Source: a virus
Virus record (IMG/VR): IMGVR_UViG_3300023202_000205
Coordinates: 1 to 64,000 of that record
DNA: 64,000 nucleotides
Direction: 5' to 3' (one strand)
The notes below the pieces were generated by a model. That model searched no databases. It was not told where the DNA came from and saw only the letters and a program-made list of their open reading frames with translations. Below, piece after piece: positions 1 to 64,000 of this stretch. Numbering within the stretch: the first letter of the stretch is position 1; each line of letters starts with the position of its first letter. The translations under genes were made by a program, and so were the position numbers.

Positions 1-99
1 ACGGTGCCTGCCGGCAGCGTGCTGCCTCCGAGGTTGAGCAGTTGGAGCCTCTCTGGCAGCACGGTGCCTGCCGGCAGCGTGCTGCCTCCGAGGTTGAGC
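1..99. repeat. 60-bp-period tandem repeat (coding, 20-aa LRR-like unit)
   Basis: Positions 1-39 are identical to 61-99 (acggtgcctgccggcagcgtgctgcctccgaggttgagc). Confidence 0.9.
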
Positions 100-158
100 C
101 CGTGGAGTTTAGCCCATTCCTTCTCGGTGTAGGATACCCGTTTAATTATTTCTGGCAT
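1..158 (-). CDS. Leucine-rich-repeat-like protein (20-aa repeats), 3' end truncated by the window edge; not in the ORF track
   Basis: ATG at 158-156 preceded by GGAGTGAAA. Translates MPEIIKRVSYTEKEWAKLHGLNLGGSTLPAGTVLPERLQLLNLGGSTLPAGT... and stays open to position 1. The repeat unit matches the 60-bp DNA tandem repeat. Confidence 0.7.
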   Translation of the reverse strand, partial: MPEIIKRVSYTEKEWAKLHGLNLGGSTLPAGTVLPERLQLLNLGGSTLPAGT

Positions 159-220
159 TTTCACTCCTTCCGGTTTGGTAGGTACAATCGGCGTAGGGCC
201 GGATTCACATTCCTTATCCG

Positions 221-269
221 ATCCTCCTTGGGATCACGTGGTTATCGGGAGTATACGTGTTACACCCCC
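221..269 (-). promoter_or_regulatory. Conserved leader/RBS element, copy A
   Basis: The 23-nt core atcctcctt[g/a]ggatcacgtggtt is shared with 1747-1769 (1 mismatch). On the minus strand it reads ...AACCACGTGATCCYAAGGAGGAT and contains the SD AAGGAGG. Confidence 0.6.
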
Positions 270-793
270 TATCTCATGCACTTAGCCTTCACTTCCTCAC
301 ACCGAGCAAGGAAGACTTCTTTGTCCCCGGTATGAAGTGCCTCGTTCAACAACTCGCGAAGCATCAACGCATTTTGATAATAGGTGAACGCTTCCCCATG
401 GGACCCCCACATATTACCTGCTCCGACGAATTTACTGAGGGTATCGATTACGACACCGGGGGTCTTCTCAGCCATATCGGCCCAGTTATTGAGGATCCAG
501 TCGATATCCTTGTACTTATTCTCGCGTTCTTCTTTCTCTTTCTTCCACTGATCTATCAGCTCCTGGCCTCCGTGCTTGACGTAGGTCATCAACGATTCCT
601 GGTACCAAGAGCATTCCGATCCCCTCCGCAATAGGAGGGTATATTTGGGTTCGTCACTTTCTACACCGAATTGATCATAGTAGCTTCCGATGACGATTGC
701 TTCTTCACCGGCGCCGTCGAAGTGTCGCATGTAAGCTGGGAACTCGTCTGCGAGCCTCACCACATCTCCTCGGTGGAACTTCTGGGAATGCAT
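269..793 (-). CDS. Hypothetical protein with an SH3-like N-terminus (phage accessory)
   Basis: 174-aa ORF coupled to the MYG1 gene. N-terminal FHRGDVVRL...AIVIGSY...YTLLL...CSWY pattern is typical of small phage beta-barrel proteins. Confidence 0.6.
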   Translation of the reverse strand: MHSQKFHRGDVVRLADEFPAYMRHFDGAGEEAIVIGSYYDQFGVESDEPKYTLLLRRGSECSWYQESLMTYVKHGGQELIDQWKKEKEERENKYKDIDWILNNWADMAEKTPGVVIDTLSKFVGAGNMWGSHGEAFTYYQNALMLRELLNEALHTGDKEVFLARCEEVKAKCMR

Positions 794-805
794 TAGATAC
801 CCCCG

Positions 806-1741
806 TTATTCTTCTAACGCCATCTGAGCGAGGGCAACAGCTCCACTGAGAGTGGTGTGTCCGGCCAGGAACCGATTGGGGTGGCAAAAGATACCACCCG
901 TAATACCAGTCACTTTGTCGAGCTCCTCCCCTTGGAGTCCCGCCCAAGGCTCCGGAAGCGATTTTCGACCGTTGAACGACCCGGGTTTGCTAGGTACCTC
1001 CTGAACTCGCCAGGTATTTGAGGCATCATCGGGAAAGATAACGTAGAGTATCTCGGGGAACTCCCTGGAAATTACGTCCATCGCTGCTGGTTCGTACTGC
1101 GAGAATTGTATGACCCCTTTGAAAAGTGGAGCCGCACCACGGACTCGGATAGCGGACAGCGACTTGCGTGAGACCCCACGGATAACATCCAAGAGGACTG
1201 TGACGGCGAGTTCGACCGCTTTGTCAAAATCCTTCCGATCCCCGACCTCGCGGTTCATTCCAAAGATGATCTGGTTAAACGAGACAGTGGGTACCCTGAC
1301 CGCTCCATGCGTTCCACGAAGAGTTTTGTGCCCTTCCACAGCGCCACAATCGGAGGCGTCGATTGCGGAGACGAATTCTTTGTCCACCGTTTCCGCGATT
1401 TCCTTACAGGCATCGTGGCTCGCTACGGTGGTCAGCTTCTGGATCACCAAATCTCCGAAGTGCCTCCACACGAGCCCAGCTGACGCGTAGGGTATACCAC
1501 CGGGCCTCGGCGCGGGGCCTCCTTCCCGCATGTGGTGGTCGAGCCGCCTCTCGTCAGGAATGTACTTACCCCCGACATCGATCACCCAGGCACCCTTGTC
1601 TTGGTGCTCGTTAATGACTTTCTCGTCTCGTGTACGAATGACCTGCAGGTCCTCCCCGTACACGATCTTGAGTATTGCCACGCCAACGACCTCGTCAGCG
1701 TGGAATATACCGTGGTGAGTTACTACGGTGTGTTCCGTCAT
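806..1741 (-). CDS. myg1: MYG1-family (UPF0160) DHH-type exonuclease
   Basis: Motifs THHGIFHADE, IDVGG, LDHHM, YASAGLVWRHFG, SRKSLPEPWAGL and GIFCHPNRFLAG, with a strong SD (AAGGAGG). Confidence 0.9.
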   Translation of the reverse strand: MTEHTVVTHHGIFHADEVVGVAILKIVYGEDLQVIRTRDEKVINEHQDKGAWVIDVGGKYIPDERRLDHHMREGGPAPRPGGIPYASAGLVWRHFGDLVIQKLTTVASHDACKEIAETVDKEFVSAIDASDCGAVEGHKTLRGTHGAVRVPTVSFNQIIFGMNREVGDRKDFDKAVELAVTVLLDVIRGVSRKSLSAIRVRGAAPLFKGVIQFSQYEPAAMDVISREFPEILYVIFPDDASNTWRVQEVPSKPGSFNGRKSLPEPWAGLQGEELDKVTGITGGIFCHPNRFLAGHTTLSGAVALAQMALEE

Positions 1742-1746
1742 GATGC

Positions 1747-1794
1747 ATCCTCCTTAGGATCACGTGGTTTTATGGAGTGTCTATATAACACCCC
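1747..1794 (-). promoter_or_regulatory. Conserved leader/RBS element, copy B (upstream of MYG1)
   Basis: Near-identical to 221-269. The SD lies in an ATCC-TAAGGA-GGAT hairpin. Confidence 0.6.
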
Positions 1795-2700
1795 TCTCGT
1801 AGCTCTACCCCTGTCCATTCAGGGTGTTACCGACAGCGCATCGGTATCCGCTTCCTACCACGTGGAGGTGGCTACTTGAGGAAGCAAGGGCACCAACAAA
1901 GCGTTGGTGCCCTAGTGCCTAGAACGGCACCATCAAAAACGCAGGCCTGGCCTTCCCGGCTTCTTCTGAATTGTGGGAAAGCCCAGCCACACCATTTACG
2001 TTGGCTTACGGGGTTATACTCTTTTCCATGAGTCGCGGGATTATTTGTCCCACATTTCCATACACGTCCATGGTCCTAACGATAAGTCCGTAAATCGTTC
2101 AAAGCCCCCGACACACGCCGGGGTAGAAGCTCCTTCTGATAAACAGGTTGCATCGTAGCCCATTTGTCCGCTATGGCGTGCGTACCCCTCTATGAATGTC
2201 CCTACCTAGTAGGAACGCCCACAGTAGCGCAGTGGGAAGAGGGTTGAGAGAGCCGAGCAAAAATAGCTCTCAAGGACACGCAAGGCCCTACCTTTATATG
2301 GATTTAATCCAGCGGCTCCACGTAACCGCAAGAGCAGTAGGGAGACGCCACTCTCCTAACTACCCCCGAGACCCTTACGGCCTCTTCCACCGGTAAGGAC
2401 AATCTGCAAGGTTCCGAGAACCCGGTGGGACGCTTCCCTCATTTGCAAGGGACGGGGTGCGACGACCCCTCTCCATAGGTTCGGCGACTGCATGCCGTCG
2501 CCTATCTATAAAGTTGCGCTGCTGGCTTAGGATATCCATGGCTTTCACCACAGGCTCTTTTCAGCTCAGCTTACTCGGTATGGGCGGTTACTTCCGCCCC
2601 CTAGAAATCCTGCCACCTGGGCAGTGTCTATCGGATGCCACAGATCCGTTACCGAGCTGGGTTCCTAGCGCCGTCGCTAGGTACAACCCAGTACCAGCTA
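1786..2700 (-). ncRNA. Candidate large structured non-coding RNA (~0.9 kb), family unidentified
   Basis: No minus-strand ORF of 60 aa or more. There is a continuous series of hairpins and multibranch-closing helices. Several stems need G-U pairs that work only on the minus strand (2536-2554 with a GAAA tetraloop, 2312-2329, 2248-2271). Confidence 0.5.
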
Positions 2701-2820
2701 TATCTAATAGCTAATACTACCTCATTTATATATACGAAATATAGGCCCATTATTAAGCATATACCAGTCCCCCTGGAGGGGGTTAATGCCCCCTAGGGGG
2801 CATCCAGGGGCCCCTTTTAA
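2701..2820. promoter_or_regulatory. AT-rich tract plus nested palindromes between divergent transcription units (promoter and/or origin candidate)
   Basis: AT-rich 2701-2762. Perfect 18-bp palindrome atgccccctagggggcat at 2786-2803, inside the inverted repeat cccctgga (2770-2777)/tccagggg (2803-2810). Confidence 0.45.
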
Positions 2821-2864
2821 AGGATTGTGTTCGCGCAAACACCTTCTCTGACCCCCTACCGGGG

Positions 2865-4160
2865 GTGATCGATCTTGACGACTGTAGCATACCCGCATAT
2901 GGTTTCGCCATGGCGAAGCTGCTCTGTGTAACCCCCTGGCCCGGGTTGAAAACCCATTACGGTCGTGTACCCGCTGGGCTTATCCCCTTGTGGAAAAAGC
3001 ACTTCGAGGAAGTAGCCATTTGGAGTACCTACGGAGGGCCAGAGGATGGGGAGGACCCCACGGGTACCAGCCGTACCTGGCATGAAGACAAACCACTGCT
3101 AGAGCGGCTTACCCAGTTGGGGGACCTCATTCAAAGCGGAGAATGGAGCCACATTTGGATTCTCGGTGACTTGGGCTTCCTGTCAGATCTTGCAGGTCTC
3201 GGCCTGACTCAGTCCAACCTTCCTAATCAGCTCCTTTATGCGTATGCCATAATCGACACTCCTTTTATCGATCAAGAATACGCTAAGCTCGCAGCACATT
3301 ACGATTTCTTCGTATGTCTCTCCGGAATGGCTACGGGTGCCTACGTCGAACTCGTAGCAGGCCTTGGCCCTCAAGCACCAAAGGACCTCTTTAAGGGAGC
3401 CCTTCATTGTAAGACAATCAGGCCAGGGGTCGACAACACCGTCTTTTACCCACTCGATTCCCACAAAAGGGAGTTTGGCAAAGAAGAGCTGCGAGAGGCT
3501 ATCTTCGGAGGTCGTGTAGCCAAGGACGACCTGCTGATCATGGTCTCTGGGCATAAGTCACGAAGAAAGGGTATCCCACAAGCCTGCTCCTTGGTAAGCC
3601 AACTACAACCGCTCATAGGAGATCGGAGAGTAAAACTCTACTTCCATATGGACTGCCGCCCTACCGGGGACCGCCCACTCAATATCCCCATTCTTGCCGA
3701 GGGGTGCGATTTGAACTCCCGCAAAGACGTGCTTTATGCAGACGGTTTCTTCCGTGATGGCAAGCCCACGCTGAGTGACCAGGATCTCAACCAGCTCTAT
3801 AACTCAGTGGATTTGGTGCTCTGTCCGGACATAGCCAATGGGTGGCCTTTCACCGCTTCGGAGGCTATGGCTGCCGGGACTGTTGTAGCTGCCCCTGGCG
3901 ACCACGTCTGGCTCGACCTACTCGACCGACGTGGTATCGAACTGCCCTGCACTGAGTTCGGCTGGGCCCCTTGGTCACGCTCGGAAATGGCCCGCTTCAT
4001 AGATCCCGGCGTATCCGCACAAAAAATCGCGGAAGTAGTTAACGATATCAACCGTTACGAGGAGACTCGGGAAGCGGGAATACGCTGGGCCTTTCTCGAC
4101 CGCACTTCTTCTTGGGACTACTCCGCCGACCAATGGTTAGGGCTCTTTGGTGTTGCATGA
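2865..4160 (+). CDS. Glycosyltransferase, GT-B fold, GT4-like (probable start ATG 2910)
   Basis: N-terminal TPWPGLKTHYGRV. C-terminal HKSRRKG and LNQLYNSVDLVLCP...NGWPFTASEAMAAGTVVAAP, a variant of the GT4 E-x7-E motif. Confidence 0.8.
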   Translation: MIDLDDCSIPAYGFAMAKLLCVTPWPGLKTHYGRVPAGLIPLWKKHFEEVAIWSTYGGPEDGEDPTGTSRTWHEDKPLLERLTQLGDLIQSGEWSHIWILGDLGFLSDLAGLGLTQSNLPNQLLYAYAIIDTPFIDQEYAKLAAHYDFFVCLSGMATGAYVELVAGLGPQAPKDLFKGALHCKTIRPGVDNTVFYPLDSHKREFGKEELREAIFGGRVAKDDLLIMVSGHKSRRKGIPQACSLVSQLQPLIGDRRVKLYFHMDCRPTGDRPLNIPILAEGCDLNSRKDVLYADGFFRDGKPTLSDQDLNQLYNSVDLVLCPDIANGWPFTASEAMAAGTVVAAPGDHVWLDLLDRRGIELPCTEFGWAPWSRSEMARFIDPGVSAQKIAEVVNDINRYEETREAGIRWAFLDRTSSWDYSADQWLGLFGVA

Positions 4161-5755
4161 CAATACCTAACGTCTTTCACTTCCTCTTCCCTACCCAACC
4201 TGTAGGAGATAGGGCTCCCCTTCCTTTTAGCCCTCACCATTATTTCTGCCTGTATTCCTGCCTCGTCACTCAGGGAGCACAGATTATTCTTCACACAGAT
4301 GGGGAGATCTCAGGGGTGTGGTGGGATGCTATCAAAGATGATATCGAAGTACGACATCGAGAATTCAGCCAGACACTTGACTTAACAAGGCTGGAAGTCC
4401 TTATAGAAGAGGGTGGTGTCTACTCGGATATCGACACCATTTTCATCAAGTCACTTGAGCACCTTTTACAAGATGATCGGGTTAAGCTTCAAAAAGAACA
4501 GAACGGGCTGCCAAGTAATAGCTTGATAGCTAGCCCTACGGAGCACCCGTTTCTTCAAGCATGGGTTTTCAGCAACCCTTCTCGACACCTTCCACAAGAG
4601 TTGCAAAACCGATTCTCAGAACAGCTACGCCTCGAGGAGCTGGAAAAGCTAGATAACCCTTCCTGGGATCCCCTTGGGGCACAGTCTCTCTTTACTAATG
4701 ATGTGAGCCTAAACAACAGTTATCTCGTCAATCTCTGCCAACGGGTAAACTGGGAAAAACACCTCAAGCATAATATACGTGACGATATCATTTACGAGTA
4801 CAACTCTACTCTTAATAAAATATTGAGACGCTTCGTACCCAGGCCCTCTTTCGACTTTACAGCTGTCATACCTATTCGGGTAGAACATCAAGATCGGTTG
4901 GAAAACGTACTAGCTGTTACTAGCTACTTGGTCAACCAGCTCTGCGTTAACCACGTTATCGTTGTAGAAGGTGGAGAACGCCCCTCCTTGATGCATCTTT
5001 TGGATAAACGAATACGTTACATCTACGTTCAACAATCAGCAGAGGATGTCTGGAATAAGTCTAAACTGGTCAACTCGGCTATGCCTTGGATCAGCACTAC
5101 AGCGATGGCTATTTGGGACGCGGATGTACTTATCTCCATGATGCAGCTAAGAGCTGCAATGAAGATACTCGAAGACCCAGAACACTCGGCCTGCATCCCC
5201 TGTAGCTCCATGTATCACATTAAGCGCGAATTCCTGAGCGACGCTCAAGTAGGAAGGTTAAACCCTGGTGGGATCCTAGGTAACGAAGATAATATCCTTT
5301 TTACGATGGAGACCTCTACGGCAGCAGGTTTATTTATGCTACGTACAGATGTGTTCAAACACCTGAGAGGATTGAATGAGCAATACTGGGGGTGGGGTTA
5401 TGAAGACGATGACATGCTCGTACGGGTTATTCGGCTTACCAAAGGGCACTTGCTTAAAGTGACTGGGCCTATGTTTCATTTCTCACATCAGCGGACTGAG
5501 AACAGTTGGCCCGTTCAAGAACATGGGGAGCGCTCAGAAGCCCAGCGAGCTCGGGCAACCAAAGGCCCTATAGAGCAGTTAAGACAGTACCTCGGTATTA
5601 CCGAGGAGATAGGGAGCTACTCCAAAGACATCTTTCCAAAGCCCCCCAATGAGGAGGAGCGAGAGTGGATGATAGCGATATATGAAAATGCCGTATCCGG
5701 TAGTCCTACTTACTTTACCCCTCGTTCTGACTTACCCCAGCTAAGGAAGCGTTGA
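4157..5755 (+). CDS. Two-domain glycosyltransferase: GT32-like DxD domain plus GT2/GT7-C-like domain
   Basis: The start overlaps the upstream stop (ATGA, 4157-4160). MTIPNVFHF...EEGGVYSDIDT...SNSLIAS is GT32-like. TAVIPIR...IWDADVL...RGLNEQYWGWGYEDDDM is GT2/GT7C-like. Confidence 0.8.
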   Translation: MTIPNVFHFLFPTQPVGDRAPLPFSPHHYFCLYSCLVTQGAQIILHTDGEISGVWWDAIKDDIEVRHREFSQTLDLTRLEVLIEEGGVYSDIDTIFIKSLEHLLQDDRVKLQKEQNGLPSNSLIASPTEHPFLQAWVFSNPSRHLPQELQNRFSEQLRLEELEKLDNPSWDPLGAQSLFTNDVSLNNSYLVNLCQRVNWEKHLKHNIRDDIIYEYNSTLNKILRRFVPRPSFDFTAVIPIRVEHQDRLENVLAVTSYLVNQLCVNHVIVVEGGERPSLMHLLDKRIRYIYVQQSAEDVWNKSKLVNSAMPWISTTAMAIWDADVLISMMQLRAAMKILEDPEHSACIPCSSMYHIKREFLSDAQVGRLNPGGILGNEDNILFTMETSTAAGLFMLRTDVFKHLRGLNEQYWGWGYEDDDMLVRVIRLTKGHLLKVTGPMFHFSHQRTENSWPVQEHGERSEAQRARATKGPIEQLRQYLGITEEIGSYSKDIFPKPPNEEEREWMIAIYENAVSGSPTYFTPRSDLPQLRKR

Positions 5756-8147
5756 GGTCCCAGGCCATTCGGGCTACTGCCCAATGGCTATCTGTTTCAT
5801 TGATCAGGAAACGGGAATCTCTAAGCCGCGAGGAAAGTTCCATAAAAGAAGGCATGGCTATGATGGGGCTCGCTAAGGACTGTCGTAGCTCACTCTTTTT
5901 GACGAAAACTGCCTCATCTCCATACTCTGGAAAGACATCACCCTGCTCAATACCGTAGAAGACCAACTCTAGTATACGGGTAGCAGCTGTGCTGGATTTA
6001 TACGTGTTGTGTGTGTCCAGGTCGACGGCCGCCGAGGTAAGGCGGGGCCTAGGGCAGTGATCTGACACCTCAGGTAAGGTGACGTCCGCCAGATCCCGGT
6101 AGAAACTCTCACTACCGACATCCAAGCTCCTTGCTCTCAGTACGGCTGGCAGTAGGAGGAAGATACTTCGCAGAGCTCCGTAGTCGATAGCTTCACCAAT
6201 CGAAAGTTGAAGCCAGTCAGGCTGAAGCCGACTCAAACGAGCCGTACGCTTATCTACACTGAGAATAACGTTCTTATACCCATCTGTCTTATTGAAGACC
6301 TCCGCTAGCTGATGATTACTCCACTCGGTGAAAAGCGGCATGGGATCGTTGTAGTGATCATCCAAGTCCTCAATAGTTGGGTTCACCCAGATACGCGCAC
6401 CAAACGCTTGTGCTAGACGATTCACCATATGTGGCTCGTTGGTCAGCATAACACCTATGCCACGCCTATCATGTCTCGTTCTCACCAAATTTCCAAGCAG
6501 GGTCAACAGTACTCGGCAGAAGGAGGTGTTTCTAAAGGAACTCCATTCCATCTGATCGAGCGGCGCGGGGAGCGGTATGCCCGGTCCCTCGACTAAACTC
6601 TTCGTAGCATAGAGGTTGTTCTTATCGACGGTGAAGTTGGGCATGCGTAGCTTGCCATCGTTCCAGCCATACATTTGATCTGCCATAATGGGTGTGGGTA
6701 CATGAAATTGCTGAGCGACTTCAAAGAGCTTCTTGGCCCACACGTTTTCGACGTGGGGGTGATAGCCTGCCTCTAAGAGGACCTTCTGCTGAAGCCACGT
6801 ACCTGGGTTTTTCTTAATGTGAGAAAGCCAGTCCTTGAAAGGAAAGCTATGTCGGTCTCCCCTAGGAGAGCGATAGGTGATTGTCCCAGTGACCGTCGCA
6901 TCGCCAGATCCTTCCTGAGGCCTCACCTGTTCCAAATAAAGCTTGGCAGCACTGATGATCTTTCCTCGAACTACCCAGCCATCCTCAGTGTCGGTAATAG
7001 CCACTCCATTCCAGGAGATCGTCTCGTCCCGGATACTACTGCTGAAGATGCGCTCAAGATGCCGTGCGTCGTCCCCAGATACGTGGGACAATACTTTGGC
7101 TCGATCGTTCGGATCGATTGACCGGCGGCTCAGCTCTGGTCGGGCCTCATCGACTTTCGTGTCCAGTAAGCGATATGCCACACTCTGATGAGCAGGGAGT
7201 GCGTTGATGATCTCCCGTCGAAATTGACCCCAAGAGCCTCTCAAAGGTACTTCTCGTGTCATATCTCCCCGAAAGACCGTATGGGCTACAATACGGGCTC
7301 CCGGCGTATTGAGAGCTCTAAGGTAATGTTGAAGATTGCCTGCAGGACTCCAAAACACGGTCGACCCAGAATTACATGTCTCCAGGTTATCACGGAAACC
7401 ATGTGTGCAGAGGAATGCGGTCGGAATCCGATTACAGGTCTGCGACCAGAATACCATGCGTAGCGCTACAACCGGGTCGTCGACGACGACTGAGAACTCG
7501 GAAGTAAACGACGAGAGTAGAGCAAACCCGGTCCCGATAGCTGGCTCGTGCGATACCGGCAAGTACCGGCACCCCTTCACCGTCAGCAACCAGAAGCCAA
7601 CCAGTTCTATACCATCCCAGCAGGGGATCCCTACGGCTACGTACCTCTTCCACCAGGAAAGCGTCGATTTGGCTGTATCGGGCAGCTCGATGCCCGCTTC
7701 CTCGAAGTCATCCTTTCTCAGGACACATACGTGGGGAAGCAAGGCCCGGATATCTGGGTTGGGTACGTTGATATTTGCCCCATCGAGCACCGCTTTAACA
7801 GATCCTGCCACATTGCGACGTAGACGGTCCGCCCACTCCTCCAAGCAGTCCATAAGCTTCTGCCGTCGCTCGGAATTGGCCAAATAGGCCCTTCTGGAGG
7901 CCCCCTCGTAATCCACGAGAGACAGCTCCCGCAGGTCGTCAAGAGTCTCCTCAACAGAGCGGTCCCGATCTACTGCTAGAAGTTCGATCAGATCACCAAT
8001 AAAATGACACTCATGGCAGTGGACCTGCACGTCGCTCCGGATCTCCAGCTTGCTCCGCCCATTGCACAACGGACAATCAGTAGCCAGTGGGTAACGACGC
8101 CCCTGCTCGATACCCAACAACCTCAAGATATTATGAGGGTCCAACAT
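5715..8147 (-). CDS. Primase-like protein: N-terminal Zn finger, degenerate TOPRIM, DUF927-like C-terminal region
   Basis: CPLC...HCHEC zinc finger, VVVDDPVVALR (TOPRIM-like) and YGWNDGKLRMP (DUF927-like). No intact Walker A was seen. Confidence 0.5.
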   Translation of the reverse strand: MLDPHNILRLLGIEQGRRYPLATDCPLCNGRSKLEIRSDVQVHCHECHFIGDLIELLAVDRDRSVEETLDDLRELSLVDYEGASRRAYLANSERRQKLMDCLEEWADRLRRNVAGSVKAVLDGANINVPNPDIRALLPHVCVLRKDDFEEAGIELPDTAKSTLSWWKRYVAVGIPCWDGIELVGFWLLTVKGCRYLPVSHEPAIGTGFALLSSFTSEFSVVVDDPVVALRMVFWSQTCNRIPTAFLCTHGFRDNLETCNSGSTVFWSPAGNLQHYLRALNTPGARIVAHTVFRGDMTREVPLRGSWGQFRREIINALPAHQSVAYRLLDTKVDEARPELSRRSIDPNDRAKVLSHVSGDDARHLERIFSSSIRDETISWNGVAITDTEDGWVVRGKIISAAKLYLEQVRPQEGSGDATVTGTITYRSPRGDRHSFPFKDWLSHIKKNPGTWLQQKVLLEAGYHPHVENVWAKKLFEVAQQFHVPTPIMADQMYGWNDGKLRMPNFTVDKNNLYATKSLVEGPGIPLPAPLDQMEWSSFRNTSFCRVLLTLLGNLVRTRHDRRGIGVMLTNEPHMVNRLAQAFGARIWVNPTIEDLDDHYNDPMPLFTEWSNHQLAEVFNKTDGYKNVILSVDKRTARLSRLQPDWLQLSIGEAIDYGALRSIFLLLPAVLRARSLDVGSESFYRDLADVTLPEVSDHCPRPRLTSAAVDLDTHNTYKSSTAATRILELVFYGIEQGDVFPEYGDEAVFVKKSELRQSLASPIIAMPSFMELSSRLRDSRFLINETDSHWAVARMAWDLNASLAGVSQNEG

Positions 8148-9096
8148 GCTTAGTATGCCCCTTAATCAGGCCTTCAAGATCCTTGGCCGGCCAGAATTGC
8201 TTACCAAGGAGGCTTCGGTTAACGAGGAAGACTATTCGTTTTCAGACCGAAATGCAACCTTCCGCTCGTTCGTCACGGCACACGTCAAGCAGGCCGATGT
8301 CGACACCATTCGTCACTGTGTAGAGCACGCCGACTTCTGGGGCATCCGTGATGAGTGTGAAAAGGCTATCCAGAAGTTGGCCGAATGGAAAGCTCCGGAA
8401 ATACCGGAGGATGCCTACGCGCTGGTACAGCAGCATGGGGAGCAGTCCGTTCGGAAGTACGCTGCTTATGATGCTGGTAGTACCTTCGACGCGGCAATCG
8501 CCTTCCATGAGAACAAGGCCAAATACCCACTTTCCTGGCGCAAAGAGGCCGCTGTGCGGCTACTTTCGAAAGCAGCCCGATACAATGTACCCCTCCCGGA
8601 ATACGTTGAAAACGGCCTGCACAAGAGCGCTGGCTTTGGCTTCCCTACCAAGGAGTCAGTGGAAGAAGCCATGGTCTGTCGCCTGAACCATACCAAAACC
8701 GCTCAAGCAGAGGTCGGTGATAGGCTCAGTACGCTTCTTGAGCACATGATCGATAACCAACAACTGCGCTACGATGAGGGGTTCGTCAAACAGGCAGTGA
8801 ACGCTCTCGAGCAGTTCGATGCAACCACTGGTCTAACAAGTCGTTACGACTCTGACGTTAGTCTCCCTGAAGAGCTGTTGGCTACTACGACCAACGAGCT
8901 GGAGAAACTGGCTGGCATCAGCAAGCGCGCTGTTGAATTGGTCAACGGCCGTACGGTCGATATAGAGGATCTGACCAAAGAAGCCCTGTCTGCAATCGAC
9001 CCTGGGCTAGCCAAGATGGCTCAGGACGAACTGATCGACGTTCTTCCCACCCTTCCTAAAGGCGACGCGGACCTCCTATTCCGCCTTACGGAGTAA
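8146..9096 (+). CDS. Hypothetical phage protein rich in K-x-A motifs (probable head-associated protein)
   Basis: 316 aa with SD GAGG at 8135-8138. Contains LTKEAS, VKQAD, QKLAE, RKYAA, RKEAA, SKAAR, HKSAG, TKTAQ, EKLAG and AKMAQ. Confidence 0.6.
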   Translation: MLSMPLNQAFKILGRPELLTKEASVNEEDYSFSDRNATFRSFVTAHVKQADVDTIRHCVEHADFWGIRDECEKAIQKLAEWKAPEIPEDAYALVQQHGEQSVRKYAAYDAGSTFDAAIAFHENKAKYPLSWRKEAAVRLLSKAARYNVPLPEYVENGLHKSAGFGFPTKESVEEAMVCRLNHTKTAQAEVGDRLSTLLEHMIDNQQLRYDEGFVKQAVNALEQFDATTGLTSRYDSDVSLPEELLATTTNELEKLAGISKRAVELVNGRTVDIEDLTKEALSAIDPGLAKMAQDELIDVLPTLPKGDADLLFRLTE

Positions 9097-9100
9097 TGCC

Positions 9101-9469
9101 ATGTCTATGTACCAAAAGCTCGGACAAGAAGCACCTGATGACTTCGACTTCAGTGGCATTCCTGAGGCCTCTTACAACCCCATGACGAACCCCTATCTCC
9201 AAGAGGGGTATGGGGCGCCCACAGGCGTTGGAGCGGGCTTAGGGGCCGGCGCAGGTGCCCTCCTGGGCTATTTGCTGCGCGACCGTGACAGAGATGAAGG
9301 GGCCGGTGCTGCTCTTCGTGGAGGGCTCCTCGGTGCCGGGCTCGGAGGCCTTGGCGGCGCGGGGTACAACTATGCCTCTCGTGCAGGAGATGTTAGCGAT
9401 TCCCGAAATGCCATCCAGACACTCGTCAACACGCTGAACCAACGGGGCATCCCACACCCTCTCGGATAG
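9101..9469 (+). CDS. Glycine-zipper membrane-type protein
   Basis: GVGAGLGAGAGALLGYLL-RDRDRDE-GAGAALRGGLLGAGLGGLGG helical hairpin. Confidence 0.7.
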   Translation: MSMYQKLGQEAPDDFDFSGIPEASYNPMTNPYLQEGYGAPTGVGAGLGAGAGALLGYLLRDRDRDEGAGAALRGGLLGAGLGGLGGAGYNYASRAGDVSDSRNAIQTLVNTLNQRGIPHPLG

Positions 9470-9510
9470 TGTTCGCGTGAACACTCTTTCCCCTCTGTAG
9501 GAGCACTCTC

Positions 9511-10113
9511 ATGCCAGAAAACATCGGTGAAGCAGTCGGAGGAGCTCTCCAATCACTGCCGATCGACAAGATGATCAGTGCCCCATTGATGGCGGCCATC
9601 CAGGCTCAAGTACAGGCTTCGCACGCCTACAAGGAGTTCGTCGAGACCGTCGGCCTTGAAAAGGGTAAGGCGGTCATGATCCCTTTCGAGTACGAGGAGG
9701 ATCTTGTCGATGAAGCGGGCAACGTCACGGACACCCGTACCCGTCACTTCAAGGTACCTCTCCTGGCTCTGGTCAGTCATCCGAATCTGAATGTCGAGAC
9801 AGTCGATATCGAGTTCGAGATGACCATCGAGACCTCAGAAGAGAGCAAGTCTTCCACCTCTGGGGAAGCAAGCCTTGAGGCTAAGATCGGCTGGGGGCCC
9901 TTTTCAGTCAAGATCCACGGCAAGGTCTCTCACCACCGGGAACAGACTCGCAAGACAGATACCCGAGCCAAGTACTCGATCAAGACCACTGCCAAGCGTA
10001 CCGGACCCCCGGAAGGGATGATGCGGGTGTTGGACGCTATGGTTGACGAGGCTACAAGACCTAAGCTGGGTATTGCGAAAAACACACCTAGCCCTAGTGA
10101 TGCCCCCGAATAG
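9511..10113 (+). CDS. DUF2589-like protein
   Basis: LPIDKMISAPLMAAIQAQ...FKVPLLALVSHPNLNVETVDIEFEM pattern, recognised by eye. Confidence 0.7.
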   Translation: MPENIGEAVGGALQSLPIDKMISAPLMAAIQAQVQASHAYKEFVETVGLEKGKAVMIPFEYEEDLVDEAGNVTDTRTRHFKVPLLALVSHPNLNVETVDIEFEMTIETSEESKSSTSGEASLEAKIGWGPFSVKIHGKVSHHREQTRKTDTRAKYSIKTTAKRTGPPEGMMRVLDAMVDEATRPKLGIAKNTPSPSDAPE

Positions 10114-10123
10114 AGTGCCCAAT

Positions 10124-10435
10124 ATGCCTCCTCAAGTGAAGTCTCTGCAGTGGGAACGGATGACTCTCGTATATGAGTTTCTTCGCCCCTACCCAGAACC
10201 CTACGGATACGCTCTCATCAAACTGAACCCAGCAGCGGTCAAGTTGCTTCAAAATCTGGAAGAAAACGAGCCGAGCTATTGGCGAGACCAGTGGAGTGTC
10301 AACCTTGAAACGCTGTTGCATAGAGGTCTTCTTTTCGGGGTTCCACTAGCCGTGCTCGAAAAGGGTGGGGACACTCCCATACTGATATTCGACTCGCCAG
10401 ATGGCCAAGTACACCGCTACCAGCTGATTGTCTGA
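10124..10435 (+). CDS. Hypothetical protein
   Basis: Fills the gap between the DUF2589-like genes. ATG 10124 was chosen over the upstream overlapping start. Confidence 0.55.
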   Translation: MPPQVKSLQWERMTLVYEFLRPYPEPYGYALIKLNPAAVKLLQNLEENEPSYWRDQWSVNLETLLHRGLLFGVPLAVLEKGGDTPILIFDSPDGQVHRYQLIV

Positions 10436-10445
10436 GCAGGCTTCT

Positions 10446-11222
10446 ATGTGGCCATTCTCGTGGTTCAAGAAACGCCGGCAGAAGAAGCGAGAGGAGCTCC
10501 AGGTGACTGAAAGGTCCAAACTCTCCGCGCTTTTGACAGGTGTCATGTCAGCTGTTCAGAAAGCAGCGTGCACGGCTGGTCAGCAGAATCTCCACGTCCT
10601 CGACCACTACTTCTCGGAAGATGAGGAAACGGGGAAGCTCACCCCGCTCTATACGCGGATCCAAATAGCCCCCGGTAGAGTCATGGATATTCCGCTTATC
10701 ACACTTCTAGAGCCTTCCGGTTATGGTCTGGAAGAGCTGGAGATGGACTTATCCGTCCGCCTAAAATTAGACGAGGTCAAGAAAGCCATACACCGTACTG
10801 CGAAGAAGAACAACGTTCAGAAAGGGAGTTACAGCGTTGAGTTGTGCCCACGCGGGCAAACCGCTACTCGCCGACCTAGTGATGTCGTTGATGTGAAAGT
10901 GCGCTTCAAGTCCAGAGATGCTTCTGAAGGCCTTTCACGCATCATAGAAGACCTGAATAACACGATTACCCCCGTACCAGAAGACGGCGCGCCTGATCGG
11001 GAGACACTTACGACTAGCACCCGTAATCCCTCCCATGAACCAGAGGTCATCGAACCTTTCCAGGATGCTGATACTGAGGCCATGCCAGTGGTACTCGATG
11101 ACGACGAAAGCAGCGACGCTTTAGAGGCTAATGACACTGCGGAGGGCCATAGGCGCTACGAGAAGCCTAAAGAGAATGATGAGGATGAAGGGTTAGAAAC
11201 CGATGCCTATCCTGAGCCGTGA
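10446..11222 (+). CDS. DUF2589-like protein with an acidic disordered tail
   Basis: LSALLTGVMSAVQKA...LDHYF...MDIPLITLLEPSGYGLEELEMDL...EGLSRIIEDL is a paralogue-like pattern. Confidence 0.65.
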   Translation: MWPFSWFKKRRQKKREELQVTERSKLSALLTGVMSAVQKAACTAGQQNLHVLDHYFSEDEETGKLTPLYTRIQIAPGRVMDIPLITLLEPSGYGLEELEMDLSVRLKLDEVKKAIHRTAKKNNVQKGSYSVELCPRGQTATRRPSDVVDVKVRFKSRDASEGLSRIIEDLNNTITPVPEDGAPDRETLTTSTRNPSHEPEVIEPFQDADTEAMPVVLDDDESSDALEANDTAEGHRRYEKPKENDEDEGLETDAYPEP

Positions 11223-12159
11223 ACTCAAAGCTGCTGCCCAGCCCTACTTCTCTGGCGACAAAGAGTCCTTTGCGACAACGTTGGTAGCCGGTCTTTTACG
11301 CCTCTATGGTGTTGAAGCACTGGAATGGGATCCGCTGACTATCCAGATGGAAATCAAAGAGGACCTGGGGGTGGATATGCCTCGCCGGGTCTACGATAAA
11401 ATGATGGCACTCGTGTCAGCCCTCAAAACTGACGTGGTTTATAAAGACGTAGCCATCTTCGATGAAACAGTTAACGCGATGACTGGCAAGGGAGTTGGAA
11501 TCGATCGGGATATCCCATCGGTTGATGACGTTGCCTGGGTAGTCACTGAGCTTCGGATGAACGACCCAGAACCCGTTACTCGATCACCTGAGCAGCCTTT
11601 TAGCAGAGACATCCAAAAGTACGCCCGTGTCGTCTTAGATGATGAAGGTGTCGACATTGCTCCAGAAGCTCTGGACTTTGCCGCCAACCGACCTGTTAAG
11701 CAGGAGGGTATGGACGACCCGGAGTTTTACGAGGCCGCTTGGGGAAGCGCACAGGCAAAGGCCGACGAAATCGATAAATGGGTAGAAGGTATGGCAATCC
11801 AAATGATCCACCAGCTGATGAGTCTGGGTATCGACTTCCAAGCCAAGGAGGCCCGGTGGACTTCGGAAAAGAACAAGCTTGTTCACGTCGAGAAACATGC
11901 GCCTGAGTTCGATGGACCGGAGGGCTACCTCAAGGCAGAGGAGCTTTATAGCCAGAAGCCCGAAGGAATCGTCTCGTCAGAAAAGTCCTGTAGAGTAGGG
12001 CCAGATGGAGACGTGCGCTGTGCCAAGAAAACTCTCTTCGACGATGATACCGTGCGTGTATCTACAGAAGACGATGACCGCACCATAACGCTTTATAAAC
12101 GCTCCCCAATGCACCAGCACATGATTCAACTAGCTAAAGCACGGTCCGAAAAGAGCTAA
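11203..12159 (+). CDS. Hypothetical phage protein (C-terminal K-x-A motifs)
   Basis: 318-aa ORF coupled to the upstream gene. Contains AKEAR and EKHAP. Confidence 0.65.
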   Translation: MPILSRELKAAAQPYFSGDKESFATTLVAGLLRLYGVEALEWDPLTIQMEIKEDLGVDMPRRVYDKMMALVSALKTDVVYKDVAIFDETVNAMTGKGVGIDRDIPSVDDVAWVVTELRMNDPEPVTRSPEQPFSRDIQKYARVVLDDEGVDIAPEALDFAANRPVKQEGMDDPEFYEAAWGSAQAKADEIDKWVEGMAIQMIHQLMSLGIDFQAKEARWTSEKNKLVHVEKHAPEFDGPEGYLKAEELYSQKPEGIVSSEKSCRVGPDGDVRCAKKTLFDDDTVRVSTEDDDRTITLYKRSPMHQHMIQLAKARSEKS

Positions 12160-12424
12160 CGTTTACGATTAGTTTGTCTGCTCGAAGTAGCTTTTTCAGA
12201 GACTTGAGATCAGATTCAAACCGAGGGTTGTTGACCACTGATCGTATGATCTCTGAGCTGATAGGCTTACGCGCATCTCTCTTCCGGCAGGAACGGCATC
12301 CCTTCCTCTGACCACGTTGCTGACGTAGCTCTATTCTGAGTGGTCTGAGTGACCCCATCCAGTTGTAGACGCTGTTTCCTGCAAGACGTGTAAGGAACGG
12401 CACGTCCACCGATGTCGTAGCCAT
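12134..12424 (-). CDS. Small basic hypothetical protein (CxxC)
   Basis: TAATG overlap with the upstream gene. Contains GCRSCRK. Confidence 0.6.
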   Translation of the reverse strand: MATTSVDVPFLTRLAGNSVYNWMGSLRPLRIELRQQRGQRKGCRSCRKRDARKPISSEIIRSVVNNPRFESDLKSLKKLLRADKLIVNVSSFRTVL

Positions 12425-12810
12425 TAGGTAGCCGTAATCGTCACCGTAGTCACACTACCTAGGTCCTGCAGGGCCTGCTCGTCATCAGCAAGCTGCTTGA
12501 TACGGGCCTCTATGTCGGTCACTGCTTCATCCGCCAACTCAGCGGTCTCGAATGCTAGATCGAGAGAACTTTTACGAACGAATTGTTCGTCACCGGCTAC
12601 ATCAAAGTTGAAATCTCTCAGGTCGTTAGGCGTGGAGACATGGCTGTATTCAGCCACACCAGTGACCTGGTTGATCTCAAAGGTGAAGATACCGAAATCA
12701 GTGAAATCAGTGACCGCCGTTACCGTCATCGTCAAACGAACCGGCGTGGTAACGAAGTTCGGATCATTCGTCGTAGAAAGCTGCTTATCGAGAGTTACGG
12801 AAAATGTCAT
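12424..12810 (-). CDS. Virion structural protein (tail distal region), hypothetical
   Basis: Thr/Val/Asp-rich beta-type composition. Translationally coupled to the tail fibre gene. Confidence 0.55.
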   Translation of the reverse strand: MTFSVTLDKQLSTTNDPNFVTTPVRLTMTVTAVTDFTDFGIFTFEINQVTGVAEYSHVSTPNDLRDFNFDVAGDEQFVRKSSLDLAFETAELADEAVTDIEARIKQLADDEQALQDLGSVTTVTITAT

Positions 12811-14567
12811 ACTTCAGTCAACCCGTAGTACATGCTCAGAAGCCGGAACGAATCAGACGTCAGCGGACTCCCACTGGAGTTCTTGATTCGTACCAGTATC
12901 TGCTCGTTTTGCTGGAGAATCACATCCGCAAAGGGTCCGACGGTAACCAACTGAAGGTTGCCTGGCACACCCTCCGTAAAGGTAGCCTGGGTAATCCTCT
13001 GAAGCTGGGTATCCCCCATCGGTTGGTTAGGGATGAACCGGTAGAACTCGAGATCGACGTCCCCAGTAGTTGGTGCCGCGATGGGCGTATCTACCGAAGC
13101 GTGTAGCTTAACCGTCAGCTGATAGTCAGTTGCGGCTGTAAGGTCTGCCCCACCCAACACCAGAAAGTCGATAAAGTCGCTAGCATTTGGCCCAAGGCGG
13201 TGTCCGTAAGCCCCAATAGTCGTACCGGAAGTCAGGCCATTGGTTGTCAGAAGCTGCATCTTCTCTGTCGGATCAGGGTCACCCGGGTCCAGAAAGGTGA
13301 ACAGATGCTCCGCCTGTAACTCGACATCCAGGTTGATATCGACAAGGTCTTTAAACCCGGTAACGCTATTCCCCGCTGGCCCCGTAGCAGCAATGCCACG
13401 GTTCGCCCTCAGAGAAGTCACACCCAGGTTGGTAAGCACCAGATCGCCACGCCACCCATTAACTGCGTCCCCAGCTGTACCGACTACCTGCAAGTCGTCG
13501 CTATCACCGGATAGAGCACTGGTAACGGCGAAGGCGTCAGCTCCCCCAGAAACGAAGGAGTTCGTGACCTCTGTGATAACCAAGTCGAGCAACGTTGAAG
13601 ACGCGATGATACGCGTCGTCCAAAGAGTAACGTCGTCTGCACTGGACGTCGCGTTATAGTCGACTGGCCAAGGAGCGTTGCCGTAACTATCGTCCATCCA
13701 CCAAATACCGTACTGGTTGATGACGACGAGATCACCACCAAGGATAGTCCCGTTTTGTGCGAACTGAGCGTTACCCTCCGGGATAGCTGGGAACACCTCA
13801 TCCAGCTCAGTTTCACTAGCATGGCTGATATTGTAGCCAAACACAGCGCCAGAAGGGATCTGTACTCCTACCACAAACCCGGGGAAATACACCGCTGTAG
13901 CGGGGAGCCAACCCTGCTGGCCCGCGTCAGGCGTTGTAATGACGTGAGTTCCACCAAACGCCGGGTCAGTCAACGTGCCCGCCGGCTTGCCCAGCAAGGC
14001 CCTCTCGAAGTGTGCGTGTTCGAGAAAGGACCCAGGGTTGCCTAGGCGAACGAGGAGCTCCCCGTTACCAGACCCATCATCGATCATATGGCCGAGATAG
14101 ATTCCTGTGGTACCCATCTCAGTAGTCAGTTTGCCAGCGCTCGTACCAGAGAGGAAGATGTCACCATCAGCAAAGACACCGTCTTCGAACGCCGTAGCCC
14201 AAGTAGCTTGTGTAAGCGTCATCGACCCGCCTACGACGATATCACCCACGTTGCCACTCGCATTGAGTGCGACGCCTTGCCAGAACGCAGTCGGAGCAGC
14301 TCTACTCAGATCCGTCGAGTCGATATCCGCCAGGGCCCCTTTGAAGGTATCTGAGACATCGTCGAAGTAGACAGCTTCTCCCGGCACAACGGCCCCGTCC
14401 AACGCACGGTCCCGCAAAAGTAGCTGAGTACCGGCCTCCGCTGCCTCGATCTGATCCTTTAACCAGTCAGTACGGTTAGCGAGATCAGACAGAGGTACGT
14501 TGGTAACCGCTGCGTCAACGTCCGTGCCATTCGTAATGAACCGTACGGAAGGGGGAAAGGTCGCCAT
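12807..14567 (-). CDS. Tail fibre / baseplate-attached receptor-binding-type protein
   Basis: N-terminal VDAAVTNVPLSDLANRTDWLKDQ is a typical fibre-attachment segment. Gly/Thr/Asp-rich, and it follows the baseplate wedge genes. Confidence 0.65.
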   Translation of the reverse strand: MATFPPSVRFITNGTDVDAAVTNVPLSDLANRTDWLKDQIEAAEAGTQLLLRDRALDGAVVPGEAVYFDDVSDTFKGALADIDSTDLSRAAPTAFWQGVALNASGNVGDIVVGGSMTLTQATWATAFEDGVFADGDIFLSGTSAGKLTTEMGTTGIYLGHMIDDGSGNGELLVRLGNPGSFLEHAHFERALLGKPAGTLTDPAFGGTHVITTPDAGQQGWLPATAVYFPGFVVGVQIPSGAVFGYNISHASETELDEVFPAIPEGNAQFAQNGTILGGDLVVINQYGIWWMDDSYGNAPWPVDYNATSSADDVTLWTTRIIASSTLLDLVITEVTNSFVSGGADAFAVTSALSGDSDDLQVVGTAGDAVNGWRGDLVLTNLGVTSLRANRGIAATGPAGNSVTGFKDLVDINLDVELQAEHLFTFLDPGDPDPTEKMQLLTTNGLTSGTTIGAYGHRLGPNASDFIDFLVLGGADLTAATDYQLTVKLHASVDTPIAAPTTGDVDLEFYRFIPNQPMGDTQLQRITQATFTEGVPGNLQLVTVGPFADVILQQNEQILVRIKNSSGSPLTSDSFRLLSMYYGLTEV

Positions 14568-15112
14568 TAGTCAGCCTCCGTCGCCCACGTAGCCGAGATC
14601 TGCCCGCTACCAGCTGCTGGGATTTCCGGAGAGAGGTTCACGCGTGCGTACAGAACGTCCCCTGCCACAGCCCCCGTGGGTGCTGCTACAAGCCCAACAG
14701 TGCCTACCTTGGAGTTGCTGCCAGGCCCGAAGGAAACTCCCCCCTCTCCCGTAGCTGCTGAAGCAACTGCGCTGAAGGTAGCTCGATTGGAATTATGATT
14801 ACCATCTGCCGCGTCCAACTGAACAGGCTGGAGGATGGTGGCTCGGATGTAGTCTTGCGGAGAGCTCAGACCAGAGAAGAAAGTGACCGTGTCTCCTCGA
14901 TTAGGGGCAGCAAAAGTAGGCGACCCAGCCGTATTCTCAAACCCGAAGTACATGTGGCTAATGCGGTACTCAGGGTGCCCCGCCAGCAACTGGGCGATGA
15001 TATCACCACCTGTGTAAACAACGAGGTTCCGCATCTCTACGGAATCCCCTACCTCATTCCAGACGCGAACGTGACCGGTCAGCATCTTCTTGAGGGTCAG
15101 GATATCGCTCAT
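14567..15112 (-). CDS. Baseplate/tail collar-type protein
   Basis: NLVVYTGGDIIAQLL...ISHMYFG pattern, located between the wedge and fibre genes. Confidence 0.55.
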   Translation of the reverse strand: MSDILTLKKMLTGHVRVWNEVGDSVEMRNLVVYTGGDIIAQLLAGHPEYRISHMYFGFENTAGSPTFAAPNRGDTVTFFSGLSSPQDYIRATILQPVQLDAADGNHNSNRATFSAVASAATGEGGVSFGPGSNSKVGTVGLVAAPTGAVAGDVLYARVNLSPEIPAAGSGQISATWATEAD

Positions 15113-16626
15113 GAGATCACCACCAGTGGGGTATAATCGAAGTATGTGAGATCCGTACCACTACCCGGCACGGAGATCACCTCCGTCGTTATGGTTGTAT
15201 TGTAGCCGTACTCGACGCTATCGGAAGTCTCGGTGCCTAGGTCATAGACATCTGCCTGGTCGTCAACTAGTTGCTGTAAAACGAATAACGTATCCTGAGG
15301 GAGCAGAAGTCTTGCCCGGTCATGGAAAGAGCCGGGATCGAGCGGCATATCCGACAATTGGACCGATGCGACGAACAGGCTATTGTGAAGTAGGTCGGTA
15401 ATGATTCGGTCCATGGGGTTGACAGCGTCCCCCGTCGGACCCGGCGTCCCCGGTATCGAAAGCCCGTAAAGCGTCTGAAAGTCGATACTGTTCGCCGTCG
15501 CAAAAGTGTCCACGTCTACCCAGAACTGCTCAACCAGGTCGTCGTTACCACCTACAGGGAACCGGAATGGGGACGGTCTACTAGCGTCGTAAGTCCACTG
15601 AGTATCTATGTTGGCGAAGGTCAGCTCTGCAACCACCCCAGTCGAAAGAGGTACCCTCAGAAGAAGCCCCGGCAGTACCGAGAAGCTGGCTGTTGTCGTG
15701 TCAGGGTATTCCAGAAACGTGACACCGTCTGTGAGCGGCTGCCCCTCCCGGACCTCATCACCCGGGGAGACCACCGCGCTCACGTCAGCGTCAACCGCCT
15801 TATAGACCGTCGCGTCCGTAGAGATGAGTAGCTGATAGCCATCAGTATCGACTCGCTGGATCTGATCGTCCTGCTCTGCAAAAGGGAACCCCATCGCAGT
15901 CATCAAGCCCTGCTTGTACCTACCAATACTTGGCCCCAGTAACACCAACTCCCAGATGTATTTCAGGGTTTCCGCATACTTATCGAGGGTCTCGCGGTCG
16001 TACTTGACCACCCAGCCAGTCCAGTCAAAAGGTACGTTCAGGTCCAGTAGTGGGTTGCGCATCCAGAGAACGATATAGAGCCGCCCGCTGGTCTGGTCCG
16101 TCTTGGCCGGAATAAGCGTGAAGGGATCGACTGAAAAGACCACTTCCCCCGACTGCTGATCATAGCTGAACTGAGACTGGTCGATCACTACCAGAGGCTC
16201 TGTAACCGCGTCCGTAAAATTGGTTATTTCCCGAAAAGGTCTCGACGGGAGCAGCCGGTAGCTAGGTGTACCGCTCTCTTCTCCATATTGAATCAGAGGT
16301 GGACCCCCATACACGAACCCATCACCATATTGATGGATCGACTGATCCACGAGCCTGTCCTGGAAGAGCACCAAAGGAACCCAGGGTATGTTCAGCGCAG
16401 CTTCTTGCGTGTGGCCTGTCTCATTTTCAGGTACGGTCTGGGCATTCAGGAAGTGCTGAGCCTTGGCATGAATGCTTAACTCGCAGAGCAGGCTTGCCCA
16501 CATCTGGTAGTGCACCAGGTCCTCGGTAGTCTGACTGACCTCTTCCCGCCAAAAGGAGTCTAGCAACGCCCAGGTCTGGTTGGGGTCGATTAGCGCTGCC
16601 CTAATCATGGTGTCGTGGTCAAACAA
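15109..16626 (-). CDS. Baseplate wedge subunit (P2 gpI-like position)
   Basis: Synteny directly after the J-like gene, with coupled start/stop. Confidence 0.5.
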   Translation of the reverse strand: MFDHDTMIRAALIDPNQTWALLDSFWREEVSQTTEDLVHYQMWASLLCELSIHAKAQHFLNAQTVPENETGHTQEAALNIPWVPLVLFQDRLVDQSIHQYGDGFVYGGPPLIQYGEESGTPSYRLLPSRPFREITNFTDAVTEPLVVIDQSQFSYDQQSGEVVFSVDPFTLIPAKTDQTSGRLYIVLWMRNPLLDLNVPFDWTGWVVKYDRETLDKYAETLKYIWELVLLGPSIGRYKQGLMTAMGFPFAEQDDQIQRVDTDGYQLLISTDATVYKAVDADVSAVVSPGDEVREGQPLTDGVTFLEYPDTTTASFSVLPGLLLRVPLSTGVVAELTFANIDTQWTYDASRPSPFRFPVGGNDDLVEQFWVDVDTFATANSIDFQTLYGLSIPGTPGPTGDAVNPMDRIITDLLHNSLFVASVQLSDMPLDPGSFHDRARLLLPQDTLFVLQQLVDDQADVYDLGTETSDSVEYGYNTTITTEVISVPGSGTDLTYFDYTPLVVIS

Positions 16627-18289
16627 GGGTCACCGTCACACGCTCGGAATCGGTGGTGAAGTAGGTATTCCCAGGAGAAACCTTTGAGGTGGTGTTGGTA
16701 GGAATAGACAGCCTCCCACCTACGGGGGAGATCGAGATGTTCGTCCCATCTTGCCCGTAGATCGTCGCGTTCAACGATACGGACTGAACAGTCAAAGTAG
16801 ACTCGATATTACGCAGAAGAGCTGCGATAGTCAGGGAGTCGACAAAAACCGTCCTCACGGGAAGCTGGTTGATTTCCGAAACCAGAGAAGCGGCTAGCGA
16901 ATCACCATCGGGCCCGTTGTAGTCAATCGGCTTCTGTGCTACCACACCAACGGTGGTGATGGCGGGTACTGCCGCTTTCACGAGAACATCGGTACCAGGT
17001 GGCCGGAAAGCGTCCGACGTCATAGCGGTGTCCTGCTCCAGGGTACTTGGCTGATATTCCGTAGTTACCTGATAGGTGTCTTCCACTTCCTGACCAGGAG
17101 CCGTCAGGGTGACAATGAAGCCGCTACCATCCTGGCGATCATCGGTAAAGTCGATCTGAATTTGCTGACGAGCGGAAAAGGCCCTATCAACTTCTTCAGG
17201 CAGCTCCGGGTTGAACCCGTCTGGGTCAGTCCAGGTCACGTGCGTAATCGAGTCTACGGTAATCGTGCCAGAAACGATTGTAGGTGGGGTGGAAAGAAAT
17301 AGTGGGATGAGACCAGTACGGTAGACACCCGCGCTTTGCTCACGGGTCAACGTGATCCTCAGCGTACGAGCGACGTCATCCTGTACGATAGCCGTTACGT
17401 CACTATAACTCGTTTGAGCAATGGCCCCTGACTTAACGTATACGTCAATTTTACCCCCAGTTGGGAGGTTGAAGACGTTATCACGATCCCGGGTCATCAA
17501 GGCGTGCCCAGTTCCAATCGTATTAGCATCAGATCGCTGAACAGTATGCTCAGCGACTGCTTGGATGTTATCCTGTCCACTTACGGTGAGCGCCGTAATA
17601 CCTTCAAGGGCTCTACTGACGAATTCAGCATTCGTTTCAGCTGCGAACCCACCGGAGAAATTAGTAACCGCCTCAACGAAGCCAAGACCGTCAAACCCCT
17701 GGTCAACGGTGAGACGATCACCCGCTACTAGAACAGCATCTGGGGTAGCCTCGATGGACTCGATGGGAATCTCAAAGCGGTACTCAAACCCTGTTTCAGA
17801 ATCGAACACCTGCTGGATCTCGACGTTGGTCTCAATAGAAAAGTCAATACCCGTTGTACCAACCGGATAAACGCTGAACGTACTTCCTAGCTGATAACTC
17901 TGATTAGCGGTCCTCAACCTATAGCCTGATTGAAAACTGTAGTTGATGTTGTCCCGTACAACGAAGACCACTGTACCAGTCGCTGGGGTGTCATCCCGTC
18001 GGGTAAGGAAGTAATTCGCCATCAAACGGTCGACATCCGCGTCCTCTACGGTCACTTCCCCGTTGGAGATAGCCTGTAGCTGCTGAAACAGAAACGCCTG
18101 GTCCACGTCAGCATCGTTACGTGCCGAGATGACGGCATTTCCGTCTACCAGAAGACTGTCAATAGGTCCACCGACCGACAAATCGAATGTTGGAAAACGC
18201 TCCTGAAGAATGGCTCGATTGGCTTCTGTAGCAGCATCCAAGTCGGCCTGGGTCAGGTTTTCATCAATGGCTTCTGGCTCGGTAGTCAC
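16619..18289 (-). CDS. Baseplate J-like wedge protein
   Basis: FPTFDLSVGGPIDSLL...NYFLTR...PATGTVVF...AVTNFSGGFAAETNAEFVSR motifs. Confidence 0.85.
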   Translation of the reverse strand: MTTEPEAIDENLTQADLDAATEANRAILQERFPTFDLSVGGPIDSLLVDGNAVISARNDADVDQAFLFQQLQAISNGEVTVEDADVDRLMANYFLTRRDDTPATGTVVFVVRDNINYSFQSGYRLRTANQSYQLGSTFSVYPVGTTGIDFSIETNVEIQQVFDSETGFEYRFEIPIESIEATPDAVLVAGDRLTVDQGFDGLGFVEAVTNFSGGFAAETNAEFVSRALEGITALTVSGQDNIQAVAEHTVQRSDANTIGTGHALMTRDRDNVFNLPTGGKIDVYVKSGAIAQTSYSDVTAIVQDDVARTLRITLTREQSAGVYRTGLIPLFLSTPPTIVSGTITVDSITHVTWTDPDGFNPELPEEVDRAFSARQQIQIDFTDDRQDGSGFIVTLTAPGQEVEDTYQVTTEYQPSTLEQDTAMTSDAFRPPGTDVLVKAAVPAITTVGVVAQKPIDYNGPDGDSLAASLVSEINQLPVRTVFVDSLTIAALLRNIESTLTVQSVSLNATIYGQDGTNISISPVGGRLSIPTNTTSKVSPGNTYFTTDSERVTVTLV

Positions 18290-18663
18290 GTCGTCACCTC
18301 GATGTTGTCTTCAATGCTCCCCTCCGAGCTATAAAGCGTAATACTCAGGCTCACCGTACGGGCGTCAGGGAAGCTGAAGTCAGTCAGTTCAGCTCGCGAG
18401 GGAACGATGTCCTGCTGAAGTCCACGCATGGTCAGAATGATCTCGGAAGCCGTAATGGCAAAGATAGAGACCATATCGGAGTTGGTTCGAATACGGCCCT
18501 TTTGAAGCTCTGAGTAGAAGATACTACCCCTACCGCTTGAACGACGACGAGACAGAAACTGAACACGGAAACGATTCCTCATACGCTGGAGGTCGCCCGT
18601 TATGGGGTCCGCCAAGGCATAGATCGAGTTGCTTACAGTAAGGTCTAGATCCTGCTGGGCCAC
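18286..18663 (-). CDS. Baseplate gp25/gpW-like protein
   Basis: About 125 aa immediately upstream of J. Contains RFRVQFLS...GRGSIF. Confidence 0.55.
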   Translation of the reverse strand: MAQQDLDLTVSNSIYALADPITGDLQRMRNRFRVQFLSRRRSSGRGSIFYSELQKGRIRTNSDMVSIFAITASEIILTMRGLQQDIVPSRAELTDFSFPDARTVSLSITLYSSEGSIEDNIEVTT

Positions 18664-18694
18664 GCCGCTATTCTCGCTTCCTGTCTATTCTTTG

Positions 18695-19351
18695 CTAGTC
18701 CGTAACCGTACGGCCAATGGGCTCATTCAGCATGAGCTGCTCCATCTCGGCCTGGCTCTGTGGCTCGTTTTTAAGGCACTCGCACCAGGAAGCCATATAG
18801 TGGCAGAGACGCTGCTTCTTGTGTAGCAGCATTTTCCGGTAGGACTCCATAACGTTAGCCTGCCGCATCAGCTGGATCTGGGCGAAGGCATTGTTGTCCT
18901 CATCATCGGCGTTGACCGTCGCTTCCCGGATACGCTCATAAAGCCCGTCTGAGTTGGGCCACCCATTCTCGTCACGGAAACACTCGATTGGCTCAACTGA
19001 GTCCAAGCGGCGTAGTGGGTCACAGGCTGCATCAGGTTTATTGCAAGGAGTCCCCTCCCTGGGTGGTACCTTGCACTCCTCTACAGCAGCCGCCGCAGGT
19101 CCCGGCGCCTCCTTATCCGGGTCTGGTGGGCCAAAGAAGAAGTCGATAACCTGGTCGATCAGGCCCTGTTCCTCCTCAGCTGCCGCTTCTGCGGCGGCCT
19201 CGGGGTTATCTTCTGGGCAGTCATCTACCTGCTGGTCCTCGTCCTCCTGCTTCTCGTCGTCGGTACGCTCGCCACGGAGCGCCGCCGCCAACTCGTTCCG
19301 GAAGGCGTTTCTCTTGGCCAGGAAAGCGATGGTGTCTTCATGAAGCGGCAT
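18695..19351 (-). CDS. Acidic, Cys-containing hypothetical protein
   Basis: 218-aa ORF overlapping the sigma-factor stop. Confidence 0.55.
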   Translation of the reverse strand: MPLHEDTIAFLAKRNAFRNELAAALRGERTDDEKQEDEDQQVDDCPEDNPEAAAEAAAEEEQGLIDQVIDFFFGPPDPDKEAPGPAAAAVEECKVPPREGTPCNKPDAACDPLRRLDSVEPIECFRDENGWPNSDGLYERIREATVNADDEDNNAFAQIQLMRQANVMESYRKMLLHKKQRLCHYMASWCECLKNEPQSQAEMEQLMLNEPIGRTVTD

Positions 19352-20117
19352 GGAATTCGTCCAATCGTTTCTGGATACGCGACACCCGTTGGCTCACAGC
19401 TGCGGGGCTGACATCCAACTTCTGCGCGATCTCTTGGTTGGAGAGCACGTCTGCATTACGATAACCGGTACGGTGCATCATGATCAAGCGGTCTATTTCT
19501 CCGAGATCGTCGTAAACGGCGTCCACCCAATCATCGTACTCGGTACGCTCACTACCGACGATATCCGCTGCCTCGTCATCCTCGTCGAAAGACTCCTCAT
19601 AAGCTGAAATCGGGATACGCGCCCGCATGCGATTGCGGACTTTAGTAATCCTCTTAGGAGGGATTCCTGTGACTTCAGCGATCTCCTCGTCCGTCGGCTC
19701 CCGCCCCATCTCATCAAAAAACGACTCGTTGGCTTGGGTAATCTCCTGCTGCTGCCTACGAAAACGCTCAGGAGGGGCAAGCGGGTCTGTTACCTGTGGA
19801 GCCATACGCTGAAGCGCCCGGAGCTGGTTGTAGACGTGCGTATTTAGCCCAGCTCCTCTCTCCGGATCGTACGTACGGACGGCATCCGCAGCTAGGAGTT
19901 TGGCCCGTTGGTGAATCGTAGGAGAGGCTTTAGGACCGGCGTAGCTGCTCACCGCAGAGCCTATAACGGGATCCAGCTTCCTGATCACCTCACGCAGCTG
20001 TTCGGGTGTCTGCTGGGCATTCCACTGCTCATAGAGACGGTCCCAATCCTCCCGCTTCTTGGATTTCTTGCCCCAAGTCTCGTCGAATGCTTGCTGAAGA
20101 GGTATTTGTTCTGCCAT
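19338..20117 (-). CDS. RNA polymerase sigma-70 family factor (FliA/WhiG-like)
   Basis: Region 2 YDPERGAGLNTHV, region 3 GREPTDEEIAEVTG, region 4 HTH LSNQEIAQKLDVSPAAVSQRVSRI. ATG 20117 follows the upstream stop at 20119. Confidence 0.9.
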   Translation of the reverse strand: MAEQIPLQQAFDETWGKKSKKREDWDRLYEQWNAQQTPEQLREVIRKLDPVIGSAVSSYAGPKASPTIHQRAKLLAADAVRTYDPERGAGLNTHVYNQLRALQRMAPQVTDPLAPPERFRRQQQEITQANESFFDEMGREPTDEEIAEVTGIPPKRITKVRNRMRARIPISAYEESFDEDDEAADIVGSERTEYDDWVDAVYDDLGEIDRLIMMHRTGYRNADVLSNQEIAQKLDVSPAAVSQRVSRIQKRLDEFHAAS

Positions 20118-20118
20118 C

Positions 20119-21693
20119 TTAGAACCCAACCGTAATTTCCGGGATGAAAGGATCCTGATCCAATCGACCTCCGGTATAATTCGAGGCAAAGAAAGGATGT
20201 GGAGGGGTCAAGGCGTCTATGATCTGAGACTGCTGATTTAACGACCGTACATGACTGATGTCAAACGTCGTTGACGCGTGTCCACGAGCAGCATCAATAG
20301 CCAGGGTTACTGCTTGGATTGTGCCATATACCCCGAACTGACTGGTATCGGAACCAGACGTTATTTCCGGGATATCTGGAAACCGCACTACGGTAGCGCG
20401 GAGCAATCCAAGGTCTGTCCTCAACGCCGGGCTGGTTACGCGACACCGCCTCTTCTGGAAGTTGAGGTCCAGTGCCTGGAGTAGCGCATAGGTATCCCCA
20501 AAGGCAGCCCTCGCTACTGCTGGTCCACCCGTCGCCCGGGCCTCATCAGAAAGCCCCTCCTCCATAGCAGCCGTGGCGGAAGCCATAAACCCTGGCGCTG
20601 GCCCCACGTGGACCCGCCCCAGCTCAAACCCAGGAACTTTCCCCAGACCAATGACAAGGTCCTCGCCGCTTCCCGGGATAGCCGGTTCCTGCCCGTTACT
20701 CAGTACAAGCACAGAGCCTGCGTAGCTGTTATAGCCCTCTAATACCCACTGGAAGCTGTCCCAACTGTTCGGCCGCAGCTCAGCGATACGACCTTGGCTG
20801 ATGTTACGAGCCCAGAACGGGTGGTGAGGTACTACAGCGATCCCTTCGCCGTGTTCAATAATGGAGAACTTCAACTGCTCACCCAACTGGAGAATCGCTT
20901 GTAGAAACGAGCCGTAAAACCAGTTGGACCTAAGCTGCTCGTTTAAGTGATAGATGATGCCGGGGACCGACGGAATTACCGGGCCTCGCCAGGGCATCTG
21001 ACCTTGGATGTCAGGGAAGGTCTGTAGCGCTGCCCCATTGACGTCTATGCCGAAGTTATCCCATACCTCCGCTGTAATGCTACTACTAGAGATATCTGCT
21101 TGAGTGGGGGCTGTGGCGGCCACTCGCTGAAGCGCACCCTGCAGGGAGGGCCAAAAGCCGTTACTTCCAAGGGCTTCACGTATATTGATGAACCCAGGGT
21201 CTTCCCGCCCCTGCCCAAAAGGATAGGAGACGAGGGTATCCATGTAAGAGTTGGGAATGATGCTGCTCGTCTGGATAGTCCCCGACGCGAGAGCGGCAAG
21301 ACGACCAAAACAGCGCACTTGGACAGCGAAGGCGCCTGATCGTATCGTCGTAGGACCCCAATCATCTACGAAACCTTGGAACAGCTTGAAGGGTTTGTTG
21401 TCTCGTATGAGAACACCAAAGTTTTCTTCCCCAGCTATAGGGATACCGGCGTTACCCGTCGTACTCGACACCTCTTCCCCAAAGGTAGACTGAAAAACGA
21501 TCTCCATTTCAGCACCCTGGTCGATATCCAGATTCACCAGATCGTTCGTCTCGCTACGGCCTACTGCGAGCGTACAGAGCGCCACATTGACACCATTGGC
21601 TTGGTACGTGATCTGAAGCCCCTGAAGCTCGTAAAGGCCTCCTCCAGCAACACGCAGCGTGATATGGGCGGGTACGACGACGGAGTCAGTCAT
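20119..21693 (-). CDS. Baseplate hub-like protein (gp27/gp44 position)
   Basis: LFQGFVDDWG...VQVRCFGRLAAL pattern and synteny. Confidence 0.55.
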   Translation of the reverse strand: MTDSVVVPAHITLRVAGGGLYELQGLQITYQANGVNVALCTLAVGRSETNDLVNLDIDQGAEMEIVFQSTFGEEVSSTTGNAGIPIAGEENFGVLIRDNKPFKLFQGFVDDWGPTTIRSGAFAVQVRCFGRLAALASGTIQTSSIIPNSYMDTLVSYPFGQGREDPGFINIREALGSNGFWPSLQGALQRVAATAPTQADISSSSITAEVWDNFGIDVNGAALQTFPDIQGQMPWRGPVIPSVPGIIYHLNEQLRSNWFYGSFLQAILQLGEQLKFSIIEHGEGIAVVPHHPFWARNISQGRIAELRPNSWDSFQWVLEGYNSYAGSVLVLSNGQEPAIPGSGEDLVIGLGKVPGFELGRVHVGPAPGFMASATAAMEEGLSDEARATGGPAVARAAFGDTYALLQALDLNFQKRRCRVTSPALRTDLGLLRATVVRFPDIPEITSGSDTSQFGVYGTIQAVTLAIDAARGHASTTFDISHVRSLNQQSQIIDALTPPHPFFASNYTGGRLDQDPFIPEITVGF

Positions 21694-22144
21694 CCCGCCT
21701 CCCGTAAAAGACGATGATTGCCGCTAACTGATCGAGTGGAGACAGGGAGCTCCGATATACCTCCAAGAGCTCCCCATCGAGGAAGTTGAGAGCCTCTATG
21801 TGATCCAGGTGGCTGAGGACCGTACTCACGTGTTGCTCAAAACCGGTCTGAGCCTCAAATTGCCCAACCAGCTGTTCGCGAGTGTATGTGACTCTCGTAT
21901 CGTCCACAGTAATTGTGTTCGCGAGAACACTTTCTTCGACCACCCAGAGAAGTTGGATAGCGTAGAGGAATCTGAGTAGCGTATCAACTTCTCCGCCGAA
22001 AAGGACCTCCTCCCCCACTGCGGCGTCTCCCGTGTAAGTCTTTACGTATACAGGGTCTGGCCAAAACACGTCACCTACGGCCGACGAAGGGTTCGTTGGC
22101 TGTGTACCACTATTTTGAAGCGTTACGAGGAAGGAGTTGATCAT
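21686..22144 (-). CDS. Hypothetical baseplate-region protein
   Basis: TGATG overlap with the upstream gene. Confidence 0.55.
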   Translation of the reverse strand: MINSFLVTLQNSGTQPTNPSSAVGDVFWPDPVYVKTYTGDAAVGEEVLFGGEVDTLLRFLYAIQLLWVVEESVLANTITVDDTRVTYTREQLVGQFEAQTGFEQHVSTVLSHLDHIEALNFLDGELLEVYRSSLSPLDQLAAIIVFYGRRDD

Positions 22145-22620
22145 CAGGAAGGCCACGCAGTGAAGACCAGCGTCCCCTGAATGACGGGAATGTCTGAGGT
22201 GTTACCACTGATCAGAAGATTGGTGAGAAAGGCCCTAAAGGAGCCTGGGCCTATGCTAACGACTGCTGGGAACTTGTTGACCCCCGGTTGTAGCCGCCTG
22301 TCGAAGTAGTGCTGGATAACGTCAAAGCCTGACTGCTGAGTCCCCCGGCACCGGCGGTTAGCGACGAAAGTGATTCTGATCTGCCCAGGAGCATCGCCAA
22401 AAGGAGTTACAAAGATGGCGTCACTGAGCGCGTTCTGGAACTGCGCCTGAACTCGCTGATCTGCCTGTACCCCAATAGCTACCCCGAGCTTGACTAGATC
22501 GACCGGCTCAAGCTCATTGTCCCGATTGTTGTACCCCAGTGAAAGCGACAGCGCTGCCGCCTGCTGAACGTTTCCAATACGGATCAGCCGACCTCCTCCC
22601 CCAGCACATACCGTTGCCAT
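22144..22620 (-). CDS. Tube-initiator/tube-like baseplate protein
   Basis: QFQNALSDAIFVTPFGDAPGQIRITF tube-fold-like pattern and synteny. Confidence 0.5.
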   Translation of the reverse strand: MATVCAGGGGRLIRIGNVQQAAALSLSLGYNNRDNELEPVDLVKLGVAIGVQADQRVQAQFQNALSDAIFVTPFGDAPGQIRITFVANRRCRGTQQSGFDVIQHYFDRRLQPGVNKFPAVVSIGPGSFRAFLTNLLISGNTSDIPVIQGTLVFTAWPS

Positions 22621-23141
22621 CAGCCGACTCCTGATCCCTGGCGCAGAAAGTCCCGGGCAGTGCTAATACCCCCGAACTCACTGCGCAGCTCATTTTGAAC
22701 TAGCTGGTCAACGATTTGCGCACGATCCTCTTCATCACGTCGCTTGTCGGGCCGGTCCATCTGCTCCTCTATCTTCCGCTGTAGCGACTCTGTAAACAAG
22801 GGATCTCCCTCCAGGGCTTCTCGAAGCGACTCGGTCCCAATAGGCTGCGCACCTGTGCCTATTTGCCGGCCTTCCGCTCCCTGAGTGCTGCGGAGAGAAG
22901 CCCCCTCTATAAGGGGCTCTTCTTCTCGCTCCATAAGACGCGCAAGAAAAGGGCTCCGTGTATCAGCATCGTCGACAACCTGTTCCCGCCTCTCTGAAGC
23001 ACGCTCCTGGGCGTCTAAGGCCATTCGCTGTACAGCACCACTCAGGTCCTCGTCGTCACCTGCTGAGGTGGGGGAAGACAGTGCCTCCAGAGGATCTTCG
23101 TCCCCCTCGTCATCGCTTAGAAATGGGTTCAATCTGGCCAA
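22620..23141 (-). CDS. Hypothetical protein
   Basis: 173-aa acidic ORF coupled to its neighbours. Confidence 0.55.
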   Translation of the reverse strand: MARLNPFLSDDEGDEDPLEALSSPTSAGDDEDLSGAVQRMALDAQERASERREQVVDDADTRSPFLARLMEREEEPLIEGASLRSTQGAEGRQIGTGAQPIGTESLREALEGDPLFTESLQRKIEEQMDRPDKRRDEEDRAQIVDQLVQNELRSEFGGISTARDFLRQGSGVG

Positions 23142-23508
23142 AATCGACTCCCAGCTGTTTTAGCCGCTCCGGTTGGTACATGATATACCAGCTCGCTACA
23201 AGGTCGAGGTCATCACCCTGCCGCTCCTTCAAGACGTCTCGCAGCCAAGGTTTCACGGTGGCCTCAAATCGTCGCTGTGCTTGTTGAGCCTTCACCCGAG
23301 ACTCTTCCTGATCAATGCCCGGAAGAGTCATCTCGCTAAAGATCCGAAGAGCCTCCATTTGGCGCGTGTGCGCGTCCATAGCTCGTTTAGCCGCTAGTAG
23401 CCGCATACGAGCCCCTGACCACCATCGGTGGCTTCCATCACATCCCTCAAAAGAGAGAAACCCCCGTGTCTCCGCGTATAAGGCTACGGCGACGACGGGG
23501 TCGGCCAA
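23110..23508 (-). CDS. Tail assembly chaperone, second ORF (likely a -1 frameshift extension)
   Basis: Starts at a TTG inside GGATTTTTGG, in the -1 frame relative to the upstream chaperone. Confidence 0.5.
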   Translation of the reverse strand: MADPVVAVALYAETRGFLSFEGCDGSHRWWSGARMRLLAAKRAMDAHTRQMEALRIFSEMTLPGIDQEESRVKAQQAQRRFEATVKPWLRDVLKERQGDDLDLVASWYIMYQPERLKQLGVDFGQIEPISKR

Positions 23509-24149
23509 AAATCCGGGTCGTCAGCCTTCCTTAGTAAGGTATCCACAATGGTTTGGAACCTGACGTAGAAGTCATCCAAGATACGGTATTGTGTGCCTGA
23601 AAGGCTTTTGAACCAGGCCCCGTAATCACGAAGGAACTGGTCGCTTGTACACTCTAGACGATGAGCAACTGACTCTCCATCAATTCGTAACTCGTCCAGA
23701 GAGGCTGCCAGGGCATAGCGGTGATAATAGACCTTCCTCCGTTTACGTGGGATTTGGCCTTCAGCCTCTTGGCCTGTAATCAGCTCCCCAAGAGCCGCCT
23801 CTTCTGTGGGAGAGAGCGTCCGGAAAACCATGGATATACGGCCCCTGAACGCCTCGTAAGCTTCCCGGTACTCGGTACCCCCTAAAACATGTGCAACAAA
23901 GTCCAGCTTTTGCTGGGTGGTCAGGTCCTCTATTGGGTCAGAAACCTCTCTATGAGCCTCCTCAGGCTGATTGCTCAGCGAGGCCTGTAGTCCGCCGCCT
24001 TTAGAGGCCTCGTCTAAGAGGACCTGAGCCCTCTCAAGCACCTCAGGCTCGGGGTCCGGCATGGAACTAGCGTCTCTCTCAGGCGCTGCTGTCACTGGCT
24101 GGGAAAGAGCCTCAAGCTCCTCCTCGGTAGGCATTGCTGGGTCTGCCAT
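23484..24149 (-). CDS. Tail assembly chaperone
   Basis: MVFRTLSPTEE...YALAASLDEL...LRKADDPDFW pattern, located downstream of the sheath and tube. Confidence 0.55.
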   Translation of the reverse strand: MADPAMPTEEELEALSQPVTAAPERDASSMPDPEPEVLERAQVLLDEASKGGGLQASLSNQPEEAHREVSDPIEDLTTQQKLDFVAHVLGGTEYREAYEAFRGRISMVFRTLSPTEEAALGELITGQEAEGQIPRKRRKVYYHRYALAASLDELRIDGESVAHRLECTSDQFLRDYGAWFKSLSGTQYRILDDFYVRFQTIVDTLLRKADDPDFWPTPSSP

Positions 24150-24150
24150 G

Positions 24151-26637
24151 TCAGATTCCCTTCAGTAGGCCGCCGTCTGCAGGGGCGTTACCAACGCTCA
24201 GGTCGACATCGGCTTCCTCACCAAACTCAGTTGCCGTATAGCCGCCTGTAGCCATCGCACTACCCGACCAGACTTCTCTGCCTGGGAAGGGGGCCGTACC
24301 GTCCACAGTAGTATCTTGCATACTCGCCTGCAAGACACTACTTTTCGGATCAAGGGCCGCCTTCGCCCGTATCTGCCACTCTGGTTCTGGAATCTGGAAG
24401 AAGTTTGAACTCTCGATGGTGTATTGTTCAGAGCGCAGCCACCTCGCCGCAAAGCCGTCCCCAAGCGCCAGAGGGTTCGTAGCAAAGTCATTCATCGCTT
24501 GGTTGAACGCTATGCCGACCTCCTGCGGTTGCGTCATACGATACGTAGCAGCGCCTGCTCCTCCAGGCACACTTTGAAAGTGCCGCTTATTGTAGAACAG
24601 GCTTTCCCTCACCCATAGGTTACCGCCAATCACTGATGTCTCACCACCTAGCGACATTTCCCCCTTTTGAAAGCTGCCCTCAAAGGTAGCACCGAGGGAG
24701 TAGTAGGCGTCCCCAAAGCTAGCACGGGCTTCGATGCTCTGGTTGGCGTCGAGGTAGATATGACCGGCCCCACCGGAGCGCCCTGTCCACCCAGAAACTC
24801 CTGGTGTAGCTTGGAGCATGAGGTTCGAGGATTTCAAACCAACCATGTGCTTGGCCTTGATGATCACGGAGCCAGCGGAAGCTGGGTTTTCCCCAGTTGC
24901 TACGGAGCCCATGTACTGGCCCTTGGACTCGATCAGAACCCCGTGATGACCGTCGATACCACCCACAATGGTCGCCTGCCCAGCAGCCATCGCTGTCAGA
25001 CGCCCTTCGTTGGCATACAGGTCCAGATGGCGCCCAGCGCGTACGCCGGTATCCCGGCCGGCTACGTCCAACAAGTTACGGCCCGCCACTCGAACTATGT
25101 CATGGTTAGCTGAGAGATAAATGTTGCCACCAGCCATCATGAATTGACTGCCCTGAGCGTCCTGCATCACGATCGACCCATCCTCGGTAATCGTGATCAA
25201 TGCCCTCCCCCAGTAGAACCGCTTGGCCTCTCCTGTCGGATTCAGCCCCAACTTGAACGTCTGAGGCATGTTCTTCCACATAGTCGGGTCGCCGTTAAAG
25301 AGCAACGACTCCGGGCTCTCTTCCTGGGCGCCACTCCCAAAGATGGTCTCCGGCTTCTCAGCCAACGCCCACCGGCGCAGATTGGTCATTCCCTTGGTAA
25401 CGTTGGAGATAATGCGGTCAGCCAACCCACGGGCGTTCATCGCATAGGCAAGTGGGTTGGCATTCTCGTAACTGTCAAAGAGTGGCCCATCAACCTCGTT
25501 CTCACACCGCTCTTCTTCACAGAGGCCTTCGGCTGGTTTTGGGTCGGGAGTTAGTTCACAAGAACCACAGCACTCCTCATCCTCATCCTCATCCTCATCC
25601 TCATCCTCATCCTCATCCTCATCTGCAGTTTTGACCGCATTTGCCGCTTCGAGAACATCCACGGGAATGGGTATCTCGAACGTCTTCTGAAGCGTCAGGC
25701 TACTCGCTGCGGAAAGCACGTAGTTGCCATCCGCTCCCTTATGTTCATGAACTAAGGCTACGCGGCTCTGTCCTTGAGCATCCAGTTCAGGGTCGTTACA
25801 GGGGTCGTCGTCAACCGCTTCATCTGGTATATCGTCCGGATCAGGACGTGAATCAGCCCCGTTGAGCCCATCCGGGTACGTGAGGAACTCGCCATCCCCG
25901 TTATAGGCAACCCCGATTACATCGATGTTCTGTGCTTGCCACCCGTTTACCTGATCGCTTGGGTAGAAATAAACCTTAGTGACTTCACCAGTTGTACCGT
26001 CCAGTAACTCGGAAGAGGAAGCTTTGCCCAGCGTCAACACGTCTAACTTGGCCGCAACGATCTTCATATGCTGGTCTTCGGTGTAGGCGTACACACCGCA
26101 CATAGGCCCGGCCTGCATGAAGACACGGAACATCTCCACGCCCAGCGCACCGCCGAACATATTGTGCATGACCCATTCGCCATCCACCGTATCGAGTAGC
26201 CCACTATTAAAATTACGTAGGCGACCGAAATTACTGTAAGCCTGCCCAGAGAATCTCTCGCCAGGTTTGAAGCCCGCTACTTGCGGATGTACCAACAGGG
26301 GACAGGGGCGTGTGTAATCACCTGCCCTGGCATAGTCAGCATGACCAACGATTACCGCATTCTGCGCAGGAGCGGAAGGGGCCACTGCAACGAAAACCTG
26401 CTCACCAGGTAGGTACCCAGAAGCTTCGCTAGCTCCTAAGAGCCCTCTGCCAAATCCACCACCGTAAGCCTGAAACCGACCAAAGTCGGTCGCTACATCA
26501 TAGTATTGAATACCCTGGTACGACCCGAGGATCGTACCACGGACAATATACATCGCCTGTGGGTAGTTGCCGAGACTGGTATACTGGTTCGGCGCTAACC
26601 CAGATTCCTGTGGAATGCCTACGTAGGGTACCGGCAT
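24151..26637 (-). CDS. Baseplate central spike (gp5/VgrG-like)
   Basis: N-terminal OB-like region (YLPGEQVFVAV...AVIVGH) and C-terminal beta-helix-like repeats (SIVMQDAQGSQFMMAGGNIYLSANHDI...). Confidence 0.65.
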   Translation of the reverse strand: MPVPYVGIPQESGLAPNQYTSLGNYPQAMYIVRGTILGSYQGIQYYDVATDFGRFQAYGGGFGRGLLGASEASGYLPGEQVFVAVAPSAPAQNAVIVGHADYARAGDYTRPCPLLVHPQVAGFKPGERFSGQAYSNFGRLRNFNSGLLDTVDGEWVMHNMFGGALGVEMFRVFMQAGPMCGVYAYTEDQHMKIVAAKLDVLTLGKASSSELLDGTTGEVTKVYFYPSDQVNGWQAQNIDVIGVAYNGDGEFLTYPDGLNGADSRPDPDDIPDEAVDDDPCNDPELDAQGQSRVALVHEHKGADGNYVLSAASSLTLQKTFEIPIPVDVLEAANAVKTADEDEDEDEDEDEDEDEECCGSCELTPDPKPAEGLCEEERCENEVDGPLFDSYENANPLAYAMNARGLADRIISNVTKGMTNLRRWALAEKPETIFGSGAQEESPESLLFNGDPTMWKNMPQTFKLGLNPTGEAKRFYWGRALITITEDGSIVMQDAQGSQFMMAGGNIYLSANHDIVRVAGRNLLDVAGRDTGVRAGRHLDLYANEGRLTAMAAGQATIVGGIDGHHGVLIESKGQYMGSVATGENPASAGSVIIKAKHMVGLKSSNLMLQATPGVSGWTGRSGGAGHIYLDANQSIEARASFGDAYYSLGATFEGSFQKGEMSLGGETSVIGGNLWVRESLFYNKRHFQSVPGGAGAATYRMTQPQEVGIAFNQAMNDFATNPLALGDGFAARWLRSEQYTIESSNFFQIPEPEWQIRAKAALDPKSSVLQASMQDTTVDGTAPFPGREVWSGSAMATGGYTATEFGEEADVDLSVGNAPADGGLLKGI
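25575..25622. repeat. (CCTCAT)8 hexanucleotide repeat encoding (DE)8 in the spike gene
   Basis: Eight exact copies were counted. Confidence 0.95.
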
Positions 26638-26643
26638 AGTGGA

Positions 26644-27072
26644 TCATTCGATGTCGTTGAAGAGATAGCTGATTCCGAAGATGATGAGGAAGTTGTTAGC
26701 ATTCCCCTGCCCATTCAGGCCAAACGGTAGCGCATTCTTGAGTGTGTACGTGGCGTCAAAGTCGGTATCCGGGAAACAAAGCGTCTGACCAGCATCCAAG
26801 ATAATGTCTGTCGGCTCACAATCACACGTCAGCTTAGGGGCCCCCTTAGGGCCAACCACTTTAGTGAATGAGACCTGCCCCTCTGAAGGACCTTCGATGT
26901 AGTAGAACGCAGGGCTCGCCAAGTCGTAGACGCGGCTCAACCGGCGTTGGAACTGAAGTTGGAACTGCTGAACCAGTCCTTGGGCGCCGTCTCCAATGCC
27001 TTGGATACGGAAGTTGGTTCCCCGCATGACTCCTTCGACAGTCCGCTCAGTACACGTTACGTTGGCTGCCAT
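26644..27072 (-). CDS. Tail tube protein
   Basis: 142 aa directly after the sheath gene. Contains VQQFQLQFQRRLSRVYDLAS...YYIEG. Confidence 0.75.
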   Translation of the reverse strand: MAANVTCTERTVEGVMRGTNFRIQGIGDGAQGLVQQFQLQFQRRLSRVYDLASPAFYYIEGPSEGQVSFTKVVGPKGAPKLTCDCEPTDIILDAGQTLCFPDTDFDATYTLKNALPFGLNGQGNANNFLIIFGISYLFNDIE

Positions 27073-27081
27073 ACCCTACTC

Positions 27082-29052
27082 CTACACGACTTCCAAGGTC
27101 ACTGTAATGTCTATCTCGAGGAACTCCAGTCCTGCTGACAAAACAACCGTGATAGGTATATTTACCGTGTCGGCATTATTGGGGTCCTGCACAGGTGGGC
27201 TCAACGCGATACTGACAAGTACCGCCCCGAAATCCTCGATAAACGTCTCGGACTTGAGGAACTCACCGCCGGAGCTGGAGTTTACACGAATGGCGCTCAG
27301 CGTGTCGACCGTGACCTTCTTGCGCCCTTCAAAGCAGCTCAGGCGATCATTGAAGAAACGAGTGATAGCGTCCGCATTGGCAACGAGACCCTCAGTTCGA
27401 TCCTCTGTGGTACTCTGATCCGTAGTGTTGGCACGGAAAACTACGGCACTTCCGTCACAGTCCTCGATGACGAAGACACCGTATGCTGCAACCGACTCTA
27501 GCTCTCCCAGGAATTCAAAGGTCGACTGAGGTACCGCCCAGCCACTATCCAGCTGTACTCCTCGTAAGCTTTGATGAGGCATCGTGTACCCCCTCAAGCC
27601 AGCAACGGCTGCTGCGTAGAGAAAGCCCTCAACCGTCTCCCCGTTCCACGTCGGGTCCGGCGGGAAGATAACCGACGTATCACGGTCACCGAAGACTTGC
27701 GCTCGGGTCCCGTAATCGTCCGCCTGCTCCGCCACTGTCAGCGGATGATCTACCGAAGTAACCGTTGTAGCACCAGTAGCGGCTGTCGTCAGTACCACCT
27801 CCTGGTTACTAGTAACGCTGTCGATTGTTCGCTCACCAATATCCAGGGTTACGACATCACCTGCAATGGCGCCGTCAAATATGGGGTTGGTAGCCGTAAC
27901 AGTCAGGTCACCCCCACTCAGGGTAATAGCCTCGCTACCTGTGAAGAGGTTGGACTCTTCAGTCAGTATAAGGCTGATTACCGCCCGACTCGGGAGACCC
28001 AGGATCGCTCGAGCATCTACCGAAGAGAGGACTATCGCCTGAAGCGACGTATCAAGCGTCAAAGGGGCAATAGTGTACCAGTCGATCCGCCGTTGGATCC
28101 GACTCATCAGATCCGACCAGCCTGTACTGTCATTCGTAGCTACGGGAGATGCTAGAACAGCCGGAAGATCGGCTACCGGCGGGTCAGGCTGGGGAGCTAG
28201 AGCGCGGGCTACCGCGAATCCTAGACCGCTCTCTGGCTCCTCCCACCCGTCGAAGTAGGTATCCATTTGATCGAGATTGGTAATAGACAGAATGGTACCG
28301 ACGTTGTCCTGGCGAAGAGCCCTGTAATCAACAAACAACTCTGAATACGGATCTTCACCGCTCACGACGGGAACAGCGGTACCTGTGCGAGTCGTGGTTG
28401 TCGTAATACCAGAGTTCACCGAGATAGTCGACGTGCCGCTGGTGAAGTCAGAAGAGGGTAGCTCCAGTTCGGGGGTAATGATCTCATCAATGTTGACATT
28501 AAAGAAAGCACCGCCTGTCAGCGCAGCGGGTAAGCTGTCCGCGAGCACCAAGATGGTTGGGTTGCCGCCGCTGAACTTGATGTCTGTGATAGTCGACTCA
28601 AAAGCATCTGCTCCAGCACCGTCAGTGTCGAAGTAAACGTGGTCCCCCACCAGAACGTCGGTGATAACCGAGACACTCCGATTGGTGCCCGCCCAGATGG
28701 TATTACCAGAATCGTGGATTACTTCGTTGGGGGCAGTACCGTTCTGAACGCCGTTTGCCGCAGTAGGGCCTGCTAACGCCTCAGAGAAATATCGGGCAAG
28801 TGCAGAGGCGACGAATACGCGCGTTACAGACCCATCCACAACCTCGCCAGACAGGATTCCTGGCCACGCCGCTGTAACCCCACTTACTTCATCATAATCG
28901 CCAACGAAGTTGGTGTCGTCACTGAGGTCGTGTTTACGAGCTGCGTAATCTGGGCCAACAATCATCGTTCGAAGATTGTCGACCAGCTCGGACGGCATCT
29001 CATTGAAGTTCGCCAGTAGGCTGGCTCGACTAACCGGTTCACAGCGTGCCAT
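27082..29052 (-). CDS. Tail sheath protein
   Basis: 656 aa. C-terminal sheath-type segments YAAAVAGLRG..PHQSL and TEGLVANADAITRFF...NIPITVVL. Confidence 0.8.
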   Translation of the reverse strand: MARCEPVSRASLLANFNEMPSELVDNLRTMIVGPDYAARKHDLSDDTNFVGDYDEVSGVTAAWPGILSGEVVDGSVTRVFVASALARYFSEALAGPTAANGVQNGTAPNEVIHDSGNTIWAGTNRSVSVITDVLVGDHVYFDTDGAGADAFESTITDIKFSGGNPTILVLADSLPAALTGGAFFNVNIDEIITPELELPSSDFTSGTSTISVNSGITTTTTRTGTAVPVVSGEDPYSELFVDYRALRQDNVGTILSITNLDQMDTYFDGWEEPESGLGFAVARALAPQPDPPVADLPAVLASPVATNDSTGWSDLMSRIQRRIDWYTIAPLTLDTSLQAIVLSSVDARAILGLPSRAVISLILTEESNLFTGSEAITLSGGDLTVTATNPIFDGAIAGDVVTLDIGERTIDSVTSNQEVVLTTAATGATTVTSVDHPLTVAEQADDYGTRAQVFGDRDTSVIFPPDPTWNGETVEGFLYAAAVAGLRGYTMPHQSLRGVQLDSGWAVPQSTFEFLGELESVAAYGVFVIEDCDGSAVVFRANTTDQSTTEDRTEGLVANADAITRFFNDRLSCFEGRKKVTVDTLSAIRVNSSSGGEFLKSETFIEDFGAVLVSIALSPPVQDPNNADTVNIPITVVLSAGLEFLEIDITVTLEVV

Positions 29053-29055
29053 TCG

Positions 29056-29898
29056 TTACTCCAGACTGACTTGTTCCAGCTCAACGGTAGTGTCGGCCAG
29101 AACCCTCTTCAATGTTGGGGCGACTTCCTGGAGAGTCCAGCCGTACTCATAGCTGTAAACACTTTCAATAGCTACAGCTAGGTTATTGGCCAGGTCGTCG
29201 AGCAATCCAAGCTCGGACATCCCGCTCACCTGAAAGTCATGGAAAGGAAGCGCTCGCCGTACATTGGGACTGAGACAGTTGAGTATTGTAAAGACCTCGA
29301 AAGCCAGTGCTTCAGTAGACCCATCTGTCGAGCCAATACAGAGAACACGGTGAGAGCCCTGGATGAAACGGATGTAGTGAGGGAGCCCAACTAGGACGTC
29401 TCCCGTCTCCCCCAAGTCATCGATCACGACTCGCTGCATCTTCTGACGCCCCCGCTTGACCACCAGCGCGGGGGTTTGAACGCTCGCCCGATCGAAAGTC
29501 GTATTCATCACAATACGGATATTCGTCTCATCTGGATTGTCGTTATAGACGAAATCCTTGAGATTCGGATCGATGATCTTGTCAGGGTCACTGAAGTGGT
29601 TCTTCAGGATACGGATAAAGACCCTATCGACATTGAGTGGGCTCAGTCCCTGTGGGCAGATATCTGAGATATCCTGCCAGTCGAACTTCAGACCACCATC
29701 TGGGGTGCCCCCCTCTGTAACGATCGGATCGCCACACTCGTCGACCGTGCGAGGTAGGTCCGTTTGATCCCCATGCCCGTCTTCACAAGGGTCACTGCCC
29801 TCCGGGGAATCGCCTGTGAAGGGGTTGTCGCCATCGAGCGACTTACCGCCAGGGCGTACTCGAAGATCTTCCTCATTACCGTCATTGCGCTTGGGCAT
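29056..29898 (-). CDS. Tail completion/terminator protein
   Basis: FIRILKNHFS...PALVVKRG pattern, between the neck and sheath genes. Confidence 0.5.
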   Translation of the reverse strand: MPKRNDGNEEDLRVRPGGKSLDGDNPFTGDSPEGSDPCEDGHGDQTDLPRTVDECGDPIVTEGGTPDGGLKFDWQDISDICPQGLSPLNVDRVFIRILKNHFSDPDKIIDPNLKDFVYNDNPDETNIRIVMNTTFDRASVQTPALVVKRGRQKMQRVVIDDLGETGDVLVGLPHYIRFIQGSHRVLCIGSTDGSTEALAFEVFTILNCLSPNVRRALPFHDFQVSGMSELGLLDDLANNLAVAIESVYSYEYGWTLQEVAPTLKRVLADTTVELEQVSLE

Positions 29899-30113
29899 TA
29901 GAACCTCACACGACCTATGAGCCGAATACGCGAAGTAATCAGCTTCCTGGTATGGTCCCTGTTATTTTGCCCAGATTCCACCCGGTACAAAGGAGCCTTC
30001 TGCGGGACAGTCTCTTCCCGGGGCACCGGCTCCTTGGGGCCGTCCTGAGGCCCTTTAGAGCGTTTCTGTGGCCTTTTAAGCTGCTTTCGGAAGACAGGGC
30101 CCTCATCAGCCAT
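29898..30113 (-). CDS. Small basic hypothetical protein
   Basis: ATG 30113 overlaps the upstream stop, and its stop overlaps the next start. Confidence 0.5.
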   Translation of the reverse strand: MADEGPVFRKQLKRPQKRSKGPQDGPKEPVPREETVPQKAPLYRVESGQNNRDHTRKLITSRIRLIGRVRF

Positions 30114-30972
30114 TTCCAGCCTCACAAGGCAGAGGAACCTGGTAAATGGGCTCGCTACGGCTCCGCTCATCCAGCCGAAGCTGCAAGATCAGGTCGATCC
30201 CACGGTGCCGAGCGAGTGCCGTGATCTCAGAACTCACGATAAAGCGCTGATTGGTGTCTGCGTGCGCCCAGAAGTCCTTTTGCTGAGGGACCGGGTAGGC
30301 CAGTGCACGTACCGTTTCGAGATTCCTCGTGATAAGCCCCTGGGTGGCGTCCAACTTCTTGAGCTGCTGGGTAGGGTTCATAGTCACCCAATACTCGAAG
30401 GGTTCGTAGTAACCCCCTACGAACCCTGTCCCAAAACACTCCTCACAGTTGGGATCCATTACTTGTCGCGTCTCTGGGTCCGTACACGCACACCTGTCGC
30501 CAAAGGTACGACGCTTGAACAAGTACCCCTTGGTGCCTGTACGCTTGCGTTGAAGCATGGTCTCCTTACGGATGATATCCCGAGCCAGGGTCCAATCATA
30601 GCGACCCCAGTAACTGGTGCCGGCTGCCGCCTGGGACTCATAGGTACGCCCAAGCCCGTCCTCCAGGATTACCTTGTAGAAGATGTTCATTCCCTTGTCA
30701 GGGAGCCTGGGGTTCCTGTCAAATGCCCAGGGTTGGTCGATCACCTCGGCAACTGCTGTCCAATCGTCAGTACCGAGTTCAACCGTCTCGCCTCGATAGA
30801 GGGTGAACTTGTAAGGGCCTGGTTCAATAAACGACGACTCCAGCGCCCACTCGACCAATATCTGGTTGGTGACAATAGGGCTAAAGTGGAGGTCTACGGA
30901 GAGCCGCCGAAACACACGACGCACACCTGAGCGAGGATCAGCATCAGTCAAAATGTCCTCCTCTCCAGGCAC
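30106..30972 (-). CDS. Neck / head-tail connector protein with a Zn finger
   Basis: KRRTFGDRCACTD...DPNCEECFGTGFVGGY, typical of large-phage neck proteins. Confidence 0.7.
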   Translation of the reverse strand: MPGEEDILTDADPRSGVRRVFRRLSVDLHFSPIVTNQILVEWALESSFIEPGPYKFTLYRGETVELGTDDWTAVAEVIDQPWAFDRNPRLPDKGMNIFYKVILEDGLGRTYESQAAAGTSYWGRYDWTLARDIIRKETMLQRKRTGTKGYLFKRRTFGDRCACTDPETRQVMDPNCEECFGTGFVGGYYEPFEYWVTMNPTQQLKKLDATQGLITRNLETVRALAYPVPQQKDFWAHADTNQRFIVSSEITALARHRGIDLILQLRLDERSRSEPIYQVPLPCEAGNG

Positions 30973-31654
30973 CTACGGCGCCTGATGTAATGCCTGGCAC
31001 CAGCGACGTCCCAAGGTACGTCAGATAAGCTGCCCCTAAACGACGTCTACCAGGCCACTTCGTCTTTTCGTCTTCAGATAGCGCCTTATCGGCTCTTCGA
31101 CTGGCTTCGTATTCTTGATGCAGCATCGGATACCCAGCAGCCAGCCCGGCTAACGTGCCGAGACCCGCACCAGCGTAAGGGCCGAACTTGCGACCACCGT
31201 AGTAACCAGCTAGTCCGCTGGCAACAGGCCCGAGAAACCTGCTAACCGCGTAAGGCCAAGACCAGCGCTTATTCTCTTGAATGTCTGATGCGTGTCCCGC
31301 CTCATGAGCAAAGACAGCAGGGTTAGATTGTTGACCAGTGACGATCAACCCATGCTTACGCGCCTTGCTGGCTTCTCGGGGTTTAAGCCCCTCGAGCATT
31401 TTACCCTCAATGGCGCTGTCTATCTCTTGTGGTGAGATGAACGCGCTATTCTCCCCCGAACCGCCAGTCACGAAGATCGGAGTATCCTTGTGTGCGCGTA
31501 TCTTCTTGAGCATCTGACGCCGCTTCCGAGCGGTAAGCGGTTTCTGCCCAGAAATATCTGACACCGCGTAATTGCCTAGCTGCCGGTTGACGAGCAACTC
31601 GTAGAGCAGCTCGGTACCCCAGATAGCGCCGATAGCGGGAAGGTCCAGCGCCAC
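30944..31654 (-). CDS. Membrane-associated zinc metallopeptidase (HExxH) with a glycine zipper
   Basis: FAHEAGH...EYEASRRA...GAAYLTYL resembles the putative neutral zinc metallopeptidase family. Confidence 0.7.
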   Translation of the reverse strand: MALDLPAIGAIWGTELLYELLVNRQLGNYAVSDISGQKPLTARKRRQMLKKIRAHKDTPIFVTGGSGENSAFISPQEIDSAIEGKMLEGLKPREASKARKHGLIVTGQQSNPAVFAHEAGHASDIQENKRWSWPYAVSRFLGPVASGLAGYYGGRKFGPYAGAGLGTLAGLAAGYPMLHQEYEASRRADKALSEDEKTKWPGRRRLGAAYLTYLGTSLVPGITSGAVGAWRGGHFD

Positions 31655-31657
31655 GGG

Positions 31658-32569
31658 TTAAATCCCCGTAGCCCAGGTACTATTCATATTGATACGGTAC
31701 TTCTCGGTCCTCATCCATTCCATGAAGCGATCGATTTTTTCACGCCCCGCTCTATGGTACTCGTCAGCTTTGGACTGGTCGTCGATCGCGACGCCGCCTG
31801 CTTGATAAGCCAAGCGGTTCTTCCGGTATCGTTGAGCCGACATAAGCAAAAGATGGCCAACGGTCGCTTCCAACCACCAATATCGATAGGGAAACGTAGC
31901 CGGAGTGAACTGGCTCAGGGGAGGTGGGGTCTCGTTCCACAACTGAACCACCCGTCGCTGCGCAAACACCAGGTCGATATCCTGAAACTCGGTATCATCG
32001 AGTAGGTTACTAAAGGGCGCTCCATCATTTTGGTTGTCGACGTCAAGCATCGCCAACCGGATCTCTGGAATCAACAAGGGCCCACGGGTATTGGTATTCA
32101 GTAAGCCTAAGGAAGTAGGTTCGACAGCCAACAGAACAGGCCACGTATCAATACGCCACCCGTCATTCTGAGAAGGCTGTTCCCCGTTCGGGATATACCG
32201 CTCGACGTAAACCTCGTAGATGCCTGCCATAGGGACATCTTCCGTTCGCAGCTGAAACTCGGCAAAGCCACGATGCTCGATTTGATCGAGAATTTTGCCG
32301 TCCACGTTCAGGTTAACGGGTCCTCCAAAGTCGGAGGCCGTCTGCTGGGTTCGCAAGCGCACCTGTACGTTAGATCCCTCAGCCTGCCGTTGAGGACTCC
32401 AATCGGGGATCTCTGCGGGCGGGTTGGGTACCTCGTTCAACAAGTCGACGGGGGTACCACGATCGTCCGTCAATTTGAAGACAACAAGCTTGCGCGCCCC
32501 CTGCGTTATGCGGACCAGTTTGATCATGCCGGGGTCGAATGCTGGGGATACCTCGATGGGGGAGATCAT
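31658..32569 (-). CDS. Head-tail adaptor / neck protein
   Basis: EIRLAMLD...NLLDDTEF...RNETPP-type segment (QLWNETPP), YQAGGVAIDDQSK. Confidence 0.6.
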   Translation of the reverse strand: MISPIEVSPAFDPGMIKLVRITQGARKLVVFKLTDDRGTPVDLLNEVPNPPAEIPDWSPQRQAEGSNVQVRLRTQQTASDFGGPVNLNVDGKILDQIEHRGFAEFQLRTEDVPMAGIYEVYVERYIPNGEQPSQNDGWRIDTWPVLLAVEPTSLGLLNTNTRGPLLIPEIRLAMLDVDNQNDGAPFSNLLDDTEFQDIDLVFAQRRVVQLWNETPPPLSQFTPATFPYRYWWLEATVGHLLLMSAQRYRKNRLAYQAGGVAIDDQSKADEYHRAGREKIDRFMEWMRTEKYRINMNSTWATGI

Positions 32570-34425
32570 ATCTGGCCCCCTCCGATTGCCCGAGAACCAA
32601 GCGTACGCGCCCGGGGGCGGTACTGTTGGGAACCCTGCAACTGACGCGTGTTACGGCGTCCCATCGCCCGCCCCTGTGCCTTACGGATAAGGCCTTGTAG
32701 ATCTTTTGGGCTAATCGGGCGAGAGTGCTGCCCACTACTATAGTCGCGCCCAGGTTGGAACACCGCTGGCGTACCCAGATAAGGTTTCCTACGTAAGTGA
32801 GGGGGGAGCGCTCCATACCTGTTTTGTGGGAAGCGACTGGTCACTTGGCGGAGGTGTTTATCGCGAAGACCACCGCGATGCCCAGTCACGTTGAAGAACT
32901 GAGCTCCTAACTTGTTTTGAGGCTGAGTAACTGTTGTCTTCGTTTTCGGCTGCTTCGGAGGCACCTTCGCAGCTGGCGAAGTACCTGGCGCGGTTGTGGG
33001 AGCCGATTGCGACTGAGGAGGCCTCACCGCTTCTTCAGTCGTCGGTGGCACATCACGAACCTGCTCAGGGGCTATCGGAGATGGGGGCGTCTTCGCAGCT
33101 GGCTGTTGTGCGCCCCCTATCTGTTGACGTGCCTGATTGTAAAGGTCCGTATAGTTGATTCCCTTTTGGAATCCACGGTCCTGCAACATCTGGCCAGCGA
33201 CCACATGTGCGTCCATCTTCTCACGGAAGTTGGGGTCCTGCTGCTCCATCTGAGCTACCCGGTTCTGAAACCATTCTGGGGGCTCCTCCCCCGTAGTTTG
33301 ATAGGAGCGGCGTAGTGAGGCCAGGTAACGGGGATCGTTGAGCCTCCGCTCTCTGCGAGCATCTCGTGCGTCGTAAGCAGCGGCCCGCTCTGGGTTGGCT
33401 TGTCGCCACAGGTCGATGCTCGACATTCGCTGCAACCCCTGCTCAGAGAGCGCGTGAGGCCGGCCTTGTCGGTCAAAGTACACCGGCCCCCCAGCTGCTG
33501 CCATAGCATCGTCAAGCCGAGTTAAGCCCAGACGCTGAGCGGCCTCCGAAGGACCTCCTAACTCCGCAGCCAACTGCTGTCGCCGGTTCTGCGCCCACTG
33601 AGCACGCCCCTCAGGATCCCTCGGAACTCCCGTTCCCGCACTCATCTCACGAATTAGTTGGCGCTCAATGTCCTGTTGCGCCTCAGCAGAGGCCTCCAAG
33701 TGAGGGACTCGAGTCAGACGCTTACCAGGCTCTCCAGTTTGAGACCATTTGAAGGTACGCCCCTCGGGGTCGATGTAGTAGTAGTTCCCAAAACGGTCGC
33801 GAGCGTTCAGGTTTTGATTGGGAATTGCGTCATACCCCGTGAACTGCGGCAACTCCTGCAGTGGAGCTGTTTCCAGGACCTCTCGGGCCATGTCCCGTGT
33901 TGCTTCCCTTTCTGGCCCCAGCACATCGTCGTCGACTGGAGGGGGTCTACGTACAGTGCGTTCCTGAACCCTCTTCATAGAGTCTTCAGCCGTAGAGGCA
34001 CTCGCCTCCTCGGGGGGAGGTTGTCCCACACTAGCTGCAGCCGCCTCCTCGGTAGCCGAAGGAGGAGTGGCCCCAGGGGACTCACTTTGCTCGGGGTCCT
34101 CAGCAGCCTCTTGTGTCACAGCTCCCATGGCTCCAGGGAGTGCCTGCGTAAGCTCGTCTGCTACTGGTAACTGCTGAATGCGCTCAGACATCCGAGACCG
34201 GATAGCGGGGTCCATAGCCGTAAAGCGACGCTTGGCCAACTCATCTATCCGAGGAGCCAGCTCAGGGTCCATCTGCCCAATCATATTGGGCAGACTACCT
34301 GCGAACTGCTGAAACTGCTTAGCAAGATCCTCATCTGGAGTGAGCGGAGCACCCTGGGCGTCAAAACCAATCAGATTGTTGACGAGCCAGGGTACTTCCG
34401 CAGCCAGCTTACCGAGTCGTCCCAT
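32566..34425 (-). CDS. Low-complexity Q/P/A-rich probable internal head protein
   Basis: 619 aa starting MGRLGKLAA. Confidence 0.55.
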   Translation of the reverse strand: MGRLGKLAAEVPWLVNNLIGFDAQGAPLTPDEDLAKQFQQFAGSLPNMIGQMDPELAPRIDELAKRRFTAMDPAIRSRMSERIQQLPVADELTQALPGAMGAVTQEAAEDPEQSESPGATPPSATEEAAAASVGQPPPEEASASTAEDSMKRVQERTVRRPPPVDDDVLGPEREATRDMAREVLETAPLQELPQFTGYDAIPNQNLNARDRFGNYYYIDPEGRTFKWSQTGEPGKRLTRVPHLEASAEAQQDIERQLIREMSAGTGVPRDPEGRAQWAQNRRQQLAAELGGPSEAAQRLGLTRLDDAMAAAGGPVYFDRQGRPHALSEQGLQRMSSIDLWRQANPERAAAYDARDARRERRLNDPRYLASLRRSYQTTGEEPPEWFQNRVAQMEQQDPNFREKMDAHVVAGQMLQDRGFQKGINYTDLYNQARQQIGGAQQPAAKTPPSPIAPEQVRDVPPTTEEAVRPPQSQSAPTTAPGTSPAAKVPPKQPKTKTTVTQPQNKLGAQFFNVTGHRGGLRDKHLRQVTSRFPQNRYGALPPHLRRKPYLGTPAVFQPGRDYSSGQHSRPISPKDLQGLIRKAQGRAMGRRNTRQLQGSQQYRPRARTLGSRAIGGGQI

Positions 34426-34426
34426 A

Positions 34427-35467
34427 TTACACCGAGGTGATTGTGTCGTCAGCGAAGGTGATCGACTGTTCGGTAGCGCGGGCGGCTCCTAGGGCGTTTC
34501 CTATAGTAGTTGTGATGACGTCTTGCCAGTCAGCACCGGCGTCAGTGGCGAACTTGGTATCGACGGTACTCGTAAAGGTTACACAGATCGTCGCCCCATC
34601 GACAATGGTCTCAGTAGCCCCTGTAATGGTCAATCCGTCTGGGTTGCCAACCGTTACCCCGTAGGTGCCCCCAGTAAAGACCGTTAGAGGACCATACTTC
34701 TTGGCCAACTCCTGGTCGACTGGGTTGAGGGATACCTCCAAGCACGCCTCCACAGCATTCCCACAGACCACCAACTCCTTTTCAGTTACAAAACTGAGGG
34801 GGAAGGAGCTGGTGGGGAGGCCATCAGTCGAGTTGTTATCGATATCGTTGAGCGTGAAGTCGCCAACAAGGCCACTTGGCCAGCTGTGTAGGTTGCCCGT
34901 CGCTGAGTCGTAGATGACATCCACCGTGTCGCTGAAAAGCGCATTGGTGCCCGTATCAAGCGTCAGCTCGGTCTGATCATCGTTAAGCGAGGCAGTAGCA
35001 GACGATAGGTCGATAGCTACGTCATTGATCTCAACGGTGAACCCCGCCACCAGGTCCCCGTCGGTCGAACCAACCGGCTCTCCGAAGAAGATCGTAACGG
35101 TATCGTTGTTACCGTCGTTAGCCCACTCTGCACGCCGGACCAGAGATACCGAGAAATACTCGACGGCTACCTCTCCAGTAAAGCTGTTCGCCGCATCTCC
35201 AGACCCGGCTTCCTGGACCTGACTGGGATCTGCACCCGGATCAGTGTAATCGACCGTCAGAGTCTCTGCAGCCCCAACGGGGGAAACCAGCGTACCTATG
35301 ACAGCATTATCGTCGATTGAGCTGAACGAGGGCGTGATAACCGAGGGACCAGGAGTGATGGTGAAGGTGAACGCGTCCAAATCCGCTACATTCTGGACCG
35401 CCCTATCAAAAATGATGTAGAGCGTCGTACCATCATGCTGGACCGACTGAATGGTGGGCGCAGTCAT
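34427..35467 (-). CDS. Virion surface protein with two SwmB/cadherin-like beta domains
   Basis: TIQSVQHDGTTLYIIFDRAV...TLTVDYTDP and TVTIFFGEPV...VDVIYD repeats. Thr/Asp-rich. Confidence 0.6.
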   Translation of the reverse strand: MTAPTIQSVQHDGTTLYIIFDRAVQNVADLDAFTFTITPGPSVITPSFSSIDDNAVIGTLVSPVGAAETLTVDYTDPGADPSQVQEAGSGDAANSFTGEVAVEYFSVSLVRRAEWANDGNNDTVTIFFGEPVGSTDGDLVAGFTVEINDVAIDLSSATASLNDDQTELTLDTGTNALFSDTVDVIYDSATGNLHSWPSGLVGDFTLNDIDNNSTDGLPTSSFPLSFVTEKELVVCGNAVEACLEVSLNPVDQELAKKYGPLTVFTGGTYGVTVGNPDGLTITGATETIVDGATICVTFTSTVDTKFATDAGADWQDVITTTIGNALGAARATEQSITFADDTITSV

Positions 35468-35476
35468 TGACGGCTC

Positions 35477-35647
35477 CTACTTGTTGCTCTTGCGAGAGTG
35501 CTTTTGGAACAGCTTGCACAGCTTGATCAGGTCGGAATCTTCCAACCAACGGCGGACGGCAACCTTACGAAAGGCGGCGGTCTTTGAGAGCTGATGATCA
35601 GCGTGCTTGGCTAATCCGCGAGCGATTGCCGCATGGGTGACTTTCAT
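35477..35647 (-). CDS. 56-aa basic protein with three K-x-A motifs (below the ORF-track cutoff)
   Basis: MKVTHAAIARGLAKHADHQLSKTAAFRKVAVRRWLEDSDLIKLCKLFQKHSRKSNK*. Has a GGTGG SD-like leader and fills the gap. Confidence 0.7.
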   Translation of the reverse strand: MKVTHAAIARGLAKHADHQLSKTAAFRKVAVRRWLEDSDLIKLCKLFQKHSRKSNK

Positions 35648-35683
35648 AGCCACCAGCTTACTGGGGGCGCCCTCTACCGCAAT

Positions 35684-36508
35684 CTACTTGAGGTCAGCCC
35701 GGACCCTTACTCGCTTACGCCGACGAGGTTTCTCGTCCGATACCTCTTCCTTTTCCTCTTTCGGCTCGGTAGACGACGGCTCAAGAGCGCCCAAATCACC
35801 GAGGTCAGCCTCGATCGTCTCCTCCAGCTCATCCCCGTCACCTAAGTTACCAAGATCGACTACCTGCTCCCCCTCGTCTTCATCTACCAGGCTGCCAAGA
35901 TTGGCGGAAATATCCTCTGTCTCCGGCTCTTCGATAGAGTTCCTCTCCAGAGCAGAGAGTCGAGTCTCGACTGTCGCAGGGGTCATCTCGGCAGCCAACT
36001 GCTCATCTAGCGTGAGCTCCTTCTCAGCAGCTGGAGCCTTTCCCTGCTCCATAGAGGCGTATTCTGACGACTCCACGGTGATGTCTGGGTAGATAGCCTC
36101 CGGCTCTTCGATCGTTGCCTTCTCAGGCTCCTTCGGCTTCGGAGCCTCCTTCTTGGTCGTGACCTCTTCCTTCTTGGTACGCCCGAGCTGGCTCTCCACA
36201 CCAGGGAGCGTTTTCTCAGGGGTAGTCTGGGCATCAGGGACTGATGGCGTGGGAGCAATAGTCGCCTGCTCTGTTTGTGTCCGCGCAGACACTTTTTGAC
36301 GGCTCTTAGATCCCTTTACGAACTCGACGTCAAAAACCCCTGCCTGCATGAGGCGGCGTACGCGGATACTTCCTAGTTTGCTCCGTATATCACCCTGGAT
36401 CGCGTAAGTACCCTTGGGGAGCACTGCCCGACGGAGTGGCATGATCTTAACGGGCTGGTTGACCGTGATTACAGAGTGATCAAAGCGTTTATCGACTTTA
36501 CCGAACAT
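35684..36508 (-). CDS. Hypothetical protein with a long acidic/charged tail
   Basis: 274-aa ORF with SD GGGAG. Confidence 0.65.
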   Translation of the reverse strand: MFGKVDKRFDHSVITVNQPVKIMPLRRAVLPKGTYAIQGDIRSKLGSIRVRRLMQAGVFDVEFVKGSKSRQKVSARTQTEQATIAPTPSVPDAQTTPEKTLPGVESQLGRTKKEEVTTKKEAPKPKEPEKATIEEPEAIYPDITVESSEYASMEQGKAPAAEKELTLDEQLAAEMTPATVETRLSALERNSIEEPETEDISANLGSLVDEDEGEQVVDLGNLGDGDELEETIEADLGDLGALEPSSTEPKEEKEEVSDEKPRRRKRVRVRADLK

Positions 36509-36554
36509 ACGTGCTCCCTACTGTCACAGATACCAAGCCTCTGAGCGGGCATAT

Positions 36555-36585
36555 AAGAACGCCAGCTACGGTAGCTGGCGTTCTT
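36555..36585. terminator. Perfect 15-bp inverted repeat (terminator or operator)
   Basis: aagaacgccagctac-g-gtagctggcgttctt in an intergenic gap. Confidence 0.5.
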
Positions 36586-36660
36586 GCAGATTCAAGCAAT
36601 ATGCATAGTGGAGGCGTCGAAAACTACCTGTCTGAGCTGCCGTAAGACGGCCGAGGTGTA

Positions 36661-37569
36661 TCAGGCAACTACCACGTCTGTTACGGCTGTAGGAGCACCA
36701 GCCTGGACGTTTGCGCCGTCGTTGGCGACGAAGTAGACGTCGAAAGTACCGGCCCCACCAGGGTCGATGCCACTCACGCCAGCAGCAACACCGGAATCCA
36801 CCACTTCGGTAGCGGAGGCTACGCTACCCGTCGAGGAGCCAGCCTCCACCTCGTCGACCGTCGGAACCGGGTTACCGTCAGCCACCACCAGGATGAAGAC
36901 AGTAGCGTTGTCATCGACCGTGTAGGTCGTATCGATGAGCGAGCCGCCGCCGTCAGTTGCAGTCGGGCCAGCACTAAAGCTGGGGGCTACCGCGTCAGCG
37001 GTGACGGTTACCTCACCCGTCGACGCATCGATCCGCGACGAACGGCTGAGCTGGTCAGTTACACTGACCCGTGGCTGGAACGTCCCTGCTGTGAAGTAAC
37101 GAACGTCTGTAGTACCTCCAAAGGAGGCTGCTTGCGGACCAGAACCATCGCCGGGTTCGACAACCACATCGACAGTTGGGTTGATGGCGGCGCCGTTGTT
37201 CACCCTGGGGTAGGCACCGGGACTGATATTCTGGGCGGGAAAGCCACTCACCTGCTCAGTGTTCACTGCGGCCGTATGGGAAACAGCGATTCCGCCTTCC
37301 GGGCGACGACGACTCATGCCGGCTGCGGCGCCAGGAGTAGTGTCAGCGGGGAAACTTCCCCGACCACTCAGAGCGACGTCCCCATCCGCTGCGGGAAGAG
37401 TATAGGTGACATCTACCCCGCTATCGCCAGAAGTCGGAGCGAACGTCGTCTCGGCCCCAGCAGCGCCAGCCCCACGAGTCACCTCTGCAAGGCGGTAATT
37501 GAGGAAGGCGCCATAGCCGTACCGCATAACCGGGTTGCGGCGAAAGTGTCCAATGGGTGTACGAGGCAT
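36661..37569 (-). CDS. Thr/Ser/Ala-rich surface protein with PKD/Ig-like domains
   Basis: SD AAGGAG before ATG 37569. VVVEPGDGSG...RYFTAGTFQPRVSVTD is PKD-like. Confidence 0.65.
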   Translation of the reverse strand: MPRTPIGHFRRNPVMRYGYGAFLNYRLAEVTRGAGAAGAETTFAPTSGDSGVDVTYTLPAADGDVALSGRGSFPADTTPGAAAGMSRRRPEGGIAVSHTAAVNTEQVSGFPAQNISPGAYPRVNNGAAINPTVDVVVEPGDGSGPQAASFGGTTDVRYFTAGTFQPRVSVTDQLSRSSRIDASTGEVTVTADAVAPSFSAGPTATDGGGSLIDTTYTVDDNATVFILVVADGNPVPTVDEVEAGSSTGSVASATEVVDSGVAAGVSGIDPGGAGTFDVYFVANDGANVQAGAPTAVTDVVVA

Positions 37570-37627
37570 ACGAGTCTCCTTACCAGACAAGCCTAGTTTA
37601 GCGAGACAGCTCCCGTTTCTCAAGCCA

Positions 37628-39562
37628 TTAGACGTAGAGCGCCAGCCGCTCAAGAGGTTTACGGCTCTCACACCAATCTACCCAAATAGCCTCAAACCCC
37701 CTCACAAGCCCTTCTGCGATAGCTTCAGGGTTGCGAACCAGCGCCATATCCATCTGTTCACGAAGTGTATTGCGAATCTCCCTAAGACGCTTACGGTTTG
37801 TAGCCAATGCTTTCGTTCGCTCCACAAACTGCTCTGGGTCTTCCGCACCCAACTCCTCATGCCAGCCTAGCTGGCTGATCAGTGTCCACGTCTGCCTGTG
37901 TAAAAAGGTACCTCCCACCAAGGTCATGACAGGTACCCCCATCCACATCGCCTCTGCCGAAGTCAGACAACCTGCACAGGGAAACGTGTCCAGAACTATA
38001 TCGATGTTGTTGGTGTAAAACCGCATCACGTCTTCATTACTTGGAAGCTGGTAGATAAAGTCTACGCGATCCTTGGCAATACCGAGGCTCATCATATCCC
38101 TCAGAATAGTGCGCTCGTGGTCGATGCCGTAAACTTTAATCGAGATCTTAGACCTCGGTACTGCCTTCATCGTGGCTGCCCACAGCTCCAATACTGGCCG
38201 GCTTATCTTACAAGGGTTGTTCAAAGAGCCGAAGGTAATGTGGCCCTTCTTGTCAGCAGGGAGCGGTTTAATGTCAGGTGGGGTAGTCATCGGGAAGTAA
38301 GAGTACGCTGCCGGTAATTCGATCAGCTTTTCCATACAAACATCATCGGCTACCGGAGGCTTCATCCACTGATCGGTAAAGAAGTAATTGATCGTCTCAA
38401 TAGCAGGAGGAGTCATCATCCCCGAGATCCACCCAGCTTGAACCGGGGCGGGCTTATAACCGAACACAGGAAGCCTGTTGTAGGCGGTATGCCCGGCCAA
38501 ATCGACTAGGATATCTATCTGTTCTTCATTGATCAGCTCGGCCACTTCCTGATCTGAGAGACCGTGTACATTGTGCCAGAAGTCTACCGACTCCTTGTAT
38601 TTCTCAGACCAGGAGTCCTCCCGCTCCTTCTCTCGAGAGCTATAACAGGTAAAAATATGCTGAGGGCCTAAAGCCTTGAGACGGCGAATAGGCTCTAGCA
38701 TCAGATTGGACAGGCTGTGCGCTACAAAATCACCAGATACGAATCCAATCCTCAGTCCTGACTGAGCTTTGTTCGCATCAAGCCGTTTAAGTGGGTGTTG
38801 GAAACGTCTCTTGGCTCTCAAGAACCTGGCTGAATATTCCCGACACTGGTCATAGAACTCTTTGAGCGTCACCCCGTGCATATACTGCATGTGCATGATC
38901 AGGTTAGACCCCGTAGACGAGGAGGGTGTCTTCTCGTACGCAGTCCTGAAATGGGTATAGCCCGCTGCCTGCATGCCGAGATCTTTATAAATCCCAGCCA
39001 GAGCACTGTGAATAGCGGCCACCTGCTTCTCATCCTCGATCAGCTCCATAGACTTGAGGTAGTAAGTCAGCGCCTCCTTGTAAGCCTTCAACTCAGAGCA
39101 GACGCGTGCTAGCGTGTAGCTGGTGTTGAAGTCATCACTATTGATCTCAAAAAGAATACGGAACGCTTTGCGCGCTACGAGCCAGCTCTCCTTGTCGTTG
39201 GCCCAGTCCGCGATGCGACGGTAAGATGACTCGTAGCCTGGGCTGACTGGATGCGCTAAGAGTTTTGTGAGAGCCTCCCACTCCTTCTCTTCCTCACCAG
39301 CATGTTGAAAAGCGCTGGCTGCGTTCACATAAAACTCAGGTCTATCACTTCCCGGGCACTGTGCCTGTGACATAAAGAATTCACCTGCTTTGAGGGGCTC
39401 ACCACCCTTTAGATAGGTGAGCCCCTTACAAAGCGTTGCGTTCCCGTCTTCTGGCTTGTCCTCAAGCAGCTCATTGCAGAGCTTCTCCGCCTCCGCCGGG
39501 TAGGCGTCCAGCAGACCATGGATCTGCTTCAGCTTATGCTGGTAGTCCGCTTCGTTTATCAC
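37628..39562 (-). CDS. TPR + GT41 (OGT/SPINDLY-like) protein O-glycosyltransferase
   Basis: TPRs followed by RIGFVSGDFVAHS, DILVDLAGHT, KPAPVQ, TFGSLNNPCKI and DIVLDTFP...TSAEAMWMGVPVMTL. Confidence 0.92.
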   Translation of the reverse strand: MINEADYQHKLKQIHGLLDAYPAEAEKLCNELLEDKPEDGNATLCKGLTYLKGGEPLKAGEFFMSQAQCPGSDRPEFYVNAASAFQHAGEEEKEWEALTKLLAHPVSPGYESSYRRIADWANDKESWLVARKAFRILFEINSDDFNTSYTLARVCSELKAYKEALTYYLKSMELIEDEKQVAAIHSALAGIYKDLGMQAAGYTHFRTAYEKTPSSSTGSNLIMHMQYMHGVTLKEFYDQCREYSARFLRAKRRFQHPLKRLDANKAQSGLRIGFVSGDFVAHSLSNLMLEPIRRLKALGPQHIFTCYSSREKEREDSWSEKYKESVDFWHNVHGLSDQEVAELINEEQIDILVDLAGHTAYNRLPVFGYKPAPVQAGWISGMMTPPAIETINYFFTDQWMKPPVADDVCMEKLIELPAAYSYFPMTTPPDIKPLPADKKGHITFGSLNNPCKISRPVLELWAATMKAVPRSKISIKVYGIDHERTILRDMMSLGIAKDRVDFIYQLPSNEDVMRFYTNNIDIVLDTFPCAGCLTSAEAMWMGVPVMTLVGGTFLHRQTWTLISQLGWHEELGAEDPEQFVERTKALATNRKRLREIRNTLREQMDMALVRNPEAIAEGLVRGFEAIWVDWCESRKPLERLALYV

Positions 39563-41318
39563 ACCAGGCCCTCCAGGCTGTTCGGATCATGTCACCTAAG
39601 TATTGCCCGCAGGACTCCACATCGCATGCGGGTGATTTAAGGAAGTCCTCTCGAAGAGTACTCCGTAGATGTACTCGCCGCGCCTCATTACGTGCCAGTG
39701 AGACGGCTATCTCGCAGTAGTTTGTCTCATCCCGAGCAATGCCGTCCACCATGCCTAACGCGTTAAGGAAGCTCGCTGAATGGCGGCTAGCCTCAGTCTG
39801 TTTAGGCCAAGTCACTATAGGCAGCCCCATCCAAAGCGCCTCACAGGCTGTGGTACACCCACTGAAAGGCCAGGGATCGAGTACGACATCAATCTTGTTG
39901 TACGTGCTCAAAGACTCTGGAGGTGGGGTAAACCCCTCAAACATCAGCCGATCAGGGTCTATACCGAAGTCTCCCATTCGAGTAGTAATTCGATTACGCG
40001 TAAACTCCGACGCAAATGCAGCACTCTTCATCAATAGCCTGGATTCAGGTACATCTCTCAGAATAGCGGCCCATACCAACAGTACCCCGTCATTGAGTTT
40101 CGCACTATTTGAGAAGGTACCAAAGGTTACGTACCCATTCTCCTTGCTAGGGGCAGGCCCTACGGGTACATCGCCGAAGCCTGGCTGGAAACACTGGTGA
40201 GCGAAAGGCTCGGGAAATCGCAAGACCTGTTCGGAATACCACTGCTCGGTACCTTCTGGGATACTCATTGAACTACCGATTTTATAGTCGATTGCCTCAA
40301 GACCCGTGGTGCCCACGTACCCCAGCCACGTCATCTGAATAGGGGCTGGTTTCTGGGCAAACACCAGTAGGCGGTTACCCGACGTATGTCCGCTCAGATC
40401 AAAGAGCACATCGATTTTGTCCATGCGAACACAATCAAAGAGATCCTCCCCATGCAGCGAGCGAGCATCACGAAATTCTTCGGACACAGCCTCAAAGCGT
40501 TCGGTAACCTCGTCTTGCGCCCAATTGAGAGAATAGCAGTAGATAGCTAAGTCCTCCGGGAAGTGCTCAAGTACCCCCACGAGGAAATGCCCTACTGTGT
40601 GGTGCCGAAAGTCCTCAGAGACAAACCCCACTCGTAGCATCTTATCTGGGGCAGGGTCGTTGTCGTGAGCTGGCCAGCTACTCTTACGAGGCGCCCCGAA
40701 TCGTCGATCCCAGTCAATATGGAGGTCGTAGAGCCGAGACAGCGTGATACCGGGTACGAACTGATGGATGTAGCAGAGATTAGAGACGACCCCCTCGAGA
40801 TTTGGCTGAAGCTTGAGGGTCCGCTGATACATCTCGATGGCTGGCCCGATCAGGCCAGCCTCTTTGAGTGAGTTAGCAAAGCTATTACAGCCTGCTACGT
40901 TGGTTGGGTCGATCGTCAAGGCTCTTCGAAAAGCGGCGATAGCGTGTTCAAAGTAACCTGCCCTACTCAGGTAAAGGCCCGCGTTGATTAGCGCCTCTAC
41001 GTGGTCGGGGTTACATTTGATAGCTTCCTGGTGTGCTCGAAGCGCCTCCGTTAGCTGTCCAGCAGCCCCATAGAACATCCCCAGAGAGTACCACCCTCGG
41101 TCATCTTCCGGGTACAAACTGGTATAGCGTTCCGCTAGTTTGGTTGCCTCGGTGTTACGCCCCCATTTATGCTGGCTCAGTGCTAGTAGGTAAAGTGCCT
41201 TCTGGTGGTTGTGGTCTTTCCTCAGAACTTCCTGGAGCGTCTCGACACACTGTGCGAACTGACCCGCCTGGTACTGCTTGGCTGCAGCAGCGAGTTGGTT
41301 TTCCACGATTGTCGGCAT
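39534..41318 (-). CDS. TPR + GT41 (OGT/SPINDLY-like) protein O-glycosyltransferase
   Basis: Clear TPRs followed by RVGFVSEDFRHHTV, DVLFDLSGHTSGNRL, KPAPIQMTWLGY.GTTG, TFGTFSNSAKL, LLMKS and DVVLDPWPFSGCTTACEALWMGLP. Confidence 0.93.
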   Translation of the reverse strand: MPTIVENQLAAAAKQYQAGQFAQCVETLQEVLRKDHNHQKALYLLALSQHKWGRNTEATKLAERYTSLYPEDDRGWYSLGMFYGAAGQLTEALRAHQEAIKCNPDHVEALINAGLYLSRAGYFEHAIAAFRRALTIDPTNVAGCNSFANSLKEAGLIGPAIEMYQRTLKLQPNLEGVVSNLCYIHQFVPGITLSRLYDLHIDWDRRFGAPRKSSWPAHDNDPAPDKMLRVGFVSEDFRHHTVGHFLVGVLEHFPEDLAIYCYSLNWAQDEVTERFEAVSEEFRDARSLHGEDLFDCVRMDKIDVLFDLSGHTSGNRLLVFAQKPAPIQMTWLGYVGTTGLEAIDYKIGSSMSIPEGTEQWYSEQVLRFPEPFAHQCFQPGFGDVPVGPAPSKENGYVTFGTFSNSAKLNDGVLLVWAAILRDVPESRLLMKSAAFASEFTRNRITTRMGDFGIDPDRLMFEGFTPPPESLSTYNKIDVVLDPWPFSGCTTACEALWMGLPIVTWPKQTEASRHSASFLNALGMVDGIARDETNYCEIAVSLARNEARRVHLRSTLREDFLKSPACDVESCGQYLGDMIRTAWRAWCDKRSGLPA

Positions 41319-41374
41319 TCCCGGGTCTCCGCGAAAAACGTATACCCGAGCTTGCTCATTGTCAATAGTGGTGC

Positions 41375-42103
41375 CTAATCACGTAAGCCAGCTTGTGTAG
41401 CCGCCTGCGCCACTTCTGGCCAGATACGCTCGCACAACTCCCACATGATTGGATGCTCGTTAATCAGGCTTCGATAGAAGTCGTCTTCCAAACACCTGTG
41501 AAAGCGTTCATGAGCAACCGCTCTCAAGTCTTTACCTGGCTTATCCAGACCATCCCAGGTAGACCCGCCGCCATCCCTAGGAACTCCTTCCAGGCCGTCC
41601 TTACTGTACTCTAGCCCCAGCTTCTCCGCGATAGCCCGCCTATACTCCTCCGAGGCGCACCAGCTATTGTAATCGACACAGATCTTACGAGGGAGAAAGC
41701 TGGTAAGGTCAAGATACTCCATGGCATGGCTGATCCAGCAAAGCTGGAACGCTGTTCGATCCCGCTGAAGCTTTGGCCTCTGGTCCTTTGTCATGGAAGC
41801 TTTACTGGCGAACAAGTTGATTGGGTCGCGCAAGAGTAGGATATGTTTGGCTGCAGGGTTTGGGCACTTATGCCTGGACTCATGGGCCGGGATATCCTGC
41901 CTGCCATAAATCAACGGCGCCTCGATATGATCGGGGGCGTCCCTGGAATGGGTGAATACCCCTTCTGGAGAGATGTAGCCATTCGCCGAAGCTGAGTTCT
42001 CATTCGCGTAGAACGCTCCCTCGGGAAGCATAGCACCTATCCACTGCGCCATGACGTGAGAGCCACTGCGGCGAACGGTATGTATTGCGTAAGTCTCTGA
42101 CAT
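41375..42103 (-). CDS. Sulfotransferase-fold protein
   Basis: 5'-PSB-like RRSGSHVM, 3'-PB-like LLRDPINLFAS, and VDYNSW. Confidence 0.7.
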   Translation of the reverse strand: MSETYAIHTVRRSGSHVMAQWIGAMLPEGAFYANENSASANGYISPEGVFTHSRDAPDHIEAPLIYGRQDIPAHESRHKCPNPAAKHILLLRDPINLFASKASMTKDQRPKLQRDRTAFQLCWISHAMEYLDLTSFLPRKICVDYNSWCASEEYRRAIAEKLGLEYSKDGLEGVPRDGGGSTWDGLDKPGKDLRAVAHERFHRCLEDDFYRSLINEHPIMWELCERIWPEVAQAATQAGLRD

Positions 42104-42149
42104 AGCTTATTCCTATCGTGGTTCGTAAATCTCTGGGTGGCTTACGCCG

Positions 42150-42929
42150 CTAACGCTGGTGGCACAGATATTCTCTTGCTCGGCTAAACAGTTCAGCATC
42201 GTCCGAGAAATAGGAAAGTCCCATATTGCAAGTATGGCACAAAAGCCCTCGCACACGCTGTGAGTGGTGATCGTGGTCAACACAGAGTTGTTGCTTGCCG
42301 TGGTTCCGCGCATGCTGAGCCGCTGCTCCACAGATAGCACAAACCCTGCCCTGTTTTTCCATGAGAGCCTCAAAGTCATCTATCGTAATCCCATAAATAC
42401 GTCTCAGTTTCGTATCAGCACGCTCACGCTCCGGCTTTGGTTGAGGCCCCAATCCCCGCAAGGTAACCCCGTTACTAAGCAACCTGGTACGCACGGTACT
42501 TGAGGACACGCGAAAATGAGCGGCAAGAGCCTCCAGGGTCTCCCCAGCCTCGTAGCGTGACGTCAATTCCGGGAGGTCTATAGAATACACTGCTTTAGAA
42601 CGAGCGTTGCGATTCCACTTCGTTCGAAGCTCTACTCCATTACTACGGAGAACACCTTTGATGGTTGCTACGTCATGGCCGTAGTCTCGTTTAAGAGACA
42701 CCAAGGATTCCCCTGCTTGATAACGGGATACCATATCCTCGAGTTGATCTTTGGAGAAATGAACCCGACGGGGCAGAGGTGTCGTTGGCAAACCTCTCTT
42801 ACGAAGAAACCGACGTAAAGTCGTGTGAGTGACGTCTAGTTCCTGGGCGATTTTCTTGAAGGGCCATCCCTGTTCTCTCAAATCTCGTATAATCTCTAAG
42901 TGATCGTCATTCAACTTTTCTTTGGCCAT
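42150..42929 (-). CDS. HTH-repeat + endonuclease VII (His-Me finger) homing-type endonuclease
   Basis: Three N-terminal HTH-like units. C-terminal QGRVCAIC...LCVDHDH...VRGLLCHTCNMGL. Confidence 0.88.
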   Translation of the reverse strand: MAKEKLNDDHLEIIRDLREQGWPFKKIAQELDVTHTTLRRFLRKRGLPTTPLPRRVHFSKDQLEDMVSRYQAGESLVSLKRDYGHDVATIKGVLRSNGVELRTKWNRNARSKAVYSIDLPELTSRYEAGETLEALAAHFRVSSSTVRTRLLSNGVTLRGLGPQPKPERERADTKLRRIYGITIDDFEALMEKQGRVCAICGAAAQHARNHGKQQLCVDHDHHSQRVRGLLCHTCNMGLSYFSDDAELFSRAREYLCHQR

Positions 42930-42963
42930 GTACGTGGTTTTACAGCTACCTGGAGTAAGGCAA

Positions 42964-42993
42964 CAAAAACCCCTGGCTTACAGCCAGGGGTTT
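42964..42993 (-). terminator. Rho-independent terminator
   Basis: aaacccctggct-ta/c-agccaggggttt hairpin followed by a U-run on the minus strand. Confidence 0.75.
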
Positions 42994-43047
42994 CGCCGAG
43001 AGACAACCCTTACCATTCAGGGTCGGCTACGTTCAGCATAGAAGATG

Positions 43048-44064
43048 CTACGTTAAAAGCCAGGTGATCTTGCCCAGATCGTAACAGCGTTTGTACCCCA
43101 GGATTCTCGCCAACTCAAATTCCGTATGCTCATCGTTAAAAGCGATTCCTGCCTCTTCCGCCTCCCTATGTAGGTACTTCTTTTGCTTGGAATTCTTGGC
43201 GTACCAACGGCCATCCCGCCAGTAACGGTAATCAGGCCTGTTGAGACCCTGCTGGGTGAAGCCCAGGATTTCATAGAGGTTGCCGGAGGGCGCGTAACGC
43301 TCGTCAGAGTAACTCACTACGGGGCCTGGGTTCACTGAACGGAAGGCTGCCAGGAGTTTGGAAGCGCCACCAGGTATGACGTATTTCGTAGCGTATCGCT
43401 GGAGAAGACGATCACCGCTATCACCCCGACAAGCGCTGCCTTTGTTGAAGCTCATACAGGCAACTAGTTCCCGCTCATACACCAGCGCGAGATGGTCGGT
43501 GCCCGTGCAAGTCCCCTGCAGATGATACCTCTTGTAGAAGTCGTTAGCTTGCTCTCTGTCGATGACTTCAATAGAGCACTTACGTGCGTGTATCTTGTCT
43601 TCTCGAGCAGAGATGCGGTGATCGACCATGTTCTTAAGAGCCGGGCTATCCAGTTCGTCCTTCCACAGCAGAAGATGGTCATAGCCCAGCAAGTTGATGT
43701 GCCTACGGAACTGGACCAGCCAATTCACAGCTTGGGCGTGTGATTGGTTATAACGAGACATGATAGCCTCAACATGCCACTTCTCCGGATCTACCGCGAT
43801 GACTACCAAGCGGTCTTTTACGCCGAGTACCTCCGGCATATAAGGAAGCGGGATATCCCGAGGTGTCTTTGTAAGGCCAAGCCTTCTTGGAATGTTCTTC
43901 GGTCTCGCAGTCCGTACACGGTTACGCTTGAGCAGTTTGTAGATACCCATATTCGTCATACCGGCTTCTTCGGCCAAGACGCGTACGGGGGTTCCGTTTT
44001 CGTAGCGCGCGCAAACGCGCATTTCTTCTTTCGAGGCAAGCTTACGGGGTCTTGTTTGAAGCAT
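43048..44064 (-). CDS. Hef-like protein: HTH, degenerate Vsr-type nuclease, Mom-like GNAT domain
   Basis: ATG 44064 with AGGAAAG. Contains ANDFYKRYHLQG, LVACMSF, GGASKLLAAF, VVSYSDERY..SGNLYEILGF and PDYRYW. Confidence 0.7.
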   Translation of the reverse strand: MLQTRPRKLASKEEMRVCARYENGTPVRVLAEEAGMTNMGIYKLLKRNRVRTARPKNIPRRLGLTKTPRDIPLPYMPEVLGVKDRLVVIAVDPEKWHVEAIMSRYNQSHAQAVNWLVQFRRHINLLGYDHLLLWKDELDSPALKNMVDHRISAREDKIHARKCSIEVIDREQANDFYKRYHLQGTCTGTDHLALVYERELVACMSFNKGSACRGDSGDRLLQRYATKYVIPGGASKLLAAFRSVNPGPVVSYSDERYAPSGNLYEILGFTQQGLNRPDYRYWRDGRWYAKNSKQKKYLHREAEEAGIAFNDEHTEFELARILGYKRCYDLGKITWLLT

Positions 44065-44077
44065 GGGCTCTGCTTTC

Positions 44078-44458
44078 CTAAATGTGGCAACTCGTAGACG
44101 TTGCCAGTGATTGGGTTCCTGTTTCACCCAGGCCGGTATCGTCTTGGCATAAGCCAGGACCAGAGCCCGCCTGTCCACAGGCGTCGATTCCCCTGAAGCC
44201 CAAGGTACGAAGGTTTTGAGCGGCGTTGACATCGCGATCTTCGGTATGTCCGCAGTCACACTTGAAGGCTCGATCTGACCTGGAAAGTTTACCTCTTGGT
44301 ATTCTGTAGGTTTCTAAGAGTTTACTCTTCTTCAAATGATAAACTATAGCGCCCTCTGTTACCTGGTGTTTTTCAGCCAACTCCGCCCTGCTAACTCCCT
44401 CCTTATACAGCTTGCAGCTGTCTGCTATCTGATTTTTAGAAAGTTTATGTGACGTCAT
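44078..44458 (-). pseudogene. tnpB: Internally deleted TnpB (IS200/IS605-like) remnant: HTH fused to the Zn-ribbon C-terminus
   Basis: SDRAFKCDCGHTEDRDVNAAQNL...GIDACG is the TnpB C-terminal signature. The main RuvC/REC body is absent. Confidence 0.75.
44085..44200 (-). mobile_element. IS200/IS605-like right end / omegaRNA scaffold candidate
   Basis: GGAATCGACGCCTGTGGACAGGCG stem (44168-44183), GAAACAGGAACC (44114-44125) and terminal hairpin tggcaac/gttgcca (44085-44106). Confidence 0.45.
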
Positions 44459-44490
44459 ACCACAACTATACAAAACAAAGCAGATGCACA

Positions 44491-44529
44491 ATTAAAAGAT
44501 CCCCCAACCCTTTCAGGATGGGGGATCTT
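44491..44529 (-). terminator. Rho-independent terminator of the major capsid gene
   Basis: gatccccca...tgggggatc stem followed by TTTTAATT on the minus strand. Confidence 0.85.
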
Positions 44530-44553
44530 CGTAAACCGCTTATCTAGCTAGGT

Positions 44554-45492
44554 TTAGCTGGTACTGATACGAGCCTTCGCGATCGAAGCGGGGTTGCCGA
44601 TGGTGGCACCACGCTCAGTGTAAGCGAAGAACTCCAGGTTGTACGCTCTCTTATCCATGAAGAGGGTCACATCTTCCAGGATGAACGACTTGCCGATGAA
44701 CTCGGGCGAGGAGAACAACCAGAAGGTGTCATTCTCGACAAGCTCGGTCTTGCTGGTCACGACCCAATTCATTCCCAACAGCCGTTTCTGCTGGAAACCC
44801 TCGACGAACATGCTCTCGGAGAGGTCGCCACCAACCTCGTCGCGGCCGAACTTGGCCACGTCGTGGATGGTGATGTTGTTGACCAGGATGGTCACGCTCT
44901 CCAGATGAGCAAAGGTCTCGGGCAGGATCTTACGCATCTCGAAGAGCGAGTTGCGAGTGATACCGAGCGAGTCGATGATGTTCCGGTTCTGGATGACACC
45001 AGTCTCGGCCACGGTCGAACCTTCCGCACCAACGATCGTCTGCGCTGCAGCGATCATCTTGCGGTCGAACTCGAAGTCCATGTCGAGAATAGCGTTATCC
45101 GAGATCACCTGGCGGATGTCCATCCCGTAGGTTCGGAGCTCAGACACATCCTTGGTGAACTTCGGAGTGACGATCCGGTCGAAGAAGACCGGATAGCGAT
45201 CACCACGGAAGTAGTACTGGATGGGCTGAGTACCGAGCGGAATAGTGATAGCCGCCGGGCTAGCCGCTTCACGCTCGACGAGCTTGACGTTCTTGTCGGT
45301 GCCGAGCTGAGGTGTCAGCTCGTCATCGGCGAGCTTCACGCCAGGCAGCACCTTCTCGAACACCGAAGACTCGCGAATGCGAATTCGGGTGAAGTCGGTC
45401 ACCATGTCCTGGGCTTCCTTGACCTGCCCGGCATCGAGCAAGCCAAAGAAGGCCTTATTGGACTGGGCCGCACTGAGCTTCTGTTGAGTCAT
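44554..45492 (-). CDS. Major capsid protein (HK97-like fold)
   Basis: SD GAGG before ATG 45492. Follows the protease and scaffold genes, has a strong terminator and biased codons. FDRIVTPKFTKDVSELR...DMDFEFDRKMI pattern. Confidence 0.8.
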   Translation of the reverse strand: MTQQKLSAAQSNKAFFGLLDAGQVKEAQDMVTDFTRIRIRESSVFEKVLPGVKLADDELTPQLGTDKNVKLVEREAASPAAITIPLGTQPIQYYFRGDRYPVFFDRIVTPKFTKDVSELRTYGMDIRQVISDNAILDMDFEFDRKMIAAAQTIVGAEGSTVAETGVIQNRNIIDSLGITRNSLFEMRKILPETFAHLESVTILVNNITIHDVAKFGRDEVGGDLSESMFVEGFQQKRLLGMNWVVTSKTELVENDTFWLFSSPEFIGKSFILEDVTLFMDKRAYNLEFFAYTERGATIGNPASIAKARISTS

Positions 45493-45519
45493 TTTATTGG
45501 TTCCTCTCAAATCTCAGAA

Positions 45520-46299
45520 TCAGGACAGCGGCGCGACGTCACGAGCGTCGCTCACCAGAGCGCCGCCATCGAGACGAACAGCGGTAGTGCCGGCCGTGAA
45601 GGTCGGGGTGAAAGCCAGGGTCAGGAATCCCTCAGGACCCATGAAGACCGCAGCCGGAGAGACGATGCCAACCACCGTATCGGTAGCGGCCTGCTGGGGC
45701 ACCAGAAGGCCAACAGCCGCCGGAGTATCGGTGGAAGTAGCACCCGAACCCGTAGCGACCGCAGTCAGCAAAGTGCCTGGGGTGTAGTCACCAATGGCGA
45801 CACCAGTGGTTCCCACGCCCGCGTTGAAGCTGTTCTGAGTGTTGTCCATCGCGAAAGCGGTGGTGCTCAGCTCAGCAGCGGCGATGTGTTGGATGGTCGC
45901 GAAACCACCAGCAACGTTGTCACCGATACCACGGTTGGCGATGCCCGGCCAGCCCGGCGAACCAGGACCACCGATACCCTCGATGGAGTCACCGTCGACG
46001 GTCTCGTCGGCAGGCTTATCGAGGAAACCTGGCATGCCGCGATCACGCTGCACGTCAGGAGCGTTGTTCACGTCGAGGCCGGACCACCCGTAGTAGGGGA
46101 CCTGACCTTGGTTGGTGATACCAACCGTCAGAGAGCCGTTGGTGGCAATGGTGTAAACCTTACCAGCGGTGGCTTCATCGGCGACATTGACTCGGCCGAT
46201 GAGACCGCTGTCAAGAGCGCCATTGTAGTAGGGGAGGGTGTTCCGGTCGCCATAGCGGACGTCCAGCTTGAACTGCCCCATTGAGGACTGCAGGACCAT
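45520..46299 (-). CDS. Capsid decoration/cement-like protein
   Basis: Gly/Thr/Ala-rich, immediately upstream of the MCP, with a strong SD. Confidence 0.55.
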   Translation of the reverse strand: MVLQSSMGQFKLDVRYGDRNTLPYYNGALDSGLIGRVNVADEATAGKVYTIATNGSLTVGITNQGQVPYYGWSGLDVNNAPDVQRDRGMPGFLDKPADETVDGDSIEGIGGPGSPGWPGIANRGIGDNVAGGFATIQHIAAAELSTTAFAMDNTQNSFNAGVGTTGVAIGDYTPGTLLTAVATGSGATSTDTPAAVGLLVPQQAATDTVVGIVSPAAVFMGPEGFLTLAFTPTFTAGTTAVRLDGGALVSDARDVAPLS

Positions 46300-46351
46300 A
46301 ATTTACTTCCTTTCGTAATTCGGGTCTGCGAACGAAGAGGCTGAACGTCGA

Positions 46352-46792
46352 TCAGCCAAGGTGGAGACGCTGGAGAGCCGCACGAGCGTGCTTCTCCCAG
46401 GCGCCATCCGAGGTTTCCTGTTCAGGAGTTTGGCTGTCGTGAACGACCTGAGCCCGCTTCGGAGCCCCAGAATGCTTAGCAAGCTGGGCCATCTTGGCGA
46501 GAGCCACTTTGTGATCTCCCAGGATCTGAGAGGCGAAGACGTCCGCCTGCTCCTGAGTACTGAGAAGGTTGGATTCCAGGAGCGCGGCAGCTGCGGTTTT
46601 CGCCATAGGCGCCAACTCAGCCTTCACAGACTCCTGAGCCGCAGCGGTCTTGGTATGCTCTGCAGCAGCCTTCTGAGCCTGGGCCAGCTTCTTCTGGGTG
46701 TCTTCCAGGACGCCCGCTGCTGACTCCAGGGCATCAGCCTGTTTGTCCAGGTTGTCTGCCGCCTGCTTGAGCTGCTTGTAGGTAGTGGTCAT
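46352..46792 (-). CDS. Coiled-coil scaffold-like head protein
   Basis: Ala/Gln/Lys helical composition with many K-x-A motifs. Confidence 0.55.
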   Translation of the reverse strand: MTTTYKQLKQAADNLDKQADALESAAGVLEDTQKKLAQAQKAAAEHTKTAAAQESVKAELAPMAKTAAAALLESNLLSTQEQADVFASQILGDHKVALAKMAQLAKHSGAPKRAQVVHDSQTPEQETSDGAWEKHARAALQRLHLG

Positions 46793-46822
46793 GTTGACTT
46801 CCTCTATTGCAACAAGTTACGG

Positions 46823-48253
46823 TCACCGCCGAAGGGCTGCAACCTTCTCTAGGATGAGGGTACGATAGCGACGCTCAGGGGCCACACCGGCCGTCTTCAG
46901 CGCTTTGGCGACCTTGCCGATTTCGGCACCAGCCTCCGGGGGAAGTGGGGCAGACATCAGCTGGGCCAGGGCCGCTTCATCGAGCCCAAGCTCACCACCG
47001 ACGGCGCCAAGGGCAGCCTCCTCTTCCGGGCTAGCGGGGGTCAGTTCGTCTTCGAGCGAGCCCTCGGCCTGGGCCTCTTCAGAGACTTCTCCGCCGTTCT
47101 CGTCGTCGTAGGAGCCTTCCCCCATCACGCCTTCGTCCTCTTCGTAGGACATATCGCCTTTTTCGTCACCCTCACCGCTGGCTTCTGCGGGCGGCATTCC
47201 GCCCTCTTCACCATTTTCGTAGGACATTTCCTTATGTTTGGCTTCTTCCTCATAGGACTCTTCACCCTCGGGCATGGCCTTCTTGGTGTTGGAGTCGTTG
47301 AGCTTGCCATCATCCTTCAGATCTTCTTTGTTCTGCTCGAACTTGCTGGACTGGCCTTTATCGTCCTTGCCTTCACCCTCGTCACCCTTGTCCTCGTCCT
47401 TGTCGGACATCTCCTCAGCGAGCTTCATAGCGAACTGGTAGCCCGCCTGGATCTCCGCCGGATAAAAGGACGCGAGCTTCTTGAGGTACTCAGGATGATC
47501 CGGGTCGATATCGGCAGCAGCCAGCTTGGCTTCCATCATATCGTTCTGAGGGACCGCATTGACCGCTTCAGCAGCAGCATCGATCTCCCCAGGCTGGACG
47601 GCGCCGGCCGAAGAAGCCTCTTGCAGAATAGCGTTGGCCTCCTCATCACCGATCGCGCCGCTCTCGATCTGCTCCATCAGGGAGCTAGCAGCGGCGTCCG
47701 CCAGGTCCGCGTCATCCATCGCCTGGGCGTGCTTGCGTAGCTCTTCGTTGTCGGTCGCACGAGCACACTTGGCCAAGAAACGGTCCAGGGGGCTCAGGGA
47801 CGCCTCCGCCAGTTTGCGGAGCTCAGCGGCCTGCTTGCGAAGCTCGGCGGCAGCGCCCTTGAAGGCACCGCTATCCCAGCCGTCATTCTTGGGCATCTGG
47901 CTGGTCTCTTCGCCGTTGTCGGCCTTGCCAACCCCACCCGAGGCCATCTCAGAGCCCTTGGTACCCTCCTGGCCATCAGCATCGACCGCTGTCGCCTCGT
48001 CGCTCGACATATCCACCGATTCCCCAGTGGGGTTTTCGGAAGCATTCGTGTCGACCGAGGGATCGGCGTACTGCTCCTTCTGGGCCTTGATCTGAGCGGC
48101 GGCCTGCTCACCAGTGGTGGCTGGCGACTCACCGTCATCAGCATTGTCGAGCTTCGAACTGACATCGCCCGCCTCCTTCACGGCAGCCGTCTTGCTGGCG
48201 GAAGCCTTTTTGATGAGGGCATCGAGGTCATCGAGAATGCGCTTGGTTGTCAT
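46823..48253 (-). CDS. Acidic scaffold / internal head protein
   Basis: 476 aa, highly acidic, between the protease and MCP, with many K-x-A motifs. Confidence 0.6.
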   Translation of the reverse strand: MTTKRILDDLDALIKKASASKTAAVKEAGDVSSKLDNADDGESPATTGEQAAAQIKAQKEQYADPSVDTNASENPTGESVDMSSDEATAVDADGQEGTKGSEMASGGVGKADNGEETSQMPKNDGWDSGAFKGAAAELRKQAAELRKLAEASLSPLDRFLAKCARATDNEELRKHAQAMDDADLADAAASSLMEQIESGAIGDEEANAILQEASSAGAVQPGEIDAAAEAVNAVPQNDMMEAKLAAADIDPDHPEYLKKLASFYPAEIQAGYQFAMKLAEEMSDKDEDKGDEGEGKDDKGQSSKFEQNKEDLKDDGKLNDSNTKKAMPEGEESYEEEAKHKEMSYENGEEGGMPPAEASGEGDEKGDMSYEEDEGVMGEGSYDDENGGEVSEEAQAEGSLEDELTPASPEEEAALGAVGGELGLDEAALAQLMSAPLPPEAGAEIGKVAKALKTAGVAPERRYRTLILEKVAALRR

Positions 48254-48301
48254 AACTGTGTCCTTGACTCAAAAAGTTACGCAACAGCGAGCAACCAGCA
48301 A

Positions 48302-49600
48302 CTAGAACGTTGCTGCAACCGTCTTCAGGACGGCATGTTCCGTCTGGTGCTGTGCTGCGAAAGCCAGCTTGTAGTGGCCATAGAGAGCCGCAAAGCCACG
48401 CGCTTCGTGCTCGTCCAGGGCCTGCTTGGCAAGTTTAGGCGTTTTCATGATGGTCATCCGGATAACGCGAGCGTTAGCGGAATCGGGCTTCATAGACGTA
48501 CGAGTATCCAAATCAGCTCTTGCAGACTCGGACAAAGGGATGTAGTCACTGACTGCTGGGACCTCAAGAGCCTTGACCTCGCTGTGGTCGTCCACCAAGT
48601 CGTCAAGCGCTCCGTGCTCCTCCACCGCCTGTCCACAGCCTCCTGGCGACGGGTGTCCGATCACGCTCCCAAAGTCCTCTGGGCTGAGGAGCCAGTCATT
48701 GGCGTGAAGGAACGCCAGGAGGTGATCCATCCCGTGGATTTTGGCCTGCTTCTGCAGTTCAGTGGTGGTCTCCTCAGAGAGCTCCTCTGGGCCAGTTGCC
48801 TTGCGGAGTGTAGCAGGGACCTCTTTGTACATGGCCGCCAATGCTCTGAGGGTGGCGTACTTCGGGTCCCCAACTGCCCGGAGACCATAGATCTCAGCCA
48901 GTTCGTGACCTCCAATGACCCCGCCCCCGGCCGCAGCCACCTTCTTCAGGGTATAAGCGATGCGGTCAGCTGGTTTGAATACCAAACTGATGTCGAAGTA
49001 CTTGGGGTTCGGGTTCTGCATGTAGACCTTGCGGCCGTCAGACAGAAGCTGTCCCAGCATATTCTTGATGTGATGACAATGATCTGCTGCCGTGGGTGCT
49101 TTGTGCTGGCACACAGAGCAGACGTCGAAGTCCTGCATCGACCCCATCGAAACCGGCACGTCTTCACCCTTATCCAGGGCATCAACCTCTCGCCGGCACT
49201 TATCGTTATCCAGACCAAGGAGGAGCTGGACACGGGACATGTTTTGGTGGTGAGCCGTAGCGATCACATCACCAGCCGCCTTGAGCGGATCGTTGTTCTG
49301 GTGGTTCTTGAAGACGTTACCAAGCTCTTTGAAGGTCTTATGTGCAGTAACGTTATCCTTGCGGCTAAAACCGTCTCCATTGCGGTTTGGGCCGTAAATC
49401 TCCTCATCACCCAACGCGATTACGTGAATGACCGTCTTACCAGGGATCGGCTTGAGATCCTGAAGTACGTCATGAAACACGCCTTGGTAACTCGCGTGCT
49501 TACACAACCAGTCACCGTCCACTCCACGGCTGTAGAGAGGGACCAGCTGAGCAGCGGTTTCGCCAAAGTCGAAAGAGTTCGTGACAACCTTGGTAATCAT
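48302..49600 (-). CDS. Prohead maturation protease (HK97/herpes-like serine protease) with a Zn-finger insertion
   Basis: PNRNGDGF, VFKNHQN (His), PVSMGS (Ser), CSVC...HCHH and YFDISLVFKPAD. Confidence 0.75.
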   Translation of the reverse strand: MITKVVTNSFDFGETAAQLVPLYSRGVDGDWLCKHASYQGVFHDVLQDLKPIPGKTVIHVIALGDEEIYGPNRNGDGFSRKDNVTAHKTFKELGNVFKNHQNNDPLKAAGDVIATAHHQNMSRVQLLLGLDNDKCRREVDALDKGEDVPVSMGSMQDFDVCSVCQHKAPTAADHCHHIKNMLGQLLSDGRKVYMQNPNPKYFDISLVFKPADRIAYTLKKVAAAGGGVIGGHELAEIYGLRAVGDPKYATLRALAAMYKEVPATLRKATGPEELSEETTTELQKQAKIHGMDHLLAFLHANDWLLSPEDFGSVIGHPSPGGCGQAVEEHGALDDLVDDHSEVKALEVPAVSDYIPLSESARADLDTRTSMKPDSANARVIRMTIMKTPKLAKQALDEHEARGFAALYGHYKLAFAAQHQTEHAVLKTVAATF

Positions 49601-50793
49601 TCGTTGCCTTCCGCTTCCTGCGCTGCCTGCATGAGGGCGACATCCTGAGGATCCGTCGACATGGTATCAACCCCACCATAGGGCCACGCTTCCGCAGCTG
49701 CCGACGCCCCCCACACCCCTAAAGGTGCGGCAAGGCTGCGCCGGAAAAGACGACCTATGTCGGTACTCCCGCCACCACGGAGCGGATTACGCGTACCGTA
49801 CTGCTTAAGAGCACCCGCGAGTTGATGGGGGTCAGCTCCTGTAGCTCGCTCAAGACTGGTGAGCAGCCTCCCAGCGTCAGGACGCTGCCGCATCCTGCCC
49901 GTAGTACGTAGTTTCTGAGCAGCCTCCAACTGCTGTGCCAGTCTTTTTGGAGTAAGCGTCCGTTCAGAGAACGGTCTCATCTGAGTATCTCCAGAACGGG
50001 AACGGCCCCAGTCCTCCCCAGCAACACGGCTGACCAACCTATGCAAATCACTACCGGTAAGCTTAGCCCCGCGAGAAGCGGTTGACTCCAAGGCATCAGC
50101 AAGATTGGCTGCTCGCTGTGCAGTCACAGCAGGGTCTGGGTCCGCGAGAGCGTTCATCAACGCCCCCAAACGACGATCTGCGCGACCCCCCGTACCTGGT
50201 GCTGGTGCCTTTACGGTAGTGCCAAGCCCGCTTCTGGCATCAGTCACTTCTCCTAGCGAGCGAGCCCGTGCTGTCTCGGGCGACCGCTGCATAACCCGCA
50301 GGTCATCGATGACGCCACGCAGATTAGGGTTCTCAGCAGCATAGGGCAGCCACTTATTAAGTGCCTCAGCCGCACGTGGAGAAATTCGATGGAGCGCCTG
50401 CTGCCCAGCCCGACTACCGAGGAAGGTGTGCGCTGCTCCCGCAGCAACACCCGCTCCACCTTCTGCGCTCGCGACATCTTCTGCAAAATCGGCAAGAGGA
50501 GTGGTGCTCAGCTCATCCGACTCTACCGGCCGCTTACCGCCGACATCCATACCGGCGGCACGGGCCTTCCCCATCGCCCAATCCCGGATCTGGGGATAGA
50601 AGTAAGCACCCGTACCAAGCGCGCCAAGGCCGCCTAAGGTACCCAGTACCGCCCACATACGACGCCGCTTTCGACGCTCCTCATCCTCCTTCTGCTCGGG
50701 AGTGAGGTACTGTTCGTCCTCGACATCCTCAGCGAACTTCCGCATCTCATACGAATCTGTGAGGAGCTTGGCTGCGTCATCGGCAAACGTCAC
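49597..50793 (-). CDS. Probable internal head protein with a Gly-rich TM-like segment
   Basis: MRKFAE. AVLGTLGGLGALGTGAYFY. Confidence 0.55.
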   Translation of the reverse strand: MTFADDAAKLLTDSYEMRKFAEDVEDEQYLTPEQKEDEERRKRRRMWAVLGTLGGLGALGTGAYFYPQIRDWAMGKARAAGMDVGGKRPVESDELSTTPLADFAEDVASAEGGAGVAAGAAHTFLGSRAGQQALHRISPRAAEALNKWLPYAAENPNLRGVIDDLRVMQRSPETARARSLGEVTDARSGLGTTVKAPAPGTGGRADRRLGALMNALADPDPAVTAQRAANLADALESTASRGAKLTGSDLHRLVSRVAGEDWGRSRSGDTQMRPFSERTLTPKRLAQQLEAAQKLRTTGRMRQRPDAGRLLTSLERATGADPHQLAGALKQYGTRNPLRGGGSTDIGRLFRRSLAAPLGVWGASAAAEAWPYGGVDTMSTDPQDVALMQAAQEAEGNE

Positions 50794-50795
50794 GG

Positions 50796-52181
50796 TTACT
50801 CTTCCTTCGCCTCACGCCCCTTGGAGCGGGCCCGAATTTGGAGGTCCAGAGGAACACTACCCTCCGTCGCGAGATGCTGGCGCACGTAACTGATCATTTC
50901 AGCGCGACCAAAATCCGGATTTACCGACATGGCCGCGTTGTAGGCATCGATGACCTCTGGGGTGCTGTGCCCACTGATGTAGTCGTCCTGCATCAGGTTC
51001 TCGATCGAGCTACGGGCGTCGATGTTCCTCATCTCTTGGCGAAAATCATAGCCTGGTGCCTGAGGGCCACCCTCGCCTTCAGGGGCACCGCCACCAATGG
51101 CGTGCTGGAGCACATCTGGGGTAAGGCCGGTAAACTCCTCAGGAGCCTTTTCGATAGGCTCAGCGAACTCTCCCAGGCTCGCAGACACGTTGGTCTGGAC
51201 GCCAAGAGGACTATTAGAGTAAGGAGAACCGGCTGCTTCTTTTGGGAACAAGGCATTCTCCGCCGCTGACTGCTGCTCTTGCAAAATGCCCCGAGCAGTG
51301 TGAACGTCGGCCGCCTCCTTCCAAAGAGTGTCCGCGCGAACACAATGTTCTGCTAGCTCATACACCTTGGGCAGGGCGTAAATCCTAGACGCTGTCTTCA
51401 CGCTCAAGTCTGCCCGCTGCTCACCGAACTTCTCGATATCGCAGGTAGCGAAGATCATATCAAGCGTCGCCTTCTCAGCACCCATCGCCGCAGCAGTTTT
51501 CTCTACCTCAGCCCACTTGGGGGCATCGAGCCGCCGCATCCCATTAGCTACCTTCTGCATCTCACCCATGCAGTCATCGACTCGCTTGAGGTACCTGAGG
51601 TTCGCTTCTTCAATACCAATGCGGTAATGACTCAGCTTGGCGAACGGGGTTGGATTGACGTATTCAGCTACCTTCTGCTGAGGCTCCGAAAGCCCCCAGC
51701 CCTCGCGCAACTGACCAGCATAATCTGGCTGCTCTTCGCGTAGCCGATAATCTCCCTGCTCTAAGTAGCTATTTGAAGCCGACTTACGAAGATCCTCCTG
51801 GATCTCGTCGGCATCTGGTGCGTCCATCTTCGCCTCGGTATCCTCACCAGGCGTCTCTTGGACCCCATAGCGATACCCGGTGTTCTGGTCTGCATTAGTT
51901 GCAGGCTGCGTATCCCCATGTGGCCGCACCTTCTCCGGGTCGATCAGAGGAAACTCCTTCTCCCGGTCATCTTCAGGGCTGTTTTGAATGTGAGCAAGCT
52001 GCCGCCCGTTATTCACCGCGTGGGCCACGACTTCGACCTCGTGGTCGTTCATGTCGTTGTCCTTGGCGATCTTGGAAAGCGCCGCATTAGGCTCGACTCC
52101 GACATTCATGAGACCAACGGTCTCCTCAGCCGCTTTCATCAGCTGATCCTGCCGAGCACTGCTCATGAGCTGTTCAGTCAT
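50796..52181 (-). CDS. Probable head protein (K-x-A rich)
   Basis: LMKAAE, LRKSAS, MQKVAN, VEKTAA, VKTAS, PKEAA. Confidence 0.55.
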   Translation of the reverse strand: MTEQLMSSARQDQLMKAAEETVGLMNVGVEPNAALSKIAKDNDMNDHEVEVVAHAVNNGRQLAHIQNSPEDDREKEFPLIDPEKVRPHGDTQPATNADQNTGYRYGVQETPGEDTEAKMDAPDADEIQEDLRKSASNSYLEQGDYRLREEQPDYAGQLREGWGLSEPQQKVAEYVNPTPFAKLSHYRIGIEEANLRYLKRVDDCMGEMQKVANGMRRLDAPKWAEVEKTAAAMGAEKATLDMIFATCDIEKFGEQRADLSVKTASRIYALPKVYELAEHCVRADTLWKEAADVHTARGILQEQQSAAENALFPKEAAGSPYSNSPLGVQTNVSASLGEFAEPIEKAPEEFTGLTPDVLQHAIGGGAPEGEGGPQAPGYDFRQEMRNIDARSSIENLMQDDYISGHSTPEVIDAYNAAMSVNPDFGRAEMISYVRQHLATEGSVPLDLQIRARSKGREAKEE

Positions 52182-52962
52182 GGGTAATCACCTCGTAACT
52201 GCCTGCTCGCTCTTCGCGGGCCGGTAGGTTCAAGTTACGCTCATCCGTAGGATCAGCAACGGAGATAGAGAGGTCTTCAAAGAAGACATCGATGGCTCGG
52301 TCCATATCGTTGTTACCACTGCTCGCGCCCGAGTCTTTCTGGTCCATCAGGCGGCCCACCCACTCAGGCAGCTCCCGATGGGTGCCGGCCGAGAAGGACA
52401 TCATAGCTACCTGGGTCATCAGAACCTCGTGAACCATGGACTTCATCTGCTGCACCGTCGTTTCCGAGGACAAACCGGCACCCAACATCTCTCGAAAAGC
52501 AACCGGCCCGAGTTTGTAAGCCATCCTCAAAGCCGTCCCACGGGTATCCCCTAGGTGCGTGTTGGTATGTGGGAGGCCCCCGAAAACGGCTGAATTCAAC
52601 CAGATAGGCCTATCAAGCCCAGACCGCACCCAGAAGAAGAGATCATGGTAGAGTTCTACCACTTCTGGGGTGCTATAGATGTCGTACGCGATTGGATCGT
52701 CCTTCTCCCCAGCGATCAGAAACCCCTCCAACTGAAGTCTCATCTCAGGGCGGTTCATAAACAGCTCGTAAGCTGCTTCATGCTTTTTGAACTCACCGGG
52801 CATCAACCCACGGTCAAGCGCCCTTCGAAACTCGAAAGCACGCCTCGTTACCTCATCCTCCTGCTGGAGGCGAGCCAGCGCCGCAGTCGTTGAATACTGA
52901 GACAGCTCGGCCACTCGCGCCCAGCGCCAGTCAGGCCGATCAGGAGCTAGCAGCCGATCCAC
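52174..52962 (-). CDS. Hypothetical phage protein
   Basis: 262-aa ORF coupled to its neighbours. Confidence 0.65.
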   Translation of the reverse strand: MDRLLAPDRPDWRWARVAELSQYSTTAALARLQQEDEVTRRAFEFRRALDRGLMPGEFKKHEAAYELFMNRPEMRLQLEGFLIAGEKDDPIAYDIYSTPEVVELYHDLFFWVRSGLDRPIWLNSAVFGGLPHTNTHLGDTRGTALRMAYKLGPVAFREMLGAGLSSETTVQQMKSMVHEVLMTQVAMMSFSAGTHRELPEWVGRLMDQKDSGASSGNNDMDRAIDVFFEDLSISVADPTDERNLNLPAREERAGSYEVITHD

Positions 52963-52970
52963 TCAGGGCC

Positions 52971-53180
52971 TCAGCTCTTGGGCTGAGCGACGGACAGCTT
53001 CTCGCAGCCGACCTCGTAGAACTGGTTGAACTCATCCTCGCTCAAGCCCAGGTCACGGGCACACTTGGCGAAGCCGAGCTCAAAGGCCTGCTCCCGGTCG
53101 AACCGATCCACTGCGGCCAGCTTACGCTGCTGGTCTTCGCTCAGCTTGATCTGCTTCTTAGACATGCGACTAACCCTCAC
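52971..53180 (-). CDS. Small K-x-A protein
   Basis: QRKLAA...GFAKCARDLG. Confidence 0.6.
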   Translation of the reverse strand: MRVSRMSKKQIKLSEDQQRKLAAVDRFDREQAFELGFAKCARDLGLSEDEFNQFYEVGCEKLSVAQPKS

Positions 53181-53236
53181 AAGGTTTCATGTGTAACTGA
53201 ATACGCAGGTTACGTGAAGAACACCCTCAGAGCAAC

Positions 53237-54355
53237 CTACTTGCGCTCCTCGGGGCGTAGATTCTTCAACGCCTTTTGGAGCATGGACTTAGGAGTCGTT
53301 TTCCGCTTCTGAAAGAGCACCTCACCCAGAGCTTGGGCCGTTTTCTCAACACCATGGGCGACGCCGCTAGACGACAGAGGTGGAGTACTATTGGTGCTCG
53401 CCCGGGTGAGTCCTTTACCAACCGCGTTTACCGCCGCTGATTGGTTCTCCGGCTTTTCCTGCTGAACCGGGTAACCCGTGCCGGGGGTGTGCTCTCCTAC
53501 ATTCCGCGTAATCCCCTGCGAGGTATAACCGTCGGAAGAACTGCTGTTCGCGTCCGCCGCCCGTTTCAAAACAGCTACTGTGGTCTTCATAGCTATTCCT
53601 TGTTTGATGTTGCCGGCTGAAGGCAGGTTCGCGCCTACAGCCTGCCCCTGATACCCACCTGCAGCGTGGCCACCACTAGGCTGAAAAGCCATCTGCGGTT
53701 GAGCTGGTTGGGGCTGCTGAGCTGATTGATTTTGACTGAAGGCATCCCTAACAGGCGTAACGACATTCTGGTCAAACCAGCCCGCCGCCTGATTGAGGAA
53801 TCCAGGACCTGTGTCCTTGGTCTGCTGTTCTTGCTGGGCTTGTGTCGGAACAGAGTTCGAAGCTGTATCCTGGGTAGCCCCCTGCTGGGCCTGAGTAGGC
53901 TGCTGAGTTTGAGCATACCAGCCAGGAAAGTTCTGCTTGTAATAGTTGATACGCTCTTGTCTTTTCGCCTCAGCTTGTTGCTGACGCTCCGCACGAGCAG
54001 ACCGCATATTGGCGCTCTGGGAACGAGCTTTGGCCTCGTACTGTGCGAGTTGCTCGGGTGTGGTCGACTCCGTCACCGGCATACCACCGGATGCTTGCCC
54101 CACCACGTAGCGCTTCTCACCTGTCTCCGGGTCAGTAAAGACACCTCTCGGCTCCCGAGCACCGGGTAGCTCTCTCCCCATAAGCCGCTCATCCAGCGAT
54201 TGCTCAGGCTGAGCTTGTTCAAGGTCAGCCTGTGTGAGCCCATACCACTGTCCGGTCTCCGGGTCGGCGTAGCTCATACCACTCGGAGAAGGCTCCACTG
54301 GCTGGCCTCGCTCAGAGCGCAGTCGCGTAGCAGCAAGCTTTCCTAGTCGGGACAT
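53237..54355 (-). CDS. Q/P-rich probable internal head protein
   Basis: TGATG overlap at 54355. Starts MSRLGKLAA. Confidence 0.6.
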   Translation of the reverse strand: MSRLGKLAATRLRSERGQPVEPSPSGMSYADPETGQWYGLTQADLEQAQPEQSLDERLMGRELPGAREPRGVFTDPETGEKRYVVGQASGGMPVTESTTPEQLAQYEAKARSQSANMRSARAERQQQAEAKRQERINYYKQNFPGWYAQTQQPTQAQQGATQDTASNSVPTQAQQEQQTKDTGPGFLNQAAGWFDQNVVTPVRDAFSQNQSAQQPQPAQPQMAFQPSGGHAAGGYQGQAVGANLPSAGNIKQGIAMKTTVAVLKRAADANSSSSDGYTSQGITRNVGEHTPGTGYPVQQEKPENQSAAVNAVGKGLTRASTNSTPPLSSSGVAHGVEKTAQALGEVLFQKRKTTPKSMLQKALKNLRPEERK

Positions 54356-56619
54356 CAACCAGCCTCATCCATGATGGGGGCAGCCCCCATACCGAAGTGT
54401 TCCGGGTCCCCGGCAAGGCTTCGCTTCTTGGAAAAGACAATGATGTCGCCGAGCTGCTCGAACACCGCCTTGAGGTTATCGACGAACTCAGCGAGATCGT
54501 TCTCCCCATAGCGCTCCTCGAAATCCTCGTAATGCCAATAGATCAGAAATAGCATCCGACCAATGCGGTCCATACCAGAAGTGATCGTAGGCAGGAACTT
54601 GTCGACCAGGTCCGTGGGAGTGTGATTCTTGATCAAGCTACCCAGCGCCGATGCGTCGAACACATCCTTCTGCCCCGTCTCGCCTGCTGTCTCGATAGCA
54701 GAGAACGTATTTGGCTCGCCCTCTGCGTCTCCACCACCGGCCCCAAACGGGGAGTAATATTGATAGAACTCCCTATTCTGAGGGGAACGAGCCTGGTTCA
54801 CCGTCTGAAACGGCACTGCTTGTTGGTGGAAGCTGGTTAAGAAGCCCCCCAAGTCGGTATCCTCGACTTCCGGGAAAGTCAACATCTCAGCAGCTTCTTT
54901 GGTAGTCGGACGATACTTGTACAACGAGATCGTCGGGGACGCTTCCTTGATGACTGTACGCGCGTCTTCCTCACTCAATCCCAGGTCCCGCATCATAAAC
55001 CGAATACCGTCAGCCTCTTTGCGGAAGTTGGCAGAAGTACCAGCAGTCTTGACCGTCACTTCCGTACCAGACCGCCACGCCCGCAGGTCCTCGGCAACCT
55101 TATCGAGTGCTTGGCGGATCGTGTTGTAGTTGCCGAAGTCCGCGCAATCCAAGATAGCGTCGTAGCGAGGCTCCTGATATCGCTCCACCTCATAAGGGCT
55201 TAGATCCCCCGTCTCGTCTACCTCTCGCATACGGAACTGATTGATCTTCAGCGCCCAGAAACGCTTACTGTTCACAATCAGGTAGTCCTTGGTATAGCTC
55301 GGAGCAGCGTCACCGGTCTCAGCCACGATCACCGAGTCGACCCGACAATTCGGGTCTCGCGGACGGCTACCAAAGTTGGGGACACCTGAGGCAGCCCCGC
55401 CGTTACCACCAACCCAGAGGTCCTTAAAGAGGTTATGAGGCGGGTTTCCATTGTTCCCCCGGGCTAGCCCCTCAACAGGGGCGCCTGCAGTCATGCAGTG
55501 TCGGTCATGGATGCGCAGAGTGGTAATGCCATCAACGCCCTTGTTGTTCTCTTTGATGCAGAAGCCAGCAGTAGACTCGCCGCTCTCAGAGATGAAGACC
55601 ACTACATCTTGGGGGCGAACATCGGCCGGATTACCTGCGTTCTCACTGAGCCAGTCGACCAACTCCTGGCGGCTATACTTACGCAGACACCACACCTCCG
55701 TACGGTCGATCTCACAGTATTTGCTGTTCTCTGGGTCGTAAACGAAGACGCAGTTGGTCAGCGTGTTTGATGGCGTAACTACCGCCAAACGAACAGAGCC
55801 GTCCTTCCAGAGGACATCGTACAACCCGCCTTCGGTGGGGTTCTCCAGACATTCTTCGGTCTCAGTGCGGTAGAGACGTGACTTGGAGACTTCCGGTCGG
55901 TTGTCGATGACCACCGTCCCACCTTCCAGGACGTCCTGCTTTTGCTCGTCAGTTAGTTCCTTGGCGCCCTCGTCAGTGACCGAATTGATGATCACCACCG
56001 CCTCTTCCTGGGCTTGCTTCTGTTGAGGAGCCGCGTCGGCCAGGTCGAGGTAATTGTAGCCAAACCTCTCGAAGTGATCGCGCAAACGAGGGTTAGCATC
56101 CAAAGCTTGCTTGAAGTAACCAGCCGCACCAATCTTACTCAGCTCCTCGGTCAGGCTGATGGATTCGACCTCGTCTTCACGATCACCCATCATGGCCTCG
56201 GCCAGCTTGAGATTGACCGAACCGCCACCGCCGGGAATGACCTTCATGCGGGTATAGTTTGGCACGTGGATACCACGCTCGTTACGAGAACGGGTATCAG
56301 GATCCCCAAGTCGGACCTGCCGACGGTCAATGATCGAACTCACCCACCCGTCCGTGAGTGGGACGAACAGATCAGACTTGACCGAGTACAGGCTATCTAG
56401 ACCTCTGATCTCTCCGTTCATGAAGAAAACAGGGGCGTAGTAGTAATCCTCGTCGATCTCGAAACCGAAGATACCAACTGCCCGCTGCCCGTCGTCCTCC
56501 TGCTTGAGCATCTGAAACCCGACCAGATAGTCGAGCAGGCTCTGACTCTTGTCACGCAGGTGAGAGTAGGCCAGATCGGAAAAAGTCTTCTCCAGCGCGG
56601 TTTCATTGGTCTGTGGCAT
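54355..56619 (-). CDS. Large probable head protein (K-x-A rich)
   Basis: 754 aa. NLKLAE, QKQAQ, DKVAE, VKTAG, IKEAS, TKEAA. Confidence 0.6.
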   Translation of the reverse strand: MPQTNETALEKTFSDLAYSHLRDKSQSLLDYLVGFQMLKQEDDGQRAVGIFGFEIDEDYYYAPVFFMNGEIRGLDSLYSVKSDLFVPLTDGWVSSIIDRRQVRLGDPDTRSRNERGIHVPNYTRMKVIPGGGGSVNLKLAEAMMGDREDEVESISLTEELSKIGAAGYFKQALDANPRLRDHFERFGYNYLDLADAAPQQKQAQEEAVVIINSVTDEGAKELTDEQKQDVLEGGTVVIDNRPEVSKSRLYRTETEECLENPTEGGLYDVLWKDGSVRLAVVTPSNTLTNCVFVYDPENSKYCEIDRTEVWCLRKYSRQELVDWLSENAGNPADVRPQDVVVFISESGESTAGFCIKENNKGVDGITTLRIHDRHCMTAGAPVEGLARGNNGNPPHNLFKDLWVGGNGGAASGVPNFGSRPRDPNCRVDSVIVAETGDAAPSYTKDYLIVNSKRFWALKINQFRMREVDETGDLSPYEVERYQEPRYDAILDCADFGNYNTIRQALDKVAEDLRAWRSGTEVTVKTAGTSANFRKEADGIRFMMRDLGLSEEDARTVIKEASPTISLYKYRPTTKEAAEMLTFPEVEDTDLGGFLTSFHQQAVPFQTVNQARSPQNREFYQYYSPFGAGGGDAEGEPNTFSAIETAGETGQKDVFDASALGSLIKNHTPTDLVDKFLPTITSGMDRIGRMLFLIYWHYEDFEERYGENDLAEFVDNLKAVFEQLGDIIVFSKKRSLAGDPEHFGMGAAPIMDEAG

Positions 56620-56680
56620 AGTTTCGTTCCATTACCTGAGTTGGAAAAGTCTACCTGGCCTGGGCTCGCGAGACAAGCGA

Positions 56681-58579
56681 TCAGCCTTCTTCGCCGTATT
56701 TACCGAGTTCCCCCAGCTGGGCTCCCAACCGCTCTGGTTGGCTAAAGGCTGGTACGAAGCTCGTGCTCTTGGTGTCTGACTCCGCCCCGCGATGGAGCGA
56801 CTTCTGAAACGCCCTGGCAGTGTAGAAGCCGGCCTGCCGTGTCTTCCAGTCAGGGTCGTTATAAACGCTGAGGACCCCCCGAACCATGTGTGGCTCGAAG
56901 TCAGGTTCATCATCGTGTGCGTACACACTGCGGATGTTGTACTTTTTCAGCTTATCGATGACCTTCGAGTTCACTCGAGTACCAGGTGTGTAGTGGAGTA
57001 CCGGCTCTTCCAGGTACTTGTCTTTAAGCTTGTTAACAGGTAGTTCCTGAGCGTTTCTACGCGGTTTGTACTTCGCCATGAGGCGTCCGTAGGGTACCAC
57101 ATCTCCGTAGATGTTGTCTTCGATACCATCGGGAGACGTTATCTGAGCCCAGTTCAGCAGCCCTGCAACCACCGACTCCACATTCCGACGGTGTGCTTTC
57201 ACACCCGAATTCTCCAGCGCCTCACGAAGATGTTGGGTGTAAATCCGCCTGGCCTCGCCCATACCCCGCAGCCTCACAAGATCGCCAGGGTGGGGTACGC
57301 CATCTGTCAGATCGTCTCCCTGCTCTACCTGGTCCCCTACTTTAACTGATACCTTCAAATCTGGGCCAGCGTAGTACTCCCTGTCCCCAACGGTGACGTA
57401 GTGACCACCTTGGGAAGCTTCCTTGATATCGTTGACCGCCCCCTCCTCTTCAACAAGAGGTCCGGATTCCGGAAAGTTCTGAGGTGCTTGGATCAATCGG
57501 TTGATGTACTCGAAACCACCACGAGTAGCTCTACCGCCTACCCCAGCAGTATGTTTGCTGGAAAGGGCCCCCTGGCTCAGCCGCTCTCCAATCGCCTGAG
57601 CTGCTGGAATACCGATGTTATCTCCCACCAAATGAAGCCCTCGACGAATACGTCGACCAGCGGCCTTGGCGCTAATACCCCCATCCTCGCTGATCTCCGT
57701 CAACGGACTATAGATGAGAATCTCATCACTCCCATCCTGTAGATCCTCAAGAATTTCGTCAGTCAAGATAGTACCGGCCGTATACTCCCCCGTGTCGTAA
57801 GCCAAGACGGCTCCGATGTTATCTTTATCTGACGGGTCCACCGGGAGCCCCGTTGGAAGACGGGACTGAACAGGTTCATCATGGGTGACCACCTGGCGAT
57901 GTGCTGCATTCACCAGTTGCTTGCTGAGATAACCGCTATCCGCCGTAGCGAGCTTGACGTCCAATTGGCCTTTTCGCTGTCCGTAAGAGGCTGCAAAGTA
58001 CTCAGCTGGGGTGAACCCTTCTGCGTAGCTATGGAGCAACGGCAGAGGAATGAAATCATCCTCCTGATCAGTCGCTAACAGATCAGCGCCTCGCAGACTG
58101 GCAAAAGACCCGGGATTCCCACGAGCTCCCGACTCAATTTGAACCGCAAACGGGGACCCCTCTTCCCGCGCCTCAGCCATGAGCGCCTCCTGCATGGGGC
58201 CACTGATTGGAAGCAGGGTCTCAACGATGGCGTTTTTACGCTCCTCATCAGTCAAGCTGTCGTCATCAATGATCGCTCGTACCTTTTTCCGAGCGGGCTC
58301 CAGGATCTCTTCCCGAGCCTTGGAACGGCGTAGCCCAGCGAGGTTCACCGAAAGACCTTCCGTCCAAACAGTCGTCTTACCGACCTCAGACAACTCCTGG
58401 AGGACCTCTTTGTACTGTTCCGGGTACTTATCGGCCAGCTCCATGAACAGCTTGTGAGTGCCCTTCTTATCGAGACGATGCTGCCCCTTACGCAACTCCT
58501 CGGGGAGCGCGTCATTGATCATGATCGTACCGATCGTGGTAATGCCTTTGCCGTCAGCCACTTGTCGACTGCTCCACAT
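56681..58579 (-). CDS. rpoC: RNA polymerase beta' subunit, C-terminal part (bridge helix, trigger loop)
   Basis: IESGARG, YGQRKGQLDVKLATADSGYLSKQLV (bridge helix), AAQAIGERLSQGALSSKH (trigger loop) and GVKAHRRNVESVV. Confidence 0.92.
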   Translation of the reverse strand: MWSSRQVADGKGITTIGTIMINDALPEELRKGQHRLDKKGTHKLFMELADKYPEQYKEVLQELSEVGKTTVWTEGLSVNLAGLRRSKAREEILEPARKKVRAIIDDDSLTDEERKNAIVETLLPISGPMQEALMAEAREEGSPFAVQIESGARGNPGSFASLRGADLLATDQEDDFIPLPLLHSYAEGFTPAEYFAASYGQRKGQLDVKLATADSGYLSKQLVNAAHRQVVTHDEPVQSRLPTGLPVDPSDKDNIGAVLAYDTGEYTAGTILTDEILEDLQDGSDEILIYSPLTEISEDGGISAKAAGRRIRRGLHLVGDNIGIPAAQAIGERLSQGALSSKHTAGVGGRATRGGFEYINRLIQAPQNFPESGPLVEEEGAVNDIKEASQGGHYVTVGDREYYAGPDLKVSVKVGDQVEQGDDLTDGVPHPGDLVRLRGMGEARRIYTQHLREALENSGVKAHRRNVESVVAGLLNWAQITSPDGIEDNIYGDVVPYGRLMAKYKPRRNAQELPVNKLKDKYLEEPVLHYTPGTRVNSKVIDKLKKYNIRSVYAHDDEPDFEPHMVRGVLSVYNDPDWKTRQAGFYTARAFQKSLHRGAESDTKSTSFVPAFSQPERLGAQLGELGKYGEEG

Positions 58580-58769
58580 TGATTCGCTTTACCTTTAGCT
58601 GCTCACAGCTACTGACAAAGTCTCGGTGCTCTAGATCAGAGTGGATGAGAATCCCTGCGTGTTCGTAAGTCAGCGCCACAGGCTCCCCAGTATCCGCAAA
58701 TACGGTCACCTGCGATACCGGCATTCGGTACCGCTTACCGTTCTCGTGGACTACTTCGACGTAGAACAT
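58554..58769 (-). CDS. Small hypothetical protein
   Basis: 71-aa ORF overlapping the beta'-C start. Confidence 0.55.
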   Translation of the reverse strand: MFYVEVVHENGKRYRMPVSQVTVFADTGEPVALTYEHAGILIHSDLEHRDFVSSCEQLKVKRINVEQSTSG

Positions 58770-58799
58770 GCATCAGCTCCAATAGTGTTCACGTGAACA

Positions 58800-60557
58800 C
58801 TATTTCTGCTCAGGTAGGGCAGGTCTCTTACCCCCACCAAACTGGGGAACCCCTGTGCCCAGCCGCCTGATAGGTTCACTTCCCACTGCCGGTTTGATAT
58901 CAGGCTTCTTGATGCGCTGTCGAGGCCTCAAGGTCCCACTATAGGTGACAGACGGATCAAGTGTCAGCGCACTGGCCACTAGATGTGGATTCTTCGCAAA
59001 AAGAGCCCCCATACGCCTTCCCCGGGACCCTCGTCCCAGATCGCTGAAATCGCCTGTGCTCATTGCCTGAGCTACTTCCTCACGGTTTCGGGCGATGAAG
59101 CGTTGGGCACTCCTCCCAAGATCGCCTCGTCGACGGAAACCATGGTGAACCTCCTGGGCCATCATAGCTGGGACCAACTGAGGATTGGTACTCGCCAAGT
59201 CACCCAACAAGCGGGCGCCACTACCCTCTATGCCCTCCAGCTCCCTCATCAAGCCACGGTCCTTCATGGCCCGCTCTCCCAAGCGCTGAATAGCAGTGGT
59301 GTCCCCACGCTCCTTGGCGCTCTCGAGCCGGCGGCGGTAGCGACTGTCGAATCGAACAGCCTTATCCAGGGCCTCTGCCCACGGTTGCTTCTGTAACTGG
59401 GCATAGGACTGCGCAGCTGGCTCAAGCAGCTTCTCAGCATCGGCTCCGAGCTGAGTACGGAGAACACCTGACTGACCTACCAGCTGCATAGCGGTCATTG
59501 GGTCAATGCCTTGCTGGTCAGCGATGTCGGCCGCCTTGGCCATTTGACGCGCGTCGATCATGCCACGCCGGGCAAGATCTCCCAGGTAGTTAGCTGACTG
59601 GATCAATTGTGAAGGATCCTCAGCGTAGCCCTGTCCGAGGCGGCTAGCCAACGACATCGCTCCACCAAAGGTCTGAGCAAGGCCCTGCTTGTGAAGTGCA
59701 TCAGCCGATTTGGCGATGTTGGCGGCATGCGCCATGTTCGCCCGATTACCCAGCCGCTCTCTGGCAAAGCCCATCGCGCTTGCCGCTAGCTGAGCAGGGA
59801 TCGGACGCCCCTCTTGGTTGAACCACCCTTGGTTATACGCTTGGCGAAAGTTTTGAATGTTCTGAGCGAAAAGACCCTCGTCGAAACGGCCTTCATTTTG
59901 GGCCATCGTCATCTTCACAAACGGGGAAAAATCGGCAATGAAGTTAGGGTCCATCGCGCTCAGAGTAGACGCAAGCTCGGGCACCGCAGGAGCTAACTGC
60001 CCATACATCATCCCTAGCTGCTGGGGCGGCATACTCTTGACCCAGCTAGTGGCCGCTTCGCCACTCAGCCCACCGAGCCAGTCCTGCCGGATATTCTTGG
60101 GGATCTTGTTGATCCACTCCCCCGCCATGTCCGCAATCCGACCGACGAGACGGCCACTCTCCTGGAACTGTCTGCCCATCATCTCACGATTAACACGAGC
60201 TGCTTCGCGGGTCGCCGCTGGATCGCCGCCGTACCCGACCTGGATAGGCTCCATCAGATCAAGGCCGGTTTTCTCCTTCACCCACGGAGCTACGAAGGGA
60301 AGCAATAGCGCTGGCGCCGTTCCCATCTCCCCCATCACGTTCTGCAAAAGGCTGATACCTATGCCAGCAGGACTGGTTGTATTGCCTTCCCGCCCTGCAA
60401 ACCCAGGTACTTGCTGACTCTCATATTGAGCGTGCTGAGCTCGACGTTGATTGACGTCAGGAAAAAATCCCCTGAAGCCACCCGGAGGCGGACCACCTGG
60501 TCTACCTGGTTGCTGCACCTGGGCGAACTTAGTAAGAGCTTTCTTACCTAACGTCAT
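58800..60557 (-). CDS. Helical A/Q/G-rich protein (tape-measure-like or ejection protein)
   Basis: 585 aa starting MTLGKKALTKFAQ, with helical low-complexity composition. Confidence 0.45.
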   Translation of the reverse strand: MTLGKKALTKFAQVQQPGRPGGPPPGGFRGFFPDVNQRRAQHAQYESQQVPGFAGREGNTTSPAGIGISLLQNVMGEMGTAPALLLPFVAPWVKEKTGLDLMEPIQVGYGGDPAATREAARVNREMMGRQFQESGRLVGRIADMAGEWINKIPKNIRQDWLGGLSGEAATSWVKSMPPQQLGMMYGQLAPAVPELASTLSAMDPNFIADFSPFVKMTMAQNEGRFDEGLFAQNIQNFRQAYNQGWFNQEGRPIPAQLAASAMGFARERLGNRANMAHAANIAKSADALHKQGLAQTFGGAMSLASRLGQGYAEDPSQLIQSANYLGDLARRGMIDARQMAKAADIADQQGIDPMTAMQLVGQSGVLRTQLGADAEKLLEPAAQSYAQLQKQPWAEALDKAVRFDSRYRRRLESAKERGDTTAIQRLGERAMKDRGLMRELEGIEGSGARLLGDLASTNPQLVPAMMAQEVHHGFRRRGDLGRSAQRFIARNREEVAQAMSTGDFSDLGRGSRGRRMGALFAKNPHLVASALTLDPSVTYSGTLRPRQRIKKPDIKPAVGSEPIRRLGTGVPQFGGGKRPALPEQK

Positions 60558-60576
60558 AACTGTGTTATCGCCTCAG

Positions 60577-61455
60577 TTAGGGTTTGTTCTTCTGAACAGT
60601 TTGTCTCGAGACACCCTTAGTAGTCCCACCAGTAACCTTGCGTCCACTCACCATGTTCTTCTGCCGTTCCTCGGCCTGCTCCCTGGCTTTACGACGGTTA
60701 CGTTCTGAGCGGTCCGTATGTCCCAGGCCCGACAAACGGCGGTTCCTCAAAGCCAAGTCGCTGGCCATCTGAGCGGCGCTCTGACTCTGTGCCAGCTTTG
60801 CTTTAACAGCCTCCCCAAGCTTGAGAGGGCCCCCCACCATATCCGGGCTGAACCCAGGCTGGCCAGTCACAGGCCCTGGTTGAGCTTCCGGAGGGGGCGG
60901 TTCTGCTTGTTCAGCAGCCTTCCCATCTCCCTCAGCAGCCTCTTGAGGCTTGGCCTTCCCAACCATCTCCAGCGCTTGTCTGACGATATCCATCGTGTTC
61001 TGCTGGATACCCTTCAAGGCTTCGACGTCTCCACCGGAAATAGAGGTGTCGCCCTCACCGCCCTCTTCCATGCCTTCCTCACCAGGAAGCGGGGGGAGTT
61101 CTTCTCCCCCAGGAAGTGGGGGAAGACCGGCCATAGGGTCTCCGCCACCGGCCGCCATAGGATCCAAAGGAGGAGCCCCACCGCCAGCAGCTGGATCCAT
61201 GGGCGGGGGAGGCATTCCACCACCCCCGGGAGGTGGTGCCCCGCCCATCATCGCAGGATCCATGGGAGCTCCGCCCATCATCGCCGGATCCATGGGAGCT
61301 CCGCCCCCACCCCCGCCGGGCGCGACAGGCATACCACCTGGCCCAGCGGCCTGCTGTCCTTGCTTGGCAGTCATCGGCACAAACGCCTGTTTCTGACGGT
61401 ATTCTTCCAACCGCTCTTGAAGCGCTCTTTTGAAGAATCGTGCGTGATTGGTCAT
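60577..61455 (-). CDS. Gly/Pro/Met-rich probable internal head protein
   Basis: RQKQAF, then GGAPMDPAMM repeats. Confidence 0.6.
   Translation of the reverse strand: MTNHARFFKRALQERLEEYRQKQAFVPMTAKQGQQAAGPGGMPVAPGGGGGGAPMDPAMMGGAPMDPAMMGGAPPPGGGGMPPPPMDPAAGGGAPPLDPMAAGGGDPMAGLPPLPGGEELPPLPGEEGMEEGGEGDTSISGGDVEALKGIQQNTMDIVRQALEMVGKAKPQEAAEGDGKAAEQAEPPPPEAQPGPVTGQPGFSPDMVGGPLKLGEAVKAKLAQSQSAAQMASDLALRNRRLSGLGHTDRSERNRRKAREQAEERQKNMVSGRKVTGGTTKGVSRQTVQKNKP
61241..61306. repeat. 30-bp tandem repeat encoding GGAPMDPAMM
   Basis: 61241-61270 and 61271-61300 differ at one base, followed by a partial third copy. Confidence 0.9.
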
Positions 61456-61496
61456 CGTTCCATCCTAACCAGTGTTGTAGTGTTGCCTGAGAGCCG

Positions 61497-61916
61497 TTAT
61501 TTTCGTCGGGAAAGAAGATAGGCCAGGATACCGCCTGCGCCTGAGCCACCCAAAGCCCCAAGCCCAGATACACCCAAATCACCCGCGAGGATTCCTGGGG
61601 CTGCACCCAAGGCACCCCCTAAACCGACTCCGGCGCCCGTGGCTCCCCCGGTAAGGGCTGACCGAAGGATAGCGTCACCACGATCCTCGTCCTCGTCCTT
61701 CTCGCGGAGAGCACCCACGAGCCCCCCAATGCCGGTTCCTATGATGCCGGGCAAAACAGGGGACAGAGCCATTCCCGTAGGGTTGAGCTTACCAGGACTC
61801 TTGAGGCGTATGGTAGGCTCATATGACGAAGGATCGAGATCCTCCCTCGAGATGTCGTACCCCGGGTGTGTGGCACCTAGTTTAGAGAGTCTGTGATACA
61901 TGTCCGTCGGGCTCAT
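61497..61916 (-). CDS. Glycine-zipper membrane-type protein (paralogue-like to 9101-9469)
   Basis: GTGIGGLVGAL-REKDEDED-RGDAILRSALTGGATGAGVGLGG. Confidence 0.7.
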   Translation of the reverse strand: MSPTDMYHRLSKLGATHPGYDISREDLDPSSYEPTIRLKSPGKLNPTGMALSPVLPGIIGTGIGGLVGALREKDEDEDRGDAILRSALTGGATGAGVGLGGALGAAPGILAGDLGVSGLGALGGSGAGGILAYLLSRRK

Positions 61917-64000
61917 TGTTCTAGAATCCTTATAGGGGTTCTGGCATTGATCTTTCCGCGAGCAAATGCTCTACGGGCCTCTTCCTCCGTAGCGAAGACC
62001 TGTACAGGTTCCTCCTTATCGGGGGTGCTGGCAAGATACAATCCAGCCAGGTAGTCCTGCATCGGCTCCAGGTGGGTCTCGAAGGTACCTGTGAAAAACA
62101 GGTTCTTGGAGGGCATCAGCTTCGTTTTAGCGTCTTGAATGGCCTCGGAGGAGGCTGGTACGTGGATATTGATCTGGTCACCATCGTAGTCACCACCGAT
62201 ACCCTTGAGAGTATGGTAAGGCATGCCAATGGCGTCGTCATCCCGCAGCTTGCCCCACGCGCCCACATAGGCATAGCGATGAAGCGCGGGCGCGCGGTTA
62301 TAGACCACGGGCCTTTCCTTCATCTCTTCTTCCAAAGCCTTTTGAGCAACTGGCTTACGTTCTTTAACTGCCTTCAGGGCGTCCGTCGCCTCCATCCCCA
62401 ACCGTCGTAACCGACGGATAACGTAGGGTTTGAAAATCGTGAAAGCCATATCCTTGGGGACACCCACCTCATCCATGTCGAGTGACTTATCGGCTGTGAT
62501 AACCCCACGTCCCACAGAATCGACAGCGGTCCCGATGACCTTACGCTGGTAAAAAGCACCCTTGGGACTCTGGCCGACACCGATAGCGTGTCGCAGAACG
62601 CCTTTCACACCCTGCTCCGCAGACTTCTGGCTGACCGGATCCCTTGTACCCGAGATAGCCCCCACCGCTTGCATCATCGTCAGATACTCGTCACCAGCCT
62701 CCCCGAATTGCTCCTTCGCACCCTTGTAGTTTTCCCGGGATTCGAGCAACTCGTGATACAAGTAGTTCAGGTCGTGAACCACATCGATACCACGAGCACT
62801 TGTGATCGGCCGATACTTCGGGGGAACAACTGGGACCTTCGTGACCATTAGCTGTTCTGGGCTGAGCTCCATATTCTTAAGCCCAGCCAGGTAGTTCAGG
62901 CGCTTGACCGCCTGGTCTCGCTTCGTCTTCCGCCCAGAGCGTATGGTCTCCTTGGCAAGTCCCATTTCCCGATCGATATTGATCGACTTCAATGCAGTCT
63001 GCACTGCCTGAGGGCCGGTTTCCCCATTGAGCTCTTCCTTGCCGGCTAGAACAGAGTCGAGCTTCTTACCCGTCACACCAAGCAACTTCTGGATGGGATC
63101 CAGGAATAGTGGGTGCGGTATCGGGGCGGGGAGCGTGATCTTGGCAAAACGAGACCCCTCTGCACCTCCTGTAGCTTTGATATCGAAGAGCCCACCCGGT
63201 ACAGGTTTCATTGTTTCGAAATTGAACGTACCAGGATTCTCAACCTCATGATCTGCCAAGGTATCCACTTGGTCGTCCGTCAGAGGTGTTAGTTGAGAAC
63301 GTGTGCCTTTCTCCCGGACATTAACCCCGGCTCCGCGAAGCAGATCCTTGAAGCGCTGGTTGGCAAAGCTCTCTGAGGGAGCTATCGGTTCCTCACCCGC
63401 GCGAATGGCTCGCCAGTAGTCATCATTGCGCTGCCCACGGACTAGTTTGGCGTCACGTAAGAAGTTGGTAGCCCCCGCCGCAAGCAGCGCGTGAGCATCA
63501 AGCATGCTAATCCGCTTACTACCTTCTTTGCCACCCTTGGCCGGGATGCCCTCAGTCGTATACGTACCAACATCTCGAGCGCCAAGTTTGCTTTCAGCCA
63601 TGTGATGGAGCTTCATGAAGTAGCTCTCGCCAGTAAACACATTCGGGATCTTGGATCCATCCCTCGGGTCCGTAAGCGTCTCGGTATCGCGAATCTTCCC
63701 GGTTACCGGGTCCTGCTCGATAACGCCATACTTGAGCGCCTCTTGAAGAGCGAACTCCGTCACGTCTTCCGTGTCAAAACCCTTCACCGCGTAAGGTTTG
63801 CCGCGCTTACGGGCAGCTTTGCCCAGTAGCGACTCGGCTAAGGCGCCCGGATTGGTACGACTAACGATACCCAGGGCGTTGGCGATTACCTCAATGGGGC
63901 GCCCCTCTGAGTCGAGTGGCATTTGATCATCCGGCCGGATCTCCGAGATAACGCCTTTGTTGCCAAAACGACCTGACAGCTTATCTGCACCACGCATGGC
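61913..64000 (-). CDS. rpoBC: RNA polymerase beta (C-terminal) / beta' (N-terminal, catalytic) fusion; 5' end beyond the window
   Basis: Beta motifs ADKLSGRFGNKGVIS, YFMKLHH and ESF. Then, in frame, beta' motifs GGLFD, VPVVPPKYRP, DLNYLY, YNRAPALHR and GGDYDGDQ. The frame is open to the window edge. Confidence 0.95.
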   Translation of the reverse strand, partial: AMRGADKLSGRFGNKGVISEIRPDDQMPLDSEGRPIEVIANALGIVSRTNPGALAESLLGKAARKRGKPYAVKGFDTEDVTEFALQEALKYGVIEQDPVTGKIRDTETLTDPRDGSKIPNVFTGESYFMKLHHMAESKLGARDVGTYTTEGIPAKGGKEGSKRISMLDAHALLAAGATNFLRDAKLVRGQRNDDYWRAIRAGEEPIAPSESFANQRFKDLLRGAGVNVREKGTRSQLTPLTDDQVDTLADHEVENPGTFNFETMKPVPGGLFDIKATGGAEGSRFAKITLPAPIPHPLFLDPIQKLLGVTGKKLDSVLAGKEELNGETGPQAVQTALKSINIDREMGLAKETIRSGRKTKRDQAVKRLNYLAGLKNMELSPEQLMVTKVPVVPPKYRPITSARGIDVVHDLNYLYHELLESRENYKGAKEQFGEAGDEYLTMMQAVGAISGTRDPVSQKSAEQGVKGVLRHAIGVGQSPKGAFYQRKVIGTAVDSVGRGVITADKSLDMDEVGVPKDMAFTIFKPYVIRRLRRLGMEATDALKAVKERKPVAQKALEEEMKERPVVYNRAPALHRYAYVGAWGKLRDDDAIGMPYHTLKGIGGDYDGDQINIHVPASSEAIQDAKTKLMPSKNLFFTGTFETHLEPMQDYLAGLYLASTPDKEEPVQVFATEEEARRAFARGKINARTPIRILEQ

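Follow-up and report, generated by a model that had tools for sequence, protein, structure and literature searches.

The 1.1-kb gap (1741-2865) between the leftward MYG1 gene and a rightward glycosyltransferase gene contains three elements rather than one: a large structured non-coding RNA on the minus strand, a candidate HDV-like self-cleaving ribozyme and the leader of the MYG1 mRNA. The initial annotation had described a single RNA of about 900 nt with its 5' end at 2700. Its large structured minus-strand RNA was borne out, whereas the last 100 nt belong to the ribozyme candidate and the start of the leader, and the RNA begins about 20 nt further 5' with a 13-bp hairpin at 2719-2689. The minus-strand RNA structure is almost certainly real, and the large RNA is probably one discrete molecule of about 835 nt.

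The window, the whole stretch of 64 kb that was analyzed, is the first part of a virus record of 179,364 bp that is 96% complete according to CheckV. The genome encodes a multisubunit RNA polymerase, a PolA-type DNA polymerase and seven tRNAs, the latter near 98 kb. Judged by RNA polymerase beta, the nearest annotated phages share about 30% identity with it; these are the cultured Salmonella phage Arash and Vibrio phages D69, D148 and D181 (181-188 kb), which differ from the window's phage in matching neither the large RNA nor the 810-aa product of a neighboring gene. A blastn search of annotated phages with the large RNA gave zero matches. The 810-aa product is a zinc-finger protein (5715-8147) without a Pfam or PHROG family that has 73 relatives with E below 1e-30 (cluster representatives) and is a conserved marker of the phage clade. 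The features of the locus are as follows.

806-1741, minus strand: MYG1 (UPF0160) family gene (PF03690, E 1e-64), co-oriented with and directly downstream of the RNA
1747-1794, minus: 48-nt repeated mRNA leader module of the MYG1 gene, outside the large RNA
1754-1749, minus: ribosome-binding site of the leader, after the hairpin
1794-1774, minus: leader hairpin, 8 bp
1799-1885, minus: HDV-like self-cleaving ribozyme candidate, predicted cut between 1886 and 1885
1885-1879/1856-1850, minus: ribozyme P1, 7 bp, starting with G
1875-1871/1803-1799, minus: ribozyme P2, 5 bp
1869-1867/1859-1857, minus: ribozyme P3, 3 bp
1866-1860, minus: ribozyme L3, 7 nt
1865-1864/1849-1848, minus: ribozyme P1.1, 2 bp
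1846-1840/1834-1828, minus: ribozyme P4, 7 bp
1826, minus: candidate catalytic C, first J4/2 position
1824-1820/1813-1809, minus: extra 5-bp hairpin in J4/2, inserted after C1826
1886-2720, minus: large structured non-coding RNA of about 835 nt, with ends deduced from the promoter motif (start) and the predicted ribozyme cut (end)
1887-1913, minus: 11-bp hairpin that would close the released RNA at its 3' end, 1 nt short of the predicted cut site
2420-2570, minus: rest of the conserved 5' domain, a GAAA-capped arm (2553-2536) and a long arm, with covarying pairs 2565/2525, 2550/2539 and 2509/2475
2574-2656, minus: four-way junction of three hairpins closed by a 7-bp helix; the homologue L031 keeps 27 of 27 pairs
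2689-2719, minus: 5' hairpin of 13 bp with 3 G-U (13 pairs on minus, 0 on plus)
2721-2737, minus: promoter-like motif, single copy in the genome, directly 5' of the RNA
2769-2865, no strand: group of three G+C-rich DNA palindromes, each a C-run and a G-run 3-4 nt apart, plus one copy of a 16-bp palindrome (2827-2842); the stretch separates the promoter from the glycosyltransferase gene
2910-4160, plus: divergent GT4-like glycosyltransferase gene (weak PF00534), locus marker in relatives

The 915-nt region folded on the minus strand with -386 kcal/mol, which corresponds to z -5.2 against dinucleotide shuffles, the control proposed in the initial annotation. The plus strand reached z -7.8, and since both strands fold far better than shuffles, folding energy alone cannot set the strand. 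The region had been described as paired almost throughout; this holds for 2724-2421 (z -5.4) and 2150-1886 (z -5.1) and not for the middle third of the RNA body, 2420-2150, which at z -0.85 folds no better than chance. All named stems were recovered, each shifted by no more than 1 nt from its stated position: the nested stem at 2657-2691 (7 bp outer, 7 bp inner), the 7-bp helix 2650-2656/2574-2580 with its hairpins at 2632-2648 (5 bp), 2610-2624 (5 bp) and 2582-2599 (6 bp), and the stems at 2312-2329 (6 bp), 2248-2271 (7 bp) and 1887-1913 (11 bp). The GAAA-capped stem is also present, with 7 bp including 3 G-U, and ends at 2536-2553 instead of 2554. It forms in full only on the minus strand, as do the stems at 2312-2329 and 2248-2271, in agreement with the initial description.

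Overall the structure consists mostly of local hairpins and small junctions. Unpaired loops offer one complement (374-379/496-501 in RNA numbering) and three are palindromic; among the long-range pseudoknots looked for, none covaries between the window RNA and L031, a comparison of two sequences. The loop of the long arm contains a self-complementary 6-mer (2495-2490) and is invariant in L031, which makes it a candidate homodimer kissing loop. The gap is indeed the longest ORF-free stretch of the window, as had been noted, with ORFs of only 40-85 aa inside it. A coding role of the RNA body was ruled out by comparison with the homologue, which revealed seven indels of 1-2 nt and no codon-phase bias, and therefore no conserved reading frame.

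Evidence for selection on the structure comes from L031, the one true homologue. Its first 306 nt are 77% identical to the window RNA and its glycosyltransferase is 64% identical. The L031 contig stops after 386 nt of the RNA region and the alignment decays beyond about nt 310, so that 2724-2415 is covered. We predicted 84 pairs with P above 0.8 from the window sequence alone and examined their state in L031: 58 were unchanged, 6 were kept after one-sided and 11 after double-sided changes, 6 were broken and 3 gapped. When the identical 69 substitutions were relocated at random (20,000 trials), 2.0 double-sided changes (maximum 9) and 20.6 broken pairs were obtained. The four-way junction alone carried 6 double changes, while slid controls showed none. 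Covariation of the kind that the initial annotation had called for is present between these two sequences over about the first 310 nt, and it indicates that the 5' third is a minus-strand RNA structure under selection.

The 3' two-thirds of the body have no homologue among the loci examined. A model of the four-way junction matched only its two inputs, with filters on or off and in other genomes too, and its weak matches elsewhere were G/C DNA palindromes. Exact-pattern scans of IMG/VR returned L016's phage or chance matches only, and the identical copies L001-L003 and identical strains of L032 and L042 offered no sequence variation to use.

The A+T-rich tract that had been pointed out 5' of the RNA was confirmed (26% G+C). 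The motif at 2737-2721, directly 5' of the RNA, has one match at up to 2 mismatches across 179 kb and is conserved across 12 related phage loci. Related contigs were reached by following three neighboring genes, with homologues of the GT4-like glycosyltransferase used to locate L020, L031, L032 and L042. The motif occurs at the equivalent place in L004, L006, L007, L008, L013, L016, L017, L020, L031, L032 and L042, and at every locus reaching this spot the arrangement is the same: G/C palindromes, then the A+T-rich motif, then about 10 nt on a 5' hairpin. Folding of the 5' ends at 12 loci showed that a hairpin opens the RNA at the equivalent place in all relatives, often with an identical 4-nt core. 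From this recurrent arrangement and the single genomic copy of the motif we infer a dedicated promoter with a transcription start near 2720.

Behind the motif, the slot in L006, L007, L013, L016, L017, L020, L032 and L042 is filled by folded sequence of 0.6-0.97 kb with z between -5 and -16; among seven complete relatives the size is about 0.6-0.97 kb, mostly 0.8-0.9. Across seven loci, the promoter strand has GNRA, UNCG or CUUG loops on 23 of its 192 hairpins and the opposite strand on 2 of 187 (p 1e-5); in genome tiles the count is 7 of 590. This excess fixes the strand and indicates RNA; the window RNA adds a single such loop. Together with the covariation in L031, the strand-specific tetraloops bear out the earlier argument for RNA over DNA cruciforms.

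The sequences in the slot are nevertheless not shared. Shared words and local alignments of the distant syntenic RNAs with the window and with each other were at shuffle level, in relatives whose neighboring proteins are 35-58% identical. Neither the four-way-junction model nor any Rfam family matched these RNAs; L032 has 11 matching nt in a junction at a comparable position, which at P 0.09 were left uncounted. On this comparison the slot is conserved and its cargo is either not conserved or diverged beyond detection. As there is no shared sequence and no junction-model match, the distant RNAs may be unrelated cargo rather than one family.

The 3' ends also differ. In L013, L017, L020 and L042 the RNA ends in a long hairpin with a U-tract, in the window and L016 in an HDV-like ribozyme candidate, and at the far end of the L013 gap a twister-P1 ribozyme is found (E 3e-11). 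Such differing 3' devices at one place argue that a defined 3' end matters. Genes downstream of the slot vary among MYG1, Ro60, HD domain and small ORFs. Those for RNA handling are MYG1 in the window, L020 and the P0006 contig, which has the same gene order as the window (GT4, a 1.4-kb gap, MYG1), and Ro60/TROVE in L004 and L017. In L008 the promoter leads to tRNA-Met and a tRNA-like cluster, and in L004 to an unstructured gap (z 0.08), a T-loop-like piece and a TnpB remnant, followed by Ro60.

Further observations concern the same contigs. The type-P1 twister of L013 (9207-9268, 60 bits) closes another structured RNA, about 0.5 kb long and containing repeated hairpins, which is located behind the 0.97-kb RNA. 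A weak match to a type-P5 twister (E 0.66) lies at L007:16246-16318, just before a gene start. The Ro60/TROVE gene of L004 (15830-18074) lies behind the T-loop-like piece and a remnant of the TnpB 3' end, of which 8186-8353 is a second copy, and that of L017 (11850-16306) behind tRNAs and a weak YrlA match. L021:369-951 is a 580-nt gene-free stretch without an Rfam match, directly before a MYG1 homologue. The Cytophagia label of L004 and L030 stems from a metagenome bin and was not accepted as host evidence.

The contents of L004 and L008 would fit a different reading of the locus, in which the slot holds a patchwork of small RNAs and hairpin modules that are transcribed together and, as in a tRNA array, separated by the ribozyme and host nucleases, with no fold of 835 nt. 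The predominance of local hairpins and small junctions, the weak middle third, the end of similarity to L031 near nt 310 and the unalignable distant relatives would all fit such a patchwork. We nevertheless consider it rather unlikely: the seven complete relatives are narrow in size, start with the 5' hairpin and mostly carry a single clear device at the 3' end, the window RNA contains neither a tRNA nor another small family, and L031 is colinear with the window over five successive domains, linkers included.

The discrete large RNA that we prefer would end at a ribozyme. The by-eye reading in the initial annotation had overlooked the HDV-like candidate at 1885-1799. It has the full double-pseudoknot core of HDV-like ribozymes: a 7-bp P1 starting with G, a 3-bp P3, an L3 within 7-8 nt, a 2-bp P1.1, a P2 that closes the outer pseudoknot, and P4. 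A descriptor of the HDV core found a single match in the whole genome, at 1885, and another at the corresponding place in L016. The Rfam model RF02682, which represents the F. prausnitzii type of HDV-like ribozyme, likewise gave only one match per genome, in G000, the window's genome (E 0.0026), and in G002, the genome of L016 (E 0.0013), both below the gathering score (23.6 bits for the candidate versus 44); a third relative and 14 controls gave no match.

Comparison of the two copies supports the structure. Between the window and L016, 5 of 7 pairs of P1 are changed on both sides, a single compensatory change occurs in P2, neither P3 nor P1.1 varies, and P4 has 7 and 8 bp, respectively. After P4, both copies place two A residues opposite each other and then a C, which is C1826 in the window; HDV-like ribozymes have their catalytic cytosine at this position (PMC10879173). 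J4/2 is short in L016, whereas in the window a 5-bp hairpin is inserted, for which the literature searched gave no precedent in HDV-like ribozymes. As the Rfam alignment of the window ribozyme has no place for this insertion and shows a U in the catalytic position, we regard activity as likely but not certain.

With the RF02682 ribozymes the candidate shares P1, P1.1, P2, P3, P4, an L3 that has 7 nt and the same pattern, the candidate C at the start of J4/2 and a bulged A beside the first P2 pair. It differs from them in its score below gathering, its J4/2 hairpin and its position behind a large phage non-coding RNA and not before glmM. Theta ribozymes are HDV-like and cut 3' of phage tRNAs (PMC10879173), and they share with the candidate the phage origin and a cut site where a structured RNA upstream has its 3' end. 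They lack P4 and trim gut-phage tRNAs, whereas the window's candidate has a 7-bp P4 (1846-1828) and would trim an 835-nt RNA; with no tRNA in the window at the cut site, it was rejected as a member of that group.

Downstream of the ribozyme, the leader module recurs as copies that are 79% identical at 221-268 of the window and 179003-179050 of the genome. In each copy a hairpin of 8-9 bp precedes a ribosome-binding site, and pairs differ from copy to copy. The copies at 221-268 and 179003-179050 have identical flanks, lie near both contig ends and precede different genes. The 8-bp helix 1829-1822/1793-1786 of the initial annotation is present but probably not part of the functional fold, since it competes with the leader hairpin at 1794-1774. 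In nested arrangements the leader hairpin plus the ribozyme stems gave -43 kcal/mol, compared with -30 kcal/mol when this helix forms. The helix covers C1826 and could block the ribozyme; on these energies it is probably a misfold and less likely an off-switch.

A switchable or slow ribozyme would be central if the whole transcript were a long regulatory 5' leader of the MYG1 operon, in which cleavage tunes mRNA stability or translation and the upstream piece is a by-product. The competing helix, the co-orientation with MYG1 and the lack of an intrinsic terminator between them (from a sigma-70 promoter/terminator scan that was uninformative) are compatible with this, and an HDV-like ribozyme 5' of glmM in Faecalibacterium prausnitzii has been proposed to be regulatory (PMC6765202). 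A leader role is nonetheless improbable, as the long RNA persists among relatives whose downstream genes change, a hairpin with U-tract forms its 3' end in four relatives, MYG1 already has its own leader module with a ribosome-binding site, and 800 nt under pairing constraint far exceed what a leader needs. In the MYG1 gene itself, the first 120 nt of coding sequence (1620-1739) fold unusually well on the minus strand (z -5.5).

Upstream of the promoter, 3 of the 13 G/C palindromes of this type fall within the 100 bp at 2769-2865, and similar ones precede the promoter in relatives. Because they are strand-symmetric they are probably protein-binding DNA sites. The 16-bp palindrome occurs in about 20 copies genome-wide, mostly at gene junctions (2827-2842, 9469-9484, 21915-21930, 51328-51343, 58785-58800 and some 15 more), and by this distribution is likely a phage promoter or operator.

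Three clustered palindromes kept in relatives and a unique promoter at a strand switch could also mark a replication origin or packaging site, with the palindromes as binding sites for an initiator or terminase and the transcript serving, like ColE1 RNA II, as the precursor of a primer. The conserved 810-aa zinc-finger gene 3 kb away might then encode a primase or helicase, a guess for a protein that matches no Pfam or PHROG family. We consider an origin very improbable. The cyclic phosphate formed by an HDV-type cut cannot be extended as a primer, the slot carries tRNAs in L008, and no G-rich tract of the hybrid-forming type is conserved.

The preferred large RNA belongs to no catalogued family that we could detect. 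The Rfam search suggested at the outset, run with Rfam 15 over 6 kb around the RNA at E up to 5, found no family at gathering level for the body. Three weak matches were obtained, of which one was the HDV-like model at 1885-1818; the other two, RsmW and Atu_C7, were dismissed as chance. Covariance models for OLE, MISL, RNase P, group II intron, SRP, 6S and the other Rfam 15 families gave no match. No tRNA or tmRNA was found in the window RNA by ARAGORN or Rfam. The Rfam group I intron model is known to miss divergent introns; it gave no match, and no interrupted gene was present at the flanks. The RNA is not a recognizable Y RNA either, with no YrlA match at the RNA and no Ro60 gene in the genome. 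Ro60/TROVE genes after the slot in L004 and L017 recall bacterial Y RNA (Yrl) with Ro60, but the window RNA is about seven times longer.

The closest parallels are GOLLD and ROOL, which self-associate into cages, GOLLD through self-interacting kissing loops (PMC12286853). Like these, the window RNA is phage-encoded, falls within 600-900 nt, is heavily paired and has neither a reading frame nor an established function; a relative has tRNAs at the locus, and the window RNA has a candidate self-kissing loop. It differs in its lack of a model match and of a covarying pseudoknot, in a 3' end set by a predicted ribozyme, in conservation of the 5' part where the universal part of GOLLD is 3', and in far faster turnover between related phages. 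The GOLLD model RF02032, which covers the conserved 3' domain, had no match in three genomes at E up to 1; ROOL (RF03087) had no match in the Rfam search and the three-genome scan at E up to 1, run without a positive control, was blank. Neither model matched any syntenic RNA. That the RNA is a very divergent GOLLD, ROOL, OLE or MISL missed by the models is scarcely credible given these blank searches and the conserved 5' part, despite a size, phage host, variable middle and palindromic loop that recall GOLLD (PMC12286853). Of the two options left by the initial annotation, a divergent member or a new class, the latter is thus favored by the lack of a detectable GOLLD or ROOL match; the best reading is a new family that is GOLLD/ROOL-like in kind. 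The literature searched gave no description of it.

We propose that transcription runs leftward from the single-copy promoter through the folded RNA and into the MYG1 operon. HDV-type ribozymes cut at their own 5' end, and the ribozyme folding behind the RNA would cut between 1886 and 1885. As small ribozymes leave a 2',3'-cyclic phosphate (PMC6765202), the cut would free the large RNA with this group 1 nt behind the 11-bp hairpin, an end that should resist 3' trimming, and would leave the ribozyme on the MYG1 mRNA, folded like a cap over its 5' end. In relatives the long hairpin and U-tract would lead to the same outcome. The product would be a stable, abundant RNA that acts by shape and not by sequence, as a scaffold or decoy for host or phage RNA-handling proteins. 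Given a discrete RNA, a scaffold or decoy role is fairly probable in our analysis, because shape and size persist while sequence does not. Myg1 is a 3'-5' RNA exonuclease (PMC6582341), and the MYG1 and Ro60 neighbors fit a role in RNA protection or turnover, without proving it. The RNA may also self-associate through the conserved palindromic loop, although an RNA-only oligomer is doubtful. The explanation as a whole, a promoter-driven large RNA that is released by a ribozyme and serves as scaffold or decoy, has our qualified preference.

A wider interpretation is that the clade has a dedicated RNA-expression slot, with a unique promoter, a 5' hairpin, an exchangeable 3' terminator or ribozyme and a rapidly replaced cargo of 0.6-1 kb. 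The RNAs would be protein-free scaffolds or decoys that change under host pressure like counter-defence proteins, the window member oligomerizing via its palindromic loop and set free by an HDV-like ribozyme whose J4/2 domain is new. All parts together are conceivable but speculative. To our knowledge very few known phage RNAs exceed 500 nt, and none of them has a proven job; the window adds an uncatalogued one with covariation support. Both of its ends are predictable from sequence, and therefore the RNA can be made and its structure solved directly. If active, the ribozyme would show that HDV-like trimming of 3' ends in phages reaches beyond tRNAs to giant RNAs, and it allows a test of whether a hairpin inserted into the catalytic strand is tolerated. 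The nine large RNAs that occupy one homologous locus and cannot be aligned form a natural panel for asking what, if not sequence, is conserved.

Elsewhere in the record, two 47-nt direct repeats, 60 nt apart, occupy positions 1-107 at the contig start, in frame inside a short ORF. The genome also encodes a Cas12m-like protein (166465-168345, or L027:2465-4345, minus strand; E 2e-40 versus a solved Cas12m). Three repeat arrays accompany it, at 104744-104953, 165061-165609 and 171996-172800, together with several solitary repeats, one of which is inside the window near 36530. An array spacer near 172654 is an exact 34-nt match to window positions 19251-19284, within a 218-aa ORF (18695-19351). 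Such a self-targeting guide would fit RNA-guided repression of one of the phage's own genes.

Follow-up and report, generated by a model that had tools for sequence, protein, structure and literature searches.

The stretch of DNA analysed here (the window, 64,000 nucleotides) encodes a bacterial-type RNA polymerase in which the complete β subunit is joined in one frame to the front part of β', the remainder of β' being encoded by a separate gene. The source is an uncultured phage, represented by a 179,364-bp, 96%-complete virus record from a metagenome assembly. The two chains probably form a phage-owned polymerase core that is directed by a sigma factor, carried in the capsid and injected together with the DNA. 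The fused-and-split layout marks a very large clade of phages, some of them cultured; the initial annotation had allowed for an architecture already catalogued, and no description of the β::β'N plus β'C layout was found in the literature and catalogues searched.

The long chain

Within the window, the long open reading frame runs open off the right edge and contributes its last 695 codons and the stop. Extension into the full record, which the initial annotation had proposed for recovering the whole of β, gave a gene of 1488 aa (C1:61913-66379, minus strand) with no internal stops. In this one frame the Pfam families follow one another in the order Rpb2_3 and Rpb2_6 (β) and then Rpb1_1 and Rpb1_2 (β'), with the β barrel matched by Rpb2_6 (PF00562) at E = 9e-50 and the β' barrel matched by PF00623. 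Mapping onto PDB and NCBIfam entries places aa 55-1056 on the whole of β, continuously, and aa ~1036-1487 on β' 28-554 (E. coli numbering). The chain contains complete β plus β' ~15-554 (E. coli numbering). The DxDGD loop is among the parts present, and the β' portion of the chain takes in the clamp helices as well as the Mg-binding double-psi barrel. These one-frame matches confirm the earlier reading that the β C-terminus is fused to β' through the catalytic loop. The identity of the phage chains to bacterial β and β' is ~26-30%. When aligned with Salmonella rpoB/rpoC, the junction shows no linker and lacks ~4 residues of the β C-terminal end and ~14 of the β' N-terminal end.

Head proteins of giant phages (phiKZ/SPN3US) are often trimmed by the prohead protease, and the 1488-aa fusion might likewise be a precursor that the head protease cuts at or near the junction, giving β, β'N and β'C as in the phiKZ type. 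The sequence of the junction contains no K-x-A motif, spacer or linker, and the direct join is kept in split and fully fused lineages alike, which argues against such processing, as does the 100% peptide coverage of the homologous fusion Gp206 in particles of the Salmonella phage Arash (PMC10585845), even if this coverage is still compatible with a single cut. Processing of this kind appears quite improbable.

Both β' zinc sites are missing, and neither chain contains a cysteine; the products of the sigma gene and of the majority of adjacent genes are also cysteine-free. Cysteine makes up 1.32% of the proteome, and the two chains, 2120 aa together, would lack it by chance with a probability of about 6e-13.

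The second chain and the surrounding genes

The fusion gene and the downstream β'C gene are separated by 3333 nt, in agreement with the separate gene 3.3 kb away that had been described before. That description had placed the end of the first chain at the equivalent of LHARVKVRI and the restart of β' at the equivalent of TTVGR, and both placements hold: the chain end ...ARTPIRILEQ, directly before the stop, pairs with ...HARVKVRIT of Salmonella/E. coli (β' 551-554), and the β'C N-terminus, MWSSRQVADGKGITTIG, pairs with DTTVGR (~574). The β'C chain carries Rpb1_5 (PF04998), the bridge helix, the trigger loop and the clamp's C-terminal part, and across the two chains the catalytic motifs (DxDGD, GRFGNKG, the bridge helix and the trigger-loop His) are all intact. 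Rejoining of β' by a split intein was ruled out, since the fused chain stops and β'C begins within conserved β', leaving no space for intein halves; neither a Cys nor a His-Asn intein signature was found.

Three intervening genes and a small overlapping frame occupy the region between the chains (Table 1). The 585-aa gene is 31% identical to a 623-aa gene at the same place in L008, a relative at 72% identity that also partly keeps the 292-aa frame, and other relatives lack the 585-aa gene there. It gave no match in Pfam or PHROG, and its Atlas neighbours are viral hypothetical and tape-measure-like helical proteins, every one below the 0.9 level. The 71-aa frame was considered as a conserved small subunit and rejected: it shares 50% identity with the corresponding L008 frame and is unrelated to the small frames of D69 and Arash. 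The idea that relatives fuse β'C to the 754-aa protein encoded downstream was likewise rejected, as the extensions of long β'C forms (for example P0256, 1394 aa) show no similarity to it. The polymerase genes are bracketed by the portal gene (C1:72858-74747) and the capsid gene, and lie within the head module. When intergenic DNA was screened for promoters by k-mer enrichment, a CRISPR repeat dominated the outcome, and no promoter is claimed from it. This CRISPR repeat is the phage's own.

Table 1. Positions in the window of the polymerase genes, their motifs and neighbouring genes.
Feature	Position	Strand	Remark
Sigma-70-family factor, cysteine-free	19338..20189	-	homologue of Arash virion protein Gp10
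Major capsid protein homologue	44554..45510	-	Arash gp226
754-aa gene directly 3' of β'C	54355..56619	-	C-terminal part homologous to Arash virion protein gp218
β'C gene, 632 aa	56681..58579	-	rpoC_TIGR profile positions 549-1058 plus C-terminal tail
Trigger loop with conserved His	57533..57589	-	aa 331-349 of β'C
Bridge helix	57902..57979	-	aa 201-226 of β'C
71-aa ORF overlapping β'C start	58554..58769	-	kept in near relatives only
585-aa ORF, cysteine-free	58800..60557	-	
292-aa ORF, cysteine-free	60577..61455	-	no family match
139-aa glycine-zipper-like ORF, cysteine-free	61497..61916	-	ATG overlaps fusion TGA (ATGA)
β::β'N gene	61913..64000	-	first 793 of 1488 codons outside the window; full-record extension
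Fused-chain C-terminal end ARTPIRILEQ	61916..61945	-	matched to β' 551-554; alignment
Catalytic Mg loop GGDYDGDQ	62174..62197	-	aa 1395-1402; equivalent of NADFDGDQ
Deletion site of ~32-residue β' zinc ribbon (E. coli C70-C88)	63146..63169	-	alignment; cysteine-free chain
β/β' junction GVNVR/EKGTRSQ	63293..63328	-	aa 1018-1029; alignment with Salmonella rpoB/rpoC
β active-site lysine motif GRFGNKG	63953..63973	-	aa 803-809

Conservation, sigma factor and virion evidence

The junction is spanned by the best 120 of 261 clusters at 90% identity and by all of the best 150 representatives at 50% identity, that is, by at least 150 clusters, with intein-free fused chains of ~1440-1530 aa; in metagenomes the clade amounts to hundreds of clusters. 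The identical junction and break also occur in four complete genomes of cultured phages, Salmonella phage Arash (OQ632216) and Vibrio phages D69/D148/D181, in which a β::β'N chain of 1525-1527 aa accompanies a β'C chain of 606-609 aa, like the pair described here. The combination of fusion and split in a phage, as initially proposed, is therefore present but is not unique to this contig, being clade-wide. The record is a metagenome assembly, so mis-assembly, a frameshift or a sequencing error might in principle have joined rpoB to rpoC or broken rpoC, but no positive support for such an artefact was found. The junction and break are conserved across hundreds of independent assemblies and the four cultured phages, the stop of the fusion gene overlaps the start of the next (the TGA and the ATG of the 139-aa frame share ATGA), and the β'C gene has its own start; an artefact is therefore refuted, and what chance is left to it is negligible.

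The Arash/D69 type and this phage share the junction, the zinc-ribbon deletion, the break loop and the chain sizes (~1450-1530 and ~600-635 aa), whereas their identity is only ~30% and the former keep the second β' zinc site (4 Cys) that is lost here. Between the two chains lie nine mostly opposite-strand frames in Arash and two small ones in D69. The cultured-phage records name the gene pair 'beta' and 'beta prime' and do not note the fusion.

In trees of 24 and 82 rows all fused forms, split or not, fall into a single clade that excludes the sampled bacteria (SH-aLRT 100 and 99, respectively); when the 82-row tree is rooted on the sampled bacteria, the nearest branches outside this clade are Rhizobium phage RHph_Y65 and Vibrio phage Va2. 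Fully fused β::β' chains of ~2000-2040 aa (for example P0286 / L009) form a very large sister group from uncultured ~160-190-kb phages, most remaining members of the clade being single chains of ~2000 aa, and the direct join and zinc-ribbon deletion are common to split and fully fused lineages. The split forms were not recovered as monophyletic in the 24-row or the 82-row tree, although their monophyly is not rejected (AU test, p = 0.244); the Arash/D69 type is placed with the fully fused forms, outside the subclade of this phage, at SH-aLRT 90-93, which is not decisive. The β' break may have arisen more than once within one loop.

The sigma-70-family protein matches Sigma70_r3 (40.8 bits) and Sigma70_r4_2 (28.1 bits), both above the Pfam cut-offs. 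A six-frame search of the genome with Sigma70_r2 gave no match, and region 2 is weakly visible in NCBIfam alignments below the cut-offs. The protein is presumed to be the initiation factor of the phage's own polymerase, although it could instead serve the host polymerase. Searches for the α and ω families (PF01000, PF01193 and PF01192) were negative in the genome, which is 96% complete and in which the controls were matched; the host α and ω could still be recruited. The genome gave a single polymerase match, and no second polymerase was found.

In Arash particles analysed by mass spectrometry, the fusion protein Gp206 ranks first among the virion proteins in number of spectra, and Gp216 (β'C) and Gp10 (sigma) are also present (PMC10585845); the authors of that study label the genes beta and beta', with the fusion unmentioned. 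In both phages the polymerase genes lie near the portal gene inside the head module, their neighbours are homologues of Arash virion proteins, and the sigma factors are homologous. Because both chains and sigma are abundant in Arash virions and, here, portal and capsid genes flank those of the polymerase, an injected virion enzyme is likely in this phage too. Packaging, likely as it is, is read from one proteomic study of a relative at ~30% identity, with many non-structural enzymes in the same preparation.

Those enzymes (ribonucleotide reductases, ligases and helicases) make carry-over of abundant proteins possible, a point raised by the authors of PMC10585845 themselves, and would suit a two-chain enzyme that is purely intracellular and acts after infection, the host polymerase, perhaps redirected by sigma, reading the early genes. 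The rank of Gp206 at the top of the virion spectra, the position of the polymerase genes, which both phages keep within the head module, and the cysteine-free composition of the chains and sigma, without zinc sites and in this respect unlike the replication enzymes of the phage, speak against this alternative, which we consider unlikely but worth keeping in mind. In the packaged enzyme that we favour, the two chains would assemble non-covalently around the active centre, like the cyanobacterial split β', and the covalent β-β' link would do some of the assembly work of the α dimer. The phage sigma factor would steer the polymerase to phage promoters, and the polymerase, packed in the capsid and entering with the DNA, would transcribe the early genes without host polymerase; it would probably also transcribe later genes, because it is the sole polymerase encoded.

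A bolder reading, offered tentatively and with more doubt than belief, is that this is the smallest known bacterial-type polymerase, packaged, in which the fusion replaces the α platform and the β' break is an adaptation to packaging or ejection. If so, a very large and almost unstudied lineage would possess a one- or two-chain polymerase without zinc, cysteine, α or ω and with its own sigma, an enzyme built for capsid packing and for threading into the host with the DNA, and the break would be an adaptation and no neutral accident. To our knowledge, cellular RNA polymerases always require an α-type assembly platform. The phiKZ/AR9 enzymes show that α is dispensable in phages but are too divergent for residue-by-residue comparison. 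With ~26-30% identity to the bacterial enzymes, a recognisable sigma factor and a two-chain form reduced to lack zinc and cysteine, the present enzyme offers a tractable minimal model for large-subunit assembly, for the true need for zinc sites and α, and for delivery of a ~240-kDa enzyme through the tail, and the cultured Salmonella and Vibrio relatives make experiments feasible now. Given the size of the clade in metagenomes (hundreds of clusters), phages of 160-220 kb may be self-sufficient in transcription far more often than the present focus on nucleus-forming jumbo phages implies.

Comparison with known systems

The polymerases of the phiKZ/AR9 type resemble the present enzyme in being phage-encoded, in lacking α and ω and in having β' split past the first barrel, and they have a virion-packaged form. 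They differ in that β is also split, two paralogous polymerase sets are kept and no sigma factor is present (PMC7598289), as well as in a fifth subunit of the gp68/gp226 type and a much more divergent sequence (PMC7598289, PMC7824862), whereas this phage has a continuous β, one polymerase set and a sigma-70-family factor; the layout is thus unlike phiKZ/AR9, as had been stated at the outset. Bacterial-like polymerases that branch outside the sampled bacteria, as here, occur in Rhizobium phage RHph_Y65 (Kleczkowskaviridae) and Vibrio phage Va2, but with a separate full-length β' of 1127-1192 aa that has the zinc-site cysteines. Bacterial-like phage subunits outside the sampled bacteria are also a feature of the mReC lineage described by Weinheimer & Aylward 2020 (PMC7481178), whose capsid proteins match T4 Gp23 (PF07068) and for which separate genes for β and β', each encoding 800 aa or more, were taken as a criterion; in this phage there is no stand-alone β', and the capsid protein has no family match in Pfam.

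Helicobacteraceae and Wolbachia have an RpoBC fusion (Zakharova et al. 1999; Lane & Darst 2010; both cited in PMC7483510) that joins the β C-terminus to the β' N-terminus in one frame (NF007172, NF011417), as in the phage, but is cellular, ~2840-2890 aa long, with a complete β', zinc sites, and α and ω partners. The phage chain, in which β' is incomplete, scores 285 and 264 bits against these models (cut-offs 5372 and 4632), and on the trees the phage fusion is independent of theirs. In cyanobacteria and plastids, β' is likewise made as two chains (gamma/RpoC1 and RpoC2) broken past the catalytic barrel, the cyanobacterial β being a separate subunit. The phage scores 134 bits against the gamma model TIGR02387 (cut-off 975.9) and 83.7 against the β'' model TIGR02388 (cut-off 467.4). 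Position 30 of the rpoC2 model pairs with residue 58 of β'C, and the gamma model continues for ~64 positions beyond the point where the phage chain stops. Located from these NCBIfam coordinates, the cyanobacterial break lies ~28 residues downstream, so that the break of the phage is near the cyanobacterial one, as first proposed, but not at it; it likewise lies ~50-70 residues upstream of that of the phiKZ type, the YerA41 β'N reaching about β' 622. A short-query PDB search intended to place the gamma tail returned designed barrel proteins only and was set aside. The fully fused phage form (P0286 / L009) shares the junction, the zinc-ribbon deletion and the clade, has a portal homologue upstream, and differs in that its β' runs uninterrupted through the very loop where the gene of this phage breaks.

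Anatomy of the two polymerase chains

The window covers the initial 64 kb of a virus record of 179,364 bp with an estimated completeness of 96%. Extending the open frame past the right edge of the window added 793 codons and yielded a 1488-aa gene with the full beta part that the initial annotation had expected there. The beta domains Rpb2_3 and Rpb2_6 and then the beta' domains Rpb1_1 and Rpb1_2 (Pfam) lie in one frame of this chain; in alignments to solved structures, residues 55-1056 correspond to almost the whole of cyanobacterial beta and residues 1107-1487 to E. coli beta' 166-554. By BLASTP, the chain matches Salmonella RpoB through residue 1337 of 1342, and its match to RpoC begins at beta' residue 28. 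These matches in one frame bear out the proposed fusion of the beta C-terminus to beta' regions including the catalytic loop. Aligned with Salmonella RpoB and RpoC, the junction reads ...GVNVR/EKGTRSQLTPLTDDQV..., the beta end (Salmonella ...GINIELEDE) running directly into beta' from around residue 15, with about four beta residues and about 14 beta' residues missing and no linker. The beta' zinc ribbon, comprising about 32 residues (C70-C88), is deleted in the same alignment. Junction and deletion are identical in a 72%-identical relative (contig L008), in the cultured Salmonella phage Arash and Vibrio phage D69, and in contig L009, which encodes a fully fused, single-chain beta::beta'.

The long chain covers positions 157-534 of the rpoC profile and the second chain resumes at position 549, so that essentially no beta' sequence is lost between them. 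The long chain ends in ...ARTPIRILEQ, aligned with beta' 551-554, and the second chain starts 13 residues ahead of ITTIG, the counterpart of DTTVGR (around residue 574), in agreement with the end at an LHARVKVRI equivalent and the restart at TTIG that had been read from the window. The beta' residues between the two ends form a variable loop in enterobacteria, and the breaks of Arash and D69 lie in this loop too, 1-3 residues away at most. The signatures of catalysis are preserved: beta has GRFGNKG, and beta' has the DxDGD loop (as GGDYDGD), the bridge helix and a histidine-bearing trigger loop. The two genes are 3.3 kb apart in this phage, 0.64 kb in D69 and 4.8 kb in Arash, with further distances of 0.9 and 3.9 kb, and the intervening genes also differ among relatives. 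On these comparisons of sequence the fused-and-split anatomy is well supported; the initial reading is confirmed overall, and refined as to the break site and a clade-wide layout with a fully fused sister.

Coordinates of the polymerase genes and associated features
Feature	Position	Strand	Remarks
beta::beta'N gene, 1488 aa	contig 61913-66379	minus	no internal stop
beta'C gene, 632 aa	56681-58579	minus	rpoC profile positions 549-1058
Sigma-70-family gene, 283 aa	19338-20189	minus	homologue of Arash Gp10
71-aa ORF	window 58554-58769	minus	overlaps beta'C start
139-aa ORF	window 61497-61916	minus	ATG overlaps fusion stop (ATGA)
Cysteine-free run	window 56681-64000 and C1 (the full record):64001-72848		
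Fully fused polymerase examples	L009:10001-16087; P0285-P0288, P0374-P0492 (homologous proteins)		about 2000-2040 aa; junction and zinc-ribbon deletion common to split form

Distribution and phylogeny of the fused forms

A search with the junction region gave 261 clusters, the best 120 of which all carry beta and beta'N domains; the region is fully covered in most of these 120, which, where inteins and homing endonucleases are absent, are typically 1440-1530 aa long. Among 50%-identity representatives, searched exhaustively, all of the best 150 matches span the junction. The same gene pair is found in the complete genomes of Arash (gp206, 1525 aa; gp216, 606 aa) and of the Vibrio phages D69, D148 and D181. 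An artefact at the junction or the break, such as the assembly error raised in the initial annotation, is ruled out by these at least 150 junction-spanning representatives and by the recurrence of the layout in complete cultured-phage genomes.

Many homologues of these polymerase genes contain interruptions in the form of inteins or LAGLIDADG/HNH-type elements, with proteins of up to about 3000 aa. Counted along the 695 aa of the fragment in the window, alignment breaks cluster near positions 44, 159, 281, 480 and 610 (all approximate); position 610 falls at the catalytic loop, and none lies at the beta' break. In some relatives (P0256-P0268), beta'C reaches 1110-1500 aa through a long additional C-terminal stretch and contains no intein domains; this extension is unrelated to the 754-aa gene downstream of beta'C in this phage, which was considered as its possible kin.

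Among long relatives of the second chain are proteins of about 2000-2065 aa that combine beta and an entire beta' in a single chain. Their metagenomic family is very large, its contigs being of phage size (up to about 186 kb), and for one example, in a phage-like contig, a portal homologue lies upstream. In a 24-row tree of beta' equivalents, for which the split forms had their beta' halves joined by script, all fused forms fall in one clade (SH-aLRT 100); the 14 bacteria of the tree and two phages whose beta' is neither fused nor split, Rhizobium phage RHph_Y65 and Vibrio phage Va2, lie outside it. A tree of the beta'N region (82 rows) likewise recovers one clade of all fused forms (support 99), and within it a subclade of 41 split forms including this phage (support 99). 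From both trees, a single origin of the beta-beta' fusion is well supported. Arash and D69 group with fully fused forms (support 93 in the 82-row tree), a grouping that is not decisive, and a single clade of split forms is not rejected by the AU test (p=0.244); the beta' break may have arisen once and healed later, or twice in the same loop. Because of the long branches and the narrow bacterial sample, the trees stop short of deeper placement, on which we make no claim. The split layout is widespread and marks a large phage clade, to which the fully fused form is sister.

Sigma factor, gene neighbourhood and virion delivery

The sigma-like protein scores above the Pfam cut-offs for Sigma70 regions 3 and 4; its alignments to SigB/F/G and FliA-type models extend over most of the models but stay below their cut-offs. 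Homologues of alpha (PF01000, PF01193) and omega (PF01192) were not found in the phage genome by searches whose controls matched, and no second polymerase was found in the 179,364-bp, 96% complete record.

In both this phage and Arash, the polymerase genes are bracketed by those of the portal and the major capsid protein; they adjoin homologues of the Arash virion proteins gp218 and gp222. In Arash virions, Gp206 gave the most spectra of any virion protein, and Gp216 and Gp10 were also detected, with carry-over of abundant proteins allowed for by the authors (PMC10585845). The cysteine-free run comprises beta'C, the 585-, 292- and 139-aa ORFs, the fusion and the upstream 237-, 427- and 1046-aa ORFs, and the sigma-like protein also has no cysteine. 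At a proteome average of 1.32% Cys, zero Cys in the two polymerase chains has a chance probability of about 6e-13; the portal, the replication enzymes and the gp218-like protein do contain cysteine. The second zinc site retains its four cysteines in Arash and D69 and in the L009 protein, which is fully fused; the subclade of this phage has lost them. Cysteine-free proteins may mark ejected cargo. Taken together, the Arash virion data, the head-module position and the absence of cysteine are read as support for a polymerase that would be packaged in the virion and ejected, and we infer a sigma-dependent, alpha-free and virion-delivered mode of use.

The 71-aa ORF has a 50%-identical counterpart at the corresponding position in L008; the small ORFs preceding beta'C in D69 and Arash are not related to it. 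The 139-aa product is glycine-zipper and membrane-like, and the ATGA overlap suggests translational coupling with the fusion gene. The most enriched intergenic k-mers of the whole contig, for example AGAGGCTTGGTATCTG and CTATGCCCGC (about 30-39 copies, both strands counted), look like one repeated element, taken from its copy number to be the Cas12m CRISPR repeat of the phage.

Comparison with known fused and split polymerases

A beta::beta'N plus beta'C enzyme is not described in the Arash paper (PMC10585845), the mReC paper (PMC7481178), the jumbo-phage polymerase review (PMC7598289), jumbo-phage comparative genomics or a 2026 jumbo-phage review, nor did further full-text searching find one, and PHROGs, Pfam and NCBIfam hold no family for it. 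Among cellular enzymes, beta-beta' fusions are known in Helicobacteraceae and Wolbachia, as cited in PMC7483510. The phiKZ-type and cyanobacterial breaks of beta' are said to coincide after the first barrel (PMC7598289). As for the proposed split near the cyanobacterial point, the closeness stands, whereas the break is not at a known site: in NCBIfam coordinates the rpoC1/rpoC2 boundary lies about 28 residues deeper into the second chain, and the cyanobacterial gamma model extends about 64 positions past the end of the phage long chain. The beta'N chain of YerA41, a phiKZ-like phage, reaches approximately beta' 622. From these coordinates, the reported coincidence holds at the domain level but not at the residue level, where the phage, cyanobacterial and phiKZ-type enzymes have three distinct beta' break points within about 70 residues.
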